A stretch of DNA of 64,000 bases from Clostridia bacterium. GTDB lineage: Bacteria; Bacillota; Clostridia; Oscillospirales; CAG-272. Of the stretch, positions 1 to 64,000 are shown piece after piece (positions within the stretch are counted from its first letter, which is position 1; each line of letters begins with the position of its first letter). The notes under the pieces are model-generated. The model did not search any database. It saw only the letters and a list, made by a program, of their open reading frames with translations, and was not told where the DNA came from. The stretch is taken from assembly GCA_017453245.1 (NCBI GenBank), contig JAFTKM010000018.1:10916-74915 (forward strand), written 5' to 3'. Made by a program: the position numbers and the translations under genes.

Positions 1-558
1 GTAGAGAGTAGTGAGGTTTATGAATCTATTACTGAATGCAGTATCTTAACAGGTATTTCAACACAAAATTTATCGCAGAATTGCTGTAAAGCTCATCGCT
101 CAGCAAAGAACAAACACTACGCCTACGTAGACGAATATGACGAAAATTGGAAACCGGCTCCAAAATACACAACAAAGCGAAGAAAGGAATCAAGCACGCT
201 AAAAAAATCTGTCTATTGCTTGGAAACACAAGAAGTGTATGTGTCTGAAACGGAGGCTGGTGAAAAACTTGGTATAGATAGCCGATTAATCGGCAGATGT
301 TGTTCAGGGGAATTAGTAAAAACACATGGTTATCATTTTTGTTATGCAGTTGACGATTATATCAATTTCAAACCAAGAGAAACTATAAAAGGGCAAAAAG
401 GAAAAAGAAGAATTCTTTGTGTCGAAACAGGGGAAATCTTTTCACACGCTGCACAAGCTAGCAAGGTTAAAGCAGTTGCAAGTAGCACTTTAAGTGAATG
501 CCTAAATAAAAAAAGGCTTACTGCAGGCGGATTACATTGGGAATATATTGATATCTAA
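1..558 (+). CDS. 5'-truncated protein with three tandem NUMOD1/IENR1-like DNA-binding repeats (homing-endonuclease-associated C-terminus)
   Basis: Frame is open from base 1 (VESSEVYESITECSILTGISTQNLSQNCC...HYAYVD) through the track ORF 220..558; three repeats of (C)xETxE(V/I)(Y/F)xS...CC/CL...H(W/F/Y)xY; AT-rich. Confidence 0.6.
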   Translation, partial: VESSEVYESITECSILTGISTQNLSQNCCKAHRSAKNKHYAYVDEYDENWKPAPKYTTKRRKESSTLKKSVYCLETQEVYVSETEAGEKLGIDSRLIGRCCSGELVKTHGYHFCYAVDDYINFKPRETIKGQKGKRRILCVETGEIFSHAAQASKVKAVASSTLSECLNKKRLTAGGLHWEYIDI

Positions 559-743
559 ACATCAAGTGTTTCTACCACAGAGACGAAAACGTATTGAAAC
601 AGAGTAGTTATTGCTATAATTCATTCAAAACAAAGCATATTCTCGCATTTCGGGAGTAATTCCTTCATCTAGGGGTGGACTTTTTTCTGACGGAATGGTA
701 GAATGTAACCAAATAACACCCCAAAATGTGAGGAGGTACTTCT

Positions 744-2000
744 ATGGAGAAGAAATCGATAGGCAAATTCATATCGGCTTTGCGTAAGGCAAACGGTATG
801 ACGCAGAGGGAACTCGGCGAAAAGCTTTTTGTTTCGGATAAAACGGTAAGCCGTTGGGAGTGCGACGAATGTACTCCTGAGCTTTCCCTGATACCTTCGA
901 TAGCGGAGATCTTCGGCATAACCACCGACGAGCTTCTCCGCGGAGAGCGTAATAACCCTGACCGAGAAGCAGTATCGGAAGATGTGGCAAGCAAGCAGAA
1001 GGCAAAGAGCGACAAGCAATTCAAGCTGATGCTACATAGCAGAGAGAAGAAGTTTACCAATCTCTCCTTTATCTCAATAGGGCTGATCATAGTGGGACTT
1101 ATAGCCGCTATGATATGTAATCTCGGTTTTTCGCGCGGTCTGCTTGGCTTCTGCCTTGCGAGTGTATTCTTTGTTGCGGCTACGATATGTCAGATATGCT
1201 TCACGGTGAGCTTCAGATTGCTTATCGACGAGGAAGATGAGGAACACGCCGAGAAGATAAAATTGGCTAACACAGATATGGTTCTTAACTCGGTTAAAGC
1301 ATTTTTCGGCGTACTCCTGGCCTTCGCCTTCTGCCTGCCGATAGCAGTAATTCCGTATAACAGCTATTACGGACTCGCCTTTGATTCCTGGCTTATGTTT
1401 GGCGCATTGTTTGCCGCTGTCACGTTTCTTTTCGCGTTCTGTATATACAAGATTTTTGTCTTTAAGATGTTGATTGACAAAGAGCTTATCTGGCTCGATG
1501 AACAGACGCTGGAAAACGTTAATAAGGACACTAAGCTCTTAAAAAAGCTTTGCATAGGATTTGCAATAACACTTGCGTTATTATTGCTTATAACCTATAT
1601 TTTGACTAGTTTTGTTAGCGAATCCACCTTTATTAAGCGCGAAAGATTTGATGATCCCGATGAGTTTATCGAGTATATGCAGAGTGGATATGATGCTTGG
1701 TATGAAGAAGGGTATGGAGATGTACCTCAAAATCAATTACCGATCTATGAGCCTAACAAAAAATGGGCAGAAATCGACGGTAAAGAATATTACTACAATC
1801 CCATTTTATATGAGTCAATAAACATTCTTCAACACGAGAACGGAGAATGGGAGATCGTAGTCACGACAGATGAAGCCGACCAAAACGGTCAGGTGATGTA
1901 TTCAATACTAAATGCAGGCTTGCTATCCTTGCACGTTATCAATCTCGCAATATTCGTGATTTGGTATTTCGTAAAAACAAAGAAGCGTAAACACAAATAA
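744..2000 (+). CDS. XRE-family HTH regulator fused to multiple TM helices and an extracytoplasmic loop
   Basis: N-terminal LRKANGMTQRELGEKLFVSDKTVSRWE HTH_3 signature; about 6 hydrophobic segments; GGAGG RBS. Confidence 0.8.
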   Translation: MEKKSIGKFISALRKANGMTQRELGEKLFVSDKTVSRWECDECTPELSLIPSIAEIFGITTDELLRGERNNPDREAVSEDVASKQKAKSDKQFKLMLHSREKKFTNLSFISIGLIIVGLIAAMICNLGFSRGLLGFCLASVFFVAATICQICFTVSFRLLIDEEDEEHAEKIKLANTDMVLNSVKAFFGVLLAFAFCLPIAVIPYNSYYGLAFDSWLMFGALFAAVTFLFAFCIYKIFVFKMLIDKELIWLDEQTLENVNKDTKLLKKLCIGFAITLALLLLITYILTSFVSESTFIKRERFDDPDEFIEYMQSGYDAWYEEGYGDVPQNQLPIYEPNKKWAEIDGKEYYYNPILYESINILQHENGEWEIVVTTDEADQNGQVMYSILNAGLLSLHVINLAIFVIWYFVKTKKRKHK

Positions 2001-2003
2001 AAA

Positions 2004-2040
2004 CAGCCCTTGCTTCGAAATGAGGTAAGGGCTTGATTTT
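2004..2040 (+). terminator. Probable intrinsic terminator
   Basis: AGCCCTTGCTTC...GAGGTAAGGGCT stem followed by a T-rich tract just after the stop codon. Confidence 0.5.
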
Positions 2041-2098
2041 ATTTGTGCTTTATGATACAATGGGCTTAAATGAACTACACACCCAAGGAGGACCACAT

Positions 2099-2593
2099 AT
2101 GGAACTTAAAAAACTAAGCAAAAACGTACTGAAGCTATGGTACATTCGCGCGGCGATCACCTCGCTTGCGCTGGTCGGATTTTTCATCAGCGCTATCGTG
2201 ATCTTAAGCGTGGCTGAAGCGCCGAGTGACGTAAGACTCGCAGTTTTATTGGCTGTCGGAATACCCGATCTTCTGCTTCTTTGCCTTACCTTGGTTATGC
2301 CCGTCTTGCGCTACAAAATGTTCGCGTGGGGCTATAACGATAAGCGCATAGTTGTGAAAGAGGGCGTCATCTTCAGAAAAAGAGTGGTAATTCCCATCTG
2401 TCAGATTCAGGACCTTCACAGAGTGCAGGGACCTATTATGATGCTCTTGAAGCTCAGCGACGTTACTATCTCTACCGCAGGCTCGAATTTTGATCTTTCC
2501 ACACTCACGACCGACGAGGCAGACAGTATGATCGATGATCTTGAGGAAAAGCTCGAGGCAAGAATTGAGGAGCAGAATAATGAAGAGATTTGA
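2099..2593 (+). CDS. YdbS-like membrane protein with bacterial PH (bPH_2) domain
   Basis: Two TM helices then GVIFRKRVVIPICQIQDL..QGPIM..L..VTISTAG; start moved to ATG 2099 after GGAGG. Confidence 0.75.
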   Translation: MELKKLSKNVLKLWYIRAAITSLALVGFFISAIVILSVAEAPSDVRLAVLLAVGIPDLLLLCLTLVMPVLRYKMFAWGYNDKRIVVKEGVIFRKRVVIPICQIQDLHRVQGPIMMLLKLSDVTISTAGSNFDLSTLTTDEADSMIDDLEEKLEARIEEQNNEEI

Positions 2594-4103
2594 CAAAGGG
2601 TATATCTATTCCTCTCTGTTGTCCGACGTTATTTACAGCTTTGTAGTAATGTTTGTCTTTCTTGAGGAGCTTTTATTTACCGACGAGGGAGAGCTTAGAA
2701 ATATCATTCCGTATATCCCGATTTTCATAGTCGCGTTTATCCTGATCTATTCCTGCTTTACCGCATACAGGATAATGTACTACAAGACCTCGGGATATGA
2801 GCTGACCGAGACGGAAATAAGATGCAACAAAGGCGTCCTCTTCAGAAAACACTCTGTACTCGAGTACAAGAAGATCCACGCTATTAACAAGAGACAGAGC
2901 ATATTTCACAGAATATTCGGCATTGCGGTTTTGACCGTGGATAGCGGATCTACAAACACCGCTCACCAAGCCGAGATAATGATCATTGAGAAGTCGTCAA
3001 TCGTTGACTCCTTGGTTGCAGAGCTCAATTCGCTCAAGGAAAACGGCGCGCGCACCCCCGAGAGCGACTCTTTAGAAGAAAGCGTGCTTCTTTCCGAAAG
3101 CGACAGCCTATATAACTTCACTTCGAAGAAGAAAATGCTCTACACGCTTATAAACGTTGCGTCAATGGCGTTCTTTATAGCGTTGATCGGAGCGCTCGCT
3201 ATTATTGTAATAGGCGTCTGCAAGCTTATGCTGGAGCTTGATTATCTTGGCACCTGGGGACAGTATTTCTTATATGCCGTTTTAATTACGTTAGGAGCAA
3301 TGCTTCTCAGCTCCTTCTTCGTCCTTATAGGTTGCTTATTAAGCTCGTTTGTAAAATACTACAAGTTCGCAATTACCAAGCGTGGAAACAACATAGAGAT
3401 CTCGTACGGACTTCTTGAGAAGCATACCAACACCTTCAGCTATGACAGAATCAAGGCTGTCAAGGTTCAGCAGGGAATAGTTCAGAGACTGCTCGGCTTT
3501 GCAAGTATAAATCTTGAGGTAATCGGTTATACGGCCGACTCGGATAACGAAAATACGGATATAGGTGTGCTTGTTCCGTTCTGCAAGTATGACGAGGTCG
3601 GTGAGATACTCGAGCGTGTACTTCCGGATTATACACCTGATGAAAAAAAGACGAGCGCGGTATCATATTTCCCATTCGTCTCGTGGTTCTTATTGATCTT
3701 TGGTACCATATCGGGACTTGCGCTTTCCTTGACCGTGGCAATTATGCTGATCTTCAGCGTATCCGCTCCTATTGTTTTATCCGTGGCGCTCTCCACCGCT
3801 TTAGCGATTGCTATTGTAATTGGTGTAAAGCTTCTTCACGGCTTCTTAGCTTATAAGATCAACGGAATCGCCTCAAGTGGCGGTAAAATTACGGTATACA
3901 GCGGAGGCTTTACAAGGAAGGTTACCGTCTTTACGGTCAAGGACCTTGTAGCGGTTGAGGACGTGACAACTCCCTTAAGAAAGAAGGCGGGTATCGCGAG
4001 CCTTGTCTTGCACCTCAGGACCAACGCGGCATCCAACGAGGTTAAGGTTCATATCCAGGAGGCTTCGCTCACCGAGGAGCTTGAAAAGCTTTTGAAGGTA
4101 TAA
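2580..4103 (+). CDS. YdbT-like membrane protein with repeated bPH_2 domains
   Basis: Three TM-pair plus PH modules (GVLFRKH.., GLLEKHTNTFSYDRIKAVKVQQGIVQRLLG, GGFTRKV..); overlaps the upstream ydbS-like gene; start at ATG 2580. Confidence 0.75.
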   Translation: MKRFDKGYIYSSLLSDVIYSFVVMFVFLEELLFTDEGELRNIIPYIPIFIVAFILIYSCFTAYRIMYYKTSGYELTETEIRCNKGVLFRKHSVLEYKKIHAINKRQSIFHRIFGIAVLTVDSGSTNTAHQAEIMIIEKSSIVDSLVAELNSLKENGARTPESDSLEESVLLSESDSLYNFTSKKKMLYTLINVASMAFFIALIGALAIIVIGVCKLMLELDYLGTWGQYFLYAVLITLGAMLLSSFFVLIGCLLSSFVKYYKFAITKRGNNIEISYGLLEKHTNTFSYDRIKAVKVQQGIVQRLLGFASINLEVIGYTADSDNENTDIGVLVPFCKYDEVGEILERVLPDYTPDEKKTSAVSYFPFVSWFLLIFGTISGLALSLTVAIMLIFSVSAPIVLSVALSTALAIAIVIGVKLLHGFLAYKINGIASSGGKITVYSGGFTRKVTVFTVKDLVAVEDVTTPLRKKAGIASLVLHLRTNAASNEVKVHIQEASLTEELEKLLKV

Positions 4104-4120
4104 TCTTTCTTTGTAAAATG

Positions 4121-4165
4121 AAAAAATGCTTATAGTATCCCAAGTGGAGCTATAAGCATTTTTTG
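4121..4165. terminator. Bidirectional intrinsic terminator
   Basis: AAAAAATGCTTATAG...CTATAAGCATTTTTT between convergent genes. Confidence 0.7.
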
Positions 4166-5545
4166 TTATTGTAATTCGGCTTCTTTCCTTTTTATCTCCT
4201 TACCGACAACCGTCAGAAGAATTACTCCGAGGATAGCCGAGCAGAGATTAACGCCGACGAAGTTTACCCATATTCCGTCAAGTCCGAAGCTCCACAGAGC
4301 GCCGAGGAAAAGAACGGGGAAGATCAGGGCGGTTGAGACGGAAATTGCCGTTGCTAAGGCAGGCTTTTCTATTGCGCTTAGGAAGCTCTGCGTCGTAACT
4401 ACAAACCACCTGAAGAGGTAGGCGAAGCAGAAGAGCCTTATCGCGTGCGTGGCTTCTGCAAGGAGCAGAGCATCCTCCGCCTTCGCGAACATTGCCGCCA
4501 CGGTAGCGGGGAAGAAGAATAGGAGCGAGGTCGATATAAGACCTATCACAGCAGTTCCGATGTATCCGCACTTGACGATTTTCTTAACTCTGTCGTAGCT
4601 TGCCGCGCCCCAGTTATAGCCGATGGCAGGGGAGAGGGAATCGCTGACTCCGTAGAGAAGCGGCCAGCAGAAATCACTAGCATACATAAGCACCGCGTAT
4701 ACCGCGACAGCGGTGGTTCCGCCATTCTCTCCGAACTCAAGAGCGCCAAGCGTCATAAGGGATACGTTTATCAGGATAGAGCTGATTCGTCCCGCTATAT
4801 TATTAAGGAATACAGGAGAACCGCACGCCGCGATCTCCTTGAACATAGCCTTATTAAAGTGAGGTTTTGTAAACTTAAGTAGTGTTTTACCGCGTAAAAA
4901 CGGTGTCAATGCCACAAACGAGCACATACACATCGAGATTGATGTAGCAAGCGCGGAGCCGACAACGTCCATCTCAAAAACAAGAAGGAAGAGTGTCAGA
5001 AGTCCGATAGTAGCAATATTCGAGCCGATGTTTATCACCATGCTCGTCTTTACGTATCCGCTGATCCTTAAGTAATTATCCATCGCGAAAAAGATGGTCG
5101 ACAGGGGACTGCACAGCGCAACCGTACGTAGGTATCTGACCGAGGTTTCGAGCAGAGTACCGTCCGCACCCATCATACGGCAAAGAGGCTTGGCGGCGGC
5201 GAACATTGCCATGCCCATAACGAGCGAGGCAATAAAGATCATTAGCACCGAGCAGGAGAATACGTTATTGGCCTCTCCGTGCTCCTTCTTACCGAGAGCG
5301 ATGGAAATAGGCACCGACGCGCCCACTCCGATCAGGTCGGCAAGAGCAAAATTTATCATAACGAGGGGCATCGCTATATTGACTGCCGCAAACGCTCCCT
5401 CGCCGAGCTTCTGCCCTATGAAAATGCCTTCGACAATACTGTATATCGACATAGCGAACATACTTATCATACCGGGCATAGCGACGATGAAGAAGAGTCT
5501 CCAGGGGCTCATCGTCGCATACATTTTTTCTGTATCGCGTTTCAT
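4166..5545 (-). CDS. MATE-family efflux transporter
   Basis: 459 aa, about 12 TM; SIYSIVEGIFIGQKLG..AFAAVNIA and IGYNWGA motifs typical of MepA/DinF-like MATEs. Confidence 0.85.
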   Translation of the reverse strand: MKRDTEKMYATMSPWRLFFIVAMPGMISMFAMSIYSIVEGIFIGQKLGEGAFAAVNIAMPLVMINFALADLIGVGASVPISIALGKKEHGEANNVFSCSVLMIFIASLVMGMAMFAAAKPLCRMMGADGTLLETSVRYLRTVALCSPLSTIFFAMDNYLRISGYVKTSMVINIGSNIATIGLLTLFLLVFEMDVVGSALATSISMCMCSFVALTPFLRGKTLLKFTKPHFNKAMFKEIAACGSPVFLNNIAGRISSILINVSLMTLGALEFGENGGTTAVAVYAVLMYASDFCWPLLYGVSDSLSPAIGYNWGAASYDRVKKIVKCGYIGTAVIGLISTSLLFFFPATVAAMFAKAEDALLLAEATHAIRLFCFAYLFRWFVVTTQSFLSAIEKPALATAISVSTALIFPVLFLGALWSFGLDGIWVNFVGVNLCSAILGVILLTVVGKEIKRKEAELQ

Positions 5546-5548
5546 TTC

Positions 5549-6793
5549 TTATTCGTAGAGAGGGTACTTCAGAAGAAGCTCCTTTACTCTCGCTTTTACC
5601 TCATTTTCATTGTTGTCAAAGTCCTTTAGTGTCAGGGAAATAAGCTTAGCCACCTCGCGCATATCCTCTGTGTTAAATCCACGGGAGGTCACCGCCGCAG
5701 AGCCAAGACGCAGACCGCTGGTAACAGACGGCTTCTGCTTATCGTTCGGGATAGAGTTCTTGTTGCAGGTGATGCCAATCTCATCGAGAAGGTGCTCTGC
5801 CTCCTTACCTGTGTCAACCTTCATTCCGGTGAGGTCAACAAGAAGGAGGTGATTGTCCGTGCCGCCCGACACAAGGCGGAAGCCTTCCTTGATAAGCTCA
5901 TCTGCAAGCGCCGCGGTGTTGTCGATAACACGCTGTGCGTACTCGGTGAATTCGGGCTTAAGAGCCTCGCCGAAGCAGACTGCCTTAGCGGTGATGGTGT
6001 GCATAAGAGGGCCGCCCTGAATACCGGGGAAGATAGCCTTGTTGATAGCCTTTGCGATCTCCTCGTCATTAGTGAGGATAAGACCGCCGCGGGGACCTCT
6101 CAAGGTCTTGTGAGTGGTGGTTGTCGTAACGTCAGCGTAGGGGATAGGCGAGGGGTGCTTGCCTGCCGCAACAAGGCCCGCGATGTGCGCCATATCAACG
6201 AGCAGATATGCGCCGACCTCCTTTGCTATCTCGGAGAATTTCTCAAAGTCGATGATTCTCGGATAAGCCGACGCGCCCGCGAGAATGAGTCTCGGCTTAC
6301 ACTCAAGCGCAAGGCGTCTTACCTCGTCGTAATCTATGGTCTCGGTGTCCTCGCTTACGCCGTAGGGCACGATGTTCCAGTATTTGCCCGACATATTTAC
6401 GGGCGAGCCGTGGGAGAGGTGTCCGCCGTGAGCAAGACTCATGGAGAGCACGGTATCGCCGGGCTTAAGAAGGGCAAAGAATACCGCCATATTAGCCTGT
6501 GCGCCCGAGTGGGGCTGTACGTAAGCATATCCCGCGCCAAAGAGCTTCTTCGCTCTCTCGATCGCGATGGTCTCCACAACGTCAACGTGCTCGCATCCGC
6601 CGTAGTATCTCTTCGAGGGATAGCCCTCGGCATACTTATTGGTGAGGGTAGTGCCGTTAGCCTCCATCACCGTCTCGGATACAAAGTTCTCAGAGGCGAT
6701 AAGCTCGATCTTATTCCTCTGTCTTGCCGTCTCATTCATAACCGCCGCGTAGATCTCGGGGTCGTTCTTTTTCAAAAGGGCGTATTCTCTCAT
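5549..6793 (-). CDS. glyA: Serine hydroxymethyltransferase
   Basis: [46 protein letters not shown] (PLP lysine), SGGTDNHL. Confidence 0.97.
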
Positions 6794-6965
6794 TTTCCTA
6801 CTCCTTATAATATATTTGTAGATGGCATAATTTTATCATATGTATCGGTCATTGTCAATGATTTTGTATTGAACTTATGCGACTTTGGAATTTTTGATAC
6901 AAACACGTTGAAAAAACGGTTGCTTTATGATACAATTTAATAAAAGGTATATAGGGAGGATAGAT

Positions 6966-7637
6966 ATGCTCGAGGGAATGAGTGACTTTTTTGAAAACAG
7001 AATAGATGGTTATGACGAGCATATGATGAGAGACATAGAATTTGCCGATGAGTTTTACCCATACACAGCCTCCTGCCTGCCGAGTGCATCGGGCTGCCGT
7101 GTGCTCGACCTTGGCTGCGGCACAGGTATTGAGCTTGAGTTTTATTTTGAGCTTAACCCAACCGCAAAACTAGTTGGCATCGACTTATGTGAGGCAATGC
7201 TCTCCCGCCTTGCCGAGAAGCTTCACAACAGGGATATCGAGCTGATATTAGGCTCGTATTTTGACCTGCCTTTTGGCGACGGGATATACGATGCCGCCGT
7301 TTCGATTGAGAGTCTGCACCATTTCACAAAGGAGGAGAAGACCGCCCTTTATAAAAAGCTCCATAGCGCCTTAAAGGATAACGGTTATTTTATCCTGACA
7401 GACTATTTCGCCTTTAGCGACGAGGAAGAAATGTTCCACCGCCAAAGCCTCGCCGCCCTCAAAAAGGAGCAGGGAATTACCGATAACGGCTTTTATCATT
7501 ACGATACACCCTTGACCGTCGCACACGAAACAGAAGCGCTTCTTGATGCAGGATTTACATCCGTCGAGGTGTTGAAAAGTTGGGGAGCTACGTATACTCT
7601 TAAAGCCATAAAAGGTAAAAATGCAAATAAAACATAA
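6966..7637 (+). CDS. Class I SAM-dependent methyltransferase
   Basis: VLDLGCGTG motif I, YDAAVS..SLHHF, ALKDNGYFI; start at ATG 6966 after GGGAGG. Confidence 0.85.
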   Translation: MLEGMSDFFENRIDGYDEHMMRDIEFADEFYPYTASCLPSASGCRVLDLGCGTGIELEFYFELNPTAKLVGIDLCEAMLSRLAEKLHNRDIELILGSYFDLPFGDGIYDAAVSIESLHHFTKEEKTALYKKLHSALKDNGYFILTDYFAFSDEEEMFHRQSLAALKKEQGITDNGFYHYDTPLTVAHETEALLDAGFTSVEVLKSWGATYTLKAIKGKNANKT

Positions 7638-7638
7638 C

Positions 7639-7681
7639 AAAAAGCGCTTATAACCGCAGGACGTCGGCTATAAGCGCTTTT
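7639..7681. terminator. Bidirectional intrinsic terminator
   Basis: AAAAGCGCTTATA...TATAAGCGCTTTT inverted repeat between convergent genes. Confidence 0.65.
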
Positions 7682-7811
7682 AATATAAGAATAACGAATG
7701 AATTAGTTAATACAGATAAAATGCTTTTCGACCTTGGGAGAAAAGCCTCCTTAATTATTCACTATTCATCATTCATTATTTATTGGAAAACCACCTCGTG
7801 GTTTTCTGGGA

Positions 7812-9614
7812 TCACTTCGTGGTTTTGTAAAGCGGTCCGTATGCAGAGCAGGCTCTGTAATCCTGACCTTCCTTGTCCATTCCGAATGCACCCCAAGAGG
7901 AGGGACGGTAGATCTTTTCCTCATCAACGTTGTGCATGCAAACGGGGATTCTGAGCATAGAGCAGAGTGTGATAACGTCAGCTCCGATATGACCGTAGGA
8001 GATAGCTCCGTGGTTAGCGCCCCAGTTGTTCATAACGTCGTAAGCGCTCTTGAATGCGCCCTTGCCGGTGATTCTCGGTGCGAACCAGGTGCAAGGCCAG
8101 GTGTAGTCTGTTCTTGCCCAGAGCTTATGAGTTACCTCGTCGGGAAGACATACTGTCCAGCCCTCTGCGATCTGCATAACGGGGCCAAGTCCCTTTACCA
8201 TATTAAGACGGAGCATAGTAACGGGCATCTCTGCCTTGGTTACAAATCTCGAGGAGTAGCCGCCGCCGCGGAAGTATCCGAGGTCTGCATAGGGCCAGGT
8301 GGTTGCGGACATACAAGCGTCGATATCCTTGTCGGTCATCTCCCACCACTTCTTCATGATGGGCTCGCCATTCTCGTCCTTTGCCTCGCCCGAGGCGTCA
8401 ACGCAAGCAGCACCCGAGTTGATAAGGTGGATGAAGCCGTCGGCTTCCTTAGCCTTGCCCTCAAGGTCATAGCCGGTCACGCGCTTAACAGCGTCGCCCG
8501 ACCAGTAGGTTCTTACGTCCGCGAATATCTGAGCTCTGTTTGTCAAGAGCTTACCGAAGAGCATGCATACACCGTTGAGAGTGTCGTTCTCGGTAGCGAG
8601 GACGTAGGGCTCTCTTGCGCCGTTCCAGTCAAAGGTGGAGTTGAGGATACTCTCGGGGAAGTCGCAGTTGGGGTAGAAGTCAGTCCACTGTCTCTGTCCC
8701 TGGAAGCCTGCGGCGATGGCGTTGTGACCGACCATCTCCTCCTCGCATCCTACGGGCAGATTCTTGTTACCGTTCATAAGGTCCTTGATGATGCAGGCCA
8801 TCTTTGCGGTGAACTCCCAGTCCTTTGCCTTCTGCTCGTCGCTTCTCTGGAGCTCCTTCGGGTTCTTGTCAAAGTCGGGATTGCACTTTTCCTTTACCCA
8901 AGCGAGCGCCTTCTCATATTCCTTGGCATCGTAGATGCCCTCTGTCATTCGTCTGATGATCTCAACCTCGTCAACGCTCTCAACTCTCATTCCGAGATAC
9001 TCCTCGAAGAAGTCTACGTCAACGATAGAGCCCGCGATACCCATACAGATCGAGCCGATCTGGAGGTAGGACTTGCCTCTCATGGTCTTGACCGCAACTG
9101 CCGCTCTTGCAAAGCGGAGGATCTTCTCGGCAACGTCATCGGGGATAGAGGTATCGTCCATATCCTGTACCTCGTGACCGTAGATACCGAAAGCGGGGAG
9201 TCCCTTCTGAGTGTGAGAAGCGAGAACTGCCGCAAGGTATACCGCGCCGGGACGCTCTGTGCCGTTGAAGCCCCATACAGCCTTTACGGTATTCGGATCC
9301 ATATCCATAGTCTCCGAGCCGTAGCACCAGCAGGGAGTAACTGTGAGCGTGATGTCAACGCCCGCCTTCTTGAACTGATCAGCGCAGGCAGCCGCCTCAG
9401 CGACTCTGCCTATCGTGGTGTCGGAGATAACGACCTTGACGGGCTCACCGTTAGAGTAGCAGAGATTCTTAGTGATAAGCTCTGCCGCCGCCTTGGCCAT
9501 ATTCATAGTCTGATTTTCAAGGCTCTCACGCACCTTGAGAGGTCCGCGTCTGCCGTCGATAGTGGGGCGAATACCGATTACGGGATAATCGCCGATAAGT
9601 CTTGACTTTGCCAT
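7812..9614 (-). CDS. fucI: L-fucose (D-arabinose) isomerase
   Basis: [63 protein letters not shown]. Confidence 0.96.
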
Positions 9615-9629
9615 TTTAGTTTTCTCCTT

Positions 9630-10085
9630 TTAGTATCTGGAGGTTACGCGTCTTAAGTGCGCGATCTCCTCTTTTGTCATTGATTTTAATTTGTAATTGT
9701 AGGTCCTTTTGTCATAAAAGACGTTGACGGTGGTGACACCGCTTTTGTTGTTGGTTGCCGCAGAGATCTTCTCGATAGATGCGATCTTGAATTTCCTCGT
9801 GATGAAGAAGCTCTTGATAACGAGAACACCGCATTGCGCGTAGATCTTATTCTTACTTGCGAATGCGTATCTTGCCGCGATAACCGTACAGACTAAGAAA
9901 ATCGGCAAAAGTATCCACGCATAGATCTTAAGCGCTGTGTTCTTCTGCGCGTAGGAAATGATAAGAAGCACAAGAGCCGTGATCGACGCCGCGCCAAACA
10001 GAATAGAGTAATATACGCTCTCTCTGTTCACACCGAGACCGTACACAACGTCCTTGGACCTCTCGATTGATGAAATATCCTTCAT
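9630..10085 (-). CDS. Hypothetical two-TM membrane protein (possible PH-like C-terminus)
   Basis: 151 aa ORF with RBS and two hydrophobic helices, 15 bp upstream of fucI. Confidence 0.6.
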   Translation of the reverse strand: MKDISSIERSKDVVYGLGVNRESVYYSILFGAASITALVLLIISYAQKNTALKIYAWILLPIFLVCTVIAARYAFASKNKIYAQCGVLVIKSFFITRKFKIASIEKISAATNNKSGVTTVNVFYDKRTYNYKLKSMTKEEIAHLRRVTSRY

Positions 10086-10214
10086 ATGTAACTCCTTGTA
10101 TTTGCTAAAAATATTCTAACACACATTTTTTCACAATGCAATACGTTTTTTATTAATACAATTAATAAATCGTGAAAATGCACAAAGAAGAGAGAAGTTT
10201 TTTGACATTACCAC

Positions 10215-10243
10215 TTGACAATCCCGTCCATAAGTGCTACAAT
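10215..10243 (+). promoter_or_regulatory. Sigma-A promoter of the leader/ABC exporter operon
   Basis: TTGACA-17 bp-TACAAT with a TG extension. Confidence 0.75.
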
Positions 10244-10277
10244 GGACTCAAAAATATGAAAGAAAGGAGGCCGAAAA

Positions 10278-10358
10278 ATGAATAACAAGACTTACAACTG
10301 TATCAACACTAAAACAGAATATATTTTCGTACACGCCTCCGGACTTGTTTTGGTATAG
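10278..10358 (+). CDS. Putative 26-aa leader peptide MNNKTYNCINTKTEYIFVHASGLVLV
   Basis: Strong RBS AAAGGAGG 7 nt before the ATG; lies between a promoter and a terminator; not in the ORF track because of its size. Confidence 0.6.
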   Translation: MNNKTYNCINTKTEYIFVHASGLVLV

Positions 10359-10385
10359 AGGGGTGAGCTCTCTGCTTGCCTATAT

Positions 10386-10423
10386 AAAAAACGCCTCGGC
10401 TATGTACGGCCGAGGCGTTTTTT
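10386..10423 (+). terminator. Attenuator-like intrinsic terminator in the leader of the ABC exporter operon
   Basis: AAAAAACGCCTCGGC-loop-GCCGAGGCGTTTTTT. Confidence 0.75.
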
Positions 10424-10539
10424 GCGCTTTTTTGCCGATGTCAACTTAAAACGCAGTTGATTTTTGCTTACCATCGGCCGGTCCACATACCGAGTGTCCG
10501 GAGCATCCACACGCAGTAAAAAATTTGTAACACAGAAAA

Positions 10540-12297
10540 ATGAAAACGATTTTAGAACATCTTAAACCCCATTATAAGAGCCTCGGCGTGGTTATGCTTA
10601 TGCACACGCTTGCGACCGTCACCGAGCTCCTTATGCCGTACGTTATGAGCGACGTTGTTGACAACGGAATTGCCAACTCGGATATAGGCAGGGTAGTGAG
10701 CTCCTCGCTCATTATGCTTCTTCTTGCCACGCTCTCTCTCGTGTCGGCTCTTGTATCAAACAAGATAAATACAAGGGTGACGACCTCATTTTCCTCGTCG
10801 CTCTGCCGCTCGACCTTCAAGAAGATCAACTCCTTGTCCTTCGAGCAGTATTCAAGGATAGGCTCGTCGGGACTTCTCACACGCTCGACCGACGATATCT
10901 TCAACGTTGAGGGCGCCGCAAGCGAGCTCGTTTACACAGTGATCACCGTGCCTATGATGCTTATCGGCGGAACTGCGCTCGCTCTCCTTGCCGATGTGAC
11001 TCTCTCACTAATATTCCTTTTGTGCATACCGCTTATTCTCGCGTTCGTTGTTTTTATCGTAAAGCCGCTCCGAAAGATGTGGGACGTCAGCGACAAATAC
11101 GTCGACGTGCAAAACCGAATAGTCAGAGAAAGGCTTATAGGCATACGAGTTATCCGCGCCTTCAACAACGAGGATAAGGAGCACGCAAGAGCAAAGCACG
11201 CGACCGAGGAAATGGCTAAATATATGATAAAGGCCAACGTCCGCTCGGGCTACATCACACCCGTCGCAATGCTTCTTCTTAACCTCTCGACGGTAGCTAT
11301 ACTTCTTGTCGGCACGTCGAAGGTGACGAGCGGAGTGATCACCGAGGCGGGCGATATAATCGCCGTTATGCAGTACGTCACGCTTATCGCAAACGCGGTC
11401 ATCAATCTCTCCTGGACGATAGCCTGGATACCTCACTTGAGAGTCTCGATATCAAGAATTTCCGAGGTCTTTGATATGCCCGTATGCGATGACGGAGCAG
11501 ACGACCACACCGAGCCGCGCTTCCCGCTTTGTGAGGGCGCAAGGGTAGAGATGAAGGATATCTCCTTCTCATATCCAGATGCTCAGACGGATGCTCTATC
11601 GGGCGTCAGCTTCTATGCCGATAAGGGAGAGACGGTAGCCGTGATCGGCGGTACGGGCTCGGGAAAGAGCACGCTCGTCAAGGTGCTTCTCGCGATGTAT
11701 CCTTATAAAAACGGCGAGATTTTGATTAATAATGTAAACTATAATAGTCTTTCTAAGGGGGAAATACGCCTTGCGTACTCTGTCTCGCTACAAAAGGCGA
11801 TGATCTTTGAGGGTACTATCCGTGATAATATCACTATGGGCAGAGCAGATGCCGCCGATGAGGAAATCGCCACCGCTATCTCGGACGTCGAGCTCGAGGA
11901 GTTTGTGTCATCTAAGGAGGAAGGACTCGATTTTCTGCTCGTAGGACTTGGACAAAACGTCAGCGGAGGACAGAAGCAGAGGATAAATATGGCGAGGACC
12001 GTCATAAGGGAAGCGCCGATCTATATCTTCGACGACAGCTTCTCAGCGCTTGATTATCTCACCGAAAGAAAGATTCAGCAAAAGCTTTTTGCAAGGCTTA
12101 AGGGCAGGACCAAAATACTTGTCACTCAGAGAGTATCGACAGCCCTTGCCGCAGACAGAATTTACGTTATGGACAGAGGCAGGATAAGCGCTGTCGGAAC
12201 TCACGAGGAGCTTCTCCGCTCGTCCGATATCTACCGTGAGATCTGTGTGTCTCAGCTTGGAAAGCGTGTGTTGGGAGGTGATACCCTTGAAGCCTGA
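10540..12297 (+). CDS. Heterodimeric ABC exporter subunit A (TMD+NBD, degenerate site)
   Basis: Six-TM domain; GGTGSGKS, VSGGQKQR, degenerate Walker B IFDDSFSALD. Confidence 0.9.
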   Translation: MKTILEHLKPHYKSLGVVMLMHTLATVTELLMPYVMSDVVDNGIANSDIGRVVSSSLIMLLLATLSLVSALVSNKINTRVTTSFSSSLCRSTFKKINSLSFEQYSRIGSSGLLTRSTDDIFNVEGAASELVYTVITVPMMLIGGTALALLADVTLSLIFLLCIPLILAFVVFIVKPLRKMWDVSDKYVDVQNRIVRERLIGIRVIRAFNNEDKEHARAKHATEEMAKYMIKANVRSGYITPVAMLLLNLSTVAILLVGTSKVTSGVITEAGDIIAVMQYVTLIANAVINLSWTIAWIPHLRVSISRISEVFDMPVCDDGADDHTEPRFPLCEGARVEMKDISFSYPDAQTDALSGVSFYADKGETVAVIGGTGSGKSTLVKVLLAMYPYKNGEILINNVNYNSLSKGEIRLAYSVSLQKAMIFEGTIRDNITMGRADAADEEIATAISDVELEEFVSSKEEGLDFLLVGLGQNVSGGQKQRINMARTVIREAPIYIFDDSFSALDYLTERKIQQKLFARLKGRTKILVTQRVSTALAADRIYVMDRGRISAVGTHEELLRSSDIYREICVSQLGKRVLGGDTLEA

Positions 12298-14080
12298 TAA
12301 GAGTAAAAAGAAAAGGGAAGAGCTCACCTCGTCATTAAAGGTTATAGGCAGGATAATCAAGGACACAAAGCCGATTTTGCCCTCGTTGATCTTAGCGGCA
12401 GTAATCAGCCTTTTGTCCATAATCCTTTCTATGCTCGCGCCCGAGCTCATCGGCACACTCACCGACGGAATATACGATTACGTCACTCTCGGTGCTCCGA
12501 TGGATCTATCCCGCACCGCCAGGATATCCATCATTCTCATCGTCTCATACCTTGCCTCGGGAATACTCAGTATGATTACGATGATCATAATGAACAACAC
12601 CGTCTCGCGCCATTACACCTGCCGTATAAGAGTGGATATGAGCGCAAAGATATCTAAGATACCTATCAAGAAGGTCGACACAACACCAAACGGCGAGATA
12701 ATCTCCCGTATGACCAACGACGTCTCTATTATGGGTGGCTCGGTACACGATATCTTCAATATTATTATAAACGGTGTACTCAAGCTCATTGTAATCACGG
12801 TGCTGATATTTATCTCAGATCCCATAATGGCGTCGGTCATTATTCTATTTGTTCCCGCGTCGATATTCCTCTCCGCAAAGCTTGCCGCAAGGAGTGAGAA
12901 GTACTTCGACCTGAGCCGCGAGGCGGCAGGAAAAATATACTCCGCGACAGAGGAGAATCTCACCGGCTTTGACACCGTCAAGGTATATAATCTCGAGCGT
13001 CACAGACAGGACGGATATGAGAAGCTCTCCGAGGATTACAGAGTAAAATCAGAGCGCGGATATCTTACCTCGGGCGTAGTTCAGCCTATTGTTGCAATAG
13101 TCAACAATCTTGCCTATATAGCTATATGTATCGTCGGCAGTATTCTCGTTATCCGCGGTACTTTGCGAGTTGGCGATCTTATGGCGTTCATTCTTTACAC
13201 TCAGCTTTTCTCAGGACCTCTTGAGTCCATCTCGGGCGGTATGTCTATGATGCAGTCCACCATAGCCTCCGCGCGCAGAGTGTATGAATTCCTCGACTCC
13301 GAGGAGATGAAGGAGCCCGAGCGAAAAGAGCTTGATGAGCCGTGCCTTGGCGCAGTCAAATTCGAGAACGTCGCCTTCTCCTACACCGAGGATAAGCCGC
13401 TTATAAAGAGCCTTGATTTAGATGTTCTCCCGGGACAGAAAATTGCGATAGTAGGCCCTACCGGTGGCGGAAAGACAACAATAGTTAACCTTTTGATGCG
13501 TTTTTACGATCCCGACTCTGGTACTATATCCGTTGACGGAAGATGTATACAAGAGATGAATCGCTCGGATGTCAGAGAGATGTTCTCGATGGTGCTTCAG
13601 GATACGGTCCTCTTCTCGGGTACGGTATACGACAACATCGCCTACGGCAATCCGTCGGCAACAGAGGGCGAGGTCAGGGAAGCGGCGCGCCGCGCTCACA
13701 TTGACTTCTGGATCGACGGATTACCTGACGGATATAACACAAGGATCAACGAGGAGAGCACCAATATCTCGGGCGGCCAGAAGCAGCTTCTCACCATCGC
13801 CCGCGCCTATCTCTCGGACAGACCTATCCTCATACTTGACGAGGCTACCAGCAACGTTGATACCCGCACCGAGCTCATTATCCAACAGACTATGGATGAG
13901 CTTATGAAGGGCAGGACAACCTTTGTTATCGCCCACCGCCTCTCAACCGTTGAGAATGCGGACGTCATACTCGTTGTCAGTAACGGTGACGTTGTGGAGA
14001 AGGGCACACACCGAGAGCTCCTTGCCTCTGGCGGACTCTACTCCGAGATATACAACAGTCAGTACACCATAGTTAAATAA
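12287..14080 (+). CDS. Heterodimeric ABC exporter subunit B (TMD+NBD, consensus site)
   Basis: GPTGGGKT, ISGGQKQ, ILDEATSNVD, IAHRLST; TTG start at 12287 after GGAGGTG. Confidence 0.9.
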   Translation: MKPDKSKKKREELTSSLKVIGRIIKDTKPILPSLILAAVISLLSIILSMLAPELIGTLTDGIYDYVTLGAPMDLSRTARISIILIVSYLASGILSMITMIIMNNTVSRHYTCRIRVDMSAKISKIPIKKVDTTPNGEIISRMTNDVSIMGGSVHDIFNIIINGVLKLIVITVLIFISDPIMASVIILFVPASIFLSAKLAARSEKYFDLSREAAGKIYSATEENLTGFDTVKVYNLERHRQDGYEKLSEDYRVKSERGYLTSGVVQPIVAIVNNLAYIAICIVGSILVIRGTLRVGDLMAFILYTQLFSGPLESISGGMSMMQSTIASARRVYEFLDSEEMKEPERKELDEPCLGAVKFENVAFSYTEDKPLIKSLDLDVLPGQKIAIVGPTGGGKTTIVNLLMRFYDPDSGTISVDGRCIQEMNRSDVREMFSMVLQDTVLFSGTVYDNIAYGNPSATEGEVREAARRAHIDFWIDGLPDGYNTRINEESTNISGGQKQLLTIARAYLSDRPILILDEATSNVDTRTELIIQQTMDELMKGRTTFVIAHRLSTVENADVILVVSNGDVVEKGTHRELLASGGLYSEIYNSQYTIVK

Positions 14081-14094
14081 GCAAAATAACGTGA

Positions 14095-14135
14095 AAGAGC
14101 GAAGACACCGCGTAGGTATCCTCGCTCTTTTTTTA
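14095..14135. terminator. Bidirectional intrinsic terminator
   Basis: AAGAGCGAAGACACC...GGTATCCTCGCTCTTTTTT between convergent genes. Confidence 0.6.
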
Positions 14136-14136
14136 T

Positions 14137-14928
14137 TCACTTCAAAATCAGTTTAATGATATAAGTCGCAAGTCTTTTCGGCAGGACGTTAAGGAGTAGA
14201 AGCAGGGGATTTCTGTTTATCTTATATACCTGCCTCGGTCTCTTTGCCTCGAGTATCTTCAGAGCAAGCTTACCGATCTTTTCGGGCTTTACGTTTCTTG
14301 CCTCGACTCCGTCAACGATTTTCTTGAAGCGCTCTGCGTTGCAGGAGTAGAGCTTCGTTTCCTCACAGAAGCGGTCGAGCGCGGTGGTGGATACTCCGAG
14401 CATTCCCGTGTCCACAGCTCCGGGTCTCAGCACGCTGACCGAAATACCGAGCAGCTGCAGCTCCATTCTCAGCGAGTAGGCGTATTTGTCAAGCGCCGCC
14501 TTCGTCACAGCGTAAATACCGGTAAAGGGAAGCGGATCAAGGGGCGCAAGCTCGCTCGTCGTTATAAGTATTCTGCTGCCCTCTGTGAGCAGGGGTAGGA
14601 AGGTCTTATTCACTCTGTACACCGAGAAAACGTTCACGTCGAAAATGCGTGTGAAATCATTTTCCGACATTTCCACGAGTGAATCGAGGTTATACATTCC
14701 CGCAAAGTGCGCTATCGCATACACCTTGTCGGTCACCTCGCATACCTTTCTGTAAGCCGCATCTATTTCATCTGTGCTCGTCAGATCGACCTCTATTGGT
14801 ATCACACCGTCTTCAGCCTCTCCCACGCGTCTGTCCAGCGCGAAAACGTAGTATCCTTTATCCCTGAAGGCTCTTACCGCCGCATAACCCATACCGCCGT
14901 AAGCACCCGTAACAATCACGTATTTCAT
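14137..14928 (-). CDS. Short-chain dehydrogenase/reductase (SDR)
   Basis: TGAYGGMG Rossmann motif, YAVTK catalytic motif, RPGAVDT. Confidence 0.9.
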   Translation of the reverse strand: MKYVIVTGAYGGMGYAAVRAFRDKGYYVFALDRRVGEAEDGVIPIEVDLTSTDEIDAAYRKVCEVTDKVYAIAHFAGMYNLDSLVEMSENDFTRIFDVNVFSVYRVNKTFLPLLTEGSRILITTSELAPLDPLPFTGIYAVTKAALDKYAYSLRMELQLLGISVSVLRPGAVDTGMLGVSTTALDRFCEETKLYSCNAERFKKIVDGVEARNVKPEKIGKLALKILEAKRPRQVYKINRNPLLLLLNVLPKRLATYIIKLILK

Positions 14929-15047
14929 ATAAATACCGCCTTTCTACGTCAATTTTATCACATCTATCGTCCAAAGTCAACGCTAAAGGCTCATTGTCGG
15001 CAAGAAATGGCACGGCGACATTTCGCGCTTCGCATTTCGCATTTTCC

Positions 15048-15076
15048 TTGACTTCTTCGGGATAAGGTGCTAAAAT
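15048..15076 (+). promoter_or_regulatory. Sigma-A promoter of two-component system 1
   Basis: TTGACT-17 bp-TAAAAT with a TG extension. Confidence 0.6.
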
Positions 15077-15107
15077 AGTAACAACAGTTGTACATAGGAG
15101 GAGCAAA

Positions 15108-15782
15108 ATGTTCCACATACTCGTTGTAGATGATGACAAAAATACGAGGATGTTTTTGCGCGCGGTGCTTGAAAACGCGAAGTACACCGTCTCGGTCGCA
15201 AAAAACGGACTCGATGCTCTTGAGATATTTGACAGAGAGCATATAGACCTCGTCGTGCTCGATATTATGATGCCTGGGATGGACGGCTACGAGCTGACCG
15301 AGTCCTTGCGCGAGGCAGGGAATAACGTCCCCATCCTTATGGTTTCGGCAAAGCAGCTTCCCAAGGATAAGCACAAGGGCTTCCTCGTCGGCACGGATGA
15401 CTACATAACGAAGCCTATCGACGATGAGGAGATGCTCTACCGCATCAAGGCGCTCTTAAGGCGCGCTAAGATAGCAAGCGAGAAGAAGATCGTAATAGGC
15501 GATGTAACTCTCGATTACGATTCTCTCACCGTAACGCGAGGCGAGGAGGTGCAGGAGCTTCCGCAGAAGGAGTTTCAGCTTCTCTATAAGCTCCTTTCCT
15601 ATCCCGGTAAGATCTTTACCAGAATTCAGCTTATGGACGAGATATGGGGAGCGGAGAGCGACACGGGATGGGAGACGGTTACCGTGCATATCGCAAGACT
15701 CCGTAAGCGATTTGACGGCTATCCCGAGTTCTCGATAGAATCGGTCAGAGGACTTGGCTACAAGGCGGTGAAAAGGATATGA
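15108..15782 (+). CDS. OmpR-family response regulator (HssR-like)
   Basis: ILVVDDD, LDIMMPGMDG, GTDDYITKP; winged helix KEFQLLYKLLSYPGKIFTRIQLMDEIWG. Confidence 0.9.
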   Translation: MFHILVVDDDKNTRMFLRAVLENAKYTVSVAKNGLDALEIFDREHIDLVVLDIMMPGMDGYELTESLREAGNNVPILMVSAKQLPKDKHKGFLVGTDDYITKPIDDEEMLYRIKALLRRAKIASEKKIVIGDVTLDYDSLTVTRGEEVQELPQKEFQLLYKLLSYPGKIFTRIQLMDEIWGAESDTGWETVTVHIARLRKRFDGYPEFSIESVRGLGYKAVKRI

Positions 15783-16870
15783 AAAGGATAAGAATAGATA
15801 AGATAAAGATAGACAGAGAAAAGAGTAGATCCCAGTTCTCGCTGACTCTTATTTTTGCGGTTCTCATCTTCGTGGTGCTTCTTGCCGCGATAGCCTTTGC
15901 TACGGCTCTCGTTTACCTTTTCTCCGAGATCGACTTAATATCCGGTCTTAACGATGAGCTCTCACTCGGTACGATTCTTATCTGTATGATAGGCTTCAGT
16001 ATCTTCTTCGGCGCGACCTTCTCGCTCCTTTTGGCACAGATACCCCTGAAGCCGATGAACCGCTTTGTAAGGCATATGAACGCGCTTGCCTCGGGTAATT
16101 TCAAGGCAAGACTCAGATTCCGCGGCACACTCTCCGAGCACAAGCTTATAAAGGAGATAGAGCAGAGCGTAAACAAGCTTGCCGAGGAGCTCGAGAAGAC
16201 CGAAATGCTCCGCAGCGACTTTATCAACAACTTCTCCCACGAGTTTAAGACGCCTATCGTATCCATCGCGGGACTCGCAAGGCTCCTTAACCAAAGTGAC
16301 GTTTCCGACGAGGACAGACGCCGATATCTCAGCGCGATAGAGGACGAGTCGCGCCGCCTCGCTACTATGGCGACGAATATACTCAATCTTACAAAGGTAG
16401 AGAGCCAATCCATACTTACCGGTGTCACCGAGTTCAATCTCTCCGAGCAGATACGCTCCTCGGTCCTCCTGTTTGAGAATAAGTGGGAGAGGAAGGAGCT
16501 TGAGCTCAGCCTCGACTTTGACGAGCATATGATCAATGCCAACGAGGAGCTTCTCAAGGAGGTCTGGATAAACCTTATCGATAACGCCATTAAGTTTTCG
16601 CCGAAGGGCGGCACTCTCGCTATATCCGTGACGGAGAGCAAGTCTTGCTACGGCATCACCGTTGCCAATACCGCAGATGAGATACCCGCCGAGGCGAAGG
16701 ATAGCCTCTTCAAGAAGTTCTATCAGGTAGATAAGTCACACGCCTCCGAGGGCAACGGCATCGGCCTCGCAATTGTCAGCAAGATAGTCGAGCTTCATAA
16801 GGGAACGATCGAGGTAGGTTATTCGGACGGACTCGTTACCTTTACCGTAACTCTTCCTCGCAATCTCTGA
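15779..16870 (+). CDS. Sensor histidine kinase (two TM, HAMP, HisKA, HATPase; HssS-like)
   Basis: FSHEFKTP H-box, NLIDNAIKF, FYQVDKSHASEGNGIGL. Confidence 0.9.
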   Translation: MKRIRIDKIKIDREKSRSQFSLTLIFAVLIFVVLLAAIAFATALVYLFSEIDLISGLNDELSLGTILICMIGFSIFFGATFSLLLAQIPLKPMNRFVRHMNALASGNFKARLRFRGTLSEHKLIKEIEQSVNKLAEELEKTEMLRSDFINNFSHEFKTPIVSIAGLARLLNQSDVSDEDRRRYLSAIEDESRRLATMATNILNLTKVESQSILTGVTEFNLSEQIRSSVLLFENKWERKELELSLDFDEHMINANEELLKEVWINLIDNAIKFSPKGGTLAISVTESKSCYGITVANTADEIPAEAKDSLFKKFYQVDKSHASEGNGIGLAIVSKIVELHKGTIEVGYSDGLVTFTVTLPRNL

Positions 16871-16883
16871 TAAGCAATATTTC

Positions 16884-16918
16884 ATACCCGTTATCCCTCA
16901 GGTAGCGGGTATTTTTTT
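16884..16918 (+). terminator. Intrinsic terminator
   Basis: ATACCCGTTA...TAGCGGGTATTTTTTT. Confidence 0.65.
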
Positions 16919-16932
16919 GCGTTTTCCTCCGA

Positions 16933-16968
16933 GTTTATTTTCAGTTTATAAAACTTTTGTATTATAAT
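16933..16968 (+). promoter_or_regulatory. Candidate OmpR/HssR-type direct-repeat box plus -10 element upstream of fakA
   Basis: GTTTATTTT-CA-GTTTATAAA (11-bp period) ends 10 bp before TATAAT; no canonical -35. Confidence 0.5.
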
Positions 16969-17016
16969 GGTGTAAAATGGACGGAAATGTAATTATTACA
17001 TTGTATCGGAGGCATT

Positions 17017-18651
17017 ATGAACACACAGAAAATAGACGGCAAATGCTATGCCGAGATGCTCAGAGGCGGCACAGCGCTTCTTCTTCGGCACTCGCAGGAA
17101 ATAAATGATCTTAACGTATTTCCCGTTCCGGACGGAGATACGGGAACAAATATGGCAAGGACTATGGACGGCGGTCTCTCGGAGCTTTCAAGCGATATAG
17201 ACAGCATAGGCAAGGTATCGAGCGACTTTACCCACGGCGTTCTCCTTGGCGCGCGAGGCAACTCGGGAGTTATCCTCTCGCAGATCTTCGCGGGCATCAA
17301 CGAGGAGCTCTCCCATTATGACGAGGTAGGCGCAAGGGAGCTTGTCGACGCGTACAAGAAGGGAATTGCCAAGTCCTACTCGGCGGTTCAACAGCCGACC
17401 GAGGGAACTATCCTCACCGTTTTCAGAGAGAGTATAGAATATGCCGAGAAGAATATCACCGATGAGTCGAGTGTTGAGGACTTCTTCCGTATGCATATAG
17501 AGAGCGCCAAGGACTCACTTGCCAGGACAAAGGAGATACTCCCCGCCTTGGCGGAGGCAGACGTTGTTGACTCGGGCGGAGCAGGCTACCTTTACATTAT
17601 AATGGGTATGTATGCGGTGCTCACAGGCGAGCTCACCGGCTCGATATACAAGAGCCCCGAGACACAGACGAGTAAGGTCAATATCGACCTCTTCACCAGA
17701 GATTCAAGGCTTGAGTTTGGCTATTGCACCGAGTTTATGCTCAGACTCACGACAGAGAAGTGCGATCCCGACAGCTTTGAGATAGGCGAGCTCATAACCC
17801 TTCTTGAGTCCCTCGGAGGTGAGAGTATCGTGGCGTATAAGCTCGATGACGTAGTCAAGGTTCACGTGCACACCTTCGCTCCCGGTAACGTCCTTACCGT
17901 GGCTCAGTCCTACGGCGAGTTCCTTACGGTCAAGATAGAGAATATGTCTCTGGGCCACACAGAGGAGCCTAAGCCGAAGAAAGCGAAGAAGCCCTTCTCG
18001 GTGATCGCGGTTGCTCAGGGAGAGGGACTCTCGGCGCTGTTTTCCGAGATGGGCGCTGACGAGATAGTGACGGGAGGTCAGACACTCAACCCCTCGACAG
18101 AGGAGATTATAGCGGCGTTTGACCGCGCGGAAAGCGATGACATCATCGTTCTGCCTAATAATAAGAACGTAATTTTAGCCGCAAAGCAGGCTGCAGAGCT
18201 TTATGACAAGGCGAGAGTACACATCATTCCCACCAAGAATATGATGCAGGGCTACGGCGCGCTTTCGGTTGTGACTCCGGGCATTACCGACGTCTCATCC
18301 CTGGTCGAGAGCGTCACGAGAGCGGCTGAGGGAGTTATCGGAGCCGAGGTCACGATGGCGGTGCGCGACGTTACTCTCGGAGGCAGGGAGATAAAGAAGG
18401 GTGACTACATCGCCATCGCATCCTCTGAAATTACCGCGGTTGCAGGCTCAGCTGAGTCGGCAGTGCTCGAGCATCTTGACTCGGTCGATATGGACGATTA
18501 TGAGATCATAACACTCTTTGTCGGAAGCAACGTGTCGGACATCCGCCGTGTTAAGCTCACCGAGATCATCGAGGAGAAGTACGATATGTGCGAGCTCGAG
18601 GTCTTTGAGAGCGGCAACGAGGTCTACGACTATATGATAGCGATAGAATAA
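17017..18651 (+). CDS. fakA: DAK2-domain fatty acid kinase catalytic subunit (YloV/FakA family)
   Basis: LNVFPVPDGDTGTNM, GARGNSGVILSQ, EGTILTV, VVDSGG, FGYCTEF, KVHVHT, GGQTLNPST, LPNNKNV. Confidence 0.9.
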   Translation: MNTQKIDGKCYAEMLRGGTALLLRHSQEINDLNVFPVPDGDTGTNMARTMDGGLSELSSDIDSIGKVSSDFTHGVLLGARGNSGVILSQIFAGINEELSHYDEVGARELVDAYKKGIAKSYSAVQQPTEGTILTVFRESIEYAEKNITDESSVEDFFRMHIESAKDSLARTKEILPALAEADVVDSGGAGYLYIIMGMYAVLTGELTGSIYKSPETQTSKVNIDLFTRDSRLEFGYCTEFMLRLTTEKCDPDSFEIGELITLLESLGGESIVAYKLDDVVKVHVHTFAPGNVLTVAQSYGEFLTVKIENMSLGHTEEPKPKKAKKPFSVIAVAQGEGLSALFSEMGADEIVTGGQTLNPSTEEIIAAFDRAESDDIIVLPNNKNVILAAKQAAELYDKARVHIIPTKNMMQGYGALSVVTPGITDVSSLVESVTRAAEGVIGAEVTMAVRDVTLGGREIKKGDYIAIASSEITAVAGSAESAVLEHLDSVDMDDYEIITLFVGSNVSDIRRVKLTEIIEEKYDMCELEVFESGNEVYDYMIAIE

Positions 18652-18663
18652 GGAGATATTAAA

Positions 18664-19656
18664 GTGAAGCAATATAAGATAGTAATTGATACAAAGGGCT
18701 CTGACAGAGGCGCCGGGATGATGATCAAGGGCGCATCCTTAGCTCTTCAGAAATACCCCGAGCTCGCGGTCCTTCTTGTCGGTGACACCGACGTTATGCT
18801 TGCCGAGTGCGAGAAAAACGGAATGCCGATGGACCGTGTGGAGCTCCTTGAAGCACCCGAGACCATCACCAACTATGACAGCCCCGCAGAGGCGCTTTTT
18901 GTCAAGCGCGATTCCTCTCTGGTTAAGGCACTTGAGGCACTCTCCGAGCGCGATGACCTTGTCGGTCTTATCAACGCGGGCAGCACGGGCGCGCTTATCG
19001 CGGGCTCTATGCGTTACCTCTCTGGCAAGGACAGAGTCCGTCCCGCTCTGGCGGCGGTCCTCCCTGCGGCAAACGGCGGCTTTACCTGCCTCGTTGATAC
19101 CGGAGCTACCATCGACTGTCCCGCATCCACCCTCGTCCACTTCGCAAGACTCGGCAGAGACTTTATGAAGAATCTCTACCGCATCGAGAATCCGAGAATA
19201 GGCCTTCTCTCCAACGGAGCAGAGCCCACCAAGGGCAATAAGCTCGTCAAGGAGACTCACGCTCTTCTTCGTGATGCCGAGGACATCAACTTCGTCGGCA
19301 ATATCGAGGGCAACAAGGCTCTTTCGGGTGAGTGCGACGTCCTCGTTTGCGACGGCTTTGCAGGCAATCAGGTGCTCAAGGTCACAGAGGGCGCGGCAAC
19401 GAGAATTATTACCGATATCGTGAAATATTCAAAGAAGACAGGTGACGAGAGCCTTATGAAGCTTGTCGGCTACCTTATGGGCATCTACGATTTCAACTCG
19501 CTCGGCGGCGGAGTTATCCTCGGCACCGTCAAGCCGGTTATCAAGGCTCACGGAGCGGCAAACGAGCAGTCTATCGTCAGCACCGCGGGAATTATCCTCA
19601 ATCTCGCAGAAAACAAGGAATTATTCGACAAATCCGCATTTGATATAAAGGAGTAA
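18664..19656 (+). CDS. plsX: Phosphate:acyl-ACP acyltransferase PlsX (divergent)
   Basis: RPAL, NFVGNIEG, DVLVCDGFAGN.VLK..EG, GGVILG, VIKAHG; GTG start after an RBS. Confidence 0.88.
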   Translation: MKQYKIVIDTKGSDRGAGMMIKGASLALQKYPELAVLLVGDTDVMLAECEKNGMPMDRVELLEAPETITNYDSPAEALFVKRDSSLVKALEALSERDDLVGLINAGSTGALIAGSMRYLSGKDRVRPALAAVLPAANGGFTCLVDTGATIDCPASTLVHFARLGRDFMKNLYRIENPRIGLLSNGAEPTKGNKLVKETHALLRDAEDINFVGNIEGNKALSGECDVLVCDGFAGNQVLKVTEGAATRIITDIVKYSKKTGDESLMKLVGYLMGIYDFNSLGGGVILGTVKPVIKAHGAANEQSIVSTAGIILNLAENKELFDKSAFDIKE

Positions 19657-19660
19657 AAAA

Positions 19661-20563
19661 ATGAGCAAGATCAAAATTATGTGTACCTCTACGGGATGCA
19701 TCGAGTACGCGCCCGAGAGATACAGAGACCTTGGTATTGACATTATCAGAGTACATATTCTGTTTGAAGGAAAGGAATATCTTGAAGGCATAGGGCTTGA
19801 TCCCGTTGACTTCTACGAAAGACTCGAGAAGCTTGAGAATCCCAAGAGCAATCTCCCGAGAACGGCTATGCCCACGCCTGCGGAGATACGTGAGCACTAT
19901 GATAAGGCTATCGAGGAGGGCTATGACGAGGCTATCGTCTACGCTATTTCCTCGGGACTCGGCGGCACCTACAATCAGCTTTCCCTCGTTGCCAAGGACT
20001 ACGCTGACAAGATAAAGATACACGTCATCGACACAAAGATCACCAGCTTCGGCGAGGGCTTGCTTGCGATAATGGCGGCAAAAATGGTTGCTAAGGGCTA
20101 CTCGAGCGAAGAGATCCTTAAGGAAACCGCCTGGATGATGAAGAGACAGGAGTTTATGGGCGTTGACGGTAAGCTCGATTACCTTATCTACAACGGCAGA
20201 CTCAAGGGCGGCAAGGCGTTTATGGGCCAGATGCTCAAGATATGTCCCGTCGTCCACTTCAACAGAGAAGGCGAGTGCGTTGCTCTTGAGAGCGTGAGAA
20301 CCGAGAAAAAGGCTCTTATGCGCACCTGCGAGATACTCAAGGAGAAGATCGGAGACAGAAGCCCCGAGGATTATATCCTCTTCCACGTATATACAGGCCC
20401 CTCGCTTCTTGAGAAGCTTATTCCCATAGAAGAGAAGTACGGCATCAAGACCAATCACGAGCCGGTAATTATGTCTCCCGTAAGCGGCAGTCACAACGGA
20501 CCTTGGCTCGCGGGCTACGGTCTCCTCCTCTTAAGACGCGACGACGAGCCCCTGGAGGATTGA
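19661..20563 (+). CDS. fakB: DegV-family fatty-acid-binding protein (FakB)
   Basis: PRTAMP, ISSGLGGTY, VIDTK, LDYLIYNGRL, SHNGP DegV motifs. Confidence 0.85.
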   Translation: MSKIKIMCTSTGCIEYAPERYRDLGIDIIRVHILFEGKEYLEGIGLDPVDFYERLEKLENPKSNLPRTAMPTPAEIREHYDKAIEEGYDEAIVYAISSGLGGTYNQLSLVAKDYADKIKIHVIDTKITSFGEGLLAIMAAKMVAKGYSSEEILKETAWMMKRQEFMGVDGKLDYLIYNGRLKGGKAFMGQMLKICPVVHFNREGECVALESVRTEKKALMRTCEILKEKIGDRSPEDYILFHVYTGPSLLEKLIPIEEKYGIKTNHEPVIMSPVSGSHNGPWLAGYGLLLLRRDDEPLED

Positions 20564-20564
20564 T

Positions 20565-21683
20565 ATGGTAACTGTAAGACGTGTAGAGAGCAAAAAGGAT
20601 ATTAAGGAATTTATCGAATTCCCCTTAAGACTCTATAAGGGCTGTGAATATTTCGTTCCGCCTATGTACGCGGATGAGAAAAAGCTGCTCACAAGCGGTG
20701 GATGCTCGGATACCTATGAGAGCGTCTTTCTCCTTGCTGAGCGCGACGGCAAGACCGTCGGCAGAATTCAGGGAATACTCCATAAGCAGTACAACGAGCT
20801 GAAGGGCGAAAGCCGTGTCCGCTTCAACCGCTTTGACTCGATAGACGATGCCGAGGTCTCCCGCGCGCTTTTCGCCGAGGTAGAGAAGTGGGCAAGAGAG
20901 CGTGGAATGACCGAGGTGTGCGGACCTCTTGGCTTCAGCGACCTTGACAGAGAGGGACTTCTTATCGAGGGCTTTGAGGAGAATTCCACCTTTGAGGAGC
21001 AGTACAACTACGAGTATTACGGAAGGCTCGTTGAGGATGCGGGATACTCCAAGGAGGTAGATTGGCTCGAGTTTGAGCTCCGCGCCCCCGAGAAGAGAAA
21101 CGAGATGCTCTCAAGAGTTGCTAAGCGCGCCCTCGAGATGAACAAGCTTCATATAGCTCCCACCAATATGTCGAAGAAGGCGTATATCGATAAGTACGCC
21201 GATAGCTTCTTTGACTGTCTTGATGAGTGTTACAGCAAGCTTTACGGCACCGTTCCGATCTCTGACGAGCAGAGAAAAGAGCTTATAGAACAATTTCTGC
21301 TTATAATTAACATCAAATTTGCAGTTTTTATCTGTGACGAGAGCGACAGAGTAGTCGCCTTCGGTCTTTGTTTCCCGTCCATCGGTGACGCTCTCAAGAA
21401 GAGCGGCGGCAGACTCACTCTGCCTGCAATTCTCAAGCTCTTGAAGATGGCAAGGAGCCCTAAGGCTATGGACCTCGGACTCGTTGCGGTACGTCCCGAA
21501 TATCAGAATTCGGGTGTCAACGCCGTGCTCGTCGACGGTATCGTAGAGATGCTCTCAAGCGGACTTGTAGAGAAGTGTGAGACTAACCTAAACCTTGAGA
21601 CCAACACCGCCGTTATCGCGCAGTGGAAGTATATGAAGGCAAGACAGCACAAGCGCCGCCGCGCATATCTGAAGCATATATAA
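20565..21683 (+). CDS. Tandem-GNAT N-acyltransferase of the YghO / bacterial ceramide synthase (bCerS)-like family
   Basis: EFIEFP..LY...VPP, VGRI, RF..FDSIDD, KWARERGM...GPLGFSDLDREGLLIEGFE, YNYEYY...E..GY.K..DW.E, LVAVRPEYQNSG, LETN. Confidence 0.72.
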   Translation: MVTVRRVESKKDIKEFIEFPLRLYKGCEYFVPPMYADEKKLLTSGGCSDTYESVFLLAERDGKTVGRIQGILHKQYNELKGESRVRFNRFDSIDDAEVSRALFAEVEKWARERGMTEVCGPLGFSDLDREGLLIEGFEENSTFEEQYNYEYYGRLVEDAGYSKEVDWLEFELRAPEKRNEMLSRVAKRALEMNKLHIAPTNMSKKAYIDKYADSFFDCLDECYSKLYGTVPISDEQRKELIEQFLLIINIKFAVFICDESDRVVAFGLCFPSIGDALKKSGGRLTLPAILKLLKMARSPKAMDLGLVAVRPEYQNSGVNAVLVDGIVEMLSSGLVEKCETNLNLETNTAVIAQWKYMKARQHKRRRAYLKHI

Positions 21684-21706
21684 TTTCATATTAAGGAGAC
21701 AGAACA

Positions 21707-21928
21707 ATGCTTGATAAGTTAAAGGAAATACTCGCTAAGGTCCTCCCCGACCTTGATATGTCCACCGTCACCGCCGACACCCGTCTTATCGATGACCTCG
21801 GCTTTGACTCGCTCGCTCTTATGATGATGTCTATGGAGATCGAGGATGCCTTCGGCTTCCGCTTCAAGGAGTTTGTGAGGTTTGAGACCGTCGGTGACGT
21901 TTGCACATATTTGGAAAGCAGAATATAA
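21707..21928 (+). CDS. Acyl carrier protein
   Basis: 73 aa, acidic, DLGFDSL phosphopantetheine site, EIEDAFG, TVGDV. Confidence 0.88.
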   Translation: MLDKLKEILAKVLPDLDMSTVTADTRLIDDLGFDSLALMMMSMEIEDAFGFRFKEFVRFETVGDVCTYLESRI

Positions 21929-21940
21929 AGAAACTGCTAT

Positions 21941-22410
21941 GCGTGTTATCCGTAACGGAGAACACGCAATGAATTGCAACGATGTTGCATGAATTGACAC
22001 TGCGTGTCATGAATTGCGGCGAACCGCATGAATTGCCCTTGTGGGCGTGAAGTTGTTGCAATTCAATTCATGGAGGAGGCAAACGCCGACGAGAAATCAT
22101 GGCGAAGCCAATTCATGGTGCCTCAGCATCAATTCATCCATAAAACAAGCAGAGCAAGAATATAAGGGTTTTCCTTGTACTCTTGCTCTTGTTTTTTCTT
22201 CTGTCGATATGTGGGCTTTGCCCACTCGATATGCTTTCGCTACGCTCAAGCTCGATATATTGTCGCTTCGCTCCAATTCGATATGAGATAAATCCCTCGT
22301 TTGCGAAGTAAACATATCGAGCCGTAGGCATATAGAGTTGCGTCAGCAACATATCAAAAATCCCGCGAGGGATTTATCTCGATGCGTGTTCTCCGTTAAG
22401 GATAACACGC
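21941..22410. repeat. Composite palindromic element: two hairpin-ladder modules flanked by inverted 27-bp REP-like hairpins
   Basis: 21941-21967 and 22384-22410 are reverse complements (26/27); internal ATGAATT/AATTCAT and TCGATAT/ATATCGA repeats separated by short hairpins. Confidence 0.85.
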
Positions 22411-22473
22411 TAAACCGCTTCTTTCTTTTTTTAGCTACCACCGATGAATTAATAAAGTTTCATATACTCGGTA

Positions 22474-22502
22474 TTGACATATGTGTTTTCGTCTGCTATA
22501 AT
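22474..22502 (+). promoter_or_regulatory. Consensus sigma-A promoter of GntR-ABC operon 1
   Basis: TTGACA-17 bp-TATAAT with a TG extension. Confidence 0.85.
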
Positions 22503-22556
22503 GATGTTAGTACAGATAATACAGATGATACAGACGATACAGAAAGGAGTGGTTAA

Positions 22557-22913
22557 ATGGATAAGGTTTTTTCCGGCAAGCGCGACGTTTATCTTGAGAT
22601 TGCCGAGCGCTATGAGAAATACATCACACTCGGCGTTATCAAGCCGGGGGAGAAGCTCCCGTCGGTCAGGACGGCGGCGACCGAGCTTCGCGTTAATCCC
22701 AACACCGTCCAGCGCGCCTACACTCTGCTTGAGGAGCGCGGATTCATACGCTCTATGCCTAAGAAGGGCGCCTTTGCCATACTCCCGACCGATTCGGGCA
22801 AGGGAAGTGAGACTCTGAAGTCGCTTACTGATGAGCTTATAAAACTCAAGGGTATGGGCGTTTCCAAAGAAGATATTATTTTTACACTGGAGGAGGTATA
22901 TAAAGATGATTGA
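22557..22913 (+). CDS. GntR-family regulator (YtrA subfamily)
   Basis: PGEKLPSVR..A.EL.VNPNTVQRAY..LE; short C-terminus; precedes an ABC ATPase. Confidence 0.9.
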   Translation: MDKVFSGKRDVYLEIAERYEKYITLGVIKPGEKLPSVRTAATELRVNPNTVQRAYTLLEERGFIRSMPKKGAFAILPTDSGKGSETLKSLTDELIKLKGMGVSKEDIIFTLEEVYKDD

Positions 22914-23787
22914 GATAACTAATCTTTCACATTCGCTCGGCGCAAAGACCGTGCTCCGTAAGATCAATCTCGAAATACCCGACAACACCATCCTCGGTAT
23001 CGTCGGTATCAACGGCGCGGGTAAGTCAACGCTCCTTCGTCTTTTGGCGGGCGTATATCTTCCCGACTCGGGATATATCAGATATGATGACAGAAGCCCT
23101 GCCGATGCCGAGACGAGGAAGGACATCTTCTTCCTCCCCGACGATCCCTATTACACCGCGTTTATGACGCCAAACACACTTTTCGACTTCTATAAGACCT
23201 TCCATCCCGCAATTGACAGAGAATCCTACGACCGTCTGCTCGGCGCGTATAAGATAGATCCCGTCGGCAAGGTTCGTAATTTCTCAAAGGGTATGCGCCG
23301 TCAGGTATTCATAGCGCTTGCCCTCGCGGTAAAGCCCAGATACCTTCTGCTTGACGAGGCGTTTGACGGACTTGATCCCTTATCCAGAAGGATTTTCAAG
23401 GATGCGATAATCTCGCTCGTTGAGGAAGGAAAGACCACCGTCCTTATCGCCAGCCACTCTCTGCGTGAGCTTGAGGACTTCTGCGACCGCTTTATCCTCA
23501 TAGACAATAACGTAATCAAGGATCAGGGCGACATAGCAGAGCACGTAGGCAGACTCTGTAAGTTTGAGCTCGCATTCACCGAGGCGGTCAACGAGGGGCT
23601 CTTCGCAGGACTTCCCACAGCCTCGCTTATGATCAAGAACAGATTCGTACAGATAGTCCTCGAGGGCGATAGCGACGAGATGAGAGAAAGACTTGAGGCT
23701 CTTTCTCCCGCAGTTATAGACGAAATGCCGCTTGACTTTGAGGAAAGCTTCATCCACGACGTTAGAAAGGAGGGAATGATACTATGA
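22906..23787 (+). CDS. ABC transporter ATP-binding protein (YtrB-like)
   Basis: GINGAGKST, FSKGMRR, LLLDEAFDGLD, IASH. Confidence 0.9.
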   Translation: MIEITNLSHSLGAKTVLRKINLEIPDNTILGIVGINGAGKSTLLRLLAGVYLPDSGYIRYDDRSPADAETRKDIFFLPDDPYYTAFMTPNTLFDFYKTFHPAIDRESYDRLLGAYKIDPVGKVRNFSKGMRRQVFIALALAVKPRYLLLDEAFDGLDPLSRRIFKDAIISLVEEGKTTVLIASHSLRELEDFCDRFILIDNNVIKDQGDIAEHVGRLCKFELAFTEAVNEGLFAGLPTASLMIKNRFVQIVLEGDSDEMRERLEALSPAVIDEMPLDFEESFIHDVRKEGMIL

Positions 23788-24806
23788 CAAGCTTTAAGAG
23801 TTATTTCAAATCGCACCTGAAGGCAAACATCAGACCTCTTATCTATATTCTTGCCACAGTGCTTGTTCTCACGTTTCTGATCGGTGTTGAGAATCAGCCA
23901 ACGTCACGTTACGATTTTGAGCTGCAACAATACTATCAGGACTACAAATCCACGCTTAATACTCCCGTTATCTTCCTGTGCATCCTTACCTACGTTGTTC
24001 CTGTTATGGAGTTTTCCTTCTTCAAGAAGCGTATCAACCTTGACTGCGCTTACTCGATGCCCATTTCCCGAGTAGCAATGGGCACAGTGCATTATCTCAC
24101 AGGTCTGATCACGCTCTTTGGGGCATTTACCGCATCATATCTGGTTAACTTCGCATTACTCCTTAGCAGGGGGCCCGGATACTTCAACTTCAAGCCTATG
24201 GCGGAGCACTATTTACTCGCTCTTCTCCTTGGCTTTGCGATATATTCACTGATGGTATTCATATTTAATGAGGCAAACACCAAAGGCGACGGAATATGGT
24301 TTATGATCCTATATACCTTTGTCTTGATTTTGGTTATGGGAGCCATCAATCGAATAATCGGTGATTATAATATATTCAGCAGTGGGACGTCTTCTATTCC
24401 CGTGGCACTGATAATTAGTATGACATCCAACTACAAGTATCTTGTTGAGATAGATTCCGCTCAAAGAGCAACCTTCTGGAGTAGCCCCGAATACGTAAGC
24501 TGGTTTATCTTTTGGGTAGTTGCGGGTATTGCGTCTGCGGTTGGATTCTTTCTTACCTTCGGAAAAAGAAGGATGGAGAGAACCGAGGAGATCTCCGATT
24601 CCTTCTTCGGCTTCCGCACCCTTATTCCGATATACGCCTTTACCGGTATGATAACCTTCAGGGTCAGCGAAATGATCATATTCTGGGTCATTATTGAGTT
24701 GCTTGCGCTCCTCGGCTACACCATCTACCGCCGCGGCTTCCACTACAAGAAGAGTGATTTTATAATACTCGCATCGCTTATTATATTCTTGTTTATAGAG
24801 ATATAA
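23784..24806 (+). CDS. ABC transporter permease
   Basis: About 8 TM helices, SMPISR motif, overlaps the ATPase stop. Confidence 0.75.
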   Translation: MTSFKSYFKSHLKANIRPLIYILATVLVLTFLIGVENQPTSRYDFELQQYYQDYKSTLNTPVIFLCILTYVVPVMEFSFFKKRINLDCAYSMPISRVAMGTVHYLTGLITLFGAFTASYLVNFALLLSRGPGYFNFKPMAEHYLLALLLGFAIYSLMVFIFNEANTKGDGIWFMILYTFVLILVMGAINRIIGDYNIFSSGTSSIPVALIISMTSNYKYLVEIDSAQRATFWSSPEYVSWFIFWVVAGIASAVGFFLTFGKRRMERTEEISDSFFGFRTLIPIYAFTGMITFRVSEMIIFWVIIELLALLGYTIYRRGFHYKKSDFIILASLIIFLFIEI

Positions 24807-24810
24807 AAAC

Positions 24811-24841
24811 AAAAAAGCACTCCTTTTTGGAGTGCTTTTTC
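24811..24841. terminator. Bidirectional intrinsic terminator
   Basis: AAAAAAGCACTCC-TTTTT-GGAGTGCTTTT. Confidence 0.75.
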
Positions 24842-24870
24842 TTATGCGGGAATGTTATTCTGCCTCGTTT

Positions 24871-26247
24871 TTATTCCGCTTTCTTGAACTTATGAAGGAT
24901 TACGTTAACGATAATACCAAGAATAAGCGCGCAAGCGATAGAGGTGATAACAACCTTGCCGATAGCCATAGACATACCGCCGATACCACAGATAAGAATA
25001 ACCGAAACGGTGAAGAGGTTTGCGTTATCCTCAAGGTCAACCTTCTGGATCATCTTAAGACCGGAAACCGCGATGAAGCCGTAGAGGGTGATACAAACGC
25101 CGCCCATAACGCAGCCGGGAATGGAATCAAGGAAGGCTACGAAGGGAGATACGAATGCGATGAGAATGGACATAATAGCGGTTGCGGTAATGGTTGCTAC
25201 GGATGCGTTTCGGGTGATCGCTACACAGCCTACAGACTCACCGTAGGTGGTGTTGGGACAGCCGCCGAAGAATGCGCCAACCATAGAGCCTACACCGTCA
25301 CCGAGAAGGGTGTTGTCAAGACCGGGATCCTCAAGAAGGTCCTTGTCAATGATAGTGGAGAGGTTCTTGTGGTCTGCGATATGCTCCGCGAATACAACGA
25401 ATGCAACGGGAATATAAGCAACTGCAACGGTTGCAAGATAGCTCCACTCAAAGTCAGCGAAGCCCTTGAACGCCTCGACAAAGGTGAAGTCGGGGATGGA
25501 GAGGAAGGTCTTGATGGTAACGCCGTCTGCAACAAGATTCTTGAAGGGAGTGAAGTCAACGACCTTCATAGCATCAACGCCTGCGATGTAGCCGATCACA
25601 GTAAATACAAGAGCTACCGCATAGCCTGCGAGGATACCGATGATGAAGGGGATGAGCTTGGTCATCTTCTTACCGTAGGTAGAGCAGAGAACAACTACTA
25701 CGAGAGTTACGAGCGCACAGATAAGAGAGAGCCAGATGTTGGTGCTCATGATGAACGCGCCGTCGCTGTTCTGAGGACCGTAGGAGAATACGTCCTTAAC
25801 TGCCGCGCCTGCGAGCGAAAGACCGATAAGAGCAACGGTAGGACCGATAACAACGGGGGGCATAAGCTTGTTGATCCAATCAACGCCAACAAATCTGATT
25901 ACAAGCGCGATTACAACGTAAACGAGACCTGCAAGGATAGCGCCGATGATGAGTCCGAGGTAGCCAAGACTCATAGAGGTAGCGCCTGCAAAGGCTGCGC
26001 ACATAGAGCCGATGAAGGCGAAGGACGAGCCAAGGAATACAGGGCTGCGGAACTTAGTGAAGAGCTGATAAACAATTGTACCTGCGCCCGCGCCAAAGAG
26101 TGCTGCGGAAGCGGACATACCGTTGCCTACGATTGCGGGCACGGCGATGGTTGCGGCGATAATCGCCAGGAGCTGCTGAATGGCAAAGACGATAAGCTTA
26201 GAGAACTTAGGTCTGTCGTGGATGCCATAGATGAGATTGTTTTCCAT
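24871..26247 (-). CDS. uraA: Uracil-xanthine permease (NCS2; UraA/PyrP-like)
   Basis: PVFLGSSFAF, PPVVIGP, EHIADH, GDG, PNTTYGESVG signature, LYGFIA. Confidence 0.88.
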   Translation of the reverse strand: MENNLIYGIHDRPKFSKLIVFAIQQLLAIIAATIAVPAIVGNGMSASAALFGAGAGTIVYQLFTKFRSPVFLGSSFAFIGSMCAAFAGATSMSLGYLGLIIGAILAGLVYVVIALVIRFVGVDWINKLMPPVVIGPTVALIGLSLAGAAVKDVFSYGPQNSDGAFIMSTNIWLSLICALVTLVVVVLCSTYGKKMTKLIPFIIGILAGYAVALVFTVIGYIAGVDAMKVVDFTPFKNLVADGVTIKTFLSIPDFTFVEAFKGFADFEWSYLATVAVAYIPVAFVVFAEHIADHKNLSTIIDKDLLEDPGLDNTLLGDGVGSMVGAFFGGCPNTTYGESVGCVAITRNASVATITATAIMSILIAFVSPFVAFLDSIPGCVMGGVCITLYGFIAVSGLKMIQKVDLEDNANLFTVSVILICGIGGMSMAIGKVVITSIACALILGIIVNVILHKFKKAE

Positions 26248-26507
26248 TTTTTCCTCCTGTTTTTTAAACTGAATTTGGTGTTCGTTTGATTTGCCGCGGA
26301 TATTATATCACATGAGTATGTAAATGTCAATGCCAATTTTTGAGTTTTTTCGCGACTAATAAAAGACTGTTGTTTGCTATCGCCCTATTTCAAGTCCTCA
26401 TCCTTCTTGGGGAAAATAAAAAGAACAGAATGATAAACACTCTGTTCTCTTTACCTAGATGAATTTGACTTGTGTTATAAATAAGCTTGAGATTGACTTT
26501 TCGCTTT

Positions 26508-26810
26508 CTATTCCGAGATTTTTCTTCGCTTATCTGCTTTTTCAAATATTCCCGAGATTATAAAGCAACCTATCGGAGTGAGCGGTATGAAGAGCCAGAA
26601 CAGAATCTCCCAAATGTTGCTTACTTGGTACGCGACTTGAGATACCTGAGTATATTGTCCGTGGTCTCCTACAAAGTAAGTTCCTTCTTCAATATATCCG
26701 AGTGATGCAGAGCCGCCGATAATTTGAGAATACACAAAAAATCCCGCTACAATGATAATCCCTAATGCGAGCCAAACGGTGATAAGAATATCAGCTTTTG
26801 TTCTCTTCAT
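26508..26810 (-). CDS. Small hypothetical membrane protein
   Basis: Two TM helices; start moved to ATG 26810 after AGGAGG. Confidence 0.55.
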   Translation of the reverse strand: MKRTKADILITVWLALGIIIVAGFFVYSQIIGGSASLGYIEEGTYFVGDHGQYTQVSQVAYQVSNIWEILFWLFIPLTPIGCFIISGIFEKADKRRKISE

Positions 26811-26848
26811 ATCAAGCCTCCTTTTTGTGAGTAAAGTAGGATGCAAAA

Positions 26849-27130
26849 TTACTCTTCCCGTGAAAATCTGTCAAAGATTTTTTCAAGTTTTCTTTTTATA
26901 ATAGGAGTGTATTTTTTGTCCAATGCCTTGAATATCAAACGCAATACGATCTCCAATATGATGAATAGGGCAAAATATCCACCGATAGAGATTGCATAGA
27001 ATTCCCAAGAATACTTGTTAACCAAGCCGATAATTACGAACAATATAGGAAGCGCTAAAAATTCTGTTACATCCCATATTATCAATCCGATATTAAGAAC
27101 AGTTCCAACAAGGTTCAGTAGCTTTTTCAC
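26849..27130 (-). CDS. Small hypothetical membrane protein
   Basis: 93 aa hydrophobic ORF, GTG start after AAGGA. Confidence 0.55.
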   Translation of the reverse strand: MKKLLNLVGTVLNIGLIIWDVTEFLALPILFVIIGLVNKYSWEFYAISIGGYFALFIILEIVLRLIFKALDKKYTPIIKRKLEKIFDRFSREE

Positions 27131-27166
27131 TTTAGTCGTTCCTTTCAGAGTGGCGCCTCGCAGTCT

Positions 27167-27526
27167 TTACCAATCTCGCCACTGCTCGGTTATGTCGTCC
27201 GCGGGATCTGTGAGTCCGCATTCGACCGCGCTGCTTTGTATAACGTCCCAGATAGCCTCGCGCTCCTCGGTCTCTATCATACAGTAATCGGTCTTTTCGT
27301 TCAGCTCGTTCAGGGCTAAAACTACTGTCTTGACCTGTTCCATAATTTCCTCGTCGGAGGGCTCGACGAGAGCATCAAGTGCCTCGAGATACTTTACAAG
27401 TATAGCTTCGCACTCGTCGATATCATCTTTAGTAAAACCGCAGTCCTCATCGTCAAAGCTCATAAAGTCAAGCATTGATCGTACCACAGTCTCTTTGATC
27501 TGTGTCTTGAAAGCATTTATATCCAT
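27167..27526 (-). CDS. Acidic helical hypothetical protein
   Basis: GAGGAGG RBS; VLALNELNE..IETEERE..DDITEQWRDW. Confidence 0.7.
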   Translation of the reverse strand: MDINAFKTQIKETVVRSMLDFMSFDDEDCGFTKDDIDECEAILVKYLEALDALVEPSDEEIMEQVKTVVLALNELNEKTDYCMIETEEREAIWDVIQSSAVECGLTDPADDITEQWRDW

Positions 27527-27644
27527 ACGTATTCCTCCTCGGAGCTTTTTGTTTCATTATACCATATCGAAAAAGCAAAATCAACAGTATACCAAGCAAA
27601 TATCAGCGCCCAAGTAAGTTTATCAAGTTTTTTGTAAAAACATC

Positions 27645-27673
27645 TTGACAAACTCAATTTTCTTTAGTATAAT
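27645..27673 (+). promoter_or_regulatory. Consensus sigma-A promoter of tRNA-Trp
   Basis: TTGACA-17 bp-TATAAT, 12 bp before the tRNA. Confidence 0.85.
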
Positions 27674-27685
27674 AGATGGGTACAT

Positions 27686-27761
27686 AGGGGTTTAGTTCAG
27701 TCGGTAGAACATCGGTCTCCAAAACCGAGTGTCGTGGGTTCAAGTCCTCCAGCCCCTGCCA
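27686..27761 (+). tRNA. trnW: tRNA-Trp (CCA)
   Basis: 76 nt; AGGGGTT/AGCCCCT acceptor stem, TCGGT-CTCCAAA-ACCGA anticodon arm, GGTTCAAGTCC T-arm, encoded 3' CCA. Confidence 0.97.
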
Positions 27762-27922
27762 AAAATAGAAGCCAAGGCCTTGCGCCTTGGCTTCTATTTT
27801 TTCGTGGGAAGGGAGACTTGAAGTAGGAGCCGTGTAGAAAACTCTTCCGGTGGACGAGTTTTCCCGGCGAACGACCAAGGCGCGCAGTTCGCGCCGCGAG
27901 TCAAGTCCTCCAGCCCCTGCCA
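27762..27922 (+). repeat. tRNA-tail repeat unit, copy 1 (terminator hairpin, structured body, duplicate of the tRNA 3' 22 nt)
   Basis: 27901-27922 is identical to tRNA 27740-27761; the body recurs at about 29081-29302. Confidence 0.85.
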
Positions 27923-27958
27923 AAAAATTCGACAAGTTTCGACTTGTCGAATTTTTTT
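27923..27958 (+). terminator. Intrinsic terminator hairpin
   Basis: AAAAATTCGACAAG-TTTCGA-CTTGTCGAATTTTTTT. Confidence 0.7.
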
Positions 27959-27960
27959 AT

Positions 27961-28107
27961 CCATTGCGAAAGCAATGGCATATCATCACCGAAGGTGTAT
28001 ATCATCAGCCGTAGGCTGTATCCTCTTTCGCAATGATGATATACAAGGCTCACGCCTTGGTGATATACAAAACTGCGTTTTGATGATATCCACGGCTATG
28101 CCGTGAT
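27961..28107. repeat. Hairpin-ladder module C (TATCAT/ATGATA core)
   Basis: Six short perfect hairpins separated by (C/T)ATATCAT then (A/G)TGATAT cores. Confidence 0.85.
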
Positions 28108-28284
28108 AGGGATGCGTGGGTTCAAGTCTGTACAAAAACTCTCCGAAATATATTTTCGTCCGCCTTACACAAAAATAAAAGCCAAGGCCTTCTCCCTGCA
28201 TTCTTAGCGGAGAAATGACAGGTGCAAAAATTTCGGCAGAGAACTTGTTTTCTCTGCCGATTTGTGATATAATGGTATTACATC

Positions 28285-28359
28285 GTAGGGCGGGGGCTTG
28301 CTCCCGCCGCAACGAACGGTTTAGATTGAAGAAACGGCGGGAGTGAACCCCCGCCCTAC
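28285..28359. repeat. Inverted doublet of GTAG-type REP sequences (REPIN-like)
   Basis: GTAGGGCGGGGGCTTGCTCCCGCCG and its inverted copy CGGCGGGAGTGAACCCCCGCCCTAC (22/25). Confidence 0.8.
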
Positions 28360-28448
28360 AATAAAGGGGTATGGGCTTTGCCCGAAGCATTTGTAATACA
28401 AAGGCGAAACTGGCAATAAAACAATAAGAGATTAAGAAAGGTAATTGT

Positions 28449-28814
28449 ATGAATATCCTATATGATTTGTATATTAGTCTTACAGAGGAAGAATGTGGCA
28501 AGGAATATTGGACAGAACATCTTATAGGTACATTTAAGACCAAAGAAAAAGCAATTACAGCAATGAAAGAAGCTATGAGTGAGGGAAGACCATTTTCAAA
28601 ACCTGAATGTGAACCCAGAATACACGAAGTAGAGCTTATTGGAGAAATCATGGATGGTAATTCTGTATATCGCTTTTTGGGCTATAATCAGGAAGGCGAA
28701 ATGATTGAAAGTCCTTATTATGCAGAAAAGGATACAGCAATTCAAGCTTTTTTAATGAAAAAGAAAAATACTCCCGGACAAGGATGGTGTTTGAACACTT
28801 ACAAATTAGGATAA
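28449..28814 (+). CDS. Hypothetical protein, AT-rich cargo gene
   Basis: 121 aa, GAAAGG RBS, followed by a hairpin at 28840-28874. Confidence 0.6.
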   Translation: MNILYDLYISLTEEECGKEYWTEHLIGTFKTKEKAITAMKEAMSEGRPFSKPECEPRIHEVELIGEIMDGNSVYRFLGYNQEGEMIESPYYAEKDTAIQAFLMKKKNTPGQGWCLNTYKLG

Positions 28815-28900
28815 TGTTGCCCCTTTTTAATATAGAAACAACCCCGACAGACTTTTGAAAAATCTGTCGGGGTTACTCTTTGTTTACTGCAGATCAAAAT

Positions 28901-29019
28901 AGCCTTCTCCTGCGGGAGAAGGTGGCAGCCGAAGGCTGACGGATGAGGAGTCTTATTCATTTATTTCAAACACCTCATCCACCGCTTACGCGGTCCCCCT
29001 TCCCCCACTGGGGAAGGCT
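28901..29019. repeat. Inverted pair of REP-like double-hairpin units
   Basis: AGCCTTCTCC..GGAGAAGG..CAGCCGAAGGCTG..GGATGAGG and inverted CCTCATCC..ACCGCTTACGCGGT..CCTTCCCC..GGGGAAGGCT. Confidence 0.7.
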
Positions 29020-29049
29020 TTTCTATTTTACCGCTAACTGTGCACGTCG

Positions 29050-29302
29050 TTGCGCCTTGGTTTTTATTTTTTTGTGGAATGGGAGACTTGAAGTAGGAGC
29101 CGTGTAGAAAACTCTTCCGGAGGTAGCAAATAAAAACAACTGAGTGTTGTTTTTATGCAGCGAAACCGCCCAAAGCAAGGAGTTGAAGGAGGAAGCCTGC
29201 GACCGACGCTCAACGACTATGCGACGGTGGAGGACGAGTTTTCCCGGCGAACGACCAAGGCGCGCAGTTCGCGCCGCGAGTCAAGTCCTCCAGCCTCTGC
29301 CA
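29050..29302 (+). repeat. tRNA-tail repeat unit, copy 2 (right part; carries a 105-bp insertion)
   Basis: Near-identical to about 27780-27922; ends in TCAAGTCCTCCAGCCTCTGCCA (21/22 to the tRNA 3' end). Confidence 0.85.
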
Positions 29303-29359
29303 AACGAAAAAACCTTGTAAATGCTGCTTTTTCTCAGATTATTTCAGACTCGTAGCGCA

Positions 29360-29554
29360 TTACGAATTTAAAAATGCATCTATGGCTTTTTTTATTATTT
29401 GAGCCTGCGGAATATTCTCCGCCTTGCATTTCTCTTTGAACGCCTCTGCGGTCTCTTTCGGTATTCTTACGATGATCGAGTCGTACACCTTGCTATTATA
29501 GCGATTTTTTACCGCTGTAGAAGTCTTAGTTTTGCGCTTCTTCTCTTCCATCAT
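29360..29554 (-). CDS. Small ribbon-helix-helix (Arc/CopG-like) DNA-binding protein
   Basis: KTSTAVKNRYNSKVYDSIIVRIPKETAEAFK...AQIIKKAIDAFL; GGAGG RBS before ATG 29554. Confidence 0.7.
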   Translation of the reverse strand: MMEEKKRKTKTSTAVKNRYNSKVYDSIIVRIPKETAEAFKEKCKAENIPQAQIIKKAIDAFLNS

Positions 29555-29696
29555 CAAACCTCCATATACTACAAATAATATCAATTATAATCAGTATAGC
29601 ATTTGCGACAAGCGCAATACGGAGCGGTATGCTCAAGCCAAAACGTGCAACTGCGATCAAAAGAACACACATAGCAATTAAGCCAAAATTTTTCAT
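29526..29696 (-). CDS. 56-aa two-TM peptide MKNFGLIAMCVLLIAVARFGLSIPLRIALVANAILIIIDIICSIWRFDDGREEAQN
   Basis: Translated by hand; AAAGGAG upstream; overlaps the start of the RHH gene. Confidence 0.5.
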   Translation of the reverse strand: MKNFGLIAMCVLLIAVARFGLSIPLRIALVANAILIIIDIICSIWRFDDGREEAQN

Positions 29697-29702
29697 AACC
29701 TA

Positions 29703-29731
29703 TTGATTTTCTCCTTTCTTTGTGATATACT
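29703..29731 (+). promoter_or_regulatory. Sigma-A promoter firing antisense to the 34-aa peptide gene
   Basis: TTGATT-17 bp-TATACT with a TG extension; no + strand gene downstream. Confidence 0.55.
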
Positions 29732-29782
29732 GTAAATACCAAGTCCCCCGAAGGGGGAGGGGCTTTCGCCCCTCTTGGTGAC

Positions 29783-29887
29783 TCACCACCAACGAATTGC
29801 TATAATCAAAGCGGCGAGTGCAACGACGGCTTCGATTATTATTTTAGCAAGCTCGACTGTGGTGAGATTTTTTCTTTTTTGCTTCAT
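29783..29887 (-). CDS. 34-aa hydrophobic peptide MKQKRKNLTTVELAKIIIEAVVALAALIIAIRWW (type I toxin-like)
   Basis: Translated by hand; GAGGTG RBS, TGnTATAAT upstream (29914-29922), basic N-terminus, single TM helix, terminal RWW. Confidence 0.55.
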   Translation of the reverse strand: MKQKRKNLTTVELAKIIIEAVVALAALIIAIRWW

Positions 29888-29986
29888 CCTTATCACCTCA
29901 TTCTTACATATATATTATACCATACTTATTGCAGTATACCAATAGTTTTTGCAAAAAAAGTTGAAAAATATTGATATTTTTTATAA

Positions 29987-30015
29987 AAAGACCGCCCTCC
30001 GAGAAGGGCGGCTTT
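29987..30015 (-). terminator. Intrinsic terminator of GntR-ABC operon 2
   Basis: AAAGACCGCCCT-CCGAGA-AGGGCGGCTTT with the T-tract on the minus strand. Confidence 0.65.
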
Positions 30016-30024
30016 GTCATTTGC

Positions 30025-31011
30025 TTAAAGCGAAAGAATTAAGATAAGAATTCCTGATAGGATCCACATTGCCGAGGCGCCGATAAGCACGTAGGCGCAG
30101 ATCTTTTCCTCCGCTTTTTTCTTTATCGCGATAATTATACCGAAGGTGAGTGGAGCGAGCGGTATGATCACACCCAGGATAAGCGTGATCGAGAGGACGG
30201 TGCTCAGGGCTTCCTCGCGTGTTATCTCCTCCTCGGGCTCCTCGTAAAGCTCAGACTCGGACGTGTAGGTGTATTCGTCTCCGTATTCCACCATATTCCC
30301 GAGCTTCTCGGCGAAGGCATTTGCGATATCTCCCTCCAGCGGGTACATTGTCACCTTACCTCTGCCAAAGGAGAAATCTCCGTAGCTGTCAAAGTAGTTG
30401 TTTCCGAGCTCGTCGTAGTTGACGTAATACATAGCCTCGTTATACTCGTATATCGCGCCGTAGGTTCTTGCAAGGGTATCGTCCGCCGCAAAGAACACCA
30501 CGTCGTGACAGACCGCAGACTTGAGTCTTCTGACCTCGAGCTCAATTGCGTTTTCGCTGAGTGAGTCGAGCTCGTTTACAAAGCTCATATCTATCTCGAC
30601 GGCATATGAGCTATGGTATGAATAATCAACGATTCGGATTTTCGAGGCGCCGCCTGAAAGAAAGCTGTCGAGATCGGCTTTGTCATTCTCTCCCGCAACG
30701 TATGCGGTGAGCCCGAGACTGCCGTGATATAAGTAGCGTATACCCGAGTCAAATCGGCTCGCTCTGACGTAGTATAGCTCGTCGTATGCTTCCACCTCAT
30801 TGAAATATCTTACGTGACCGTTTTCAAGCCTCATTCCGAGGGGCAGCTCGTCGTATCTCTGGAAGGTTGTCACACCGTCGGAAAGAGACTGCATATCCTC
30901 GCTCAGCTCCCACTTGACGTAATCGTTCTCAACGACTGTTTCTCCGCAACCCGAAAGGGCAAGAAGCATAAGAGCGGTGAGGAGCAAAACGCATAATAAT
31001 CTTTTTTTCAT
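30025..31011 (-). CDS. Lipoprotein with two C-terminal TM helices
   Basis: MKKRLL...LALSGC lipobox; last gene of the GntR-ABC operon; start at ATG 31011 after AGGAGG. Confidence 0.7.
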   Translation of the reverse strand: MKKRLLCVLLLTALMLLALSGCGETVVENDYVKWELSEDMQSLSDGVTTFQRYDELPLGMRLENGHVRYFNEVEAYDELYYVRASRFDSGIRYLYHGSLGLTAYVAGENDKADLDSFLSGGASKIRIVDYSYHSSYAVEIDMSFVNELDSLSENAIELEVRRLKSAVCHDVVFFAADDTLARTYGAIYEYNEAMYYVNYDELGNNYFDSYGDFSFGRGKVTMYPLEGDIANAFAEKLGNMVEYGDEYTYTSESELYEEPEEEITREEALSTVLSITLILGVIIPLAPLTFGIIIAIKKKAEEKICAYVLIGASAMWILSGILILILSL

Positions 31012-31024
31012 TTTTTCTCCTCCT

Positions 31025-31870
31025 TTACGCAAGATTAAGCTTGTTTTTGATGATATTCAGATTGTCGTAATAGAGGCTGACGTTGACGATCGTTGCCGCC
31101 ATATTCAGAATATTCATCGTAAGCAGTAATACCGCAAGTGATTCAAGGTCACTGAGAGTCCCCAGGATGGCAACCGCATCTGTATACGATATGATAGTGC
31201 CGATAATTACCATAAGAGGGATGAAGAGAAGACCGAATCCAAAGTATATGAGGATTCCGATGATTATCTTCTTCGTGATCTTCTTACCCTTATTACTCTC
31301 ATTAGTTCTGTTTGCGAATGAGAAGCAGGCGAGTATTATCGTGACGGTTATCTCAATTGCCATGATAATGAACTCCAAAATCAGTATCATAGAGAGAATA
31401 CCGCCATCCGCCCAGGCTTCCTTGAGTCCCTCGCCTATGATAACGAAGAATGAGCGAAGCGCCGTGCTGTCTCCGTCGGGCACGAAGGAGAGGAATATAA
31501 GTATTGATATCATAGCCACCGCAAATGTCGCGGCGAAGCTTATGAAGGTGGCTAAAAGCTTGGAGTTAAGGAGTGTCGAGCGCTTGACCGGAAGCGTAAA
31601 CGTCAGATACGCCTCATCGGTACGGAAATTAAGGTAAAATCTGCGCACACCCGCCCCTATTCCGTATATAAGGTATCCGCAAGTCAAAGTGAAGTACAGA
31701 GCAATGCAGATCACCGCCAGCGTGGCAAAGAGCTCGTTTTCCACGCTATCCGAGATCATCATTCCCATAGATATTCCCGCAGGCGCGGAGAGAGTAATGA
31801 TCGCCGTGGACAGCACCGACCAGATAAACAGCAGGGATTTAAGATCATATTTCAAGCATTTCTTCAGCAT
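31025..31870 (-). CDS. ABC transporter permease
   Basis: MLKKCLKYDLK, DEAYLTFTLPVKR..LL.SKL motif, six TM. Confidence 0.8.
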   Translation of the reverse strand: MLKKCLKYDLKSLLFIWSVLSTAIITLSAPAGISMGMMISDSVENELFATLAVICIALYFTLTCGYLIYGIGAGVRRFYLNFRTDEAYLTFTLPVKRSTLLNSKLLATFISFAATFAVAMISILIFLSFVPDGDSTALRSFFVIIGEGLKEAWADGGILSMILILEFIIMAIEITVTIILACFSFANRTNESNKGKKITKKIIIGILIYFGFGLLFIPLMVIIGTIISYTDAVAILGTLSDLESLAVLLLTMNILNMAATIVNVSLYYDNLNIIKNKLNLA

Positions 31871-32574
31871 CTGAACTCCTCCCTGAACAATTCGTCAAGC
31901 GTCTTTCCCGTGGCCTCTCTTACCGTATCCGCGTTACCCATACGCACGATCTCGCCTCCGTAGGTCATAAATGCGAAGTCGTCGAGCACGGGCTCAATGT
32001 CCGCGATAAGGTGAGTCGTGATGATGATCGACGCCTCGGGATTGTAGTTTGTGATAATGGTGTTGAGTATATACTCGCGTGAGGCGGGGTCAACACCGCC
32101 GATAGGCTCGTCGAGGAGGTAGAGCCTCGTCTTTCTCGACATAACCATTATGAGCTGTACCTTTTCCTTCATACCCTTGGACAAGGTCTTGAGCTTTGCA
32201 TCGAGAGGAATGTGCAGATCGTTCAGCATCTTACACGCGACCTCGGAGTCAAAGTCCTCGTAGAAGTCAGAGAAGAGCGAGATGAGCTCGTTAACTCTCG
32301 AGCGCGAGTCAAAGTAGGTGCGCTCGGGGAGCAGGGAGATGTAAGCATTCGAGTTTTCGCTTCTTTCCTCTCCGCAGATTTCGATTTTGCCGCCGTCGGG
32401 CACGAGGAGTCCCGACACAAGCTTTAAAAACGTGGATTTACCGCATCCGTTAGGGCCGAGCAGACCGACGATGCGTCCGGGCTCAATAGTGAGATCAAAG
32501 TTCCGGAGAACAGGCTTTCCCGGCTTGTAAGCCTTACATAGGTTCTCACACTTAAGTACGGGGGTGTTACTCAT
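31864..32574 (-). CDS. ABC transporter ATP-binding protein
   Basis: GPNGCGKST, LSKGMKEK, LLDEPIGGVD, ITTH. Confidence 0.92.
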   Translation of the reverse strand: MSNTPVLKCENLCKAYKPGKPVLRNFDLTIEPGRIVGLLGPNGCGKSTFLKLVSGLLVPDGGKIEICGEERSENSNAYISLLPERTYFDSRSRVNELISLFSDFYEDFDSEVACKMLNDLHIPLDAKLKTLSKGMKEKVQLIMVMSRKTRLYLLDEPIGGVDPASREYILNTIITNYNPEASIIITTHLIADIEPVLDDFAFMTYGGEIVRMGNADTVREATGKTLDELFREEFRC

Positions 32575-32935
32575 CTATATTCCATCCTTTCTCTATACTT
32601 TTTATCAGCTCGTTCATATCGAGCGACATATTTTTTGCTTCTTTGATAATATTTGACGTGAAGCTCCGAAGCGCCTTACGTCTTGCTTCGTCCAGCACAG
32701 CCCCATCATCGGTCACTGTCCGTCCGTTGGTGCTGTTGGTTATCAGGAGTCCTTCCTTTTCAAGGAGCACCAGCGCCTTTTGCATGGTGTTCGGGTTGAC
32801 ACCTGCATCGTAGGCAAGCTGTCTTACGGTGGGGAAGGGGCCGCCGCTTTCATATACACCCTTGAGTATATCGGCGCGTATTCTGTCAACGATCTGTACG
32901 GTCAGGGCAAGTCCCGGCCGGAATTTCCAAGCCAT
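32567..32935 (-). CDS. GntR-family regulator (YtrA subfamily)
   Basis: FPTVRQLAYDAGVNPNTMQKAL..LEKEGL. Confidence 0.9.
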   Translation of the reverse strand: MAWKFRPGLALTVQIVDRIRADILKGVYESGGPFPTVRQLAYDAGVNPNTMQKALVLLEKEGLLITNSTNGRTVTDDGAVLDEARRKALRSFTSNIIKEAKNMSLDMNELIKSIEKGWNIDE

Positions 32936-32953
32936 ATATCTCTCCTTTCTCTC

Positions 32954-32996
32954 GTTGTACTACTTAAATAATACAACAATATACACACCATGTCAA
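32954..32996 (-). promoter_or_regulatory. Promoter with an overlapping YtrA-type operator palindrome
   Basis: GTTGTACTACTTAAATAATACAAC (TGTA..TACA) overlaps the -10 of TTGACA-17 bp-TATTAT on the minus strand. Confidence 0.6.
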
Positions 32997-33122
32997 TATT
33001 GTGGCACAAGAATTCATACATTTTAACATTTCATAAACAATTCCGAAAAACATTTTATACATTTGTACGCTAAAATATATGTCAGAACTCTTAATATCTG
33101 CATTTGATTCTCGGAGGATGAA

Positions 33123-34703
33123 ATGAAAAGGAAGTACAAGGTAAACACGGGAAGGGAAGTTATCGAGCGAGAGTATAACTACATACCCGTCAGATACATA
33201 ATCGCGGTGCTTATCGCCATAGCGGAGATAGCCGCTATTATCGGCATCGTTATCGCGCTTTGCTACTACGTTCCGTACTTTTACACTCTTTGCGCCATAA
33301 CCACCGCCGCCTGCGTTATAAGGATATGCGCATCGGACGATAACCCCGACTACAAGATACCGTGGCTCATCTGCGTTATCTGCATTCCCATCGCGGGCTT
33401 TATGCTCTACTTTATGTTCTATTCAAGAAAGCTCAGCAAAAGATACATAAAGCGTATCAAGGAGGTCCAGTCGTTTAATTACGAGAGGGATGACGAGGAT
33501 ATTCTCTCCGAGATAGCAAGGGAGGATGAGTCTGCCGCATCGCAGGCAAGGATGCTGAGCAGCATTTCTTATTCCCACGTTTTCCGTGATACGAGACAGA
33601 CCTATTTCCCATCGGGCGAGGCTATGTGGGAGTCGATGCTCCGCGATCTTGAGAGCGCCGAGAGCTTTATATTTATGGAGTACTTTATTATCGAGGAGGG
33701 CGTCTTCTGGAACTCCATTCTTGATATACTGAAGCGTAAGGCAAAGGCGGGAGTCGACGTCAGAGTAATGTACGATGATATCGGATGCATGAGCACTCTG
33801 CCCGGAGATTACAATAAAATTCTCGAAAAAGATGGAATTAAGTCGGTTATTTTCTCCAAGCTCCGCGGTAGCGCGGACAACGAGTTCAACAATCGCTCGC
33901 ACCGCAAGATACTCGTTGTCGACGGTAAGATAGGATACACCGGAGGAGTCAATATTGCCGACGAATACGTCAACAAGACCGTCCGCTTCGGCCATTGGAA
34001 GGACACCGCTATCCGTATCGAGGGCGAGGGCGTCTATGAGCTGACAAAGCTGTTTCTCTCAAGCTTCGGACTTAACTCTAAGGACCTGCCGAGCATTCCC
34101 GAGAACGCCTATCCCGAGTGTGAGACGATGGGCGCGGGCGGATATCTGATCCCATTCGGCGACGGACCTAAGCCGATATACAAGCGTAACGTTGCCAAAT
34201 GCGCGATACAGAATATGATAGCCACAGCCACCGACTACGTTTATATGACGACGCCTTATCTTATCATAGACAACGACCTCTGCGCCGACATCGAGCGTGC
34301 CGCCCTTCGCAGAGTTGACGTCAGGATAGTTGTGCCTCACGTGCCCGACAAGAAGCTTGTCTTTGCCATAACTCGCAGCTTCTACTCAAGGCTTATGGAT
34401 GCGGGAGTGAAGATATATGAGTATGAGCCGGGCTTCATCCACGCCAAGAGCTACGTTGCCGACGGCAAATACGCTATGATCGGTACTGTCAATCTCGACT
34501 ACCGCAGTCTTGTCCACCACTTTGAGAACGGCATCTGGATGTACAAGACAGAGTCCATAGCCGACATCAAGGCGGACATCGATGAAACGGTAGAGAAGTG
34601 TATAGAGATCACTCCCGAGGTACTTGCCAAGAGCATTAATTCGAGATTCCTCACACCCAAGGTCATCCACGCGATAGTAAGAATTTTTGCTCCGATGCTG
34701 TAA
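33123..34703 (+). CDS. cls: Cardiolipin synthase
   Basis: N-terminal TM region; two PLD HKD motifs, HRKILVVDG..GYTGGVN and HAKSYVADG...IGTVNLDYRS. Confidence 0.92.
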   Translation: MKRKYKVNTGREVIEREYNYIPVRYIIAVLIAIAEIAAIIGIVIALCYYVPYFYTLCAITTAACVIRICASDDNPDYKIPWLICVICIPIAGFMLYFMFYSRKLSKRYIKRIKEVQSFNYERDDEDILSEIAREDESAASQARMLSSISYSHVFRDTRQTYFPSGEAMWESMLRDLESAESFIFMEYFIIEEGVFWNSILDILKRKAKAGVDVRVMYDDIGCMSTLPGDYNKILEKDGIKSVIFSKLRGSADNEFNNRSHRKILVVDGKIGYTGGVNIADEYVNKTVRFGHWKDTAIRIEGEGVYELTKLFLSSFGLNSKDLPSIPENAYPECETMGAGGYLIPFGDGPKPIYKRNVAKCAIQNMIATATDYVYMTTPYLIIDNDLCADIERAALRRVDVRIVVPHVPDKKLVFAITRSFYSRLMDAGVKIYEYEPGFIHAKSYVADGKYAMIGTVNLDYRSLVHHFENGIWMYKTESIADIKADIDETVEKCIEITPEVLAKSINSRFLTPKVIHAIVRIFAPML

Positions 34704-34892
34704 AATTTTGATTTTATAAACAAAATTTAAACATTTATATGCTATACTATATACGTCACGGTGGGAAAAAGCGCCCCTGTGGCGTATATTGCATTTTAAC
34801 CCTTAGTAAGAGAGAATGATGCGGATCGACTCTGAAGCGTGAGCTTTCGGCGCTTTCGGCGCTTGTCTTTCTTGCAAGGTTACGGAGGAAAT

Positions 34893-35564
34893 ATGTTTAA
34901 GATTCTTGTAGTAGAGGACGACAGAGACCTCAATCGCTCGGTCTGTACCTTCCTTAATAACAGCGGCTACGAGGCTACCGGATGCCTTTCTGCCGACGAG
35001 GCATACGACGCAATGTATGAGACCGTTTTTGACCTCATTGTTTCGGATATTATGATGCCCGGCACGGACGGATACGAGTTTGCCCGCTCTGTAAGAGCCA
35101 TAAACGAGACTATCCCTATGCTCTTTATGACCGCGCGCGACGATATCGCCTCAAAGCAGCGCAGCTTCCGCATAGGCGTTGACGACTATATGGTAAAGCC
35201 CATTGACTTTGACGAGCTCTTCCTTCGCATAGGAGCGCTTCTCAGGCGAGCAAAGATCTCCGCCTCGCGTAAGCTTGAGGTCGGCTCGTTCGTTATGGAT
35301 ATGGACGAGTTCTCCGCGACGCTTGACGGTGAGGAGATACCCATGACCACAAGGGAGTTCAACATACTCTATAAGCTCCTTTCTTACCCAAAAAAGACCT
35401 TTACCCGCACACAGCTTATGGACGAGTTCTGGGATGCAGACTCAGAGACCGCGCCCCGTGCCGTTGACGTATATATGACCAAGCTCCGCGCAAAGCTTGC
35501 GGAGTGCCGTGACTTTGAGATAGTGACCGTTCACGGTCTTGGCTATAAGGTGGTAATCAAATGA
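34893..35564 (+). CDS. OmpR-family response regulator (HssR-like, paralog of 15108)
   Basis: ILVVEDD, SDIMMPGTDG, GVDDYMVKP, REFNILYKLLSYPKKTFTRTQLMDEFW; start at ATG 34893 after GGAGG. Confidence 0.9.
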   Translation: MFKILVVEDDRDLNRSVCTFLNNSGYEATGCLSADEAYDAMYETVFDLIVSDIMMPGTDGYEFARSVRAINETIPMLFMTARDDIASKQRSFRIGVDDYMVKPIDFDELFLRIGALLRRAKISASRKLEVGSFVMDMDEFSATLDGEEIPMTTREFNILYKLLSYPKKTFTRTQLMDEFWDADSETAPRAVDVYMTKLRAKLAECRDFEIVTVHGLGYKVVIK

Positions 35565-36631
35565 AGTACTCAGAAAGGTACAAGTCCGCCTTAAAGCTGC
35601 TTGGACGGTATTTACTTTTCCTTGCCGTTGTCGCATTTCCGATCACCTGCACGATCATGCTTTTCGTACAGACGATGGCGCGTACTCAGGACATCATACT
35701 CGATGCCGAAGGCATCGGTGCGGCCGCAAAGCTCGGACTTCTCAACGTAGTAGTCATCAGCATTCTTTTCTTCGTTGTGGATATTATACGCAAGAAGCTT
35801 ACCACGGATAAAACCATAAAGCATATAGTTGACGCGTCAAAGAGAATATCCGAGGGTGATTTTACCACAAAGGTAGAGCCCCTGCCGCCATTCCTCTCCG
35901 ACCCCAGATTTAACGAAATTATTGATTGTATCAATAAGCTTGCCGTTGAGCTCTCGGGAGTTGAGACTCTCAGGACCGACTTTATCGCCAACGTCTCGCA
36001 CGAGATAAAGACGCCTCTTGCCGTGATACGCAACTACGCCTCACTCCTCGAGGACGAGAGTCTCAGCTATGAGAAGCGCCTTGAGTATGCGGGCGCTATC
36101 AAGGACTCGACAAGACGTCTTTCGGATATGATAACGAATATTCTGAAGCTCAACCGACTTGAGAATCAGCAGATATATCCTAAGCGTGAGTCCTACGACC
36201 TCTCCGAGCAGCTCTGCGAGTGTCTGCTCGTCTATGAGAACGTCTGGGAGAGAAAGAATATCGAGATCGAGACTGACATCGATGACTCGGTCACCGTCTC
36301 GCAGGATTCGGAGCTCCTTTCTCTCGTTTGGAATAACCTCCTCTCCAACGCGTTCAAGTTTACCGAGGAGGGCGGCGCGGTTTCCGTCAGCCTTAAGACA
36401 ACCGACACTCACGCGAGTATCGTGATAAGAGATACCGGCGCGGGTATGTCGCGCGAGGTAGGCGAGCGCATCTTCGACAAATTCTATCAGGGCGACAGCT
36501 CGCACGCCACGGAGGGCAACGGTCTTGGTCTCGCTCTTGTAAAGCGTGTTATCGATATCGTTGACGGTGAAATATCCGTCGACAGCATACAAGGCAAGGG
36601 AACAGCCTTTACCGTCAGAATAGCGAGGTAA
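35561..36631 (+). CDS. Sensor histidine kinase (HssS-like)
   Basis: VSHEIKTP, NLLSNAFKF, FYQGDSSHATEGNGLGL. Confidence 0.9.
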   Translation: MKYSERYKSALKLLGRYLLFLAVVAFPITCTIMLFVQTMARTQDIILDAEGIGAAAKLGLLNVVVISILFFVVDIIRKKLTTDKTIKHIVDASKRISEGDFTTKVEPLPPFLSDPRFNEIIDCINKLAVELSGVETLRTDFIANVSHEIKTPLAVIRNYASLLEDESLSYEKRLEYAGAIKDSTRRLSDMITNILKLNRLENQQIYPKRESYDLSEQLCECLLVYENVWERKNIEIETDIDDSVTVSQDSELLSLVWNNLLSNAFKFTEEGGAVSVSLKTTDTHASIVIRDTGAGMSREVGERIFDKFYQGDSSHATEGNGLGLALVKRVIDIVDGEISVDSIQGKGTAFTVRIAR

Positions 36632-36633
36632 AA

Positions 36634-37533
36634 ATGAATTCGGAAAAAGCAAAGAAAATACTAAAAGCGTTTCTTTATCCGCATATTGCGATAATGATAG
36701 TGCTGTTCATTGTCAGCATAGTGCTTCTTATTCTGTCCTTCCTTATTTTTGATACCGCATCGGTCGGCGCTATAATCTCCTACGTTGTCTCTGCATACAC
36801 ACTCACCGTCTGGTGCTTCCGTATTCCCGAGATAATTACCGCGGTAAAGAAATTCAAGGAAAATAACAGATTTATCTCAAGATGGCAAAGCGACGAGAGA
36901 TTCAGGATAAACGTCTCTCTTTTCTCAACCTTTGCCTTGAATATCGTTTTCGCCGTATTCCAGCTTGTTCTCGGTATAGATCACGGCTCATTCTGGTATT
37001 ATTCTCTGGCGGCATACTACGCTTGCCTTGCTTGCCTCAGGATATCCTTGTTCAAGTATACGGGCAGCCGTCTGGCGGGCGAGGATATGCGCACGGAGCT
37101 TATTAAGTACCGCATCTGCGGATGGGTATTTCTTTTTATGAACCTTGCGATAACCCTGATCATCTTCTTTATGATCTACTTCGGCAGGACCTTCGTTCAT
37201 CACGAGATAACAACGATCGCGATAGCCGCGTACACCTTCATTGCCGTGCCGCTTGCCATTGTCAACGCGGTCAGATATAAAAAATACAACAGTCCCGTCT
37301 ACTCTGCCGCGAGGGCAATATCTCTCGCCGCGGCGGCCGTATCGATACTCACTCTCGAGTCTACGATGCTTACAACGTTCGGCGGGGAAGACCTTACCGC
37401 GGAGGGCAGAAGATTAATGCTTGCGCTTACCGGAGCGGCAGTCTCTGCCTTTATCATAGGTATGGCAATATATATCATTTACACAAGCACAAAGAAATTA
37501 AGACAACTTAAGGGAAATATAAATAATGGATAA
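36634..37533 (+). CDS. Hypothetical multi-TM membrane protein
   Basis: About 8 TM helices; 2 bp after the kinase stop. Confidence 0.75.
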   Translation: MNSEKAKKILKAFLYPHIAIMIVLFIVSIVLLILSFLIFDTASVGAIISYVVSAYTLTVWCFRIPEIITAVKKFKENNRFISRWQSDERFRINVSLFSTFALNIVFAVFQLVLGIDHGSFWYYSLAAYYACLACLRISLFKYTGSRLAGEDMRTELIKYRICGWVFLFMNLAITLIIFFMIYFGRTFVHHEITTIAIAAYTFIAVPLAIVNAVRYKKYNSPVYSAARAISLAAAAVSILTLESTMLTTFGGEDLTAEGRRLMLALTGAAVSAFIIGMAIYIIYTSTKKLRQLKGNINNG

Positions 37534-37930
37534 TAATAACGAGCAGAATGGATTTGTTTACACATACTCCGCTAAGAATCAGGACGAGATAAAGGCTATC
37601 CGCGAGAAGTATGAGAAGCGCGAGGAGAGCAAAATGGAGCGCCTTCGCAGGCTCGACCGCACCGCCGAATCGAGAGCCACGGCACTCTCCTTGATATTCG
37701 GTATCGTAGGCGCGCTTATTCTCGGATTTGGTATGAGTCTTATGATGTCGGAGCTTCCGACTATCCTCGGTATGGGGCAGACCACCGCGATAATAATCGG
37801 CATCCTCACTGGAATCGTCGGCGGCGCAATAGCGGTCCTCGCATACCCCGCGTACAACTTCGTCTTAAAGCGTGAGAGAGCGCGCATCGCTCCCGAGATA
37901 CTCAAGCTTACCGACGAGCTTTTGAAGTGA
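37526..37930 (+). CDS. Hypothetical two-TM membrane protein
   Basis: YTYSAK.QDEI..IREKY, LRRLD, LAYP.Y, IAPEILKLTDELLK; overlaps the upstream stop. Confidence 0.75.
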   Translation: MDNNNEQNGFVYTYSAKNQDEIKAIREKYEKREESKMERLRRLDRTAESRATALSLIFGIVGALILGFGMSLMMSELPTILGMGQTTAIIIGILTGIVGGAIAVLAYPAYNFVLKRERARIAPEILKLTDELLK

Positions 37931-38075
37931 TAGCCTTGCGTCTTTGTTATCTTGTACCGATTTTCGACCGGGTGCAAAATAGTTATTTTCACTAAATATT
38001 TTGATAAATAATTACAATTGAAATAGCCCTAAGTTTGTGCTATACTTAAGCTGTAAATAAAAAACAGGAGTGCTT

Positions 38076-40430
38076 ATGTATAGAAAAACGTTAGGGCTAT
38101 TTTGCCTTCTTATGGTAATATTCGCGCTTTCCGTCTCGCTTATCGCGTGTGATAACTTCGGCGAAACAAACGATAACGGAGGCACTGAGGGGGAGGAGAA
38201 TCAGCCGCTTGATACCTCGCTTTACCTTCCCATCACAATGGGCGGTAAGCCCGAGATCACCGTTGTCAGCTCATATTCCAAGGCCTCGGAGTATGCCGCG
38301 GCTTATAAGAAGCTGATGGCGTATTTTACGAGCGCGGGCATCAAGCTCACCGTAAGATACGAGGTATCCGATGATCCGAATACCCCCGAGCTGATAATCG
38401 GCGACAGAGTAAATGCTAGCGGTGACTTGTATATCGATCCGCATTCCCTCGGTGACGAGGGCTACGCCATCCGCGTTGTCGGTGAGAAGATAATCATCGC
38501 GGGCGGCTCAACAGACTCGCTTGTTGATGCAATCGAGCTGTTTATTAGCTCTGTCCTTAAGATTGATGATAAAGATACCGACGTGAAAAATCTGTCGGTC
38601 GCACGTTCAACCGATATTTTCGTAAGACAGTATTATCCCATAACCTCTGTCAGCGTAGGCGGCAGAGACCTTTCGGGATACGATATAGTCTGCAATACCG
38701 AGAACGCTGAGGAGAAGGAGTGCGCGGATAAGCTCCATAACATACTTTACGACAATGCGGGCTATTGGCTCGACGTGAAGAAAGCGAGCAACAAGCCCTC
38801 GATCCGTATACAAAAGACAGAGACTGCGGGAGAATACAGCCTTAATGTCTACGTCAGCGGTACTGATCTTGTGATAGAGTACTCTTATCCCGTGCTGTTT
38901 ACCGAGGCATTTGACGAGTTCGTCGAGGACTTCTTAGGCTCTTCAGAGGAAAGGATGCTTGCTCTTGTCGGCGAGGTACACGTAGCAAAGGTAGCGCCTA
39001 TCCGTTATTCCGACTTCGGAGCGGTTGGCGACGGTGTGACCGATGACTATGAGGCTATCAAGGCGGCGCATGATCGGGCAAATAAGACGGGACAGACCGT
39101 AGTTGCCGAGAGCGGCAGGACCTACTACCTCGGTCAGCACGTGGCACCCATTACCGTTAAGACGGATACAGTTTGGTCGGGCGCGACCTTTATTATAGAC
39201 GATAGTACTATTGCTCCCACGGATTCTATCAGGACTGCCGCAGTATTCCTTATTGAGCGCGACTCTTATGCAACGCCCGTTACAGGCATCACCTCGCTTT
39301 CCAAGGGGCAGACAAACGTTGGTATGACCTTTGACGGTCCTACGCTTCTTTATCTCGTATATGACGGACAGAAGCAGTATATACGCTACGGCTCCAACGC
39401 CGACTCGGGAGCAAGTCAGCAGGAGATAATCCTCGTTGACAAGGACGGTAACGTCGATCCCTCCACGCCCATTCTCTGGGAATATCCGCTCCTCAGCTCT
39501 GTTGTTGCATATCCCGCGGATGATAAGCCGATAACCCTTACAGGCGGCATTTTTATCACGATTGCCAATCAGGCGCCGAGAGAATATACCTACTACGCGC
39601 GTAATATCGCGATAAAGCGCTCCAATGTAACTGTGGACGGACTTGTCCATCTTATCGAGGGAGAGGGAGATACGGGAGCTCCGTACAACGGATTTATCAA
39701 TATTTCCTACTGCAACAACACCCTTGTCAAGAATACCACTCTCACCGGACACAAGGTGTATAAGCTTTCCTCCGATGCGAACAATTCTATGGGTACCTAC
39801 GATATCTCCATCGGCAACGCCAACAACGTTACCTTCAAGGATTGCCGTCAGACAAATTCCATTACCGACACGACCTATTGGGGCATTATGGGCAGTAACT
39901 ACTGCAAGAACCTTACCTACGACGGCTGTGTATTCTCGCGCTTTGACGCGCACAAGGGCACTCACAACGCAACTATTATAAACAGCGAGATAGGTCACCA
40001 GAGGCTCAATATAATCGGCTCGGGACTTCTGATAGTGGAGAATACGATAGTACACTCCAACAATCTTATCAATTTGAGAAACGATTACGGCAGCACCTGG
40101 GAGGGTGACATAATTCTTCGCAACGTCACCTTGAACAATACCAATAACACTCCCACGCTTATCTATGCTAATTGGTATAATCACTATTTCGGCTATACCT
40201 GCTATCTTCCCGCGAATATCACCATTGACGGTGTTACTCTTGCCAAAGGCAATACCTTCTACGTTCTTCCGAATCTTGAGACGGGTATCGATCAGTCAAC
40301 GGTAGACGGAAGTGAAAACAAGAACCCCGTTGTTTTGACAAAGAAGGTAATTATTAAGAGTAATCCGAATTCATATAACTATTACGTGTCCCCGAACAAT
40401 ATTCTGTTCGGTGACGTTGAGGTCGTTTAG
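38076..40430 (+). CDS. Lipoprotein with a C-terminal right-handed beta-helix (pectate_lyase_3-like) domain
   Basis: SLIAC lipobox; N-terminal ELIIG..LGDEGYAI..IIIAGGS module; YSDFGAVGDGVTDD start of an Asn/Thr-rich beta-helix. Confidence 0.7.
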   Translation: MYRKTLGLFCLLMVIFALSVSLIACDNFGETNDNGGTEGEENQPLDTSLYLPITMGGKPEITVVSSYSKASEYAAAYKKLMAYFTSAGIKLTVRYEVSDDPNTPELIIGDRVNASGDLYIDPHSLGDEGYAIRVVGEKIIIAGGSTDSLVDAIELFISSVLKIDDKDTDVKNLSVARSTDIFVRQYYPITSVSVGGRDLSGYDIVCNTENAEEKECADKLHNILYDNAGYWLDVKKASNKPSIRIQKTETAGEYSLNVYVSGTDLVIEYSYPVLFTEAFDEFVEDFLGSSEERMLALVGEVHVAKVAPIRYSDFGAVGDGVTDDYEAIKAAHDRANKTGQTVVAESGRTYYLGQHVAPITVKTDTVWSGATFIIDDSTIAPTDSIRTAAVFLIERDSYATPVTGITSLSKGQTNVGMTFDGPTLLYLVYDGQKQYIRYGSNADSGASQQEIILVDKDGNVDPSTPILWEYPLLSSVVAYPADDKPITLTGGIFITIANQAPREYTYYARNIAIKRSNVTVDGLVHLIEGEGDTGAPYNGFINISYCNNTLVKNTTLTGHKVYKLSSDANNSMGTYDISIGNANNVTFKDCRQTNSITDTTYWGIMGSNYCKNLTYDGCVFSRFDAHKGTHNATIINSEIGHQRLNIIGSGLLIVENTIVHSNNLINLRNDYGSTWEGDIILRNVTLNNTNNTPTLIYANWYNHYFGYTCYLPANITIDGVTLAKGNTFYVLPNLETGIDQSTVDGSENKNPVVLTKKVIIKSNPNSYNYYVSPNNILFGDVEVV

Positions 40431-40449
40431 GAATAAAAAGGAGAACGAT

Positions 40450-41892
40450 ATGTCAATGCTTACTTATTCAGCCTTCGGCGCGGTAGGCGACGGAGTGACT
40501 GATGATTTTGAAGCTATAAGGGCGGCGCACGAGCGCGCTAACGAGACGGGCGAGACGGTTTATGCCGATAAGGGCAAGACCTATTATCTCGGTCAGCACG
40601 AGAATGCAATTATTGTAAGAACGAGCACCGTGTGGACAGGCGCGACCTTCATCATAGACGACAGAAATATACTCCCCACGGATCCCGCGAGGACAAAGAG
40701 CGTGTTTTATTTGTCACCTGACGAGCCCTCATATGAGGTGATGGGACTTCCCGGTCTCAAAGCAGGACAGGGTAGCGTCGGCGTTAGCTTTGCCACTCCC
40801 GTTCTTCTGTATATCTCAAATGCAGACGAGCGTCAATATATCCGCTTTGGCCCTAACGCCAATGCGGGCTCTCCCAAGCAGGAGCTTATCCTCGTCGATA
40901 AGGACGGATGCGTTGATCCCTCGACTCCTATTATGTGGGACTACGAGAAGATCACCTCCGCGGTCGCGTATCCCGTAGGAGATACGCCCATCACCGTCAC
41001 GGGCGGCACCTTTATCACACGCGCCAACGCGGCGCCTCGTGAGTACACCTACTATGCCCGCAATATCAACGTGAAGCGTTCGGGCGTGACGATAGACGGC
41101 ATCACTCACCTCATCAGCGACGAGGGTGAAAACGGCGCGCCCTACGCGGGCTTCCTGACCGTTTCGCATTGTAATAACGTCACTATCGAGAACGCGGTAT
41201 TCACCGGTCATAAGGTGTATAAGCTCTCCACCAATGTGAATAACTCTATGGGCACCTACGAGCTTTCCTTTAATTCCGCAAACTCGATAACGGTGAAGAA
41301 TTCCCGACAGACCAACGATATTACCGATCCCTCCTTCTGGGGAGTAATGGGCAGTAACTTCTGTAAGAATATTACCTATGACGGATGCATTTTCTCGCGC
41401 TTTGACGCTCATCAGGGCACGTATAACGCGACTATTAAAAACAGTGAGATAGGCCATCAGAAGCTCAGCGTTATCGGAGAAGGAACTCTGTACGTTGAGA
41501 ACACGGTCTTTCACTCGGATACCGTTGTTGCTCTCCGAGGTGACTACGGCTGCACCTGGCAGGGCGAGGTTATTCTCAAGAACATCACAATAAACAACAC
41601 CGGCACACCTATCCTTATCAACGCGGGATGGCAGAATCACTACTTCGGCTACACCTGCTACCTCCCCGAGCGCATAGTCGTTGACGGCATTAAGCTTGCA
41701 AATAAGGACTACTTCTACGTTCTTCCAAAGCTTGCGCCCGATATTGATAAGCCAACCGTCGACGGAGCGGAAAATAAGAACCCCGTCGAGCTTACCAAGG
41801 AGATCGTTATCAAGAGTAATCCCGAGGGATACAAGCATTACGTTTCCGTAAACACCGAGCTGTTTAAAAATGTTAAGGTAATTATCGAATAA
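40450..41892 (+). CDS. Signal-less paralog of the beta-helix domain of the upstream gene
   Basis: YSAFGAVGDGVTDD; shares APREYTYYARNI, NNSMGTY, WG.MGSN.CKN.TYDGC.FSRFDAH.GT, NHYFGYTCYLP; start at ATG 40450. Confidence 0.75.
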   Translation: MSMLTYSAFGAVGDGVTDDFEAIRAAHERANETGETVYADKGKTYYLGQHENAIIVRTSTVWTGATFIIDDRNILPTDPARTKSVFYLSPDEPSYEVMGLPGLKAGQGSVGVSFATPVLLYISNADERQYIRFGPNANAGSPKQELILVDKDGCVDPSTPIMWDYEKITSAVAYPVGDTPITVTGGTFITRANAAPREYTYYARNINVKRSGVTIDGITHLISDEGENGAPYAGFLTVSHCNNVTIENAVFTGHKVYKLSTNVNNSMGTYELSFNSANSITVKNSRQTNDITDPSFWGVMGSNFCKNITYDGCIFSRFDAHQGTYNATIKNSEIGHQKLSVIGEGTLYVENTVFHSDTVVALRGDYGCTWQGEVILKNITINNTGTPILINAGWQNHYFGYTCYLPERIVVDGIKLANKDYFYVLPKLAPDIDKPTVDGAENKNPVELTKEIVIKSNPEGYKHYVSVNTELFKNVKVIIE

Positions 41893-41942
41893 GTGTAACC
41901 TTTTCGCATCTTTTCTTGTCATATAGGATAAAGGAGGTAGTT

Positions 41943-42659
41943 ATGAAAAGGATAAATCGATTAATTTTTTGTTTATTGCTTATTTTTGCAACCGTGATCA
42001 GCCTCTCTGCCTGCCGCGATCCATATATTGAGTCGGGAAAGGGAACTACGACCTATGACGGAGTATCCTTTATGGTAGAGAGCATTGACTATTCGGAGGA
42101 GCACGTCAAGCTTAACACCAAGCTTGTCAATAACACTCTCTATGAGGTCACCTACGGCGCGGCATATACCGTTGAACGCTATGTAGATGGTGATTGGATA
42201 AACTCTATGAGAGCGGACGTCTCATTTATCGAGATAGCCTACGTGCTCTCACCCCTCGGCACTAACGAGAAGAGCTACTCTATGCAGTTTGCCGATATAT
42301 CTAAAGCGGGGCAGTACCGTATAAAAGTAATCTGTCACGTTCACGAAAATGACAAGCCCGTTTATACTACACTTACCGCTAACTTCACCGTGGATAACGA
42401 GCTCACCCTTGCAGGTTACCATAAACTCGACTATGAGCTGAACAGCTGGCTCTACGAGGATCTCCATCCGTATTACAAGGCGGGTGAAAAGGTGACCGTA
42501 AAGATAGGTAAGGCTTACGATATTGGCTTTAATCTGTACCTCGACGGTGAGGAGCTTGTGATGGAATCGTGGGACGGAGATTATTGGCAGTGTTCGTTCA
42601 TTATGCCTGATCATCCCGCGAAGCTCACTTATGAGACTTATGACGGTATGCTTGGATGA
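41943..42659 (+). CDS. Lipoprotein with an Ig-like domain and a C-terminal beta-rich (InlB-B/Flg_new-like) module
   Basis: SLSAC lipobox; TYGAAYTVERYVDGDW; GEKVTV...YWQCSFIMPDHP; start at ATG 41943 after AGGAGG. Confidence 0.65.
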   Translation: MKRINRLIFCLLLIFATVISLSACRDPYIESGKGTTTYDGVSFMVESIDYSEEHVKLNTKLVNNTLYEVTYGAAYTVERYVDGDWINSMRADVSFIEIAYVLSPLGTNEKSYSMQFADISKAGQYRIKVICHVHENDKPVYTTLTANFTVDNELTLAGYHKLDYELNSWLYEDLHPYYKAGEKVTVKIGKAYDIGFNLYLDGEELVMESWDGDYWQCSFIMPDHPAKLTYETYDGMLG

Positions 42660-42713
42660 TCCGTAATTTAAAACCACATTTTAGTCAATAATTATTTACA
42701 AAAGAGCGTCTTT

Positions 42714-43592
42714 ATGAGAAAATATCTTGAAGATTTTATGCAGGAGTGCGACTATAACAAGGACGATATTTACGAGCTCTTATCGGCTTACGATAAGCTT
42801 CATTTCTCCTGCTCTGACGAGCTATCCGCCCTTGTATCCGAGTATGATGCAGGGTATAATATCGACTATGAATCAGCACTTGAAGGTATGAAGGAGCTCT
42901 CCCGACTTGCGGGAATACACGAGTATACCGGCGCGCTTCTTCTGTTTCTTTGCTATACCGGAAGGCTTCGCGAGTACTACAAGGAGGCGGGAATTTCTGA
43001 TGAGATCTTCCTCGTGTCAGTCCTTGACCTTAAGTATAAGCTTGACGAGTGCAAGTGCGTATACGGCATCAAAGGATCGTTTGTCGCAAAGTGGTTTTCA
43101 GGCTTCTTTAACCTCACTCGCTTTGCCTTGGGCAGACTCCAATTTGAGATAGTCGACTTTGGCGGAGAATACGAGAAGGGCGGGGTAAAGCTCACACCCG
43201 ACACCAAGGTGATCAACGTTCATATCCCGAGGACAGGCACGCGCCTCGACCGTGAAAGCACCCTCGAGTCTTATAGACTCGCGAAGGACTTCTTCGCGCC
43301 AAAGTTCGCTGAGACTATCGCGTTTGTGTGTAGCTCCTGGCTTTTGTTCCCACGCCACAGACAGATGCTGAAGCCCGATTCCAATCTCTTAGCCTTTATG
43401 AATGACTATGATCTTGTAGCCTTGGGTGAGTATGAGAATTATAACGAGGTCTGGCGCCTCTTTGACACAAACTACGACGGCGATGTGTCACACCTTCCTG
43501 CCGATAGCTCCCTGCGCCGCGCATATATCGACCTTGTCTCCCGAGGTGAGAAAACCGGCTGGGGCAAGGGAGTATTTGTGTATATGCAATAA
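42714..43592 (+). CDS. N-acyltransferase-like protein (helical N-domain plus GNAT-like C-domain; DUF5596 / glycopeptide acyltransferase-like)
   Basis: FALGRLQFE, INVHIP..G.RL, FVCSSWLL, SNL..F, LPADSSLRRA. Confidence 0.65.
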   Translation: MRKYLEDFMQECDYNKDDIYELLSAYDKLHFSCSDELSALVSEYDAGYNIDYESALEGMKELSRLAGIHEYTGALLLFLCYTGRLREYYKEAGISDEIFLVSVLDLKYKLDECKCVYGIKGSFVAKWFSGFFNLTRFALGRLQFEIVDFGGEYEKGGVKLTPDTKVINVHIPRTGTRLDRESTLESYRLAKDFFAPKFAETIAFVCSSWLLFPRHRQMLKPDSNLLAFMNDYDLVALGEYENYNEVWRLFDTNYDGDVSHLPADSSLRRAYIDLVSRGEKTGWGKGVFVYMQ

Positions 43593-43606
43593 TTTCTCTG
43601 TAAATA

Positions 43607-43657
43607 AAAAAGCTCGTAAGCTTGTTTCCTTAACAGAAAACTCGCTTACGGGCTTTT
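43607..43657. terminator. Bidirectional terminator
   Basis: AAAAGCTCGTAAGC...GCTTACGGGCTTTT between convergent genes. Confidence 0.6.
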
Positions 43658-43666
43658 ATATTCTTC

Positions 43667-45082
43667 TTATTTTGGTCTAATCAATAGTTTAATATTATGT
43701 TCGGGCATTGTGAAGGTATATTCCCAATACTCGTCTGTTATTGCGGTGCGCTGAATCTGTTTGCCGCCATCAATCCAAAGCTCAATGTCCTCACTCTGTG
43801 GCTTTATTCGTACCGTGACTTCCTTGCCGGGCAAAGAGAATGTGGGTTGATTCGGGAGTATATAATCAGCAAGGTCAACGTGCCAAACATTTTCTACATA
43901 TTCAATGGTGTAAGTTGGATATTTGTAACCTTCCGAAACACTTTCACGATAAACGGAAATTATGGTGTTGTAAACGAACATTTTACCATCAATCACAGCT
44001 TTAGATTTTTCTACGTGCTTTATGTGAATTACACAGCACTCAATTTCGCCGTTTTCTTCGTTCATGGTGCTGTTGCTATAAGCGAAGTAATAATCATCGG
44101 GCGTTTCGTTACTGCTAAAATTTCTATAGCCTCCGTATAAGCCCTTGTCGTGCGGTAAAAATGCGTATGTTTTGGCTTCTCCCTCTGCGTAGATAACCTC
44201 GCCGCGTGTTCCGAGATACTTGAAGTTCCTACCAATTAAATAGTTATACACGCTTTCAAGGTACTCGTTAAACTCATACGTATCGGTGTCAAACAAAATC
44301 GTTTCACTGTTCAAATTGGTACAATCAATATCCGTCGGCGCGGGCAAGCCCACAGCCATAAATTCCGAAAGCCTTTCGGAAGAAAAGAATTTAGCCTTTT
44401 CAAAAGCATTTCTGCGTTTTTTACTTGCTATGCTTGCCGGCACAGCGATAGCTGTAATAACGATAGAAGCAATTACGATTACAATAATGATTCTCTTAAT
44501 AAGCGTAGGATTATCTTTGAGCTTCTTGATCGTTTCTTCTGCCTTAATCTTTTTCACGAGCTTGATAATGGCGTAAGTCAGAATAGGTAAGCCAACCGAG
44601 ATAGCCGCAATCAAGCACATTATGGGTGTATCAATACCGCCCGTGAAGCCTTGAATTATGAATAAAGCCACACCAAGTGCGATTATGCTTGCCCCTATGA
44701 TAAGACCGTCTTTATTTAATAAGATCAAAAGTATTCCAAACGCCGCCGTAATAATTCCTATGCCAAACATAAAAGGCACAATCGCACCGAGTATGAGGGA
44801 TAGACCGCCAAGAGTAATAAGTACAATGCCAATAATTTTGAATATGGGAAGATTCTTTTCCACATAGACGACCTTCGGAAGCGCTTCCTCTCCGTTTGCA
44901 AGATACTCAACGCTAACGCCAAAGACTCGTGCAAGTCCTATAAGGTTGCTCGTGTCCGGCTCTGTTTGGTTGGTTTCCCATTTTGATACAGCTTGTCTTG
45001 AAACGTCAAGCAGATCGGCTATATATTCTTGTGATAAGTTCTTTTCCTTACGGCATTTTGCAATACGCTCACCGATAGTCAT
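43667..45082 (-). CDS. Membrane-tethered XRE-family regulator with a large extracellular domain
   Basis: RKEKNLSQEYIADLLDVSRQAVSKWE HTH; five TM helices; about 250-aa soluble C-terminus. Confidence 0.8.
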   Translation of the reverse strand: MTIGERIAKCRKEKNLSQEYIADLLDVSRQAVSKWETNQTEPDTSNLIGLARVFGVSVEYLANGEEALPKVVYVEKNLPIFKIIGIVLITLGGLSLILGAIVPFMFGIGIITAAFGILLILLNKDGLIIGASIIALGVALFIIQGFTGGIDTPIMCLIAAISVGLPILTYAIIKLVKKIKAEETIKKLKDNPTLIKRIIIVIVIASIVITAIAVPASIASKKRRNAFEKAKFFSSERLSEFMAVGLPAPTDIDCTNLNSETILFDTDTYEFNEYLESVYNYLIGRNFKYLGTRGEVIYAEGEAKTYAFLPHDKGLYGGYRNFSSNETPDDYYFAYSNSTMNEENGEIECCVIHIKHVEKSKAVIDGKMFVYNTIISVYRESVSEGYKYPTYTIEYVENVWHVDLADYILPNQPTFSLPGKEVTVRIKPQSEDIELWIDGGKQIQRTAITDEYWEYTFTMPEHNIKLLIRPK

Positions 45083-45298
45083 AGTAATAAACCTCCGTTT
45101 TCCTTTGATAGAGGGGTGAATACGTAGAGTTATTCCTGCCGCAACTGTCGCCCTCGTGGTAGTATTTTACCATTTAGCCCCGGAAAACACCACCAACTAT
45201 CGCGCAACTTTAGGTTGCACCGGGGTTTTTTCTGCAAAAATATTAAGTATTTTGGTAATTAAAGCCTGCGCGTAAAAGTGCGTCGCAGGCTTATTATA

Positions 45299-45739
45299 TT
45301 ACTTAAATTCAAGGTTGATAATGTCCATAGCAACGTCAAGGTTAGTCAGTACAACCACACAACCGTCACGTGCAATTCTCCAATTATTAGAGTTTTCGCC
45401 CTTTGCAAAATATTCAATGTTCAATTCAGCAAAATTAGTGGCCTGTTCTTCGGTAGCGAATGTAATAAATGTGCAAGACTTGGAATGGTCGCCGTTTTCA
45501 ATCAAATCATACTGCTTAACGATTTCAACCGTAAAGTCGCCGCCCATAAACGCAATTTCGCTGTTTGTGAGCGAGGTTGCACGTTCACATTCTTCCTCTG
45601 TGATGTAGCACATACCTTCGGTCAAACCCTCACCTTTAAGCTTTTCGATACTCTTATCCATGTCAAATTTTCCGGCACAGCCAACAAGAAGCATAGCGAA
45701 TACCGCCAATACGGCTGCAAGTGATACGATTTTTTTCAT
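45299..45739 (-). CDS. Lipoprotein, hypothetical
   Basis: MKK..LLVGC lipobox, AAGGAG RBS. Confidence 0.7.
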   Translation of the reverse strand: MKKIVSLAAVLAVFAMLLVGCAGKFDMDKSIEKLKGEGLTEGMCYITEEECERATSLTNSEIAFMGGDFTVEIVKQYDLIENGDHSKSCTFITFATEEQATNFAELNIEYFAKGENSNNWRIARDGCVVVLTNLDVAMDIINLEFK

Positions 45740-45773
45740 AGTGTTTTTTCTCCTTTGATATGTTTTTGCTTTT

Positions 45774-46193
45774 TTATTTCATAAGCTCCTTTAACGGCTT
45801 TATCATTTTGCGGTCAAAGGTTGAATAGGTCAAATCTCCGTAATATCCGGTATGAAGCCAACGCCACTCACCAAACACACCAAAGAACAGCCAAAGAATA
45901 GGGTTAAACTGCTGTTCCTCGTTTGCCGCCTGCGCCTCTTCCTCGGTAAAGTAGCGGTCCACATACATATAGTTGTCCTCGTTGTTTGGATCACGTATCT
46001 CAAACGAACAGTATATTCCAAGATCATTATACACCGTATCATTCTCATGCCCGTGGTACAAAACAGAGTAACCCGCATCCTTGTATGCGGCTATAATTTC
46101 CTCACAGGATATTTCCTTCGGCTCTGATTTACCGCAAGCCGTGAGAGATAAGGCAAACGAGAGCAATAAAATGATTGAAAATATCTTTTTCAT
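45774..46193 (-). CDS. Lipoprotein, hypothetical
   Basis: MKK..SLTAC lipobox. Confidence 0.7.
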   Translation of the reverse strand: MKKIFSIILLLSFALSLTACGKSEPKEISCEEIIAAYKDAGYSVLYHGHENDTVYNDLGIYCSFEIRDPNNEDNYMYVDRYFTEEEAQAANEEQQFNPILWLFFGVFGEWRWLHTGYYGDLTYSTFDRKMIKPLKELMK

Positions 46194-46207
46194 ATTTCCT
46201 GATACTT

Positions 46208-47293
46208 TTAGGACAAGAAGCCGTCACTTATTTCGTGTGTTATCACTACATCCTCGTCGGGCATTGTGAAAACATATTCCCAATAATCAGAATCCGCATG
46301 AGTTTGCGTGAGCTTTATGCCATTAGCATAGAAAGCAAGGTCTGCATCCATAATCGGATGTGTGCGAAGCACTACGGTGTCGCCGGGATTTGATTCTGTC
46401 GGTGCAAAACCTTCCATCAAAAACTCCTTAGTTATATCGCTTTGATAGCTTATAGAATGGCTCACTCCGCTTGGCGGAATAATCGTTATGGTTTCTCTTT
46501 CCTTGATACCACACAATAAGCAGGTATATTCCATAACATAACCACCCAAACCACCTTCGATTTCTATTCCGTCATCCCATTGATGGTTGCATTCATCGTA
46601 TTCATATCCGCAAGCATCACAGATATAGTCACCATTTTCATCATAATGTGGCACTGCTCCGAGATCTTGGGAACATCCGCACGTATAGTTTTCAAAATGT
46701 CCTGCTTCGCCAGCGGAAACATAGGTAATAGTATGCTCGTGTTCCTCCTCGTTCAGAACATAGAAGCCTCCCATAGGTGCTTCTGATTTATAATCGAGTG
46801 TGATTAAGGTGTTATACGCAAAATTCTTTGTTCCGTATTCGAGATTTTTTGCTTCATAGTCATAAATCGAAAGAATGCAGAAAATCAAGTCGCCGTCCTC
46901 GTCAAGGGTGCCATCAGAATAAACAAATCTATAAGCGCTGTCAACGTAAAATTCAGAAAGCTCGGTTGCAGGCTTGAAGTAATAGGTGGTGAAAGTGCCA
47001 GCCAACGTGCCGACCTGTTCTCCGCGTGTGCCAAGATATTTATACGCTTGCGAACACAAATAGTCATATACCGACTTTACGTAAGCCTTAAATTCGCTAT
47101 CGGTAAGCTCGGCGTAAATGTCCTCGTCGTTATGATTTACGTAATCTTTGGTGATAGTAGGCAAATCACCTACAAGACATTTTGTAAGTTTTTCTTCCGA
47201 AAACCATTCGTTTTCTTTGTGTGCGCTACTGCACGATGCAAGACCGCATAAGCATAAAACTGCTGTCAAGCATAAAGCTAATATTTTCTTCAT
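46208..47293 (-). CDS. Modular lipoprotein (domain shared with the XRE ectodomain, His/Cys repeat, C-terminal FTMP module)
   Basis: GLASC lipobox; YKYLGTRGE; HYDENGDYICDACGY; YWEYVFTMPDEDV. Confidence 0.75.
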   Translation of the reverse strand: MKKILALCLTAVLCLCGLASCSSAHKENEWFSEEKLTKCLVGDLPTITKDYVNHNDEDIYAELTDSEFKAYVKSVYDYLCSQAYKYLGTRGEQVGTLAGTFTTYYFKPATELSEFYVDSAYRFVYSDGTLDEDGDLIFCILSIYDYEAKNLEYGTKNFAYNTLITLDYKSEAPMGGFYVLNEEEHEHTITYVSAGEAGHFENYTCGCSQDLGAVPHYDENGDYICDACGYEYDECNHQWDDGIEIEGGLGGYVMEYTCLLCGIKERETITIIPPSGVSHSISYQSDITKEFLMEGFAPTESNPGDTVVLRTHPIMDADLAFYANGIKLTQTHADSDYWEYVFTMPDEDVVITHEISDGFLS

Positions 47294-47308
47294 TCGCTAT
47301 ACCTCATT

Positions 47309-47728
47309 TTATTTGGATAACTTATATCCACAAGCGGTACACCTGTTATTTTCGTCAAAAAAGTGAACTTCACTTCTGCATATAGAATCGACAAAGTAAG
47401 CATTAAGTTTAACTCTATCTTCTTCACTGACCGTCAGAGATTTATTGAAATCATAATCTATAAACGTTCCGCATTCGCTGTGGTAAAAAATCTCCCGATC
47501 ATTCTTCATAATTACGGTATAATCACAATCGCATTTTGCAACGTCATTATGCCATTTGCTATTGTTAAGTAAATCAACCAACAGCGTTTTGTGTTCTCCA
47601 TCGGGATAGGGGGCGTAATCGGAATTTTGATATTTTATAGAAATTGGTTTATAAGTGTTGATGCTGCAAGAAGTCAATAAGGACATTGATAACACAATCA
47701 TCAAACATAAAGCCAATATCTTTTTCAT
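47309..47728 (-). CDS. Lipoprotein, hypothetical
   Basis: LLTSC lipobox; C-terminal HFFDENNRCTACGY. Confidence 0.7.
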   Translation of the reverse strand: MKKILALCLMIVLSMSLLTSCSINTYKPISIKYQNSDYAPYPDGEHKTLLVDLLNNSKWHNDVAKCDCDYTVIMKNDREIFYHSECGTFIDYDFNKSLTVSEEDRVKLNAYFVDSICRSEVHFFDENNRCTACGYKLSK

Positions 47729-47744
47729 TCGCTTTACCTGCCTT

Positions 47745-48131
47745 TCATTCAGCTCTACCTAATTGCATTTCAAGTGTTGCAATTTGCGTAAGGTTTTCTA
47801 GGGCGTCAAGATATACTACCTCGTCGCCCGATAGGTCAACGAGTATGACGCGGAAACAGTCGGTAAGTCCTTTTTGTTCGAGGATTCTTTTCATTTGAGG
47901 TATCGTTACAACCTGCAATGAACGTATTTCTTCATCGAACTTTTGTCTATTCGTTCCTACTGTGCCGCCGCATTCCCATTCGCCGCCGTCTTGCCAACAG
48001 TAAATCTCGATGCCTTTCATCGGATCTTCGCTTATATCGGGCAATCCGGGATATACGGGAGTGGAGCAAGCAGAGAGCGCAAACAAGGTCAGCATACACA
48101 ACACTAATGCTATAAATTTCTTCATCTTCAT
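47745..48131 (-). CDS. Lipoprotein, hypothetical
   Basis: FALSAC lipobox. Confidence 0.7.
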   Translation of the reverse strand: MKMKKFIALVLCMLTLFALSACSTPVYPGLPDISEDPMKGIEIYCWQDGGEWECGGTVGTNRQKFDEEIRSLQVVTIPQMKRILEQKGLTDCFRVILVDLSGDEVVYLDALENLTQIATLEMQLGRAE

Positions 48132-48138
48132 TACCGCC

Positions 48139-49554
48139 TTACTCTTTTAACCAGGCAACTCTTACGTAAGTGTCTGTGAAATACTCAGCCACGGTTTCTG
48201 CGTCAGACATATCCTCGATGGGGAAGGGCCTATTAAATACGTCATCACTTGTACACCATCCCTCGGGATTTTCCAGAACGACTGATTTTAGCTGTGTGCA
48301 GTTTCTGAACGCGCCGCTGCCGATGAAGGTAACGCTCGCGGGAATTGTTATTTCCTGCAATTTCTCGCATCCTAAAAATGCCTGCATATCAATTAGTGTA
48401 ATGCTGCTGCCAAGCGTAACCTTTTCCAGATTAGAACAGAGCATAAAGGCGTTGCCCTCAATGCACAGGACGTTGTTACCGACCACCAATTCTGTTATAC
48501 TTTCCCAGCCGTAAAGGGCATTTCCGCGAATATAGCGTACGGGAAGTCCGTTATAAAGATCGGGGATTTCGACTACACCGTCATCATCACCTAAAAAGCC
48601 TACGACACTATAACTATCGTCTCCGTCTTTTTCATATACAAGACCGTTTTCCTGAATATCCGGCACTTCATTCATTACATATTTGCAATCGTCACATTTA
48701 CCGTCACCATCACCATCTTCGTGCTCTCTAAAGTTTGGTGGCGTATCACAACCGCAGGTATATGCCCAACCGTGTCCCAACTCATCCTTGTAATTTTCCC
48801 ACGTATGTACGTGTCCTGACATATTCCATCCGCAAGCATCACAAAATTCGTCGCCGTCATTGTTATAATGGGGCTCAAAGCCTTCGGATACGCATCCGCA
48901 AGTGAACACCTGCATATGCGAGTCCTCATTCGTATCAAAATAATAATCGTGATACTCGTGAGATATACCTACGTAATATTCGCACTCGTCGCATTTACCG
49001 TTGTTATCCTCGTCGTAATGGGGCTTAAAATCTCTTTTTTCAAGGTTGGTGCAATCGCAAGTATAGATTTTCTTATGAGCATCTTCTTTTGTTTCATAAT
49101 AAAATTTATGCTCGTGGAGCTGCAATTCCTTGTGAACGGCTTTGAGCGCAGTTTCGGTAAAGGCTATAATGATTTCACCCTTTACGGGGCTTAGTGTTCC
49201 AAAGGATATTTCAATTTTATCGCCCTCGATATAACCGCCTGAGCCGCCAACCGGCATTTCATCATCTGCACAAAACTCTGCAAGCGTTTGTTCTTCGCCA
49301 AATAAACCTGAATCCTTGTAATTTACAGCTAATCGGCCGTGTTCAAGGTTTACTTGATAGTAGATTGCGCCCTCTCCAAGATCTGTGCGTGGAAGTTTAA
49401 TAGAGTATGAGCCTTCAAAATAATCCAATGTGAAAACAGCGCAGTTTTCATATTGCTCACAAGTAACCTTTTCGTCTTTTTTAAACAAATCGCAAGCGGT
49501 AATACAAGCGAGCATTAAAACCGCCACTAAAACACAAGCTAATAACTTTTTCAT
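48139..49554 (-). CDS. Lipoprotein with three His/Cys/Asp repeats and C-terminal BspA-type leucine-rich repeats
   Basis: CITAC lipobox; IEGNAFMLCSNLEKVTL, IDMQAFLGCEKLQEITIP, IGSGAFRNCTQLKSV. Confidence 0.8.
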   Translation of the reverse strand: MKKLLACVLVAVLMLACITACDLFKKDEKVTCEQYENCAVFTLDYFEGSYSIKLPRTDLGEGAIYYQVNLEHGRLAVNYKDSGLFGEEQTLAEFCADDEMPVGGSGGYIEGDKIEISFGTLSPVKGEIIIAFTETALKAVHKELQLHEHKFYYETKEDAHKKIYTCDCTNLEKRDFKPHYDEDNNGKCDECEYYVGISHEYHDYYFDTNEDSHMQVFTCGCVSEGFEPHYNNDGDEFCDACGWNMSGHVHTWENYKDELGHGWAYTCGCDTPPNFREHEDGDGDGKCDDCKYVMNEVPDIQENGLVYEKDGDDSYSVVGFLGDDDGVVEIPDLYNGLPVRYIRGNALYGWESITELVVGNNVLCIEGNAFMLCSNLEKVTLGSSITLIDMQAFLGCEKLQEITIPASVTFIGSGAFRNCTQLKSVVLENPEGWCTSDDVFNRPFPIEDMSDAETVAEYFTDTYVRVAWLKE

Positions 49555-49583
49555 CCTGATTACCTCATTAATTGCATATCAAT

Positions 49584-49916
49584 TTACTCCGAGAGAATGT
49601 ATCGCCAACGTTGTTTGACAGCTTCGGGCATAAGAGTGCCGAGGGTGTCACCGTCTCGCATCAGATGTTTGTTTTTTAAATGGAAGAAGAAAAATTCGCC
49701 TCGCCCCTCATTGAAACCGAGTTGAAACTCAAGCTCTCCTTTGTAGTAGGGGAATATAGGCTGTAGCTTTTGATCTATTTCAAAAACAAGGCGTCTTCCG
49801 TCGGTTTTATATCGTTTGATTATGGATTTTTCGTTCTCCTCAAACCATTGCCAAAAGTCCTTTGCGGCGTTCAGGTTCATTTCCTTCTTTTTAGTAAGTT
49901 GAAATCTGAATTTCAT
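49584..49916 (-). CDS. Hypothetical protein
   Basis: 110 aa, DFWQWFEENE motif; start codon uncertain. Confidence 0.55.
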   Translation of the reverse strand: MKFRFQLTKKKEMNLNAAKDFWQWFEENEKSIIKRYKTDGRRLVFEIDQKLQPIFPYYKGELEFQLGFNEGRGEFFFFHLKNKHLMRDGDTLGTLMPEAVKQRWRYILSE

Positions 49917-50014
49917 ATATTTGTCTCATTTCCCAGTTTGCTTATGCCAAGTATATGGCATCATAAAATGATCAGGGTACTACAGTTGTTTACAGTCTTG
50001 AGAGCTTGCCGACT

Positions 50015-50446
50015 TTAGTCTTTTTTGGGATTTTCAAATTTAGCGCGGTGCATCATTTCGGTCAACTGCTTTGCTACCTCTTCGCAATCCTTGATGTATC
50101 CGTATTTGAATTTCTCAAGATGTGTTCTTATAGTTACCGAGCCCCATTTGTACTGAACGCCCTTCGCTGAGGCGCGTCTGTAGGATATATCCGTAATATC
50201 GCATAGGGGGATAACCTTGCTTTTGGGAAGGTGAAGATTTCCCTCGGTGTCAACTTTAATTACATCATAGGGCAGAGAAACGTACTCAAAGAATATGTAT
50301 CCGGAAATAATGCTTAGCACCAGACCAAGCAAACCTATGACTATTATTCCATCCGAAATGCCCATTCCGAAAAAGATAAGTCCTAAAAATGTACAAGCTA
50401 AATACATAATTCCAACACCCGTTTTCTTCTGTGCGATTACATCCAT
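50015..50446 (-). CDS. Hypothetical two-TM membrane protein
   Basis: GGGAG RBS; two TM helices plus a beta-rich C-terminus. Confidence 0.65.
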   Translation of the reverse strand: MDVIAQKKTGVGIMYLACTFLGLIFFGMGISDGIIVIGLLGLVLSIISGYIFFEYVSLPYDVIKVDTEGNLHLPKSKVIPLCDITDISYRRASAKGVQYKWGSVTIRTHLEKFKYGYIKDCEEVAKQLTEMMHRAKFENPKKD

Positions 50447-50666
50447 AATTTTCTCCCTTTTTTTACGCTAAATATCTATTGTTGATTGGCCTTGTTTGAA
50501 AGGCCTGTCGTATATCCTGAATTCATTTTACCACATATTGCCTCCGTAGTCAAGTACGCCCCTCTGCGCGCATTATGAAATAATATTAATAAAATTAACT
50601 TTCCTTATTGCAATCCTTTTTGCAGAGTGCTATAATCTTCTTAAAGTGTTTTTTCGGAGGTGAAAA

Positions 50667-51773
50667 ATGAAAAGATTTTTAAAATCAATACATCCCGATG
50701 ACGATATGCATTATGAGAAAATGGGTCTTACCCGTGACAGAATAGAGATTTGGGAGGACGGTGCGCGCACCGAGGGCAAAAAGGGAGAGTACGAGTGGTG
50801 GTACTTCGACTCGCATTATGAAAACGGCACCAAGCTAGTTATCATATTCTTCTCAAAGTCACCCATAGAGGTAAACGGTCCGATAAAGCCGCAGGCTACT
50901 CTGGAGCTCACCTTGCCCGACGGCAGGAGCTACTACGATTTTGTCAGCGCGAGCATTGAGGAGAGCCTTTACGCTACGGACAAGTGCGACGTAAGAGTCG
51001 GCGACAGCCATATTACGGGCGACCTTAAGCACTATGACATAGTATTTAATGGAGAGAAGGTCAGGGCGAGAGTATCTCTTGACGGCACGATCCCCGCGTG
51101 GCGCTCGCAGACGGGCTCTATCTTCTTTGGTGACAAAGAGGAGAAGTACTTTGCCTGGCTTCCCGCAATTCCCGATGGCAAGGTCGTCGCCGACCTCAGC
51201 CTTGATTCGGGCGAGCTTCACCTTGAGGGCTCGGGCTACCACGATCACAACTGGGGCAACGCTGTTATGCTTGAGCTTATGCACCATTGGTATTGGGGCA
51301 GAGCAAAGATCGGTGATTACAAGGTCATCTCGTCCTGGATCACAGCAGAGAAGAAGTACGGCTATAAGGACCACGACGTCTTTATGATAGCCAAGGGCAG
51401 CGAGATCCTCGGAGATAACTCCAACCACACTCTTAAATTCCTTCCTACCGACGAGTACACCGACAAGACCACAGGCAAGCCGGTATACAATAAGGTGATC
51501 TACGAATACACCACCGAGGGTGGCGAGCTCTACCGCATCACCTACGACCGTAAGGGCGATATTTCCAAGCAGAACTTTATCAATCTGCTCTCGGGTGTTA
51601 CCAAATTTGCCGCAAAGCTCATAGGCTTCTCGGGCTCATACCTTCGCTTTGAGGGAAGCGCTACAATTGAGAAGATCGAGAACGGCGAGGTAGTCGAATC
51701 GGTTACCGAGCCCTCCGCAGTCTGGGAGCTTATGTACTTCGGCAAGGCGTGCGCAGATAAGAAAAACAAGTAA
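50667..51773 (+). CDS. CrtC/AttH-like tandem lipocalin-fold enzyme (often annotated hydroxyneurosporene synthase)
   Basis: WEDGART, YEWWYFD, GSGYHDHNWG, HHWYWGRA. Confidence 0.7.
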   Translation: MKRFLKSIHPDDDMHYEKMGLTRDRIEIWEDGARTEGKKGEYEWWYFDSHYENGTKLVIIFFSKSPIEVNGPIKPQATLELTLPDGRSYYDFVSASIEESLYATDKCDVRVGDSHITGDLKHYDIVFNGEKVRARVSLDGTIPAWRSQTGSIFFGDKEEKYFAWLPAIPDGKVVADLSLDSGELHLEGSGYHDHNWGNAVMLELMHHWYWGRAKIGDYKVISSWITAEKKYGYKDHDVFMIAKGSEILGDNSNHTLKFLPTDEYTDKTTGKPVYNKVIYEYTTEGGELYRITYDRKGDISKQNFINLLSGVTKFAAKLIGFSGSYLRFEGSATIEKIENGEVVESVTEPSAVWELMYFGKACADKKNK

Positions 51774-51942
51774 TTTTTCGCCGTTTTTCAAGAAAACAAC
51801 CGTCGGTTGAGTGTTTTTTAAACAAACAGTTGTACAGGAACAACTAACCGTCGCTTCAAATATGCCGTGATAGGATGTAGAATAAATGTAGAGCGAGGGA
51901 GCAATGCCTCGCAAATTCTACATATCGAAAGGAACAGAAAAA

Positions 51943-52443
51943 ATGAAACAGACTCTTGGAATGAGAATAGCGGAAAAGAGAAAGGAAAAGGGACTCAGGC
52001 AGGATGACGTTGCCGAGAGACTTGGCGTATCCTCTCAGGCGGTAAGCAAGTGGGAGAATGATCTCTCTTGCCCCGATATATCCGCGCTCCCCGACCTTGC
52101 CGAGCTTCTTGGTACAACGGTGGACGAGCTTCTCACGGGTAAGAAGGCGGAGCAAGCGGCAGTTTATGTTGAGGAAAAGGACAGAAAGCGCTTTGACGAG
52201 CTTATGCTCTTTATCCGCGTTAATTCGAGCGATGGAGATAAGGTTAAGGTCAATATTCCTATGCCTCTTATCCGCGCTTGCATTGATATGGGTGTTTCTA
52301 TTGATACCGTGAGCGGTGGCAAGACCAAAGGAGTGAACATTGATTGGGCTCAGATAATGACTCTTATTGAAAGCGGTGTTATCGGCAGACTTGTCGAAGT
52401 TGAAAGCTCGGACGGAGACACAGTAATTATAGAGGTAGAGTAA
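51943..52443 (+). CDS. XRE-family HTH regulator with a C-terminal beta domain
   Basis: RKEKGLRQDDVAERLGVSSQAVSKWENDLSCPD; start at ATG 51943. Confidence 0.85.
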   Translation: MKQTLGMRIAEKRKEKGLRQDDVAERLGVSSQAVSKWENDLSCPDISALPDLAELLGTTVDELLTGKKAEQAAVYVEEKDRKRFDELMLFIRVNSSDGDKVKVNIPMPLIRACIDMGVSIDTVSGGKTKGVNIDWAQIMTLIESGVIGRLVEVESSDGDTVIIEVE

Positions 52444-52685
52444 TGAGGATCAGTATTACCTCCGAAAACAAGAGCTTCAACCTGCGTTTTCCTACCCGTC
52501 TTGCGTTTACGAGGCTTGGCCTAAGCTTTTTAAAAAAAGCACACGTAGATCTTCCTGAGAATTTTAGCTCACGTGATCTGAAGAGACTTTATAGAGTGAT
52601 AAAAGAATCAAGAAAAATACATAAGGATTGGTACGTCGTCGAGGTTGAGAGCTCGGACGGTGAGAATGTGAAGATCAAGCTTTGA
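52443..52685 (+). CDS. Small hypothetical protein resembling the C-terminal domain of the upstream regulator
   Basis: Overlapping TAATG junction; ends VEVESSDGENVKIKL. Confidence 0.65.
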   Translation: MRISITSENKSFNLRFPTRLAFTRLGLSFLKKAHVDLPENFSSRDLKRLYRVIKESRKIHKDWYVVEVESSDGENVKIKL

Positions 52686-52699
52686 TAAAGGAGTTCCTT

Positions 52700-53380
52700 A
52701 TGCAGGAAAAAATAATTGAGCGGCTCTTTGAGCTCCAAGACGGGAAATACCGCGATTTCACAGCATCGCTTATCCCGAATATTGATAAAGAACGCATTAT
52801 AGGCGTAAGAGCTCCCGTCCTCAGAAAATATGCAAAGGAGCTTAGCAAGGGCGAGGGAAGAGAGGCTATTATGTCCTCGTTGCCTCATAGGTATCTCGAG
52901 GAGGACAGCCTCCACGTATTCTTTATAAATGAGATAAAGGACTTCGATACCTGCCTTGGCGAGCTTGAGCGCTTCTTACCCTATGTGGATAACTGGGCGA
53001 CCTGCGACGGTCTCCGACCGCGAAGCTTTCCTAAGAATACCGAAAGGCTGATACCTCATATCGAAGGATGGCTGAAGTCGGAGCGCACCTATACAGTACG
53101 CTTTGCGATCGAGATGCTGATGGTATATTATCTTGGTGAGAATTTTGAACCAAGGCTTCTCGATATGGTAGCAGGTGTTGAGAGTGACGAATACTACGTC
53201 AATATGATGATAGCCTGGTATTTTGCTACGGCACTTGCCAAGAGATGGGACGACACCGCTCTAATCATAGATAACTCAAGACTCGCTCCTTGGGTTCATA
53301 ATAAGACGATACAAAAGGCGTGTGAGAGCTACCGTATCACAGACGAGCAGAAGCAATATCTGCGGACTAAAAGGAGATAG
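52700..53380 (+). CDS. DNA alkylation repair protein (AlkD-like HEAT-repeat)
   Basis: IGVRAPVLR, LPYVDNWATCD, EYYVNMMIAWYFATAL, NKTIQKACES. Confidence 0.85.
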   Translation: MQEKIIERLFELQDGKYRDFTASLIPNIDKERIIGVRAPVLRKYAKELSKGEGREAIMSSLPHRYLEEDSLHVFFINEIKDFDTCLGELERFLPYVDNWATCDGLRPRSFPKNTERLIPHIEGWLKSERTYTVRFAIEMLMVYYLGENFEPRLLDMVAGVESDEYYVNMMIAWYFATALAKRWDDTALIIDNSRLAPWVHNKTIQKACESYRITDEQKQYLRTKRR

Positions 53381-53469
53381 CTCATCACTCGAATAAAGCA
53401 TAAAATAATAACTAAAGTAGTCAAAAAACAACAATAAACGATTAAAACGCAAACAAGGACTTTTGAAAA

Positions 53470-54702
53470 ATGACAAACACCAAGCGCATCAGATCTGCCT
53501 GCTACTGTATGAACGTAGCTATGGCGGTCATCGGCAATCTGCCTCCAATACTCTTTCTGACCTTCCACAACAAGTTCGGGATATCCTTCTCGCTTCTCGG
53601 CCTTTTGGTACTCTTGAACTTCTCGACACAGCTGCTTATAGACCTCGTCTTCAGCTTTTTCTCACATAAGTTTAATATACCCCTGACGGTAAAGCTGACG
53701 CCTCTTATCAGCGTGCTTGGTCTTGTCATTTTCGTTGCCTGGCCGACCTTCCTTCCGTCTAGCGCATATCTCGGACTTGTCATCGGCACTATCGTATTTT
53801 CAGCATCCTCAGGTCTTGCTGAGGTTCTTCTCAGCGCTGTTATCGCCGCGCTTCCGTCGGACAATCCCGACCGCGATATGAGTATGCTTCATTCCATCTA
53901 CGCTTGGGGTGCGGTAGGCGTCATCTCTCTCGGCTCGCTCTTCCTTCTTATCTTCTCGAGCGATTCCTGGCAGATACTCACGCTCATCTTCACTCTCGTA
54001 CCCCTTTTGTCCTTTGTGCTTTATCTCGGCGCAGAGCTTCCCGAGCTTAACGTCGGCGCAAAGGCGGATGCCTCGACTCCCATCTATAAGAGCAAGGTTA
54101 TGTGGTTATCCGTTATCGCCATCTTCCTTGGCGGCGCTATCGAGTGCACCATGGCTCAGTGGGCATCGAGCTTTACCGAGGTTGCCTTAGGCATTCCCAA
54201 GATATACGGCGACGTCTTTGGCGCGGCGCTCTTTGCACTTACTCTCGGTCTCGGCAGAACACTCTACACAAAGTATGGCAAGAGGATAGAGGGAATACTT
54301 ATCGCTGGCGTTATCGCCGCCGCAGTATGCTATCTCACCGCAGTATTTTCATCAAGCCCCATCATCGGTCTTATCGCTTGCGCGCTCACCGGCTTTGCCG
54401 CATCTATGCTTTGGCCCGGTAACCTCATAGCGGTTTCCGAGCGTATTCCCACAGGCGGTGTTGTTATGTTCGCGCTTATGGCGGCGGGCGGAGACCTCGG
54501 CGCGTCCGTTGGACCCGAGCTTGTCGGCATTATCACCGACGTAGTAGCCGCAAGCCCCCGTATGCTTGAAGTTGCCTCGGACCTTGGTATGTCGGGCGAG
54601 CAGCTCGGTATGAAGTGCGGACTCCTCGTCGGCGCGGTATTCGCAATCATCGCAATACCTCTTTATATCTCCATCTTCAGAAGCAAAAAAGAGAAGAAAT
54701 AA
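53470..54702 (+). CDS. MFS transporter
   Basis: About 12 TM helices; SGLAEVLLS, LHSIYAWG, GGDLGASVGP. Confidence 0.85.
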   Translation: MTNTKRIRSACYCMNVAMAVIGNLPPILFLTFHNKFGISFSLLGLLVLLNFSTQLLIDLVFSFFSHKFNIPLTVKLTPLISVLGLVIFVAWPTFLPSSAYLGLVIGTIVFSASSGLAEVLLSAVIAALPSDNPDRDMSMLHSIYAWGAVGVISLGSLFLLIFSSDSWQILTLIFTLVPLLSFVLYLGAELPELNVGAKADASTPIYKSKVMWLSVIAIFLGGAIECTMAQWASSFTEVALGIPKIYGDVFGAALFALTLGLGRTLYTKYGKRIEGILIAGVIAAAVCYLTAVFSSSPIIGLIACALTGFAASMLWPGNLIAVSERIPTGGVVMFALMAAGGDLGASVGPELVGIITDVVAASPRMLEVASDLGMSGEQLGMKCGLLVGAVFAIIAIPLYISIFRSKKEKK

Positions 54703-54705
54703 ACA

Positions 54706-54735
54706 CAAAAAGAGCTCGTTTTGAGCTCTTTTTTT
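54706..54735 (+). terminator. Intrinsic terminator
   Basis: AAAAAGAGCTC-GTTTT-GAGCTCTTTTTT. Confidence 0.75.
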
Positions 54736-54745
54736 ATGCAACCAC

Positions 54746-54774
54746 TTGCAAATCACCTCGAAATATGCTAAAAT
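54746..54774 (+). promoter_or_regulatory. Sigma-A promoter of the riboswitch-controlled operon
   Basis: TTGCAA-17 bp-TAAAAT with a TG extension. Confidence 0.65.
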
Positions 54775-54825
54775 AAACCGAACAAAAGAATAAACGCAAC
54801 TCATCGGGCGCTCATGACGCCCGTT

Positions 54826-54930
54826 GTCGGGTACTTTTTCGTATTCGGGGATAAGGAAATCGAGGTGTAAATCCTCGGCAACAGCCATTACCGTAATTGA
54901 GCATAGCTCTTAAGTCGGAATGCTTATCGT
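54826..54930 (+). promoter_or_regulatory. Cobalamin riboswitch (compact variant; boundaries approximate)
   Basis: AAGGAAATCGAGGTGTAAATCCTCGGCAACAGCCATTACCGTAA...AAGTCGGAA resembles the cobalamin core (AGGGAA / GGTG.AA.TCC / ACTGTAA / AGCCAG.A B12 box); downstream genes fit B12 uptake. Confidence 0.8.
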
Positions 54931-55008
54931 TTTGCGACTCGTAAAAATCTCTTGGGCAAAGGAAGGGAGGAGTGCTATCAGGATACGGCAGGGTATCCTT
55001 TTTCGTCA

Positions 55009-55034
55009 GCTCTTCCCATAGGGAAGAGTTTTTT
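55009..55034 (+). terminator. Riboswitch expression-platform terminator
   Basis: GCTCTTCCC-ATA-GGGAAGAGTTTTTT upstream of the first gene. Confidence 0.75.
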
Positions 55035-55075
55035 ATTTTATCCTTTTGTATTTCATAAACGAAAGGAAAGAAAAA

Positions 55076-55489
55076 ATGAAAAGAATCGTATCACTTACAC
55101 TTGTTGTTCTTATGATCTGCGCGCTTCTCGTGTCCTGTAACACGGTAGAGAAGACGGGCGCGTGGGAGAATGCAACCTACCGCCGCGATATGGAGTTTGG
55201 CGAGGGCGCAAAGACAGTCGAGGTTGAGGTAAAGGCGGAGGATCAGTCGATCACCTTCACCATCCACACCGATAAGGAGACACTCGGCGCGGCTCTCCTT
55301 GAGCACGAGCTTATCGCAGGCGAGGAAAGCCAGTTTGGTCTTTACGTTAAGTTTGTTAACGGCATTGAGGCTGACTACGACAAGGACGGCACCTATTGGG
55401 GCTTCTATAAGAACGGTGAGATGATGATGGTAGGCGTTGACGGCGCGGTAATCGCAGACGGTGAGCACTACGAGCTGGTCAAGGAATAA
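55076..55489 (+). CDS. DUF4430 (transcobalamin beta-domain-like) lipoprotein, CbrS-like
   Basis: LLVSC lipobox; GLYVKFVNGIEAD...YWGFYKNGEM..VGVD; start at ATG 55076. Confidence 0.8.
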   Translation: MKRIVSLTLVVLMICALLVSCNTVEKTGAWENATYRRDMEFGEGAKTVEVEVKAEDQSITFTIHTDKETLGAALLEHELIAGEESQFGLYVKFVNGIEADYDKDGTYWGFYKNGEMMMVGVDGAVIADGEHYELVKE

Positions 55490-56029
55490 ATGACAAAAGA
55501 GAACGTCAGACACGGCTCGGTCAACGTGAGGGAAATGTGCATCTTTGCAATGCTTGGGGCGATAATGTTCGCGTCCAAGGTCATTATGGAGGCGCTCCCC
55601 AATATCCACCTGCTTGGAATGTTGACCGTGACTTATACCGTAGTCTATCGCAAAAAGGCGCTTATTCCCATATACGTTTACGTTATGCTTAACGGACTTT
55701 TTGCGGGCTTTAACCTCTGGTGGCTTCCGTACACCTACATCTGGACAATTCTCTGGGGCATTACGATGCTCCTGCCGAGAAATATGCCCAAAAAGGTCGC
55801 ATACATCGTCTACTCGGTCATCTGCGCGCTTCACGGCTTTGCCTTTGGCACGCTCTATGCGCCGGCTCAGGCATTGATGTTTGGCCTGAATTTTGAGCAG
55901 ACCGTGGCGTGGATAATCTCCGGAATTCCGTTTGACCTTATCCACGGATTCTCAAACCTCGGTCTCGGATTCCTGATAGTACCGCTTACGGAGCTACTGA
56001 CCAGACTCTCTCGTAAAATAATCAACTAA
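55490..56029 (+). CDS. ECF transporter S component, probably for cobalamin (CbrT-like)
   Basis: 179 aa, about 6 TM; LPNIH, WW.PY.YIW, GIPFD.IH..SN; downstream of a B12 riboswitch. Confidence 0.78.
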   Translation: MTKENVRHGSVNVREMCIFAMLGAIMFASKVIMEALPNIHLLGMLTVTYTVVYRKKALIPIYVYVMLNGLFAGFNLWWLPYTYIWTILWGITMLLPRNMPKKVAYIVYSVICALHGFAFGTLYAPAQALMFGLNFEQTVAWIISGIPFDLIHGFSNLGLGFLIVPLTELLTRLSRKIIN

Positions 56030-56158
56030 ATCAGAAAAGCAGAGAATAGATGGCAAAAACCATTTTTTCTCTGCTTTTTATATCAAATTTCAATCAATGT
56101 GCCAATAGGCACAATGCATGACACAAGGCGTCATGGGCTTTCCGTAGAAAAACACACG

Positions 56159-56932
56159 TCAATATCCCATTTCTCCGAGCTCATTTGCAAGACTGACGTA
56201 AAAATCAAGTATACGCCGTCTGTTCTTCCTCTTTGCCAGAAAGTCGACTATCTGCGTGTGAGATACTGAGTCGTCAAGACACTCTCCTCGATAATTCTCA
56301 TACTTCGCCGACTCCTCTGAGACCATACCGTCGTTTTCGATCCCCTCGGTGTGGTTATAGAGCGTGAGCGGCACAGCCATAAGCACGCAGTCCTTACCGC
56401 TTTTCAGCTTGGTCGAGTAGCTCTGGCAATACACCTTGTCGGAGAAGCTCTCCTCCTCGACCTCACCCTCGGCCTTTTTCAACTGCTCGCACACCTTCAT
56501 AGAGTCGGGATTTTTGTCTCCTATCAGCTTGTAGAAGCCATTTATGAAGAAGGTGAGCACCTTCTTCAGCCACATGGGCAGACTCCACAGCTGCGTTGCG
56601 ATAGCCGAGCCGCGGTGCGGAGTGCAAAGTGTTGTGAGCGAGGCGACTTTATCCGCCATATCAAGCTCTCTTATCATATACTTTGAATCAAGTCCGCCCT
56701 TGGAGTGCCCTATGATGTTGACCTTATCAGCGCCCGTGCTATCTAACACCCCGAGGATTATCTCCTTGAGCTGCTCAGCGTTTGACTCGATAGTGCCAAA
56801 GCCGTCTGTACCCGCAGTATAGACGTCATATCCCGCCTCTTTCAGCGTGTATTCAATTTTACCGAAGGCACGGATAAACTTCGTCTCTTTCAGGGCGATT
56901 CCGTGCACCAGAATTATAGGATACTTTGTCAT
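56159..56932 (-). CDS. Triacylglycerol lipase-like alpha/beta hydrolase
   Basis: TKYPIILVHG, KVNIIGHSKGGLD, TPHRGS, ENDGMV. Confidence 0.88.
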   Translation of the reverse strand: MTKYPIILVHGIALKETKFIRAFGKIEYTLKEAGYDVYTAGTDGFGTIESNAEQLKEIILGVLDSTGADKVNIIGHSKGGLDSKYMIRELDMADKVASLTTLCTPHRGSAIATQLWSLPMWLKKVLTFFINGFYKLIGDKNPDSMKVCEQLKKAEGEVEEESFSDKVYCQSYSTKLKSGKDCVLMAVPLTLYNHTEGIENDGMVSEESAKYENYRGECLDDSVSHTQIVDFLAKRKNRRRILDFYVSLANELGEMGY

Positions 56933-57123
56933 ATTGCCGGTCCTTTAATGCTTTTTTCAGCGTGTATTATCAAGTTCATTATATATCCGCTTGCGAAAAT
57001 AGTCAAGAGAATTTGCCGAAAGCCGCCGTTTATTAACGAATAGTTAAAAAACACTTGCCTTTTTCCTATGATTAGTGTATAATAAATTGACAATTACCAT
57101 AAGAATGTACATCGCGAGGCAAA

Positions 57124-58395
57124 ATGGACAATATAGAAGTAAATTATAAGAACCCGAAAAAGTATAAAACAGCGAAATATCCGATCCGTCAGCCGAGATA
57201 CCTGACCTGGCTTATCCAGGTGCTCTCAAAGATAATGCTCATAGGCAAGGAGCATAAGGTAGAGAAGATCAACGTCGAGGGACTTAAGCCTCCGTATCTT
57301 CTTCTTTCCAACCATATGTCCTTCGTGGACTTTGAGATGGTATCTCTTTGCACCTATCCCCATAGAGTAAACAACGTCGTAAACATCGACGGATTTTATA
57401 TGAGAGCCTGGCTTCTTGAGTGGATAGGCGCTATCTGCACAAGAAAGTTCACCACCGACCTCCACCTTATCAAGTCTATCCGCAAGGTGCTTGAGCGAGG
57501 TGACGTCCTCTGTATGTATCCCGAGGCGAGATATTCTCCCGCGGGCACAACGTCATATCTTCCCGAGTCACTCGGTATGCTCGTCAAGAAGAGCAAGGTG
57601 CCCGTAGTTATCGCGCTACATCACGGCAATTATCTCCATTCTCCCTTCTGGAACTTCCGCAAGAAGAGAAAGGTGCCGCTTTATACCACCTTCACCAAGC
57701 TCTGGGATCCCGAGGATATTGAGAAAATGTCGGTGGAGGAGATAAACGCAGGACTTAAGGAAGCTCTTACCTACGATGACTATAAGTACCAGAAGGACAA
57801 CGGTATACTCATAACCGAGCCTTACCGCGCAGAGGGACTTAACAAGATACTCTATCAGTGTCCTAACTGTAAGACCGAGCACAAAATGTCCTCCGAGGGC
57901 GCGGAGCTCTTCTGTGAGGCGTGCGGCAAGAGATGGTATATGAATGAGGATAGCACACTCACCGCAAAGGAGGGCGAGACAGAGTTTTCGCATATCCCCG
58001 ATTGGTTCGAGTGGGAGAGGGAGCAGGTCCGCGCCGAGATCGAGCGTGGCGAGTACTCCTTCGAAGATGACGTCGAGGTCTATTCCTTACCGAGATGCTA
58101 TAAATACGAGCCTCTCGGCTTTGGAAAGCTTACTCACGACCCCGAGCATGGCTTTATTCTCACAGGTCACTACCGCGGCGAGGATTACCGCATCCAGCGT
58201 ACACCCTTACAGACTAACAGCCTGCACGTAGAGTATGATTTCCTTCGTATCAAGCCCTTTGACCTTGTGGATATTTCCACCGAGAACGACTCCTTCTACT
58301 GCTATACCACAAAGCGTGACGTTATCACCAAGCTGTCCTTCGCAACCGAGGAGATATACAAAATAGAGCTTGAGAAAAAGAGAAATAGCAAATAA
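57124..58395 (+). CDS. Lysophospholipid (PlsC-type) acyltransferase with a C-terminal CxxC region
   Basis: SNHMSFVD (HX4D), YPEAR; YQCPNC...CEACG. Confidence 0.82.
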   Translation: MDNIEVNYKNPKKYKTAKYPIRQPRYLTWLIQVLSKIMLIGKEHKVEKINVEGLKPPYLLLSNHMSFVDFEMVSLCTYPHRVNNVVNIDGFYMRAWLLEWIGAICTRKFTTDLHLIKSIRKVLERGDVLCMYPEARYSPAGTTSYLPESLGMLVKKSKVPVVIALHHGNYLHSPFWNFRKKRKVPLYTTFTKLWDPEDIEKMSVEEINAGLKEALTYDDYKYQKDNGILITEPYRAEGLNKILYQCPNCKTEHKMSSEGAELFCEACGKRWYMNEDSTLTAKEGETEFSHIPDWFEWEREQVRAEIERGEYSFEDDVEVYSLPRCYKYEPLGFGKLTHDPEHGFILTGHYRGEDYRIQRTPLQTNSLHVEYDFLRIKPFDLVDISTENDSFYCYTTKRDVITKLSFATEEIYKIELEKKRNSK

Positions 58396-58399
58396 AAAC

Positions 58400-58446
58400 A
58401 AAAAACGCTTGTGAACTCGCTCAAAGTTCGTACACAAGCGTTTTTT
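58400..58446. terminator. Bidirectional terminator
   Basis: AAAAAACGCTTGTG.AC...GTACACAAGCGTTTTTT. Confidence 0.7.
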
Positions 58447-58492
58447 CATTCTTCAAAAAATATACTTTTGCTTGGATAAATGAATATAAAAA

Positions 58493-58774
58493 TTAATTAA
58501 TTGGCAGAGGAGGTATATGAGATACACCGAAAAATATGATCAGTGCGGTTAATATCGCAACTGCGATGACAGTTATTAAACGCGCTATCTGACGATCGAG
58601 AAGCTTTTGCGTTATACAAAGATACGTACATGTAAAAATCCAACCGAGTACTTCAAATAGCGTGCTTCTTCCTGAATAATACGCATAATATTGTTTAAGC
58701 ATATATGATGCTGAAACTAATGCAGTATACAAAACACTGACAATTGATGTAATAATGATTTTTTTCTTTTTCAT
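58493..58774 (-). CDS. Small three-TM hypothetical protein (AT-rich)
   Basis: MKKKKIII... hydrophobic ORF downstream of the secreted protein. Confidence 0.5.
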   Translation of the reverse strand: MKKKKIIITSIVSVLYTALVSASYMLKQYYAYYSGRSTLFEVLGWIFTCTYLCITQKLLDRQIARLITVIAVAILTALIIFFGVSHIPPLPIN

Positions 58775-58794
58775 ATTTCTGTTATCTATCAAAG

Positions 58795-59958
58795 TTATTC
58801 TCTAACGTAAGGCGATTTTGAAAAAATGGATCTAAGAGAAACAGCGCCTTTATATCCACACGTATTACAGATTCCAAGGATTTCATTATAGTTATCTGAA
58901 TGGTATCCTGTTTTTGTAAATCCGCACAAACTGCATAGTCCAATATGTGAGTATGCATCTTGAGACTGCCAACTACACAAATGCCTCTCGTTTTTGGAAT
59001 AGCCACAATCAGTACACACTACTTCGTGATACAACAGATTGATAGAAGCGGATGTTTGAAAATTATGAGTAAACACTTCTACATTATCGCATTTTTCACA
59101 CGCTGATGCATGAGTGGTAGAATTTTGAGAAGTGAAATTTATGTAACTGTGTGTACAATCAGGATCACCGTATTCATATACAAAACTACCGTTAAGCCAA
59201 ATATAGTCATAGTCTTCAGGGATATCGATATTTGATGAATTCCAAGGCTCGAAAACCTCATACTCCATATAGTACGGGTAGGAAATTGAATTAGTGTAAT
59301 AGTAGTAAACTATTTTTATTTTTCCGGTCGTGCTATTTTCGATTGCATCTGTTAAATCCCATTCTTCTAGATTGTTTAAACAGTAAACAACGTATCCAAT
59401 AGATAGGTCGGTAAGTACGGATGTTATAGTTGAAGAAATTCCTAAAAGTTTAGCTATCTCTTTTGTTATTGAATCGGTAATGAGTCTTGTGCCTATACCC
59501 ATTAAATATGATATAGTATCATCTAATGCATTCCCGGAATTAATTGCATGTTGCAAAAAAACAACTTGCTCTGCAGGTAAATATATGACGCGTGTGTAAA
59601 TAATATTGGAGATGTTACTAAGTTCTCCTGTATAATCAAGAAATAATGTTCCGCCTGAGCTGGAAGATATGGTTGTGGTGGAAGTCGATGTCATAGACAG
59701 CTCATCGATATGAGTTTCACCTTCAAAAATTAAAGAGTTGTTTTCGCTGAAATTGTCTTCAATGGTAGTATCAGAGTATGATTTATCATCTCTTTTTTGA
59801 GAGGCCGTAGGTTTTTTAGCAACTCTCAAGTTTTCGTTATAAGTATAAGGCGAGTTGTTGGAAATATCAGTTGAATTAGATAATGCAGATGCGGTGGTTA
59901 CAGATAGGAAAGAAATAAATGTTAAAAAAATAAACAAAGAAATAAGTCTTTTAATCAT
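58795..59958 (-). CDS. Secreted hypothetical protein with C-terminal His/Cys repeats (AT-rich)
   Basis: Signal peptide ending ASA; H..(A/V/L)CxxC repeats; AGGAGG before ATG 59958. Confidence 0.65.
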   Translation of the reverse strand: MIKRLISLFIFLTFISFLSVTTASALSNSTDISNNSPYTYNENLRVAKKPTASQKRDDKSYSDTTIEDNFSENNSLIFEGETHIDELSMTSTSTTTISSSSGGTLFLDYTGELSNISNIIYTRVIYLPAEQVVFLQHAINSGNALDDTISYLMGIGTRLITDSITKEIAKLLGISSTITSVLTDLSIGYVVYCLNNLEEWDLTDAIENSTTGKIKIVYYYYTNSISYPYYMEYEVFEPWNSSNIDIPEDYDYIWLNGSFVYEYGDPDCTHSYINFTSQNSTTHASACEKCDNVEVFTHNFQTSASINLLYHEVVCTDCGYSKNERHLCSWQSQDAYSHIGLCSLCGFTKTGYHSDNYNEILGICNTCGYKGAVSLRSIFSKSPYVRE

Positions 59959-60013
59959 TTTTTGTTCCTCCTTGCCACTATAATACCACGATATCCATAA
60001 AATGTCAATACTT

Positions 60014-60967
60014 TTATCGTATATTCCACTCATCGTATATCTTGTTGAGCTGATTTACGTATCCCTCGCGATCCTTGGGGAAGGCGAGACCGTGACCTGC
60101 ATCGGGTACGGTTATGAGCAGCTTTTTCTCGGAGGCGCACGCCTCATAGAGTCTTACACTCATATCATACGGAACAAAATCGTCGGCATCTCCGTGTACG
60201 AATACAATCGGGACTGAGCATTTTTTCATCGCGTCGATAGCTGACGCCTCCTCAAGGTCAAATCCGCCGTATATTTTCGCGCCGAGCTTGATAAAGGGGT
60301 AGAGAAGCTTTACAGGGAGCTTCATATCCTCGACCACCTTGCAGATTATCTCCTTTGGAGACGTATATCCGCAGTCGGCGAGCACGCTGATAACGTTTTT
60401 CGGCAGCTTTTCGCCCGATGCCATCATTACCGTTGCCGCGCCCATCGAGATTCCTGTGATAACGATCTTGACGTCCTCACCGAATTTCTTGATTGCAAAA
60501 TCTATCCATCCAAGGCAGTCGCGCCTTTCATTTATACCAAAGCTTATGACGTGTCCGTCGCTTGTGCCTGCCGCTCTGTGGTTGACTATAAGAGCGTTTC
60601 TTCCTACCTTGAAGGCTCTCTCGACAGCTCCGCACAGATCTCTCTCGGCATTGCCTCTGTAACCGTGGAAGAGTATTTCGACGGGCGCACCCGCAGTCTG
60701 CTCGTAATACTTGCCGCGCAAGGTAAGACCGTCGTGCGACTTGATCTCCACGTCCTCGTGGGGCATAGCTCGTATCTGCTTGGTCCAGCCTATCATATCG
60801 TCGCGGTAGACCTCGTATATCTCGCCGTCGGGTATCTCGTACTCGTCTGGACCGAGGGGCCTTCTCCTCGGTGAATAGAACACCTTAAGAAAGCAAATAA
60901 GTGAAGTTAAAAGTACTAAAACGGCAAGACCGCCGATGATAGAAAGACACCACCAAGCCCAGTGCAT
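60014..60967 (-). CDS. Membrane-anchored alpha/beta hydrolase (YqkD-like)
   Basis: N-terminal TM, FHGY, GISMGAA nucleophile elbow, HGDADDFVP, AGHG. Confidence 0.85.
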   Translation of the reverse strand: MHWAWWCLSIIGGLAVLVLLTSLICFLKVFYSPRRRPLGPDEYEIPDGEIYEVYRDDMIGWTKQIRAMPHEDVEIKSHDGLTLRGKYYEQTAGAPVEILFHGYRGNAERDLCGAVERAFKVGRNALIVNHRAAGTSDGHVISFGINERRDCLGWIDFAIKKFGEDVKIVITGISMGAATVMMASGEKLPKNVISVLADCGYTSPKEIICKVVEDMKLPVKLLYPFIKLGAKIYGGFDLEEASAIDAMKKCSVPIVFVHGDADDFVPYDMSVRLYEACASEKKLLITVPDAGHGLAFPKDREGYVNQLNKIYDEWNIR

Positions 60968-61136
60968 ATTAAGCCTCCAAATAAAAAACTATATTAACAG
61001 TATATCACATCGAGTGTGCAATGTCAATGATGAAAACAGCGGTTAAAGTCATTTTTTACCTTCTGTTCATAATTTTGAAATCACTAAACTGCCCGATAAT
61101 AACATTGGTAAAATAAGAAAAGCTTAAATCCAAACC

Positions 61137-61571
61137 TTACAAATATGCCCTCATATCAGTCGCGAGTCTGTCCTCGAGCTTTATCAGCTTTTTCGTTATA
61201 TCCTTGGACTTTTCATCTGCCGCCTTGTACTGGTTGAGATATCCCGACAGAGACTTAACTCCCATATTGCAGCCGTCGGTCATCAGGTCTGCGATTATCG
61301 CGTCCGTAGCGTGGAGTCCGAGCTTCAGGCTTGTTTTCATCCACGACATTCCAACCGCTACGGGATTCGGGTCCTTGCCATCGTCCTTGTATTTTTCAAG
61401 CAGGGCGTCGATCTCCTCCTCGAGCCTTTCGTGCTCACTTTTACAGCTTGAGAGAATCTTTTTCATCTCACCCGACTTGACGTATTTCTCGACGTCCTCG
61501 ATTGACTTTACTCCCATTTTTATTCCCGCGTCACATTCGCGAAGCAGCTTTATCGTATCTTGCTCAATCAT
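61137..61571 (-). CDS. Ferritin-like four-helix hypothetical protein
   Basis: LLRECDAGIKMG, IADLMTDGCNMGVKSL..YLNQY. Confidence 0.7.
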   Translation of the reverse strand: MIEQDTIKLLRECDAGIKMGVKSIEDVEKYVKSGEMKKILSSCKSEHERLEEEIDALLEKYKDDGKDPNPVAVGMSWMKTSLKLGLHATDAIIADLMTDGCNMGVKSLSGYLNQYKAADEKSKDITKKLIKLEDRLATDMRAYL

Positions 61572-61720
61572 TTTTTATAAACTCCTTTTAGGTGATACAT
61601 TTATTTTCGCCGCGCAGCTCCGAAATATACGCCGATATTATTTGCGTATGTTGATTTTTTACTTAGCGTGTGATATAATTGTGGTAAATATATTTTCCGC
61701 TGATGAGAAAGGGTATTACT

Positions 61721-64000
61721 ATGATAAGACAGCTTGATAAGGTATTTGTACTTGATACAAAGAATACGACCTACGCCTTCCGCGTGTTGGAGAGCGGTCA
61801 TCTTGAGCATCTTTACTACGGAGAAAAAATTGAAATAAGAGAGGCGGGGGATGCCGCGCCGCTTATGGAGAAGCAGGCCTTCGCACCCGGTAACTCAAAC
61901 GTGTATAATGAGAAATTCCCGAATCTCTCGCTCGAGAATATCCGTCTTGAGATGTCCTCCTACGGCAAGAGCGATATCCGTGAGCCCTTCGTAGAGATCA
62001 CGCACGCCGACGGCAGCTATACTCAGGACTTTCTCTTTGATTCTGCCGTTATCCGCGAGGGCAAGACTCCTCTTGCGACTCTGCCTTCATCCTATGAGGA
62101 GGAGGGAACAGTCCACGAGCTCACAGTTACCCTGAAGGACAAAGGCTATGACCTGACCCTCGAGCTTGTCTACGCCGTATTTGAGGACCGCGACGTTATC
62201 ACACGCTCATCAAGGCTCAGGAATACCTCCTCGGATAGCATCAGACTTAACAGACTTATGAGTACACAGCTCGACTTCGAGGACTCGTGCTACGTCCTTA
62301 CTACCTTCAACGGTAGCTGGGCAAGGGAAATGTACCGCCACGATACAAGCGTGGTGGCAGGAAAGTGCATAAATTCCACCTACGCAGGCACCTCGTCAAG
62401 CAGAGCTAACCCCTTCGTTATGCTTTCCCGTCCCGAAACCACCGAGGATAAGGGACTTTGCTACGGTCTCAACCTCGTTTACAGCGGCAATCACTATGAG
62501 TGCGCGGAGGTAAACAGCCACGGCAAGACCAGATTTGTCAGCGGTATTAATCCCGCGAGCTTTACAATTCTCCTCAATCCCGGTGAGTATTTCGAAACCC
62601 CCGAGGCGGTTATGACGGTATCCGAGGACGGCTACAACGGTATGAGTCAGCGTATGCATGCCTTTGTAAGAAATTGTATAGTCAGAGGTGAGTGGAAGAA
62701 AAAGACGCGTCCCGTGCTCCTTAACAGCTGGGAGGCATCCTACTTTGATATCAACGAGCACAAGCTCTTAAAGCTTGCTAAGGAGGGCAGAGACGTCGGT
62801 GTTGAGCTCTTCGTTATGGATGACGGCTGGTTTGGTGAGAGAAAGGATGACAAGCGCTCTCTCGGTGACTGGTACGTCAATAAGAAGAAGCTCCCGGGAG
62901 GAATTTCCCGCCTTTGCGATAAGGTAAACGAGCTCGGACTCGATTTCGGCATATGGGTTGAGCCCGAGATGGTAAACGTGGACAGCGACCTCTACCGCGC
63001 TCACCCCGAGTGGGCTCTTGAGATTCCCGGCAAGCCTCATTCCGAGGGCAGAAATCAGCGCATACTCGACCTCACCAATCCCGCGGTCGTGGACTATCTT
63101 ATCGAGCAGATGAGCTCAGTCTTTTCCTCTGCTAACATCTCCTACGTCAAGTGGGATATGAACAGAATATTCTCGGATTACTACTCGCAGTATCTCCCCG
63201 CCGAGAGGCAGGGCGAGGTATCGCACCGTTATATGATAGGTCTCTACCGACTTGTGCGCACCCTTACCGAGAGATTCCCGAAGATACTCTTTGAGGGCTG
63301 TGCCTCGGGCGGTAACCGCTTCGACCTCGGTATCCTCTCCTACTTCCCGCAGATTTGGGCGAGTGACGATACCGACGCTATCTACCGCGTAAAGGGGCAG
63401 ACGGGTTATAGCTACGGCTATCCTATGTCCACAGTCGGCGCGCACGTCTCCGCGTGTCCCAATCATCAGACGCTACGTATGACTCCCTTGGCTACCAGAT
63501 TTGACGTAGCGGCATTCGGAGTCCTCGGCTACGAATGTAACCTGTGTGATATGAGCGCCGAGGAGAAAAAGCAGATAAGAGAGCAGATCGCTCTTTACAA
63601 AAAATGGCGCGAGGTTCTTCAATTCGGGTACTTTTACCGAGGCAGAAGTGATAATTTCTATGAGTGGACCTGCGTCGGCGAGGACGGCACAAGGGCGGTC
63701 GGAATGCTCCTTCAGGTGCTCACCGAGCCCAATACCGCCTTCGCACAGTTCTCCCCGAGAGGGCTTGACAAGGACACGAAATATCACTTCTACAACATCG
63801 AGCGCAAGGTAAGGATCAAGCCCTTTGGCGACCTTGTGAATATGCTCTCGCCTATACATATCAAGTACGATTCTCTCGTTCACAACATCGTGGACAAGTT
63901 TGTTAAGATGCCCGGCGAGGTCGAGGATTACACCGCTTACGGCAGTACTCTTATGAGGGGCGTCAAGCTTAAAGCCTCCTTTGCGGGCACAGGCTTTGAC
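61721..64000 (+). CDS. Alpha-galactosidase, GH36 (3'-truncated by the window)
   Basis: Absent from the ORF track because it has no stop; hand translation gives MIRQLDKVFVLDT..., LNSWEASYFD, ELFVMDDGWFG, FGIWVEPEMV, YVKWDMNR, FEGCASGGNRFD, QIWASDDTD. Confidence 0.93.
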   Translation, partial: MIRQLDKVFVLDTKNTTYAFRVLESGHLEHLYYGEKIEIREAGDAAPLMEKQAFAPGNSNVYNEKFPNLSLENIRLEMSSYGKSDIREPFVEITHADGSYTQDFLFDSAVIREGKTPLATLPSSYEEEGTVHELTVTLKDKGYDLTLELVYAVFEDRDVITRSSRLRNTSSDSIRLNRLMSTQLDFEDSCYVLTTFNGSWAREMYRHDTSVVAGKCINSTYAGTSSSRANPFVMLSRPETTEDKGLCYGLNLVYSGNHYECAEVNSHGKTRFVSGINPASFTILLNPGEYFETPEAVMTVSEDGYNGMSQRMHAFVRNCIVRGEWKKKTRPVLLNSWEASYFDINEHKLLKLAKEGRDVGVELFVMDDGWFGERKDDKRSLGDWYVNKKKLPGGISRLCDKVNELGLDFGIWVEPEMVNVDSDLYRAHPEWALEIPGKPHSEGRNQRILDLTNPAVVDYLIEQMSSVFSSANISYVKWDMNRIFSDYYSQYLPAERQGEVSHRYMIGLYRLVRTLTERFPKILFEGCASGGNRFDLGILSYFPQIWASDDTDAIYRVKGQTGYSYGYPMSTVGAHVSACPNHQTLRMTPLATRFDVAAFGVLGYECNLCDMSAEEKKQIREQIALYKKWREVLQFGYFYRGRSDNFYEWTCVGEDGTRAVGMLLQVLTEPNTAFAQFSPRGLDKDTKYHFYNIERKVRIKPFGDLVNMLSPIHIKYDSLVHNIVDKFVKMPGEVEDYTAYGSTLMRGVKLKASFAGTGFD

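Follow-up and report, generated by a model that had tools for sequence, protein, structure and literature searches.

Within the window (the whole 64,000-nucleotide stretch that was analysed), positions 17017-21928 carry five plus-strand open reading frames for a FakA, a diverged PlsX, a DegV/FakB protein, a 372-aa tandem GNAT and an acyl carrier protein (ACP). From gene content and neighbourhood, we infer a pathway in which a scavenged fatty acid would be converted to acyl-phosphate and then to a dedicated acyl-ACP, from which the GNAT would N-acylate some amine, and we put the probability of this reading at about 0.5. The features of the locus are as follows.

14137-14928, minus strand: divergent SDR (PF00106), outside the conserved unit
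15108-15782, plus strand: OmpR/PhoB-type response regulator (PF00072 and PF00486), candidate regulator
15779-16870, plus strand: histidine kinase, HAMP-HisKA-HATPase (PF00512 and PF02518)
16884-16912, plus strand: terminator-like hairpin after the kinase gene, 12 pairs with a TTTTTTT tail; consensus match only
16938-16965, plus strand: weak promoter-like site before fakA2, TTTTCA-16-TATTAT, 9/12; consensus match only
17017-18651, plus strand: fakA2, fatty acid kinase catalytic subunit (DAK2 fusion, YloV type), 544 aa, ATG start
18664-19656, plus strand: plsX2, diverged phosphate acyltransferase paralogue, 330 aa, GTG start
19661-20563, plus strand: fakB, DegV-family fatty-acid-binding subunit, 300 aa
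20565-21683, plus strand: YghO-like tandem GNAT acyltransferase, 372 aa
21707-21928, plus strand: ACP2, acyl carrier protein (DSL serine, Met-rich helix II), 73 aa

The five-gene block had been described in the initial annotation, whose coordinates were confirmed exactly; the intergenic gaps are 12, 4, 1 and 23 bp, in order, and a GGAGG/AGGAG-like site lies 6-10 nt 5' of each start. Between the kinase gene and fakA2, the terminator-like hairpin is followed by the weak promoter-like site. The N-terminus of the kinase, read from the sequence by eye, consists of two hydrophobic segments and a loop of ~15 residues. The label 'HssRS-like' given to the two-component system was not specifically borne out, as neither protein reaches an NCBIfam cut-off and the best 25 rows for each are generic OmpR/PhoB and HisKA families. 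The SDR noted beside this system is not part of the conserved unit; it is found at >60% identity in 2 of 38 orthologous loci, and scores 95.5 bits against the KdsR model NF049977 (cut-off 400).

The gene identities within the block hold in Pfam and NCBIfam profile searches. FakA2 is composed of Dak2, FakA_M and FakA_C domains (PF02734, PF21645 and PF13684) and scores 526.4 bits against TIGR03599, above the cut-off of 396.1, and 409.8 against the S. aureus-type equivalog NF038248, below the cut-off of 975; with the other FakA protein in the relative G007 it shares 41% identity. PlsX2 matches PF02504 at 231.8 bits over profile positions 2-307 of 324, and at 226.9 lies just below the cut-off of the equivalog TIGR00182 (243.4). 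Among relatives, housekeeping PlsX proteins score 300-361 bits against PF02504, whereas the cluster copies score 231-258; PlsX2 is 31-39% identical to the former and 57-98% to the latter, and falls in a separate long-branch clade in a quick tree (SH-aLRT 100). Membership of FakB in the DegV family is indicated by PF02645 (187 bits) and TIGR00762 (206, cut-off 99.7), whereas it scores 123 against the FakB1 equivalog (cut-off 350) and is 30% identical to the DegV protein adjoining the other fakA of G007. ACP2 contains a PP-binding domain (PF00550, 41.8 bits), lies below the cut-off of all 13 NCBIfam ACP models, and is 33% identical to the housekeeping ACP of G007. FakA2, PlsX2, FakB and ACP2 are additional copies, old and diverged, that coexist with housekeeping counterparts.

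That these are second copies is evident from G007 (93% complete), which has two plsX, two ACP and two fakA genes. No complete genome of the genus lacks an ACP or a plsX of high score (300-333 bits), and the cluster plsX is additional in G007 (258 bits) and G005 (a 59-bit fragment), each with a second ACP. The window's own genome (64% complete) has a single copy each of plsX, ACP and fakA, all from the cluster; thus, the accessory status proposed for the genes stands in G007 and, for the window, rests on relatives. The genus appears to lack FASII genes, with KAS turning up in 1 of 24 other genomes and FabA/Z in none of five, so exogenous fatty acid would be the only acyl source, and PlsY and PlsC-like genes are present in 5/5 genomes.

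Loci with sufficient flanking sequence and a GNAT at ≥58% identity were taken as orthologous, which gave 38. All five genes are present in the same order in 34 of these, confirming the expected conservation of the cluster and showing that the arrangement is not due to chance; fakA is found in 36, an ACP directly 3' of the GNAT in 37, and a response regulator and histidine kinase upstream in 15. Beyond the five genes and this regulatory pair, no ORF family exceeds 6 of 48 loci, and no acceptor-making or export gene is conserved beside the cluster. Conservation of the block, which is strongest for the GNAT-ACP pair, extends over many gut MAGs with varied flanks, such as a two-component system and GntR-ABC at the window locus and in G023, or truB/DUF711 and nrdG-nrdD in G003 and G007. 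Rearranged forms include plsX-GNAT-ACP-fakB-fakA, fakA-fakB-GNAT and truB-GNAT-ACP-nrdG. The full relay is not obligatory, since some loci have the fakA-fakB-GNAT triad but neither plsX nor ACP (L045, L086, L090, L094 and G027), and others the GNAT-ACP pair but neither fak nor plsX (L059 and L066).

The GNAT-ACP pairs bear on an alternative in which the operon is a second phospholipid supply line, with FakAB providing acyl-phosphate for PlsY, PlsX2 and ACP2 providing acyl-ACP for PlsC, perhaps for special fatty acids, and the GNAT acting as an acyl-CoA:ACP transacylase that loads ACP2. GNAT loading domains load carrier proteins in some polyketide synthases, and in four loci (L102, L104, L117 and L118) a GNAT homologue immediately precedes a plsX of housekeeping type (36-37% identical to that of the window) and an ACP. 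FakA, FakB, PlsX and ACP are moreover the exact set for phospholipid synthesis from exogenous fatty acids in a Firmicute lacking FASII, as described in PMC10449490. We nevertheless consider this supply line unlikely: housekeeping genes for PlsX and ACP are already present in these genomes, the cluster has a patchy distribution (4 of the 24 other genomes in the genus carry it, and cluster-type PlsX was found in none of 398 further genomes from the class), and the large, strongly conserved N-terminal pseudo-GNAT half of the GNAT (invariant G66, R67, G120, P121 and G136) suggests a specific small acceptor over a carrier protein.

The GNAT itself gives a single Pfam match (PF00583, 23 bits). It is YghO-like, as had been proposed, with homology to E. 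coli YghO (b2981) over its full length by both BLASTP (25% identity, residues 4-372, E 2e-36) and hhalign (probability 100, E 2.9e-49). YghO differs in being annotated as a putative DNA-binding regulator, in lacking the glycine of the YQxxG loop in the alignment, and in having no Fak, PlsX or ACP genes among its listed neighbours. The AF2 model (pLDDT 94.5) has two GNAT domains in one chain, and the best structural matches are tandem GNATs of the same fold, namely MAB_4324 (7q3a, Z 21.8), GlcN N-acetyltransferase (5kf1, Z 21.3) and MshD (1ozp, Z 19.9), aligned over 276-304 residues. The C-terminal domain contains a YQNSGVNA loop of CoA/pantetheine type, and the PDB profile match spans the motif region 298-343. 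This donor loop is of the ordinary acyl-CoA type and AMP-binding ligases were found in 5/5 genomes searched; acyl-CoA is a possible donor of the GNAT.

The closest solved folds are acetyltransferases, and a plain acetyltransferase that uses acetyl-CoA on a small amine or protein (e.g. in regulating the Fak or ACP proteins) and is merely co-transcribed would agree with these structures. In the same direction, GNAT paralogues occur in unrelated contexts (HAD-GNAT-GtrA in the window's genome), and of 23 sufficiently flanked loci whose GNAT falls below 58% identity, 13 lack all four partner genes. The solved enzymes are, however, only 8-12% identical to the window's GNAT and none is ACP-linked, several of the rearranged architectures retain the GNAT with ACP, fak or plsX, and YghO homologues are associated with lipid genes for Spt and ACP (see below), such that we regard a role as a simple acetyltransferase as distinctly unlikely.

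A functional pairing of the GNAT with ACP2, in which D34-S35-L36 is invariant across 31/31 cluster ACPs, is tentatively suggested by complex prediction. The predicted GNAT-ACP2 complex has a median score of 0.43 (best of three controls, 0.01), which is weak on the tool's own calibration: 116 of 157 solved complexes passed the mark, as did 2 of 215 mismatched pairs, but those passing at 0.60 or under comprised only 18 of the 157 and both of these mismatches; the runs show at least 91% contact agreement and a partner pLDDT of at least 80. Alternatively, the donor may be acyl-phosphate itself, free or bound to FakB, with PlsX2 and ACP2 merely buffering or storing the acyl pool. The triads without plsX or ACP agree with such direct use, as does the 1-bp gap by which fakB abuts the GNAT gene at the window locus. 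We know of no GNAT that uses acyl-phosphate, and both the near-constant position of an ACP 3' of the GNAT and the pantetheine/pyrophosphate type of its loop make direct use very unlikely.

The initial annotation had also termed the GNAT 'bCerS-like', after the bacterial ceramide synthase (bCerS) described in PMC11087976 as cytoplasmic, with no transmembrane segments predicted. On one Sphingomonas and one Roseomonas plasmid, YghO homologues are encoded 6-10 kb away from serine palmitoyltransferase (Spt) genes certified by NCBIfam, and YghO homologues adjoin Spt-ACP genes in sphingolipid producers. The setting of these Spt-linked homologues is one of N-acylation of a lipid amine. With such genes on two alphaproteobacterial plasmids, the link of the family to bCerS holds by synteny, and as the layout matches that of Caulobacter (spt CCNA_01220 and bcerS CCNA_01212 in PMC9393093), the YghO family contains the probable bCerS, in agreement with the earlier proposal. 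By way of these homologues, Caulobacter bCerS (CCNA_01212 / CC_1154) would belong to the same YghO superfamily as the window's GNAT. Against the Spt-linked proteins, which serve here as proxies for bCerS, the GNAT shows 24-28% identity (E 9e-31 to 2e-38). In a quick tree of 74 rows, with one Spt-linked row included, YghO groups with the Sphingomonas protein in a clade apart (support 100, stem 1.61), whereas the window's GNAT is placed elsewhere in a 15-row clade (97). Thus, 'bCerS-like' stands at the level of the superfamily only, the GNAT being outside the clade of the Spt-linked proteins.

The absence of serine palmitoyltransferase noted for the window extends to four cluster-bearing genomes, in which no spt-like gene was found; the best matches to TIGR01822 score 19.6-23.3 bits (G000, G003, G007 and G023), and G005 gave no match in the same search. 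For comparison, AONS-family enzymes of the plasmids score 226-272 bits, with two certified Spt among them at 266 and 272. These results bear on the acceptor favoured in the initial annotation, a special case of the amide pathway in which a bCerS-type GNAT would salvage sphingoid bases from diet, host or Bacteroidota by N-acylation. The shared superfamily and the animal-gut habitat given in sequence record titles are consistent with ceramide salvage. We judge it most unlikely given the position of the GNAT in the tree, the lack of AONS/Spt-like genes in the genomes searched, the lack of any CerR-type reductase conserved at the orthologous loci (where the SDR is as rare as noted above), and the size of the GNAT family, whose numerous homologues are spread across many non-sphingolipid organisms.

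In the N-acyl amide pathway that we prefer, the locus would be an accessory, self-contained operon providing a fatty-acid-auxotrophic gut Clostridium with a private second line of fatty-acid activation that ends in an amide-forming enzyme. FakB2 would bind exogenous fatty acid for phosphorylation to acyl-phosphate by FakA2, and PlsX2, working in the acyl-ACP-forming direction, would transfer the acyl group to the phosphopantetheine of ACP2. Acyl-ACP2 would then dock at the C-terminal CoA/pantetheine site of the GNAT, while the acceptor amine, made outside the cluster, would be held by the conserved N-terminal half. The product would be an N-acyl amide, whether a lipoamino acid, an N-acyl amine or an N-acylated lipid. 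Expression of the operon is probably induced by the upstream two-component system where there is one, with free fatty acid in the membrane as a possible signal.

The enzyme families are those of the Firmicute FakA/FakB-PlsX pathway for exogenous fatty acids. The window's operon differs in joining diverged second copies of all four genes, in placing a tandem GNAT gene between those for FakB and ACP2, and in having neither FabT-type nor fab genes in its vicinity; its PlsX2 also belongs to a long-branch clade of its own. In E. faecalis, an auxiliary ACP gene, acpB, likewise adjoins plsX, and AcpB is described as favouring acyl-ACP formation in the PlsX reaction (PMC10449490). The Caulobacter bCerS/Spt/AcpR/AasR system also has a dedicated ACP in a lipid-amide pathway (PMC11324152), but that ACP works with Spt and receives its acyl group from an acyl-ACP synthetase, whereas the window has Fak/PlsX and no spt. 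A similar logic is described for an NRPS-like fatty acid amide pathway of gut Clostridia, the same habitat, in which an adenylation enzyme (OaaA), a private carrier (OaaACP) and a condensation enzyme (OaaC) join an activated free fatty acid to an amine from outside the cluster (PMC13310621). Unlike these, the window's five proteins contain no adenylation or condensation domain in a Pfam search; activation would instead proceed by a kinase and a phosphotransacylase, and amide formation by the GNAT. If true, this wiring of Fak/PlsX activation, a private ACP and GNAT amide formation would be new to description so far.

The ORF listing of the window recovers the five plus-strand genes of the initial annotation at exactly the same coordinates:

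17017-18651, plus strand: fakA, encoding FakA, 544 aa (Dak2, FakA_M and FakA_C; TIGR03599 526 bits, cut-off 396)
18664-19656, plus strand: plsX, 330 aa, GTG start (PF02504 232 bits)
19661-20563, plus strand: DegV/FakB, 300 aa (PF02645 187 bits)
20565-21683, plus strand: GNAT, 372 aa (weak PF00583 match, 23 bits)
21707-21928, plus strand: ACP, 73 aa (PF00550 41.8 bits)

The gaps between them are 12, 4, 1 and 23 bp in 5′ to 3′ order, and a Shine-Dalgarno-like site precedes each of the five starts. The cluster PlsX scores 226.9 with TIGR00182, slightly below the cut-off of 243.4, and the ACP falls under the cut-off of all 13 NCBIfam ACP models. A minus-strand ORF of 298 aa over fakB (19598-20494) is an antisense artefact and no gene; antisense ORFs of this kind took the place of fakB in greedy ORF picking at 13 loci. 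On the 3′ side of the ACP gene, a 628-bp spacer (21929-22556) is dense in nested inverted repeats, with CATGAATTG present four times and CAATTCATG three times, and includes the following:

21922-21968 and 22383-22429: inverted-repeat arms of 47 nt
22143-22197: hairpin followed by a T-run

Two sub-elements of the spacer are found again, at 70-80% identity, on 10 or more other contigs in this genome, marking it as a dispersed REP/MITE-like repeat. An Rfam search of window positions 14000-23000 at E <= 0.1 gave no match, either for this repeat or elsewhere in that region.

A GNAT of 69-85% identity is encoded in 4 of the 24 other genus genomes (G003, G005, G007 and G023), and the order fakA-plsX-fakB-GNAT-ACP is retained in G023, G003 and G007; five further genus genomes hold only GNAT paralogues of 39-44% identity. 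Among 185,579 species genomes 139 GNAT relatives were found, and the best 80 of these 139, which are the loci analysed here (two share their contigs with G007 and G023), are all from Clostridia and Bacilli MAGs of gut, rumen or similar origin. The loci are divided below at 58% GNAT identity, a split picked after the table was seen, and enough flank denotes 3.7 kb or more on the upstream side and 300 bp or more on the downstream side.

Gene neighbours of the GNAT loci (RR+HK, response regulator and histidine kinase upstream)
GNAT at least 58%: 48 loci; all four partners 38; at least one partner 47; ACP directly downstream 46; RR+HK 15; SDR 2
GNAT at least 58%, enough flank: 38 loci; all four partners 34; at least one partner 38; ACP directly downstream 37; RR+HK 15; SDR 2
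GNAT below 58%, enough flank: 23 loci; all four partners 2; at least one partner 10; ACP directly downstream 2; RR+HK 0; SDR 0

With all five genes present at 34 of the 38 loci with enough flank, the cluster is conserved in many gut MAGs. Variant architectures still keep the genes associated: plsX-GNAT-ACP-fakB-fakA (L063, L064, L069), fakA-fakB-GNAT (L045, L086, L090, L094 and the relative G027), truB-GNAT-ACP-nrdG (L059, L066), and a GNAT followed by housekeeping-type plsX and ACP (L102, L117, L118; the contig of L104 stops before any ACP). The flanks are a two-component system and GntR-ABC genes in the window and G023, and truB/ACT-DUF711 and nrdG-nrdD in G003 and G007; as they differ between genomes, the five-gene block is the unit. 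Clustering of the neighbouring ORFs at the 48 loci revealed no further family in more than six loci, the antisense artefact over fakB aside, and the block includes no acceptor-making or export gene. It is also rare overall: genomes were drawn evenly across the class, and of the 398 others scored, with two more left unscored, none has cluster-type PlsX; the seven PlsX matches at E <= 1e-60 are 39-41% identical to that of the window. One MAG carries two full clusters (L075 and L084, contigs CAYWPS010000004 and CAYWPS010000018), both with a response regulator and kinase upstream; their GNATs share 66% and 87% identity with that of the window.

In the window, a minus-strand SDR gene, an OmpR-type response regulator and a histidine kinase lie 5′ of the cluster, and two elements fall between the kinase gene and fakA:

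16884-16912: terminator-like hairpin (consensus match only)
16938-16965: weak promoter-like site (consensus match only)

At the 15 loci that share the two-component genes, identity is 50-93% for the regulator and 35-81% for the kinase; both proteins match generic OmpR/PhoB and HisKA models only. Read by eye, the kinase sequence has two hydrophobic segments ∼15 residues apart, a layout that would suit intramembrane sensing rather than a large outside domain. The SDR was ruled out as CerR/KdsR (95.5 bits against a cut-off of 400; an SDR at only 2 of the 38 loci). Next to the SDR, on its upstream side in window coordinates, 10540-14080 holds two adjoining ABC_membrane plus ABC_tran half-transporter genes of the heterodimeric exporter type; their ATPase domains gave no strong matches beside other clusters and formed no recurrent neighbour family in the clustering.

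The simplest account in which all five genes have a role, to which we assign a probability of about 0.5, is a relay ending in an amide. For these families, the FakB and FakA steps are established, as is the fact that PlsX works in both directions. FakB would bind a fatty acid from outside, FakA would turn it into acyl-phosphate, the diverged PlsX would hand the acyl group to a private ACP, and the GNAT would move it from this ACP onto an amine. In passages of PMC10449490, an auxiliary ACP beside plsX in E. faecalis favours acyl-ACP formation. The triads without plsX or ACP, and the GNAT-ACP pairs without fak or plsX, speak against the full relay. A GNAT that uses acyl-phosphate directly would accommodate the triads, but ACP lies directly downstream at most loci of the closer group, and we consider this variant very unlikely.

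On second copies of plsX, ACP and fakA, the initial annotation fares differently in the source MAG and in its relatives. In the MAG (1.59 Mb, 64% complete) one plsX, one ACP and one fakA were found, all inside the cluster, which alone would count against a dedicated pathway; these single copies are not decisive because relatives show second copies. Every genome at least 90% complete among 40 relatives has a plsX of 300-361 bits plus an ACP. On top of its housekeeping plsX, in the context topA-trmFO-plsX-rnc, G007 (93% complete) has the cluster plsX (258 bits), a second ACP and two fakA, the other of which adjoins a DegV gene; in G005 the additional cluster plsX is a 59-bit fragment, and a second ACP is present. 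Cluster and housekeeping copies are 31-39% identical for PlsX, 33% for ACP, 41% for FakA and 30% for FakB. A quick PlsX tree separates 42 cluster-type from 25 other rows (dividing branch SH-aLRT 100, stems 1.15 and 0.51) with groups assigned by identity to the window's PlsX, so that the real observation is the clean gap in that identity, 57-100% against 31-39%, rather than the tree split.

The genus looks fatty-acid auxotrophic and without FASII, judging from gene content: a ketoacyl synthase domain (PF00109) occurs in 1 of the 24 other genus genomes, within an 811-aa ORF, and FabA/FabZ was found in none of five genomes searched. All five of these encode PlsY, PlsC-like proteins and AMP-binding ligases, and four have a PPTase-family match. 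FakA is present in only 13 of the 24 genus genomes. In G004 (99% complete), which lacks FakA, an AMP-binding gene and the housekeeping ACP gene lie on one strand, ∼480 bp apart (G004:C39:21368-23244), probably an acyl-ACP synthetase route.

The GNAT belongs to a family of proteins of ∼375 aa, with 6261 matches among 8000 candidates scored and 4482 cluster representatives at E <= 0.001, for which no dedicated Pfam or NCBIfam model matches, YghO included. E. coli YghO is a full-length homologue (25% identity, E 2e-36; hhalign probability 100), and the literature search found no functional study of it. Public names in this family mislead, among them 'putative DNA-binding transcriptional regulator' (E. 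coli K-12, where IS5 abuts the 5′ end of yghO) and 'dATP pyrophosphohydrolase' (Roseomonas); these two genes lie at L037:19044-20216 and L142:11956-13113. A 37%-identical paralogue in the window's genome (G000:C23:64092-65282; L139:6093-7283) is flanked by genes for a HAD hydrolase and for a GtrA-like membrane protein, and the family is functionally diverse inside one genome. At L030 (G037:C8, 3512-8008) the homologue follows MarR, DegV, a protein of 452 aa that weakly matches alcohol acetyltransferase, and DUF6320, a lipid-flavoured context.

A single-sequence search of the PDB gave no match at E <= 1, and the family profile matched generic GNAT motifs only. The AF2 model (54 sequences, pLDDT 94.5) predicts a tandem GNAT, with Foldseek TM of 0.56-0.60 to 2wpw and 7q3a and VIA Z scores of 21.8 for 7q3a, 21.3 for 5kf1, 19.9 for MshD 1ozp and 13.8 for N-myristoyltransferase. 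The C-terminal domain has the usual pyrophosphate/pantetheine loop VRPEYQNSGVNA, and RimI-type profile matches span residues 298-343. Family-invariant residues lie mainly in the N-terminal half (G66, R67, L102, G120, P121, G136, G160), which may form the acceptor site; an ETN/E345 motif is likewise conserved. Further points against the full relay are that this donor loop is of the ordinary CoA type with acyl-CoA ligase candidates present, that the closest solved folds are acetyltransferases, and that there is no conserved acceptor gene. The fold would suit a plain acetyltransferase, a reading we regard as quite unlikely given the rearranged architectures in which the GNAT stays with ACP, fak or plsX.

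In the cluster ACP, D34-S35-L36 is kept in all 31 sequences, and a helix II that is Met-rich (DSLALMMMSMEIEDAF) and not acidic suggests private partners. Complex prediction for GNAT and ACP gave a median score of 0.43 (best of three controls, 0.01), to be read against a mark that 116 of 157 solved complexes attain, as do 2 of 215 mismatches, with scores from the mark up to 0.60 held by only 18 of the 157 solved complexes plus both passing mismatches; no fewer than 91% of contacts are common to the runs, with partner pLDDT at least 80. This prediction lends the pairing weak support.

As to sphingolipids, tblastn of YghO against plasmids returned 49 records, four of which were inspected. On a Sphingomonas parapaucimobilis plasmid the homologue (39.7% to YghO) lies 6 kb from an NAD(P)H-binding protein, an ACP and a serine palmitoyltransferase (Spt; NF047603 833 bits, cut-off 670), and on a Roseomonas mucosa plasmid it lies ∼10 kb from an ACP and Spt (NF047599 613 bits, cut-off 500). 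In Acidisoma it is transcribed divergently from an adjoining SDR and AONS-family enzyme, the latter scoring under the Spt cut-offs. The Bacteroides finegoldii copy is without lipid neighbours, which fits the unlinked ceramide genes of Bacteroidota in a passage of PMC11334938. In Caulobacter, going by a passage of PMC9393093, spt, acp, cerR and an ACP synthetase are CCNA_01220-01223 and bcerS is CCNA_01212, a layout like that of the plasmid homologues near Spt; synteny therefore supports the proposal that the YghO family includes the bacterial ceramide synthase (bCerS).

The window's own GNAT groups apart from the Spt-linked Sphingomonas protein. Its identity is only 28% to that protein (E 2e-38) and 24% to the one from Acidisoma (E 9e-31). 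A quick tree of 74 rows places YghO with the Sphingomonas protein in a clade of their own (100, stem 1.61), whereas the window's GNAT belongs to a 15-row clade (97) of cluster-type GNATs elsewhere. The initial annotation saw no spt in the window, and a search of five cluster-bearing genomes agrees: no AONS/Spt-like gene was found in the source MAG, G003, G007 or G023 (best matches 20-23 bits), with none at all in G005, and the same model scores 226-272 bits on the plasmid enzymes. Ceramide salvage, a special case of the relay, is very unlikely and the least probable of the readings weighed here.

Phospholipid synthesis is, to our knowledge, the only process that Fak/PlsX is known to feed. The block might be a second supply line for phospholipids, its ACP loaded by the GNAT. 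We consider this unlikely, if the least improbable of the alternatives; for the amide relay, the GNAT step is deduced from three observations: ACP follows the GNAT almost without exception, the fold fits, and relatives in the family are tied to the acylation of lipid amines. Carrier-protein-dependent lipid amides are otherwise loaded by adenylating enzymes or FASII. The nearest functional analogue is an NRPS-like pathway to fatty acid amides in gut Clostridia: its private ACP is charged by an adenylation enzyme, and a condensation enzyme then forms the amide with an amine that the cluster does not supply (passages of PMC13310621). In contrast, the present cluster would use a kinase and phosphotransacylase for the adenylation enzyme and a GNAT for the condensation domain. 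The combination of FakA, FakB, PlsX and GNAT was not found in the literature searched; the parts are known and the wiring was not found there.

In its broader form, which we put forward tentatively as somewhat short of an even chance, the proposal is an adenylation-independent fatty-acid amide route in which a private ACP is charged by a kinase together with a specialised 'reverse' PlsX paralogue, and a tandem GNAT of the YghO family then joins the acyl group to an amine. By it, FASII-less rumen and hindgut Clostridia would convert dietary or host fatty acids to N-acyl lipids (signals, membrane lipids or detoxified conjugates) under membrane-sensing two-component control. The proposal is directly testable with five small soluble proteins and of interest to bacterial lipid biochemists, and the cluster offers a naturally occurring pair of PlsX and ACP that seems adapted to forming acyl-ACP. 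If true, a private ACP loaded by kinase and phosphotransacylase, together with an N-acyltransferase, would be a new wiring that makes amide lipids from scavenged fatty acids, in a block present in many species-level gut MAGs, and would give the large YghO family, with its thousands of members without assigned function, a first function outside sphingolipid producers.

What the first reader, a model, noticed from the sequence alone, without database searches (positions are those of the whole stretch)
21941..22410. Hairpin-ladder elements: one branched, bistable architecture built from unrelated core sequences
Seen: module A (21969-22137) has 4x ATGAATT, each followed by a different short hairpin (GCAAC/GTTGC, GACAC/GTGTC, GCGG/CCGC, GCCC/GGGC), then 4x the reverse complement AATTCAT (one variant) separated by hairpins. 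Module B (22204-22382) repeats the plan with 4x TCGATAT and 4x ATATCGA-like cores. In each module a central segment is complementary to one terminal hairpin (22055-22065 with 21970-21980; 22285-22299 with 22366-22380, 15/15), giving two exclusive folds. A long hairpin (22142-22197) separates the modules, and inverted 27-bp palindromes (26/27) bound the whole unit. Many loops are C-GNA-G or its complement. Known: GNA triloops are exceptionally stable in ssDNA, and HUH enzymes (IS200/IS605 TnpA, RAYT) recognise ssDNA hairpins. Inferred: a structure-defined, non-autonomous mobile or ssDNA-signal family forming stacked multi-way junctions. I do not recognise a named family.
Basis: partly seen in the sequence, partly recalled or inferred. 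Interest (0 to 1): 0.85.

Follow-up and report, generated by a model that had tools for sequence, protein, structure and literature searches.

The report
Hairpin-ladder repeats inserted in a terminator loop
The two "hairpin ladders" are real copies of an abundant, self-folding mobile repeat of gut Clostridia that sits inside the loop of a gene's terminator hairpin. Intact relatives of these ladders lie next to small Avd-like four-helix-bundle genes, a link I did not find described in the papers I searched.

Summary
It is not single-copy. This 1.59-Mb draft genome holds 52 ladders by an exact k-mer rule (0 in three shuffles) and about 120 ladder loci by nhmmer. The same ATGAATT ladder occurs in at least 120 stretches of other genomes, mostly gut and rumen Clostridia MAGs.

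The window unit (21939-22413) is absent from the orthologous site of a relative, which has only stop, terminator and promoter. It recurs as a unit at another locus in a second relative, again bracketed by complementary A-run/T-run arms. It is therefore a MITE-like insertion in a terminator loop.

Ladders with intact partners sit directly 5' of PF05635/TIGR02436 four-helix-bundle (Avd-like) genes (27 of 36 such genes vs 91 of 1219 other genes). Each protein clade has its own 7-mer core. In other phyla these genes are flanked by inverted tandem heptamer arrays.

The HUH/RAYT idea is not supported. No Rfam family matches. How the element moves and what the protein does remain inferred.

The parts
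21707..21928 (+). Upstream host gene: 73-aa carrier protein (PP-binding). Its terminator is the insertion target.
   Evidence: Pfam PF00550, E 1.3e-10. The orthologous gene in G035:C67 is 80% identical in DNA.
21922..21938 (+). A-rich 5' arm of the presumed host terminator hairpin (AAAGAAACTGC), now split from its 3' arm by the insertion.
   Evidence: It is the outer part of inverted repeat I1 (47 nt, 83%). It lies outside the stretch homologous to the G003 copy. It pairs with 22414-22429 in the DNA fold. The assignment is inferred.
21941..21967 (.). Left terminal 27-nt palindrome ('palT'): the element terminus and the cap hairpin at the hairpin end of ladder A.
   Evidence: There are 10 palT loci in the genome, all next to a ladder's hairpin end. 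Homology with the G003 copy starts here.
21969..22137 (-). Ladder module A, core ATGAATT(G). Read on the minus strand it runs from the plain end (22137) to the hairpin end (21969).
   Evidence: nhmmer family famA has 31 loci in the genome. A further 45 full-length copies were found in other genomes.
22142..22203 (+). Central long hairpin flanked by an A-run and a T-run; it looks like a bidirectional terminator. It is part of the repeated unit.
   Evidence: Pair I2. It is conserved in the G003:C27 copy and in other palT-ladder-hairpin copies.
22204..22382 (+). Ladder module B, core TCGATAT. It runs from the plain end (22204) to the hairpin end (22382).
   Evidence: nhmmer family famB has 34 loci. 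A cognate four-helix-bundle gene with a TCGATAT ladder exists in relative G043 (L169/L192).
22384..22410 (.). Right terminal palT, the inverted copy of the left one (1 mismatch).
   Evidence: Homology with the G003 copy ends at about 22413.
22414..22432 (+). 3' arm and T-run of the presumed host terminator (GCTTCTTTCTTTTTTT).
   Evidence: Pair I1. It resembles the 3' arm and T-run of the intact terminator at the empty site in G035. The assignment is inferred.
22474..22913 (+). Downstream host promoter (TTGACA-17-TATAAT) and GntR-family regulator gene (22557-22913). Neither is part of the element.
   Evidence: Sequence. Pfam PF00392. The promoter and gene are conserved directly after the terminator in G035.

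Best explanation
Window 21939-22413 is one non-autonomous, MITE-like mobile unit. It consists of a terminal palindrome (palT), ladder A, a terminator-like hairpin, ladder B and an inverted palT. It lies inserted in the apical loop of the intrinsic terminator of the carrier-protein gene.

Each ladder is four copies of a 7-9-nt core with abutting hairpins, followed by four inverted cores. A single strand can therefore fold on itself into stacked junctions, or into an alternative fold in which the centre pairs with the terminal hairpin. Either fold brings the two ends of the insert together. The palT copies and the split host stem can then still pair, so the insertion is tolerated. This step is inferred.

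The ladders are solo copies of the cis-element that accompanies Avd-like four-helix-bundle genes (PF05635/TIGR02436, the protein family also encoded in 23S rRNA intervening sequences). Each protein clade carries its own core. I infer that the protein reads its cognate core array, and that gene-plus-array cassettes are selfish, IVS-like insertions. Ladders left after gene loss, or copied without the gene, now litter the genome.

Shown: multi-copy status, structure conservation, filled and empty sites, terminator-loop location, linkage to the four-helix-bundle genes.

Inferred: the strand or molecule that folds, protein-core binding, the enzyme that moves the element.
For: Copy number:
- 52 ladders by the exact rule against 0, 0 and 0 in shuffles.
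- nhmmer loci: famS 55, famB 34, famA 31, palT 10.
- At least 120 stretches in other genomes carry the ATGAATT ladder pattern.
- Summed contig depth over 21884-22418 is 10-200 times that of the flanks in 4 gut metagenome runs.

Structure:
- Hairpin fraction is 72%, 87%, 94% and 88% against 3-13% in shuffles, with 47/60, 120/157, 84/87 and 156/190 distinct segments.
- The alternative pairing covaries: 39/54 against 7.8%.

Mobility:
- The orthologous site in G035:C67 has only stop, terminator and promoter.
- The same unit sits at a different locus in G003:C27 (82% column identity). Homology ends at the palT edges, and the flanks AAAAATGCTCACG / CGTGAGCATTTTT are complementary.
- Variant units at C21:6702-7078, C18:1688, C17:82004-82392 and C5 are likewise bracketed by complementary A-run/T-run arms, with 16, 12 and 9 nt exact complement at C21, C18 and C17 and the arms at all four loci read by eye in the alignment.

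Link to the four-helix-bundle (4HB) genes:
- All 7 4HB genes in this genome have core arrays upstream.
- 27 of 36 genus 4HB genes meet the array rule, against 91 of 1219 other genes.
- Core labels need 12 changes on the protein tree (12 states, 38 rows); shuffles give a minimum of 24 and a mean of 26.9.
- Gain and loss of cassettes is seen at the rumA 3' end (ladder in 15 of about 26 evaluable genomes) and at the thrS leader (1 of 17).
- The protein is Avd-like: pLDDT 94, with top folds 2RLD, 2GSC, 4DWL and 8UBB.
- Inverted heptamer arrays flank 4HB genes in 8 of 10 plasmid loci from Cyanobacteriota, Bacteroidota, Spirochaetota and Chloroflexota.
Against: - No transposase, recombinase or target-site duplication was identified, and no copy with palT ends encloses a gene in this genome.
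- Copies are old (about 75-86% identical), so recent activity is not shown.
- No cognate 4HB gene for cores ATGAATT or TCGATAT was found in this assembly, which is 64% complete. G003 has many ladders but no 4HB match, at 63% completeness.
- The core-protein correlation could be plain co-inheritance of linked DNA (caveat).
- Some ladders lie upstream of the 4HB promoter and so are not in its mRNA. This does not fit a purely RNA-level role.
- Module A alone folds only marginally better than shuffles (z = -2.5).
- The window's host arms are imperfect (83% over the 47-nt repeat I1).
- The array rule for the plasmid loci had no control set.
Confidence: 0.6

Rival explanations
1. REP/BIME-like elements moved by an HUH Y1 transposase (RAYT or IS200/IS605 TnpA) that recognises the ssDNA hairpins.
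For: - The ends are hairpins. palT keeps a conserved mismatch that makes the two strands differ.
- G..A loops, which I recall as very stable in ssDNA, are enriched on one side of each unit.
- The insertion target is itself a hairpin.
Against: - PF01797 was not found in this genome (64% complete).
- It was found in only 11 of 41 genus genomes (7 of 19 high-quality). Ladder-bearing G007, G010 and G017 lack it.
- In 4 of 4 Y1 loci read, the ends are IS200-type and no ladder or palT is nearby.
Confidence: 0.07
2. A host-beneficial structured RNA signal. Ladders in UTRs would form a regulon bound by 4HB proteins, or act as stabilisers, terminators or insulators, and would be kept for that function rather than as selfish DNA.
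For: - In several 4HB loci the promoter lies upstream, so the cap hairpin and ladder form the 5' leader.
- Ladder A lies in the 3' UTR, ahead of the central terminator.
- The hairpin end faces a gene's 3' end in 34 of 51 full copies, usually within 10-85 nt (gene calls are crude).
- Hairpins covary strongly.
Against: - Sites are not conserved between species.
- Copies occur in both orientations and in divergent promoter regions.
- Some ladders are upstream of promoters.
- No Rfam family matches.
- No RNA run was listed, so expression is untested.
Confidence: 0.15
3. A double-stranded DNA array of protein-binding sites (iteron- or operator-like). Cores spaced about 20 bp apart would put the sites on one face of the helix, bound by the 4HB protein or another factor. 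The hairpins would be incidental.
For: - Core spacing is 16-28 nt.
- In some loci the ladder abuts the -35 box of the 4HB promoter.
- Four direct plus four inverted sites resemble multi-site transposon ends (recalled, not tested).
Against: - It does not explain why 72-94% of the variable spacers are perfect end-to-end hairpins with compensatory changes.
- It does not explain why the centre covaries with the terminal hairpin.
- The plain heptamer arrays have 7-nt spacing.
Confidence: 0.1
4. Not mobile: arrays grow in place by slippage and local duplication, and their similarity elsewhere reflects segmental duplication.
For: Tandem expansions exist: C12:1-313 has 7 cores with two alternating hairpins, C19 has 7 cores, and C16:15099 and C16:15304 are tandem copies.
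Against: - About 120 dispersed loci have unrelated flanks.
- The unit has sharp homology boundaries at different loci in different genomes.
- A clean empty site exists.
Confidence: 0.03

Closest known systems
MITEs and mosaic intergenic repeats of bacteria (REP/BIME of enterobacteria, Correia and NIME of Neisseria, BOX and RUP of pneumococci); names recalled, general reviews seen only as search listings
   Same: Small (about 365-475 nt), non-coding, many copies, intergenic, modular or mosaic build, terminal inverted repeats, strong secondary structure, and location at gene ends and terminators.
   Different: The internal build is a ladder of one short core repeated directly and then inverted, with variable hairpins that abut the cores exactly. 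Several core families share one plan. No cognate transposase was found. The linked gene is a 115-aa four-helix bundle, not a RAYT or DDE enzyme.
23S rRNA intervening sequences carrying an S23p/four-helix-bundle ORF (abstract of PMC4990558 seen in the listing; passages of PMC10053308 read)
   Same: The same protein family (PF05635). Insertion into the apical part of a helix, with complementary ends that restore the stem. Described in that abstract as a selfish element.
   Different: Here the host helix is a terminator hairpin or an inter-cistronic site rather than rRNA. The window copy has no ORF. Heptamer arrays and ladders are not mentioned in the text I saw. RNase III excision is untested here.
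Avd of diversity-generating retroelements (PDB 4DWL; DGR RNP 8UBB)
   Same: The fold of the linked protein: TM 0.75-0.88. The two closest solved relatives (2RLD, 2GSC) have five chains per entry. By the title of the 8UBB-series entries, Avd works within a ribonucleoprotein.
   Different: No reverse transcriptase (PF00078) was found in this genome. No template or variable repeats were seen. Sequence identity to Avd is only 12-13%.
Cyanobacterial STRR tandem heptamer repeats (name and consensus recalled; search listing only)
   Same: Tandem 7-nt arrays in intergenic DNA. Such arrays flank four-helix-bundle genes in Nostoc, Planktothrix and Euhalothece plasmids.
   Different: The STRR literature seen in the listing treats them as fingerprinting repeats. 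I found no link to PF05635 genes. The window's ladders have hairpins between the heptamers.
Insertion elements that target hairpins (IS1397 in REP loops, class C group II introns after terminators, integron attC); recalled
   Same: The target is a folded hairpin or terminator, not a primary sequence.
   Different: None of their enzymes or RNA domains was seen here. The insertion lies in the loop, between the two arms.

Membership tests
REP/BIME with RAYT | A Y1 HUH transposase gene flanked by its own REP copies | tested here: not met
   No PF01797 in G000. Found in 11 of 41 genus genomes. In 4 of 4 loci read there is no ladder or palT beside the gene.
REP/BIME with RAYT | Short, conserved, imperfect palindromes in high copy number | tested here: inconclusive
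   palT is a conserved 27-nt imperfect palindrome, but it has only 10 loci in G000 and is always next to a ladder. The ladder hairpins are not conserved in sequence.
MITE | Small, non-coding, multi-copy, with terminal inverted repeats | tested here: met
   The unit is 475 nt with palT at both ends (1 mismatch). Variant units are about 365 nt with a half-palT terminal repeat, CTTARCGGAGAA. Copies occur in several genomes.
MITE | Filled and empty sites | tested here: met
   G035:C67 is empty at the orthologous site. The same unit sits elsewhere in G003:C27.
MITE | Target-site duplication and a cognate autonomous element | tested here: inconclusive
   No duplication could be read at 6 junction pairs. 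No palT pair encloses a gene in G000. The assembly is 64% complete.
Rfam RNA families (including large ornate RNAs) | A score at or above the family's gathering threshold | tested here: not met
   Across the whole window only a tRNA passes. In 21850-22560 the best matches score 22 bits against thresholds of 65-90.
IVS-type element with four-helix-bundle ORF | Insertion in the apex of a helix, with ends that restore the stem | tested here: met
   Complementary host arms bracket the unit in the window (I1), in G003, and at C21, C18, C17 and C5. The host helix is a terminator, not rRNA.
IVS-type element with four-helix-bundle ORF | Carries a PF05635 ORF | tested here: not met
   The window unit has no such ORF. 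Related ladders lie next to one.
IVS-type element with four-helix-bundle ORF | Excised from the transcript by RNase III | not testable with these tools
   No RNA run was listed.
Diversity-generating retroelement | Reverse transcriptase plus Avd plus template/variable repeats | tested here: not met
   No PF00078 in G000. Only the Avd-like fold is shared.
Integron attC | An IntI recombinase and R/L box hairpins | not tested
   No search for IntI was made.

The most novel reading that the evidence does not exclude
PF05635 four-helix-bundle (Avd-like) proteins are sequence-specific readers of short repeated cores. Gene plus inverted core arrays form a widespread, so far unrecognised class of selfish cassette that inserts into hairpin loops and between operon genes. 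This class would unite 23S rRNA intervening sequences, cyanobacterial STRR heptamer arrays and the hairpin ladders of gut Clostridia. The ladders would be its non-autonomous offspring.
Probability: 0.3. Interest if true: 0.85.

Novelty: new variant of a known kind. Interest (0 to 1): 0.72.

Why it matters
- The ladders make up roughly 1% of this genome and break assemblies. Many copies lie at contig ends, so recognising them helps MAG assembly and annotation.
- They offer a natural case of an insertion that survives inside a terminator by folding on itself.
- They give a first testable partner, a cognate repeated 7-mer array, for a very common protein family of unknown function whose only studied member is the DGR accessory protein Avd.
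- If the link holds across phyla, it would also explain the long-known tandem heptamer repeats of cyanobacteria.

Tried and rejected
- Rfam, at gathering and permissive thresholds, gave nothing relevant.
- Literature searches found no description of ladder repeats, and no link between PF05635 genes and heptamer arrays or STRR. Passages were read in PMC10910872, PMC10053308 and PMC8491059. All other papers were seen only as listings or abstracts. Supplementary files were not opened and may hold relevant tables.
- Sequencing runs: no RNA holder was listed. Laying contigs of four DNA runs showed high summed depth over the repeats, but no clean joint across the unit. One contig in each of X1 and X2 skipped 21980-22147 with other letters in between, and I could not interpret it.
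- First relatives looked at (G003:C92 and G005:C96) lacked the unit, but synteny was broken there, so they were not counted as empty sites.
- Reverse transcriptase: none was found in G000, so a DGR or retro-element reading was dropped.
- DUF559 (PF04480): two genes were found in G000. Their flanks were not examined.
- Viral contigs: 26 loci matched two ladder patterns. Only 6-7 are true ladders, and none carries a 4HB motif. A phage origin was not pursued.
- Gene-orientation statistics rest on a crude ORF caller and are only a weak hint.
- My first test of the alternative pairing used a fixed 5-nt arm that included loop bases, and it under-counted. It was replaced. In one search the famS test caught only 2 copies and is not used.
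- The T-box regular expression matched nothing and was replaced by the alignment.
- A profile search of metagenome contigs with the 4HB alignment was not possible.
- I did not test protein-protein or protein-nucleic-acid binding.

Full report
**What is in the window.** From 21969 there are four ATGAATT(G) cores, each followed by a short hairpin that begins and ends exactly at the cores. Four AATTCAT cores follow (one is AAATCAT), again separated by hairpins. From 22204 the plan repeats with TCGATAT and ATATCGA-like cores. A 25-nt-arm hairpin with a T-run (22143-22203) separates the modules. A 27-nt palindrome stands at each end (21941-21967 and 22384-22410; 1 mismatch; 0 matches expected by chance). 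The centre of each module is complementary to its terminal hairpin plus last core (I3 18 nt at 83%; I4 15/15). The whole unit folds with z = -12.0 and -11.9 as RNA on the two strands and z = -11.0 as DNA. Module B alone gives z = -5.0. Module A alone gives only z = -2.5. Rfam has no match: only a tRNA in the whole window at gathering scores, and nothing above 22 bits in the region.

**It is a large family.** The window is G000:C13:10916-74915 in a 1.59-Mb, 27-contig draft that is 64% complete. I scanned for any 7-mer occurring three or more times at 12-40-nt spacing, with two or more inverted copies within 220 nt. The scan finds 52 modules, against 0, 0 and 0 in three block shuffles. The cores differ: GTGAAGT is the most common, followed by ATGAATT, NCGATAT, ATGATGT and others. 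Iterated nhmmer gives 55, 31 and 34 loci for three core families and 10 for the terminal palindrome. The ATGAATT ladder pattern occurs in at least 120 stretches of other genomes. By record title these are mostly gut and rumen Clostridia MAGs: Christensenellales, Oscillospiraceae, Acutalibacteraceae and Ca. Scatosoma. In four gut metagenome runs, the summed contig depth over the repeats is 10-200 times that of the flanks.

**One blueprint, and a conserved structure.** Oriented copies share one plan:
- a plain end that starts with the first core;
- three or four core-hairpin units;
- a centre that repeats the 3' arm of the terminal hairpin next to a core;
- three inverted cores with hairpins;
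- a terminal hairpin and a last, often variant, core;
- a GC-rich 'cap' hairpin of variable sequence, of which the 27-nt palindrome is the commonest form.

Segments between cores are end-to-end hairpins of at least 3 Watson-Crick pairs in the following fractions:
- 72% of 60 segments (ATGAATT family, this genome);
- 87% of 157 segments (GTGAAGT family);
- 88% of 190 segments (ATGAATT family, other genomes), against about 3% of shuffles for these three sets;
- 94% of 87 segments (CGATAT family, up to 2 nt trimmed at either end), against 13% of shuffles.

Most of the segments are distinct sequences. The alternative centre/terminal helix follows the sequence of the terminal hairpin in 39 of 54 copies, against 7.8% of permuted pairs. 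Loops are polar. Hairpins beside AATTCAT-type cores have G..A loops (GNA in 20 of 31, 8 of 11 and 27 of 49 triloops). Those beside ATGAATT-type cores have the complement. Because the module is a pseudo-dyad, this is true on either strand, so loop content does not single out one working strand.

**It is an insertion in a terminator loop.** A close relative keeps the flanking genes (G035:C67; 80% and 78% DNA identity). Between the carrier-protein stop and the GntR promoter it has only a plain terminator of about 66 nt. In another relative the whole unit recurs at a different locus (G003:C27; 82% column identity). Homology starts and ends at the outer edges of the two palindromes. The flanks there, AAAAATGCTCACG and CGTGAGCATTTTT, are perfectly complementary. 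In the window the flanks AAAGAAACTGC and GCTTCTTTCTTT form the outer part of the 47-nt inverted repeat I1. Shorter variant units consist of a half-palindrome end, a hairpin-rich segment, a terminator-like hairpin, one ladder and the palindrome. At C21:6702-7078, C18:1688, C17:82004-82392 and C5 these are likewise bracketed by complementary A-run/T-run arms (16, 12 and 9 nt exact at C21, C18 and C17; all four loci read by eye in the alignment). I read this as insertion into the apex of intrinsic terminators. I could not read a target-site duplication, and I found no enzyme.

**The HUH idea fails.** PF01797 was not found in this genome. It is present in only 11 of 41 genomes of the genus (7 of 19 high-quality ones). 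The four loci I read are ordinary IS200-like genes without ladders or palindromes.

**The unexpected partner.** I clustered 731 ORFs from the 120 loci around ATGAATT ladders. The second most widespread cluster (7 loci) was a protein of about 115 aa. In six of those loci an ATGAATT ladder ends 10-20 nt before its ribosome-binding site; in the seventh (L028) the ladder beside the gene has ATGATAT cores. The protein is PF05635/TIGR02436, the 'four helix bundle protein'. The model has pLDDT 94. The closest folds are 2RLD and 2GSC, followed by Avd of diversity-generating retroelements (4DWL and the 8UBB series).

This genome has 7 such genes. All have repeated-core arrays upstream: four have ladders, and three have plain tandem heptamers, which in two cases flank the gene as inverted arrays. 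In a sample of the genus, 36 of 41 genomes carry the gene. Of 36 genes, 27 meet a fixed array rule, against 91 of 1219 other crude genes of G000. Each protein clade has its own core. On the protein tree the 12 core labels of 38 rows need 12 changes, while label shuffles give a minimum of 24 and a mean of 26.9. Gene and array are linked DNA, so this result shows co-inheritance at least. That the protein reads the core is my inference.

**Cassettes come and go.**
- Downstream of a rumA-type methyltransferase, 15 of about 26 evaluable genus genomes have a ladder. The cores are of five or more types, and the 4HB gene is present in some and absent or decayed in others. The remaining genomes end with a plain ...CLTRK stop.
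- Filled sites share a cap hairpin whose 5' arm is the coding end of the gene. An identical cap precedes ladders of different cores.
- Between the thrS T-box terminator and its ribosome-binding site, only G000 of 17 genomes has a cassette of about 470 nt: four ATGCAAA heptamers, the gene, then four inverted heptamers. The two closest relatives are empty.
- Decayed genes beside intact ladders (L189, L200, L197) show how solo ladders can arise.

**Beyond Clostridia.**
- Across the class, 52 of 150 genomes have the gene. Most of the 29 loci I read show either ladders or inverted heptamer arrays.
- In ten plasmid records of named organisms, a 6-mer rule finds inverted arrays on both sides of the gene in 8 loci, two of them weakly. 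The organisms were Nostoc, Anabaena, Planktothrix, Pseudanabaena, Euhalothece, Bernardetia, Chondrinema, Treponema and Ca. Chlorohelix. I ran no control for this rule.
- In several of these records the gene is wedged between genes of one system: cas2 and cas1, a helicase and a methylase, or an RND adaptor and its permease.
- These arrays look like the tandem heptamers known as STRR in cyanobacteria. That name is recalled, and my searches found no paper linking the two.

**How it most likely works.**

Shown:
- a self-complementary, structure-constrained, multi-copy unit;
- gained at a terminator loop;
- belonging to a family whose complete members accompany Avd-like genes.

Inferred:
- The ladder folds in a single strand so that the ends of the insert meet. 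The palindromes and the split host stem can then pair, which makes the insertion harmless. This is the same logic as a 23S rRNA intervening sequence (abstract of PMC4990558).
- The 4HB protein binds its cognate core array.
- Solo ladders are non-autonomous derivatives.

Against a purely RNA reading, some ladders lie upstream of the gene's promoter. Against dependence on the protein, no cognate gene for the window's two cores was found in this incomplete assembly. No RNA data were available.

**Verdict.** I file it as a new variant of a known kind, the MITE-like mosaic repeat, with an unusual internal design and an undescribed gene partner.

Noticed in passing
window 22505-22545: The 5' leader of the GntR-family gene holds three to four tandem copies of a 9-mer, (A/G)ATACAGA(T/C), just before the ribosome-binding site. 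They are conserved in G005 and G035 and may be the regulator's operator.
   Followed up: no
window 27686-27758: A tRNA gene, the only Rfam match at gathering score in the window.
   Followed up: no
G000:C6, about 12900-13100 (locus L134/L261): A half ladder (four GTGATAT cores with hairpins and no inverted half) lies inside the variable region of the thrS T-box leader. At the same spot G050 has tandem ATGCAAA-type heptamers, and G035 has neither.
   Followed up: partly
L137:885-1475 (G000:C17) and L084: A 196-aa ORF overlaps the stop of the four-helix-bundle gene. It has an HNH-like motif by eye but no Pfam or NCBIfam match. Other 4HB genes are followed by a GNAT acetyltransferase (two loci on C9) or by small membrane proteins.
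   Followed up: partly
G000:C2:71900-83200 (locus L131): A run of small genes of unknown function on one strand, each separated by partial ladders (first halves only) of two core families at about 0.8-1.1-kb spacing.
   Followed up: partly
rumA 3' ends, loci L172-L201: Where a ladder follows the gene, the protein is extended by 3-9 residues (RRLDN, KRQIQQ, RQTN, SDKAT, TFDN). These residues are encoded by the 3' arm of the cap hairpin, which pairs with the gene's own last codons and follows their synonymous differences.
   Followed up: partly
L307, L311, L309, L310, L312 (plasmid records): Four-helix-bundle genes lie between cas2 and cas1, upstream of cas1, between a helicase and an N-6 methylase, and between RND pump genes. 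A CRISPR association of this Pfam family also appears in a figure legend of PMC10910872.
   Followed up: no
genus genomes: Many ladder and 4HB matches lie within a few hundred bases of contig ends, so these repeats seem to break short-read assemblies.
   Followed up: no
Their flanks were not inspected.
   Followed up: no
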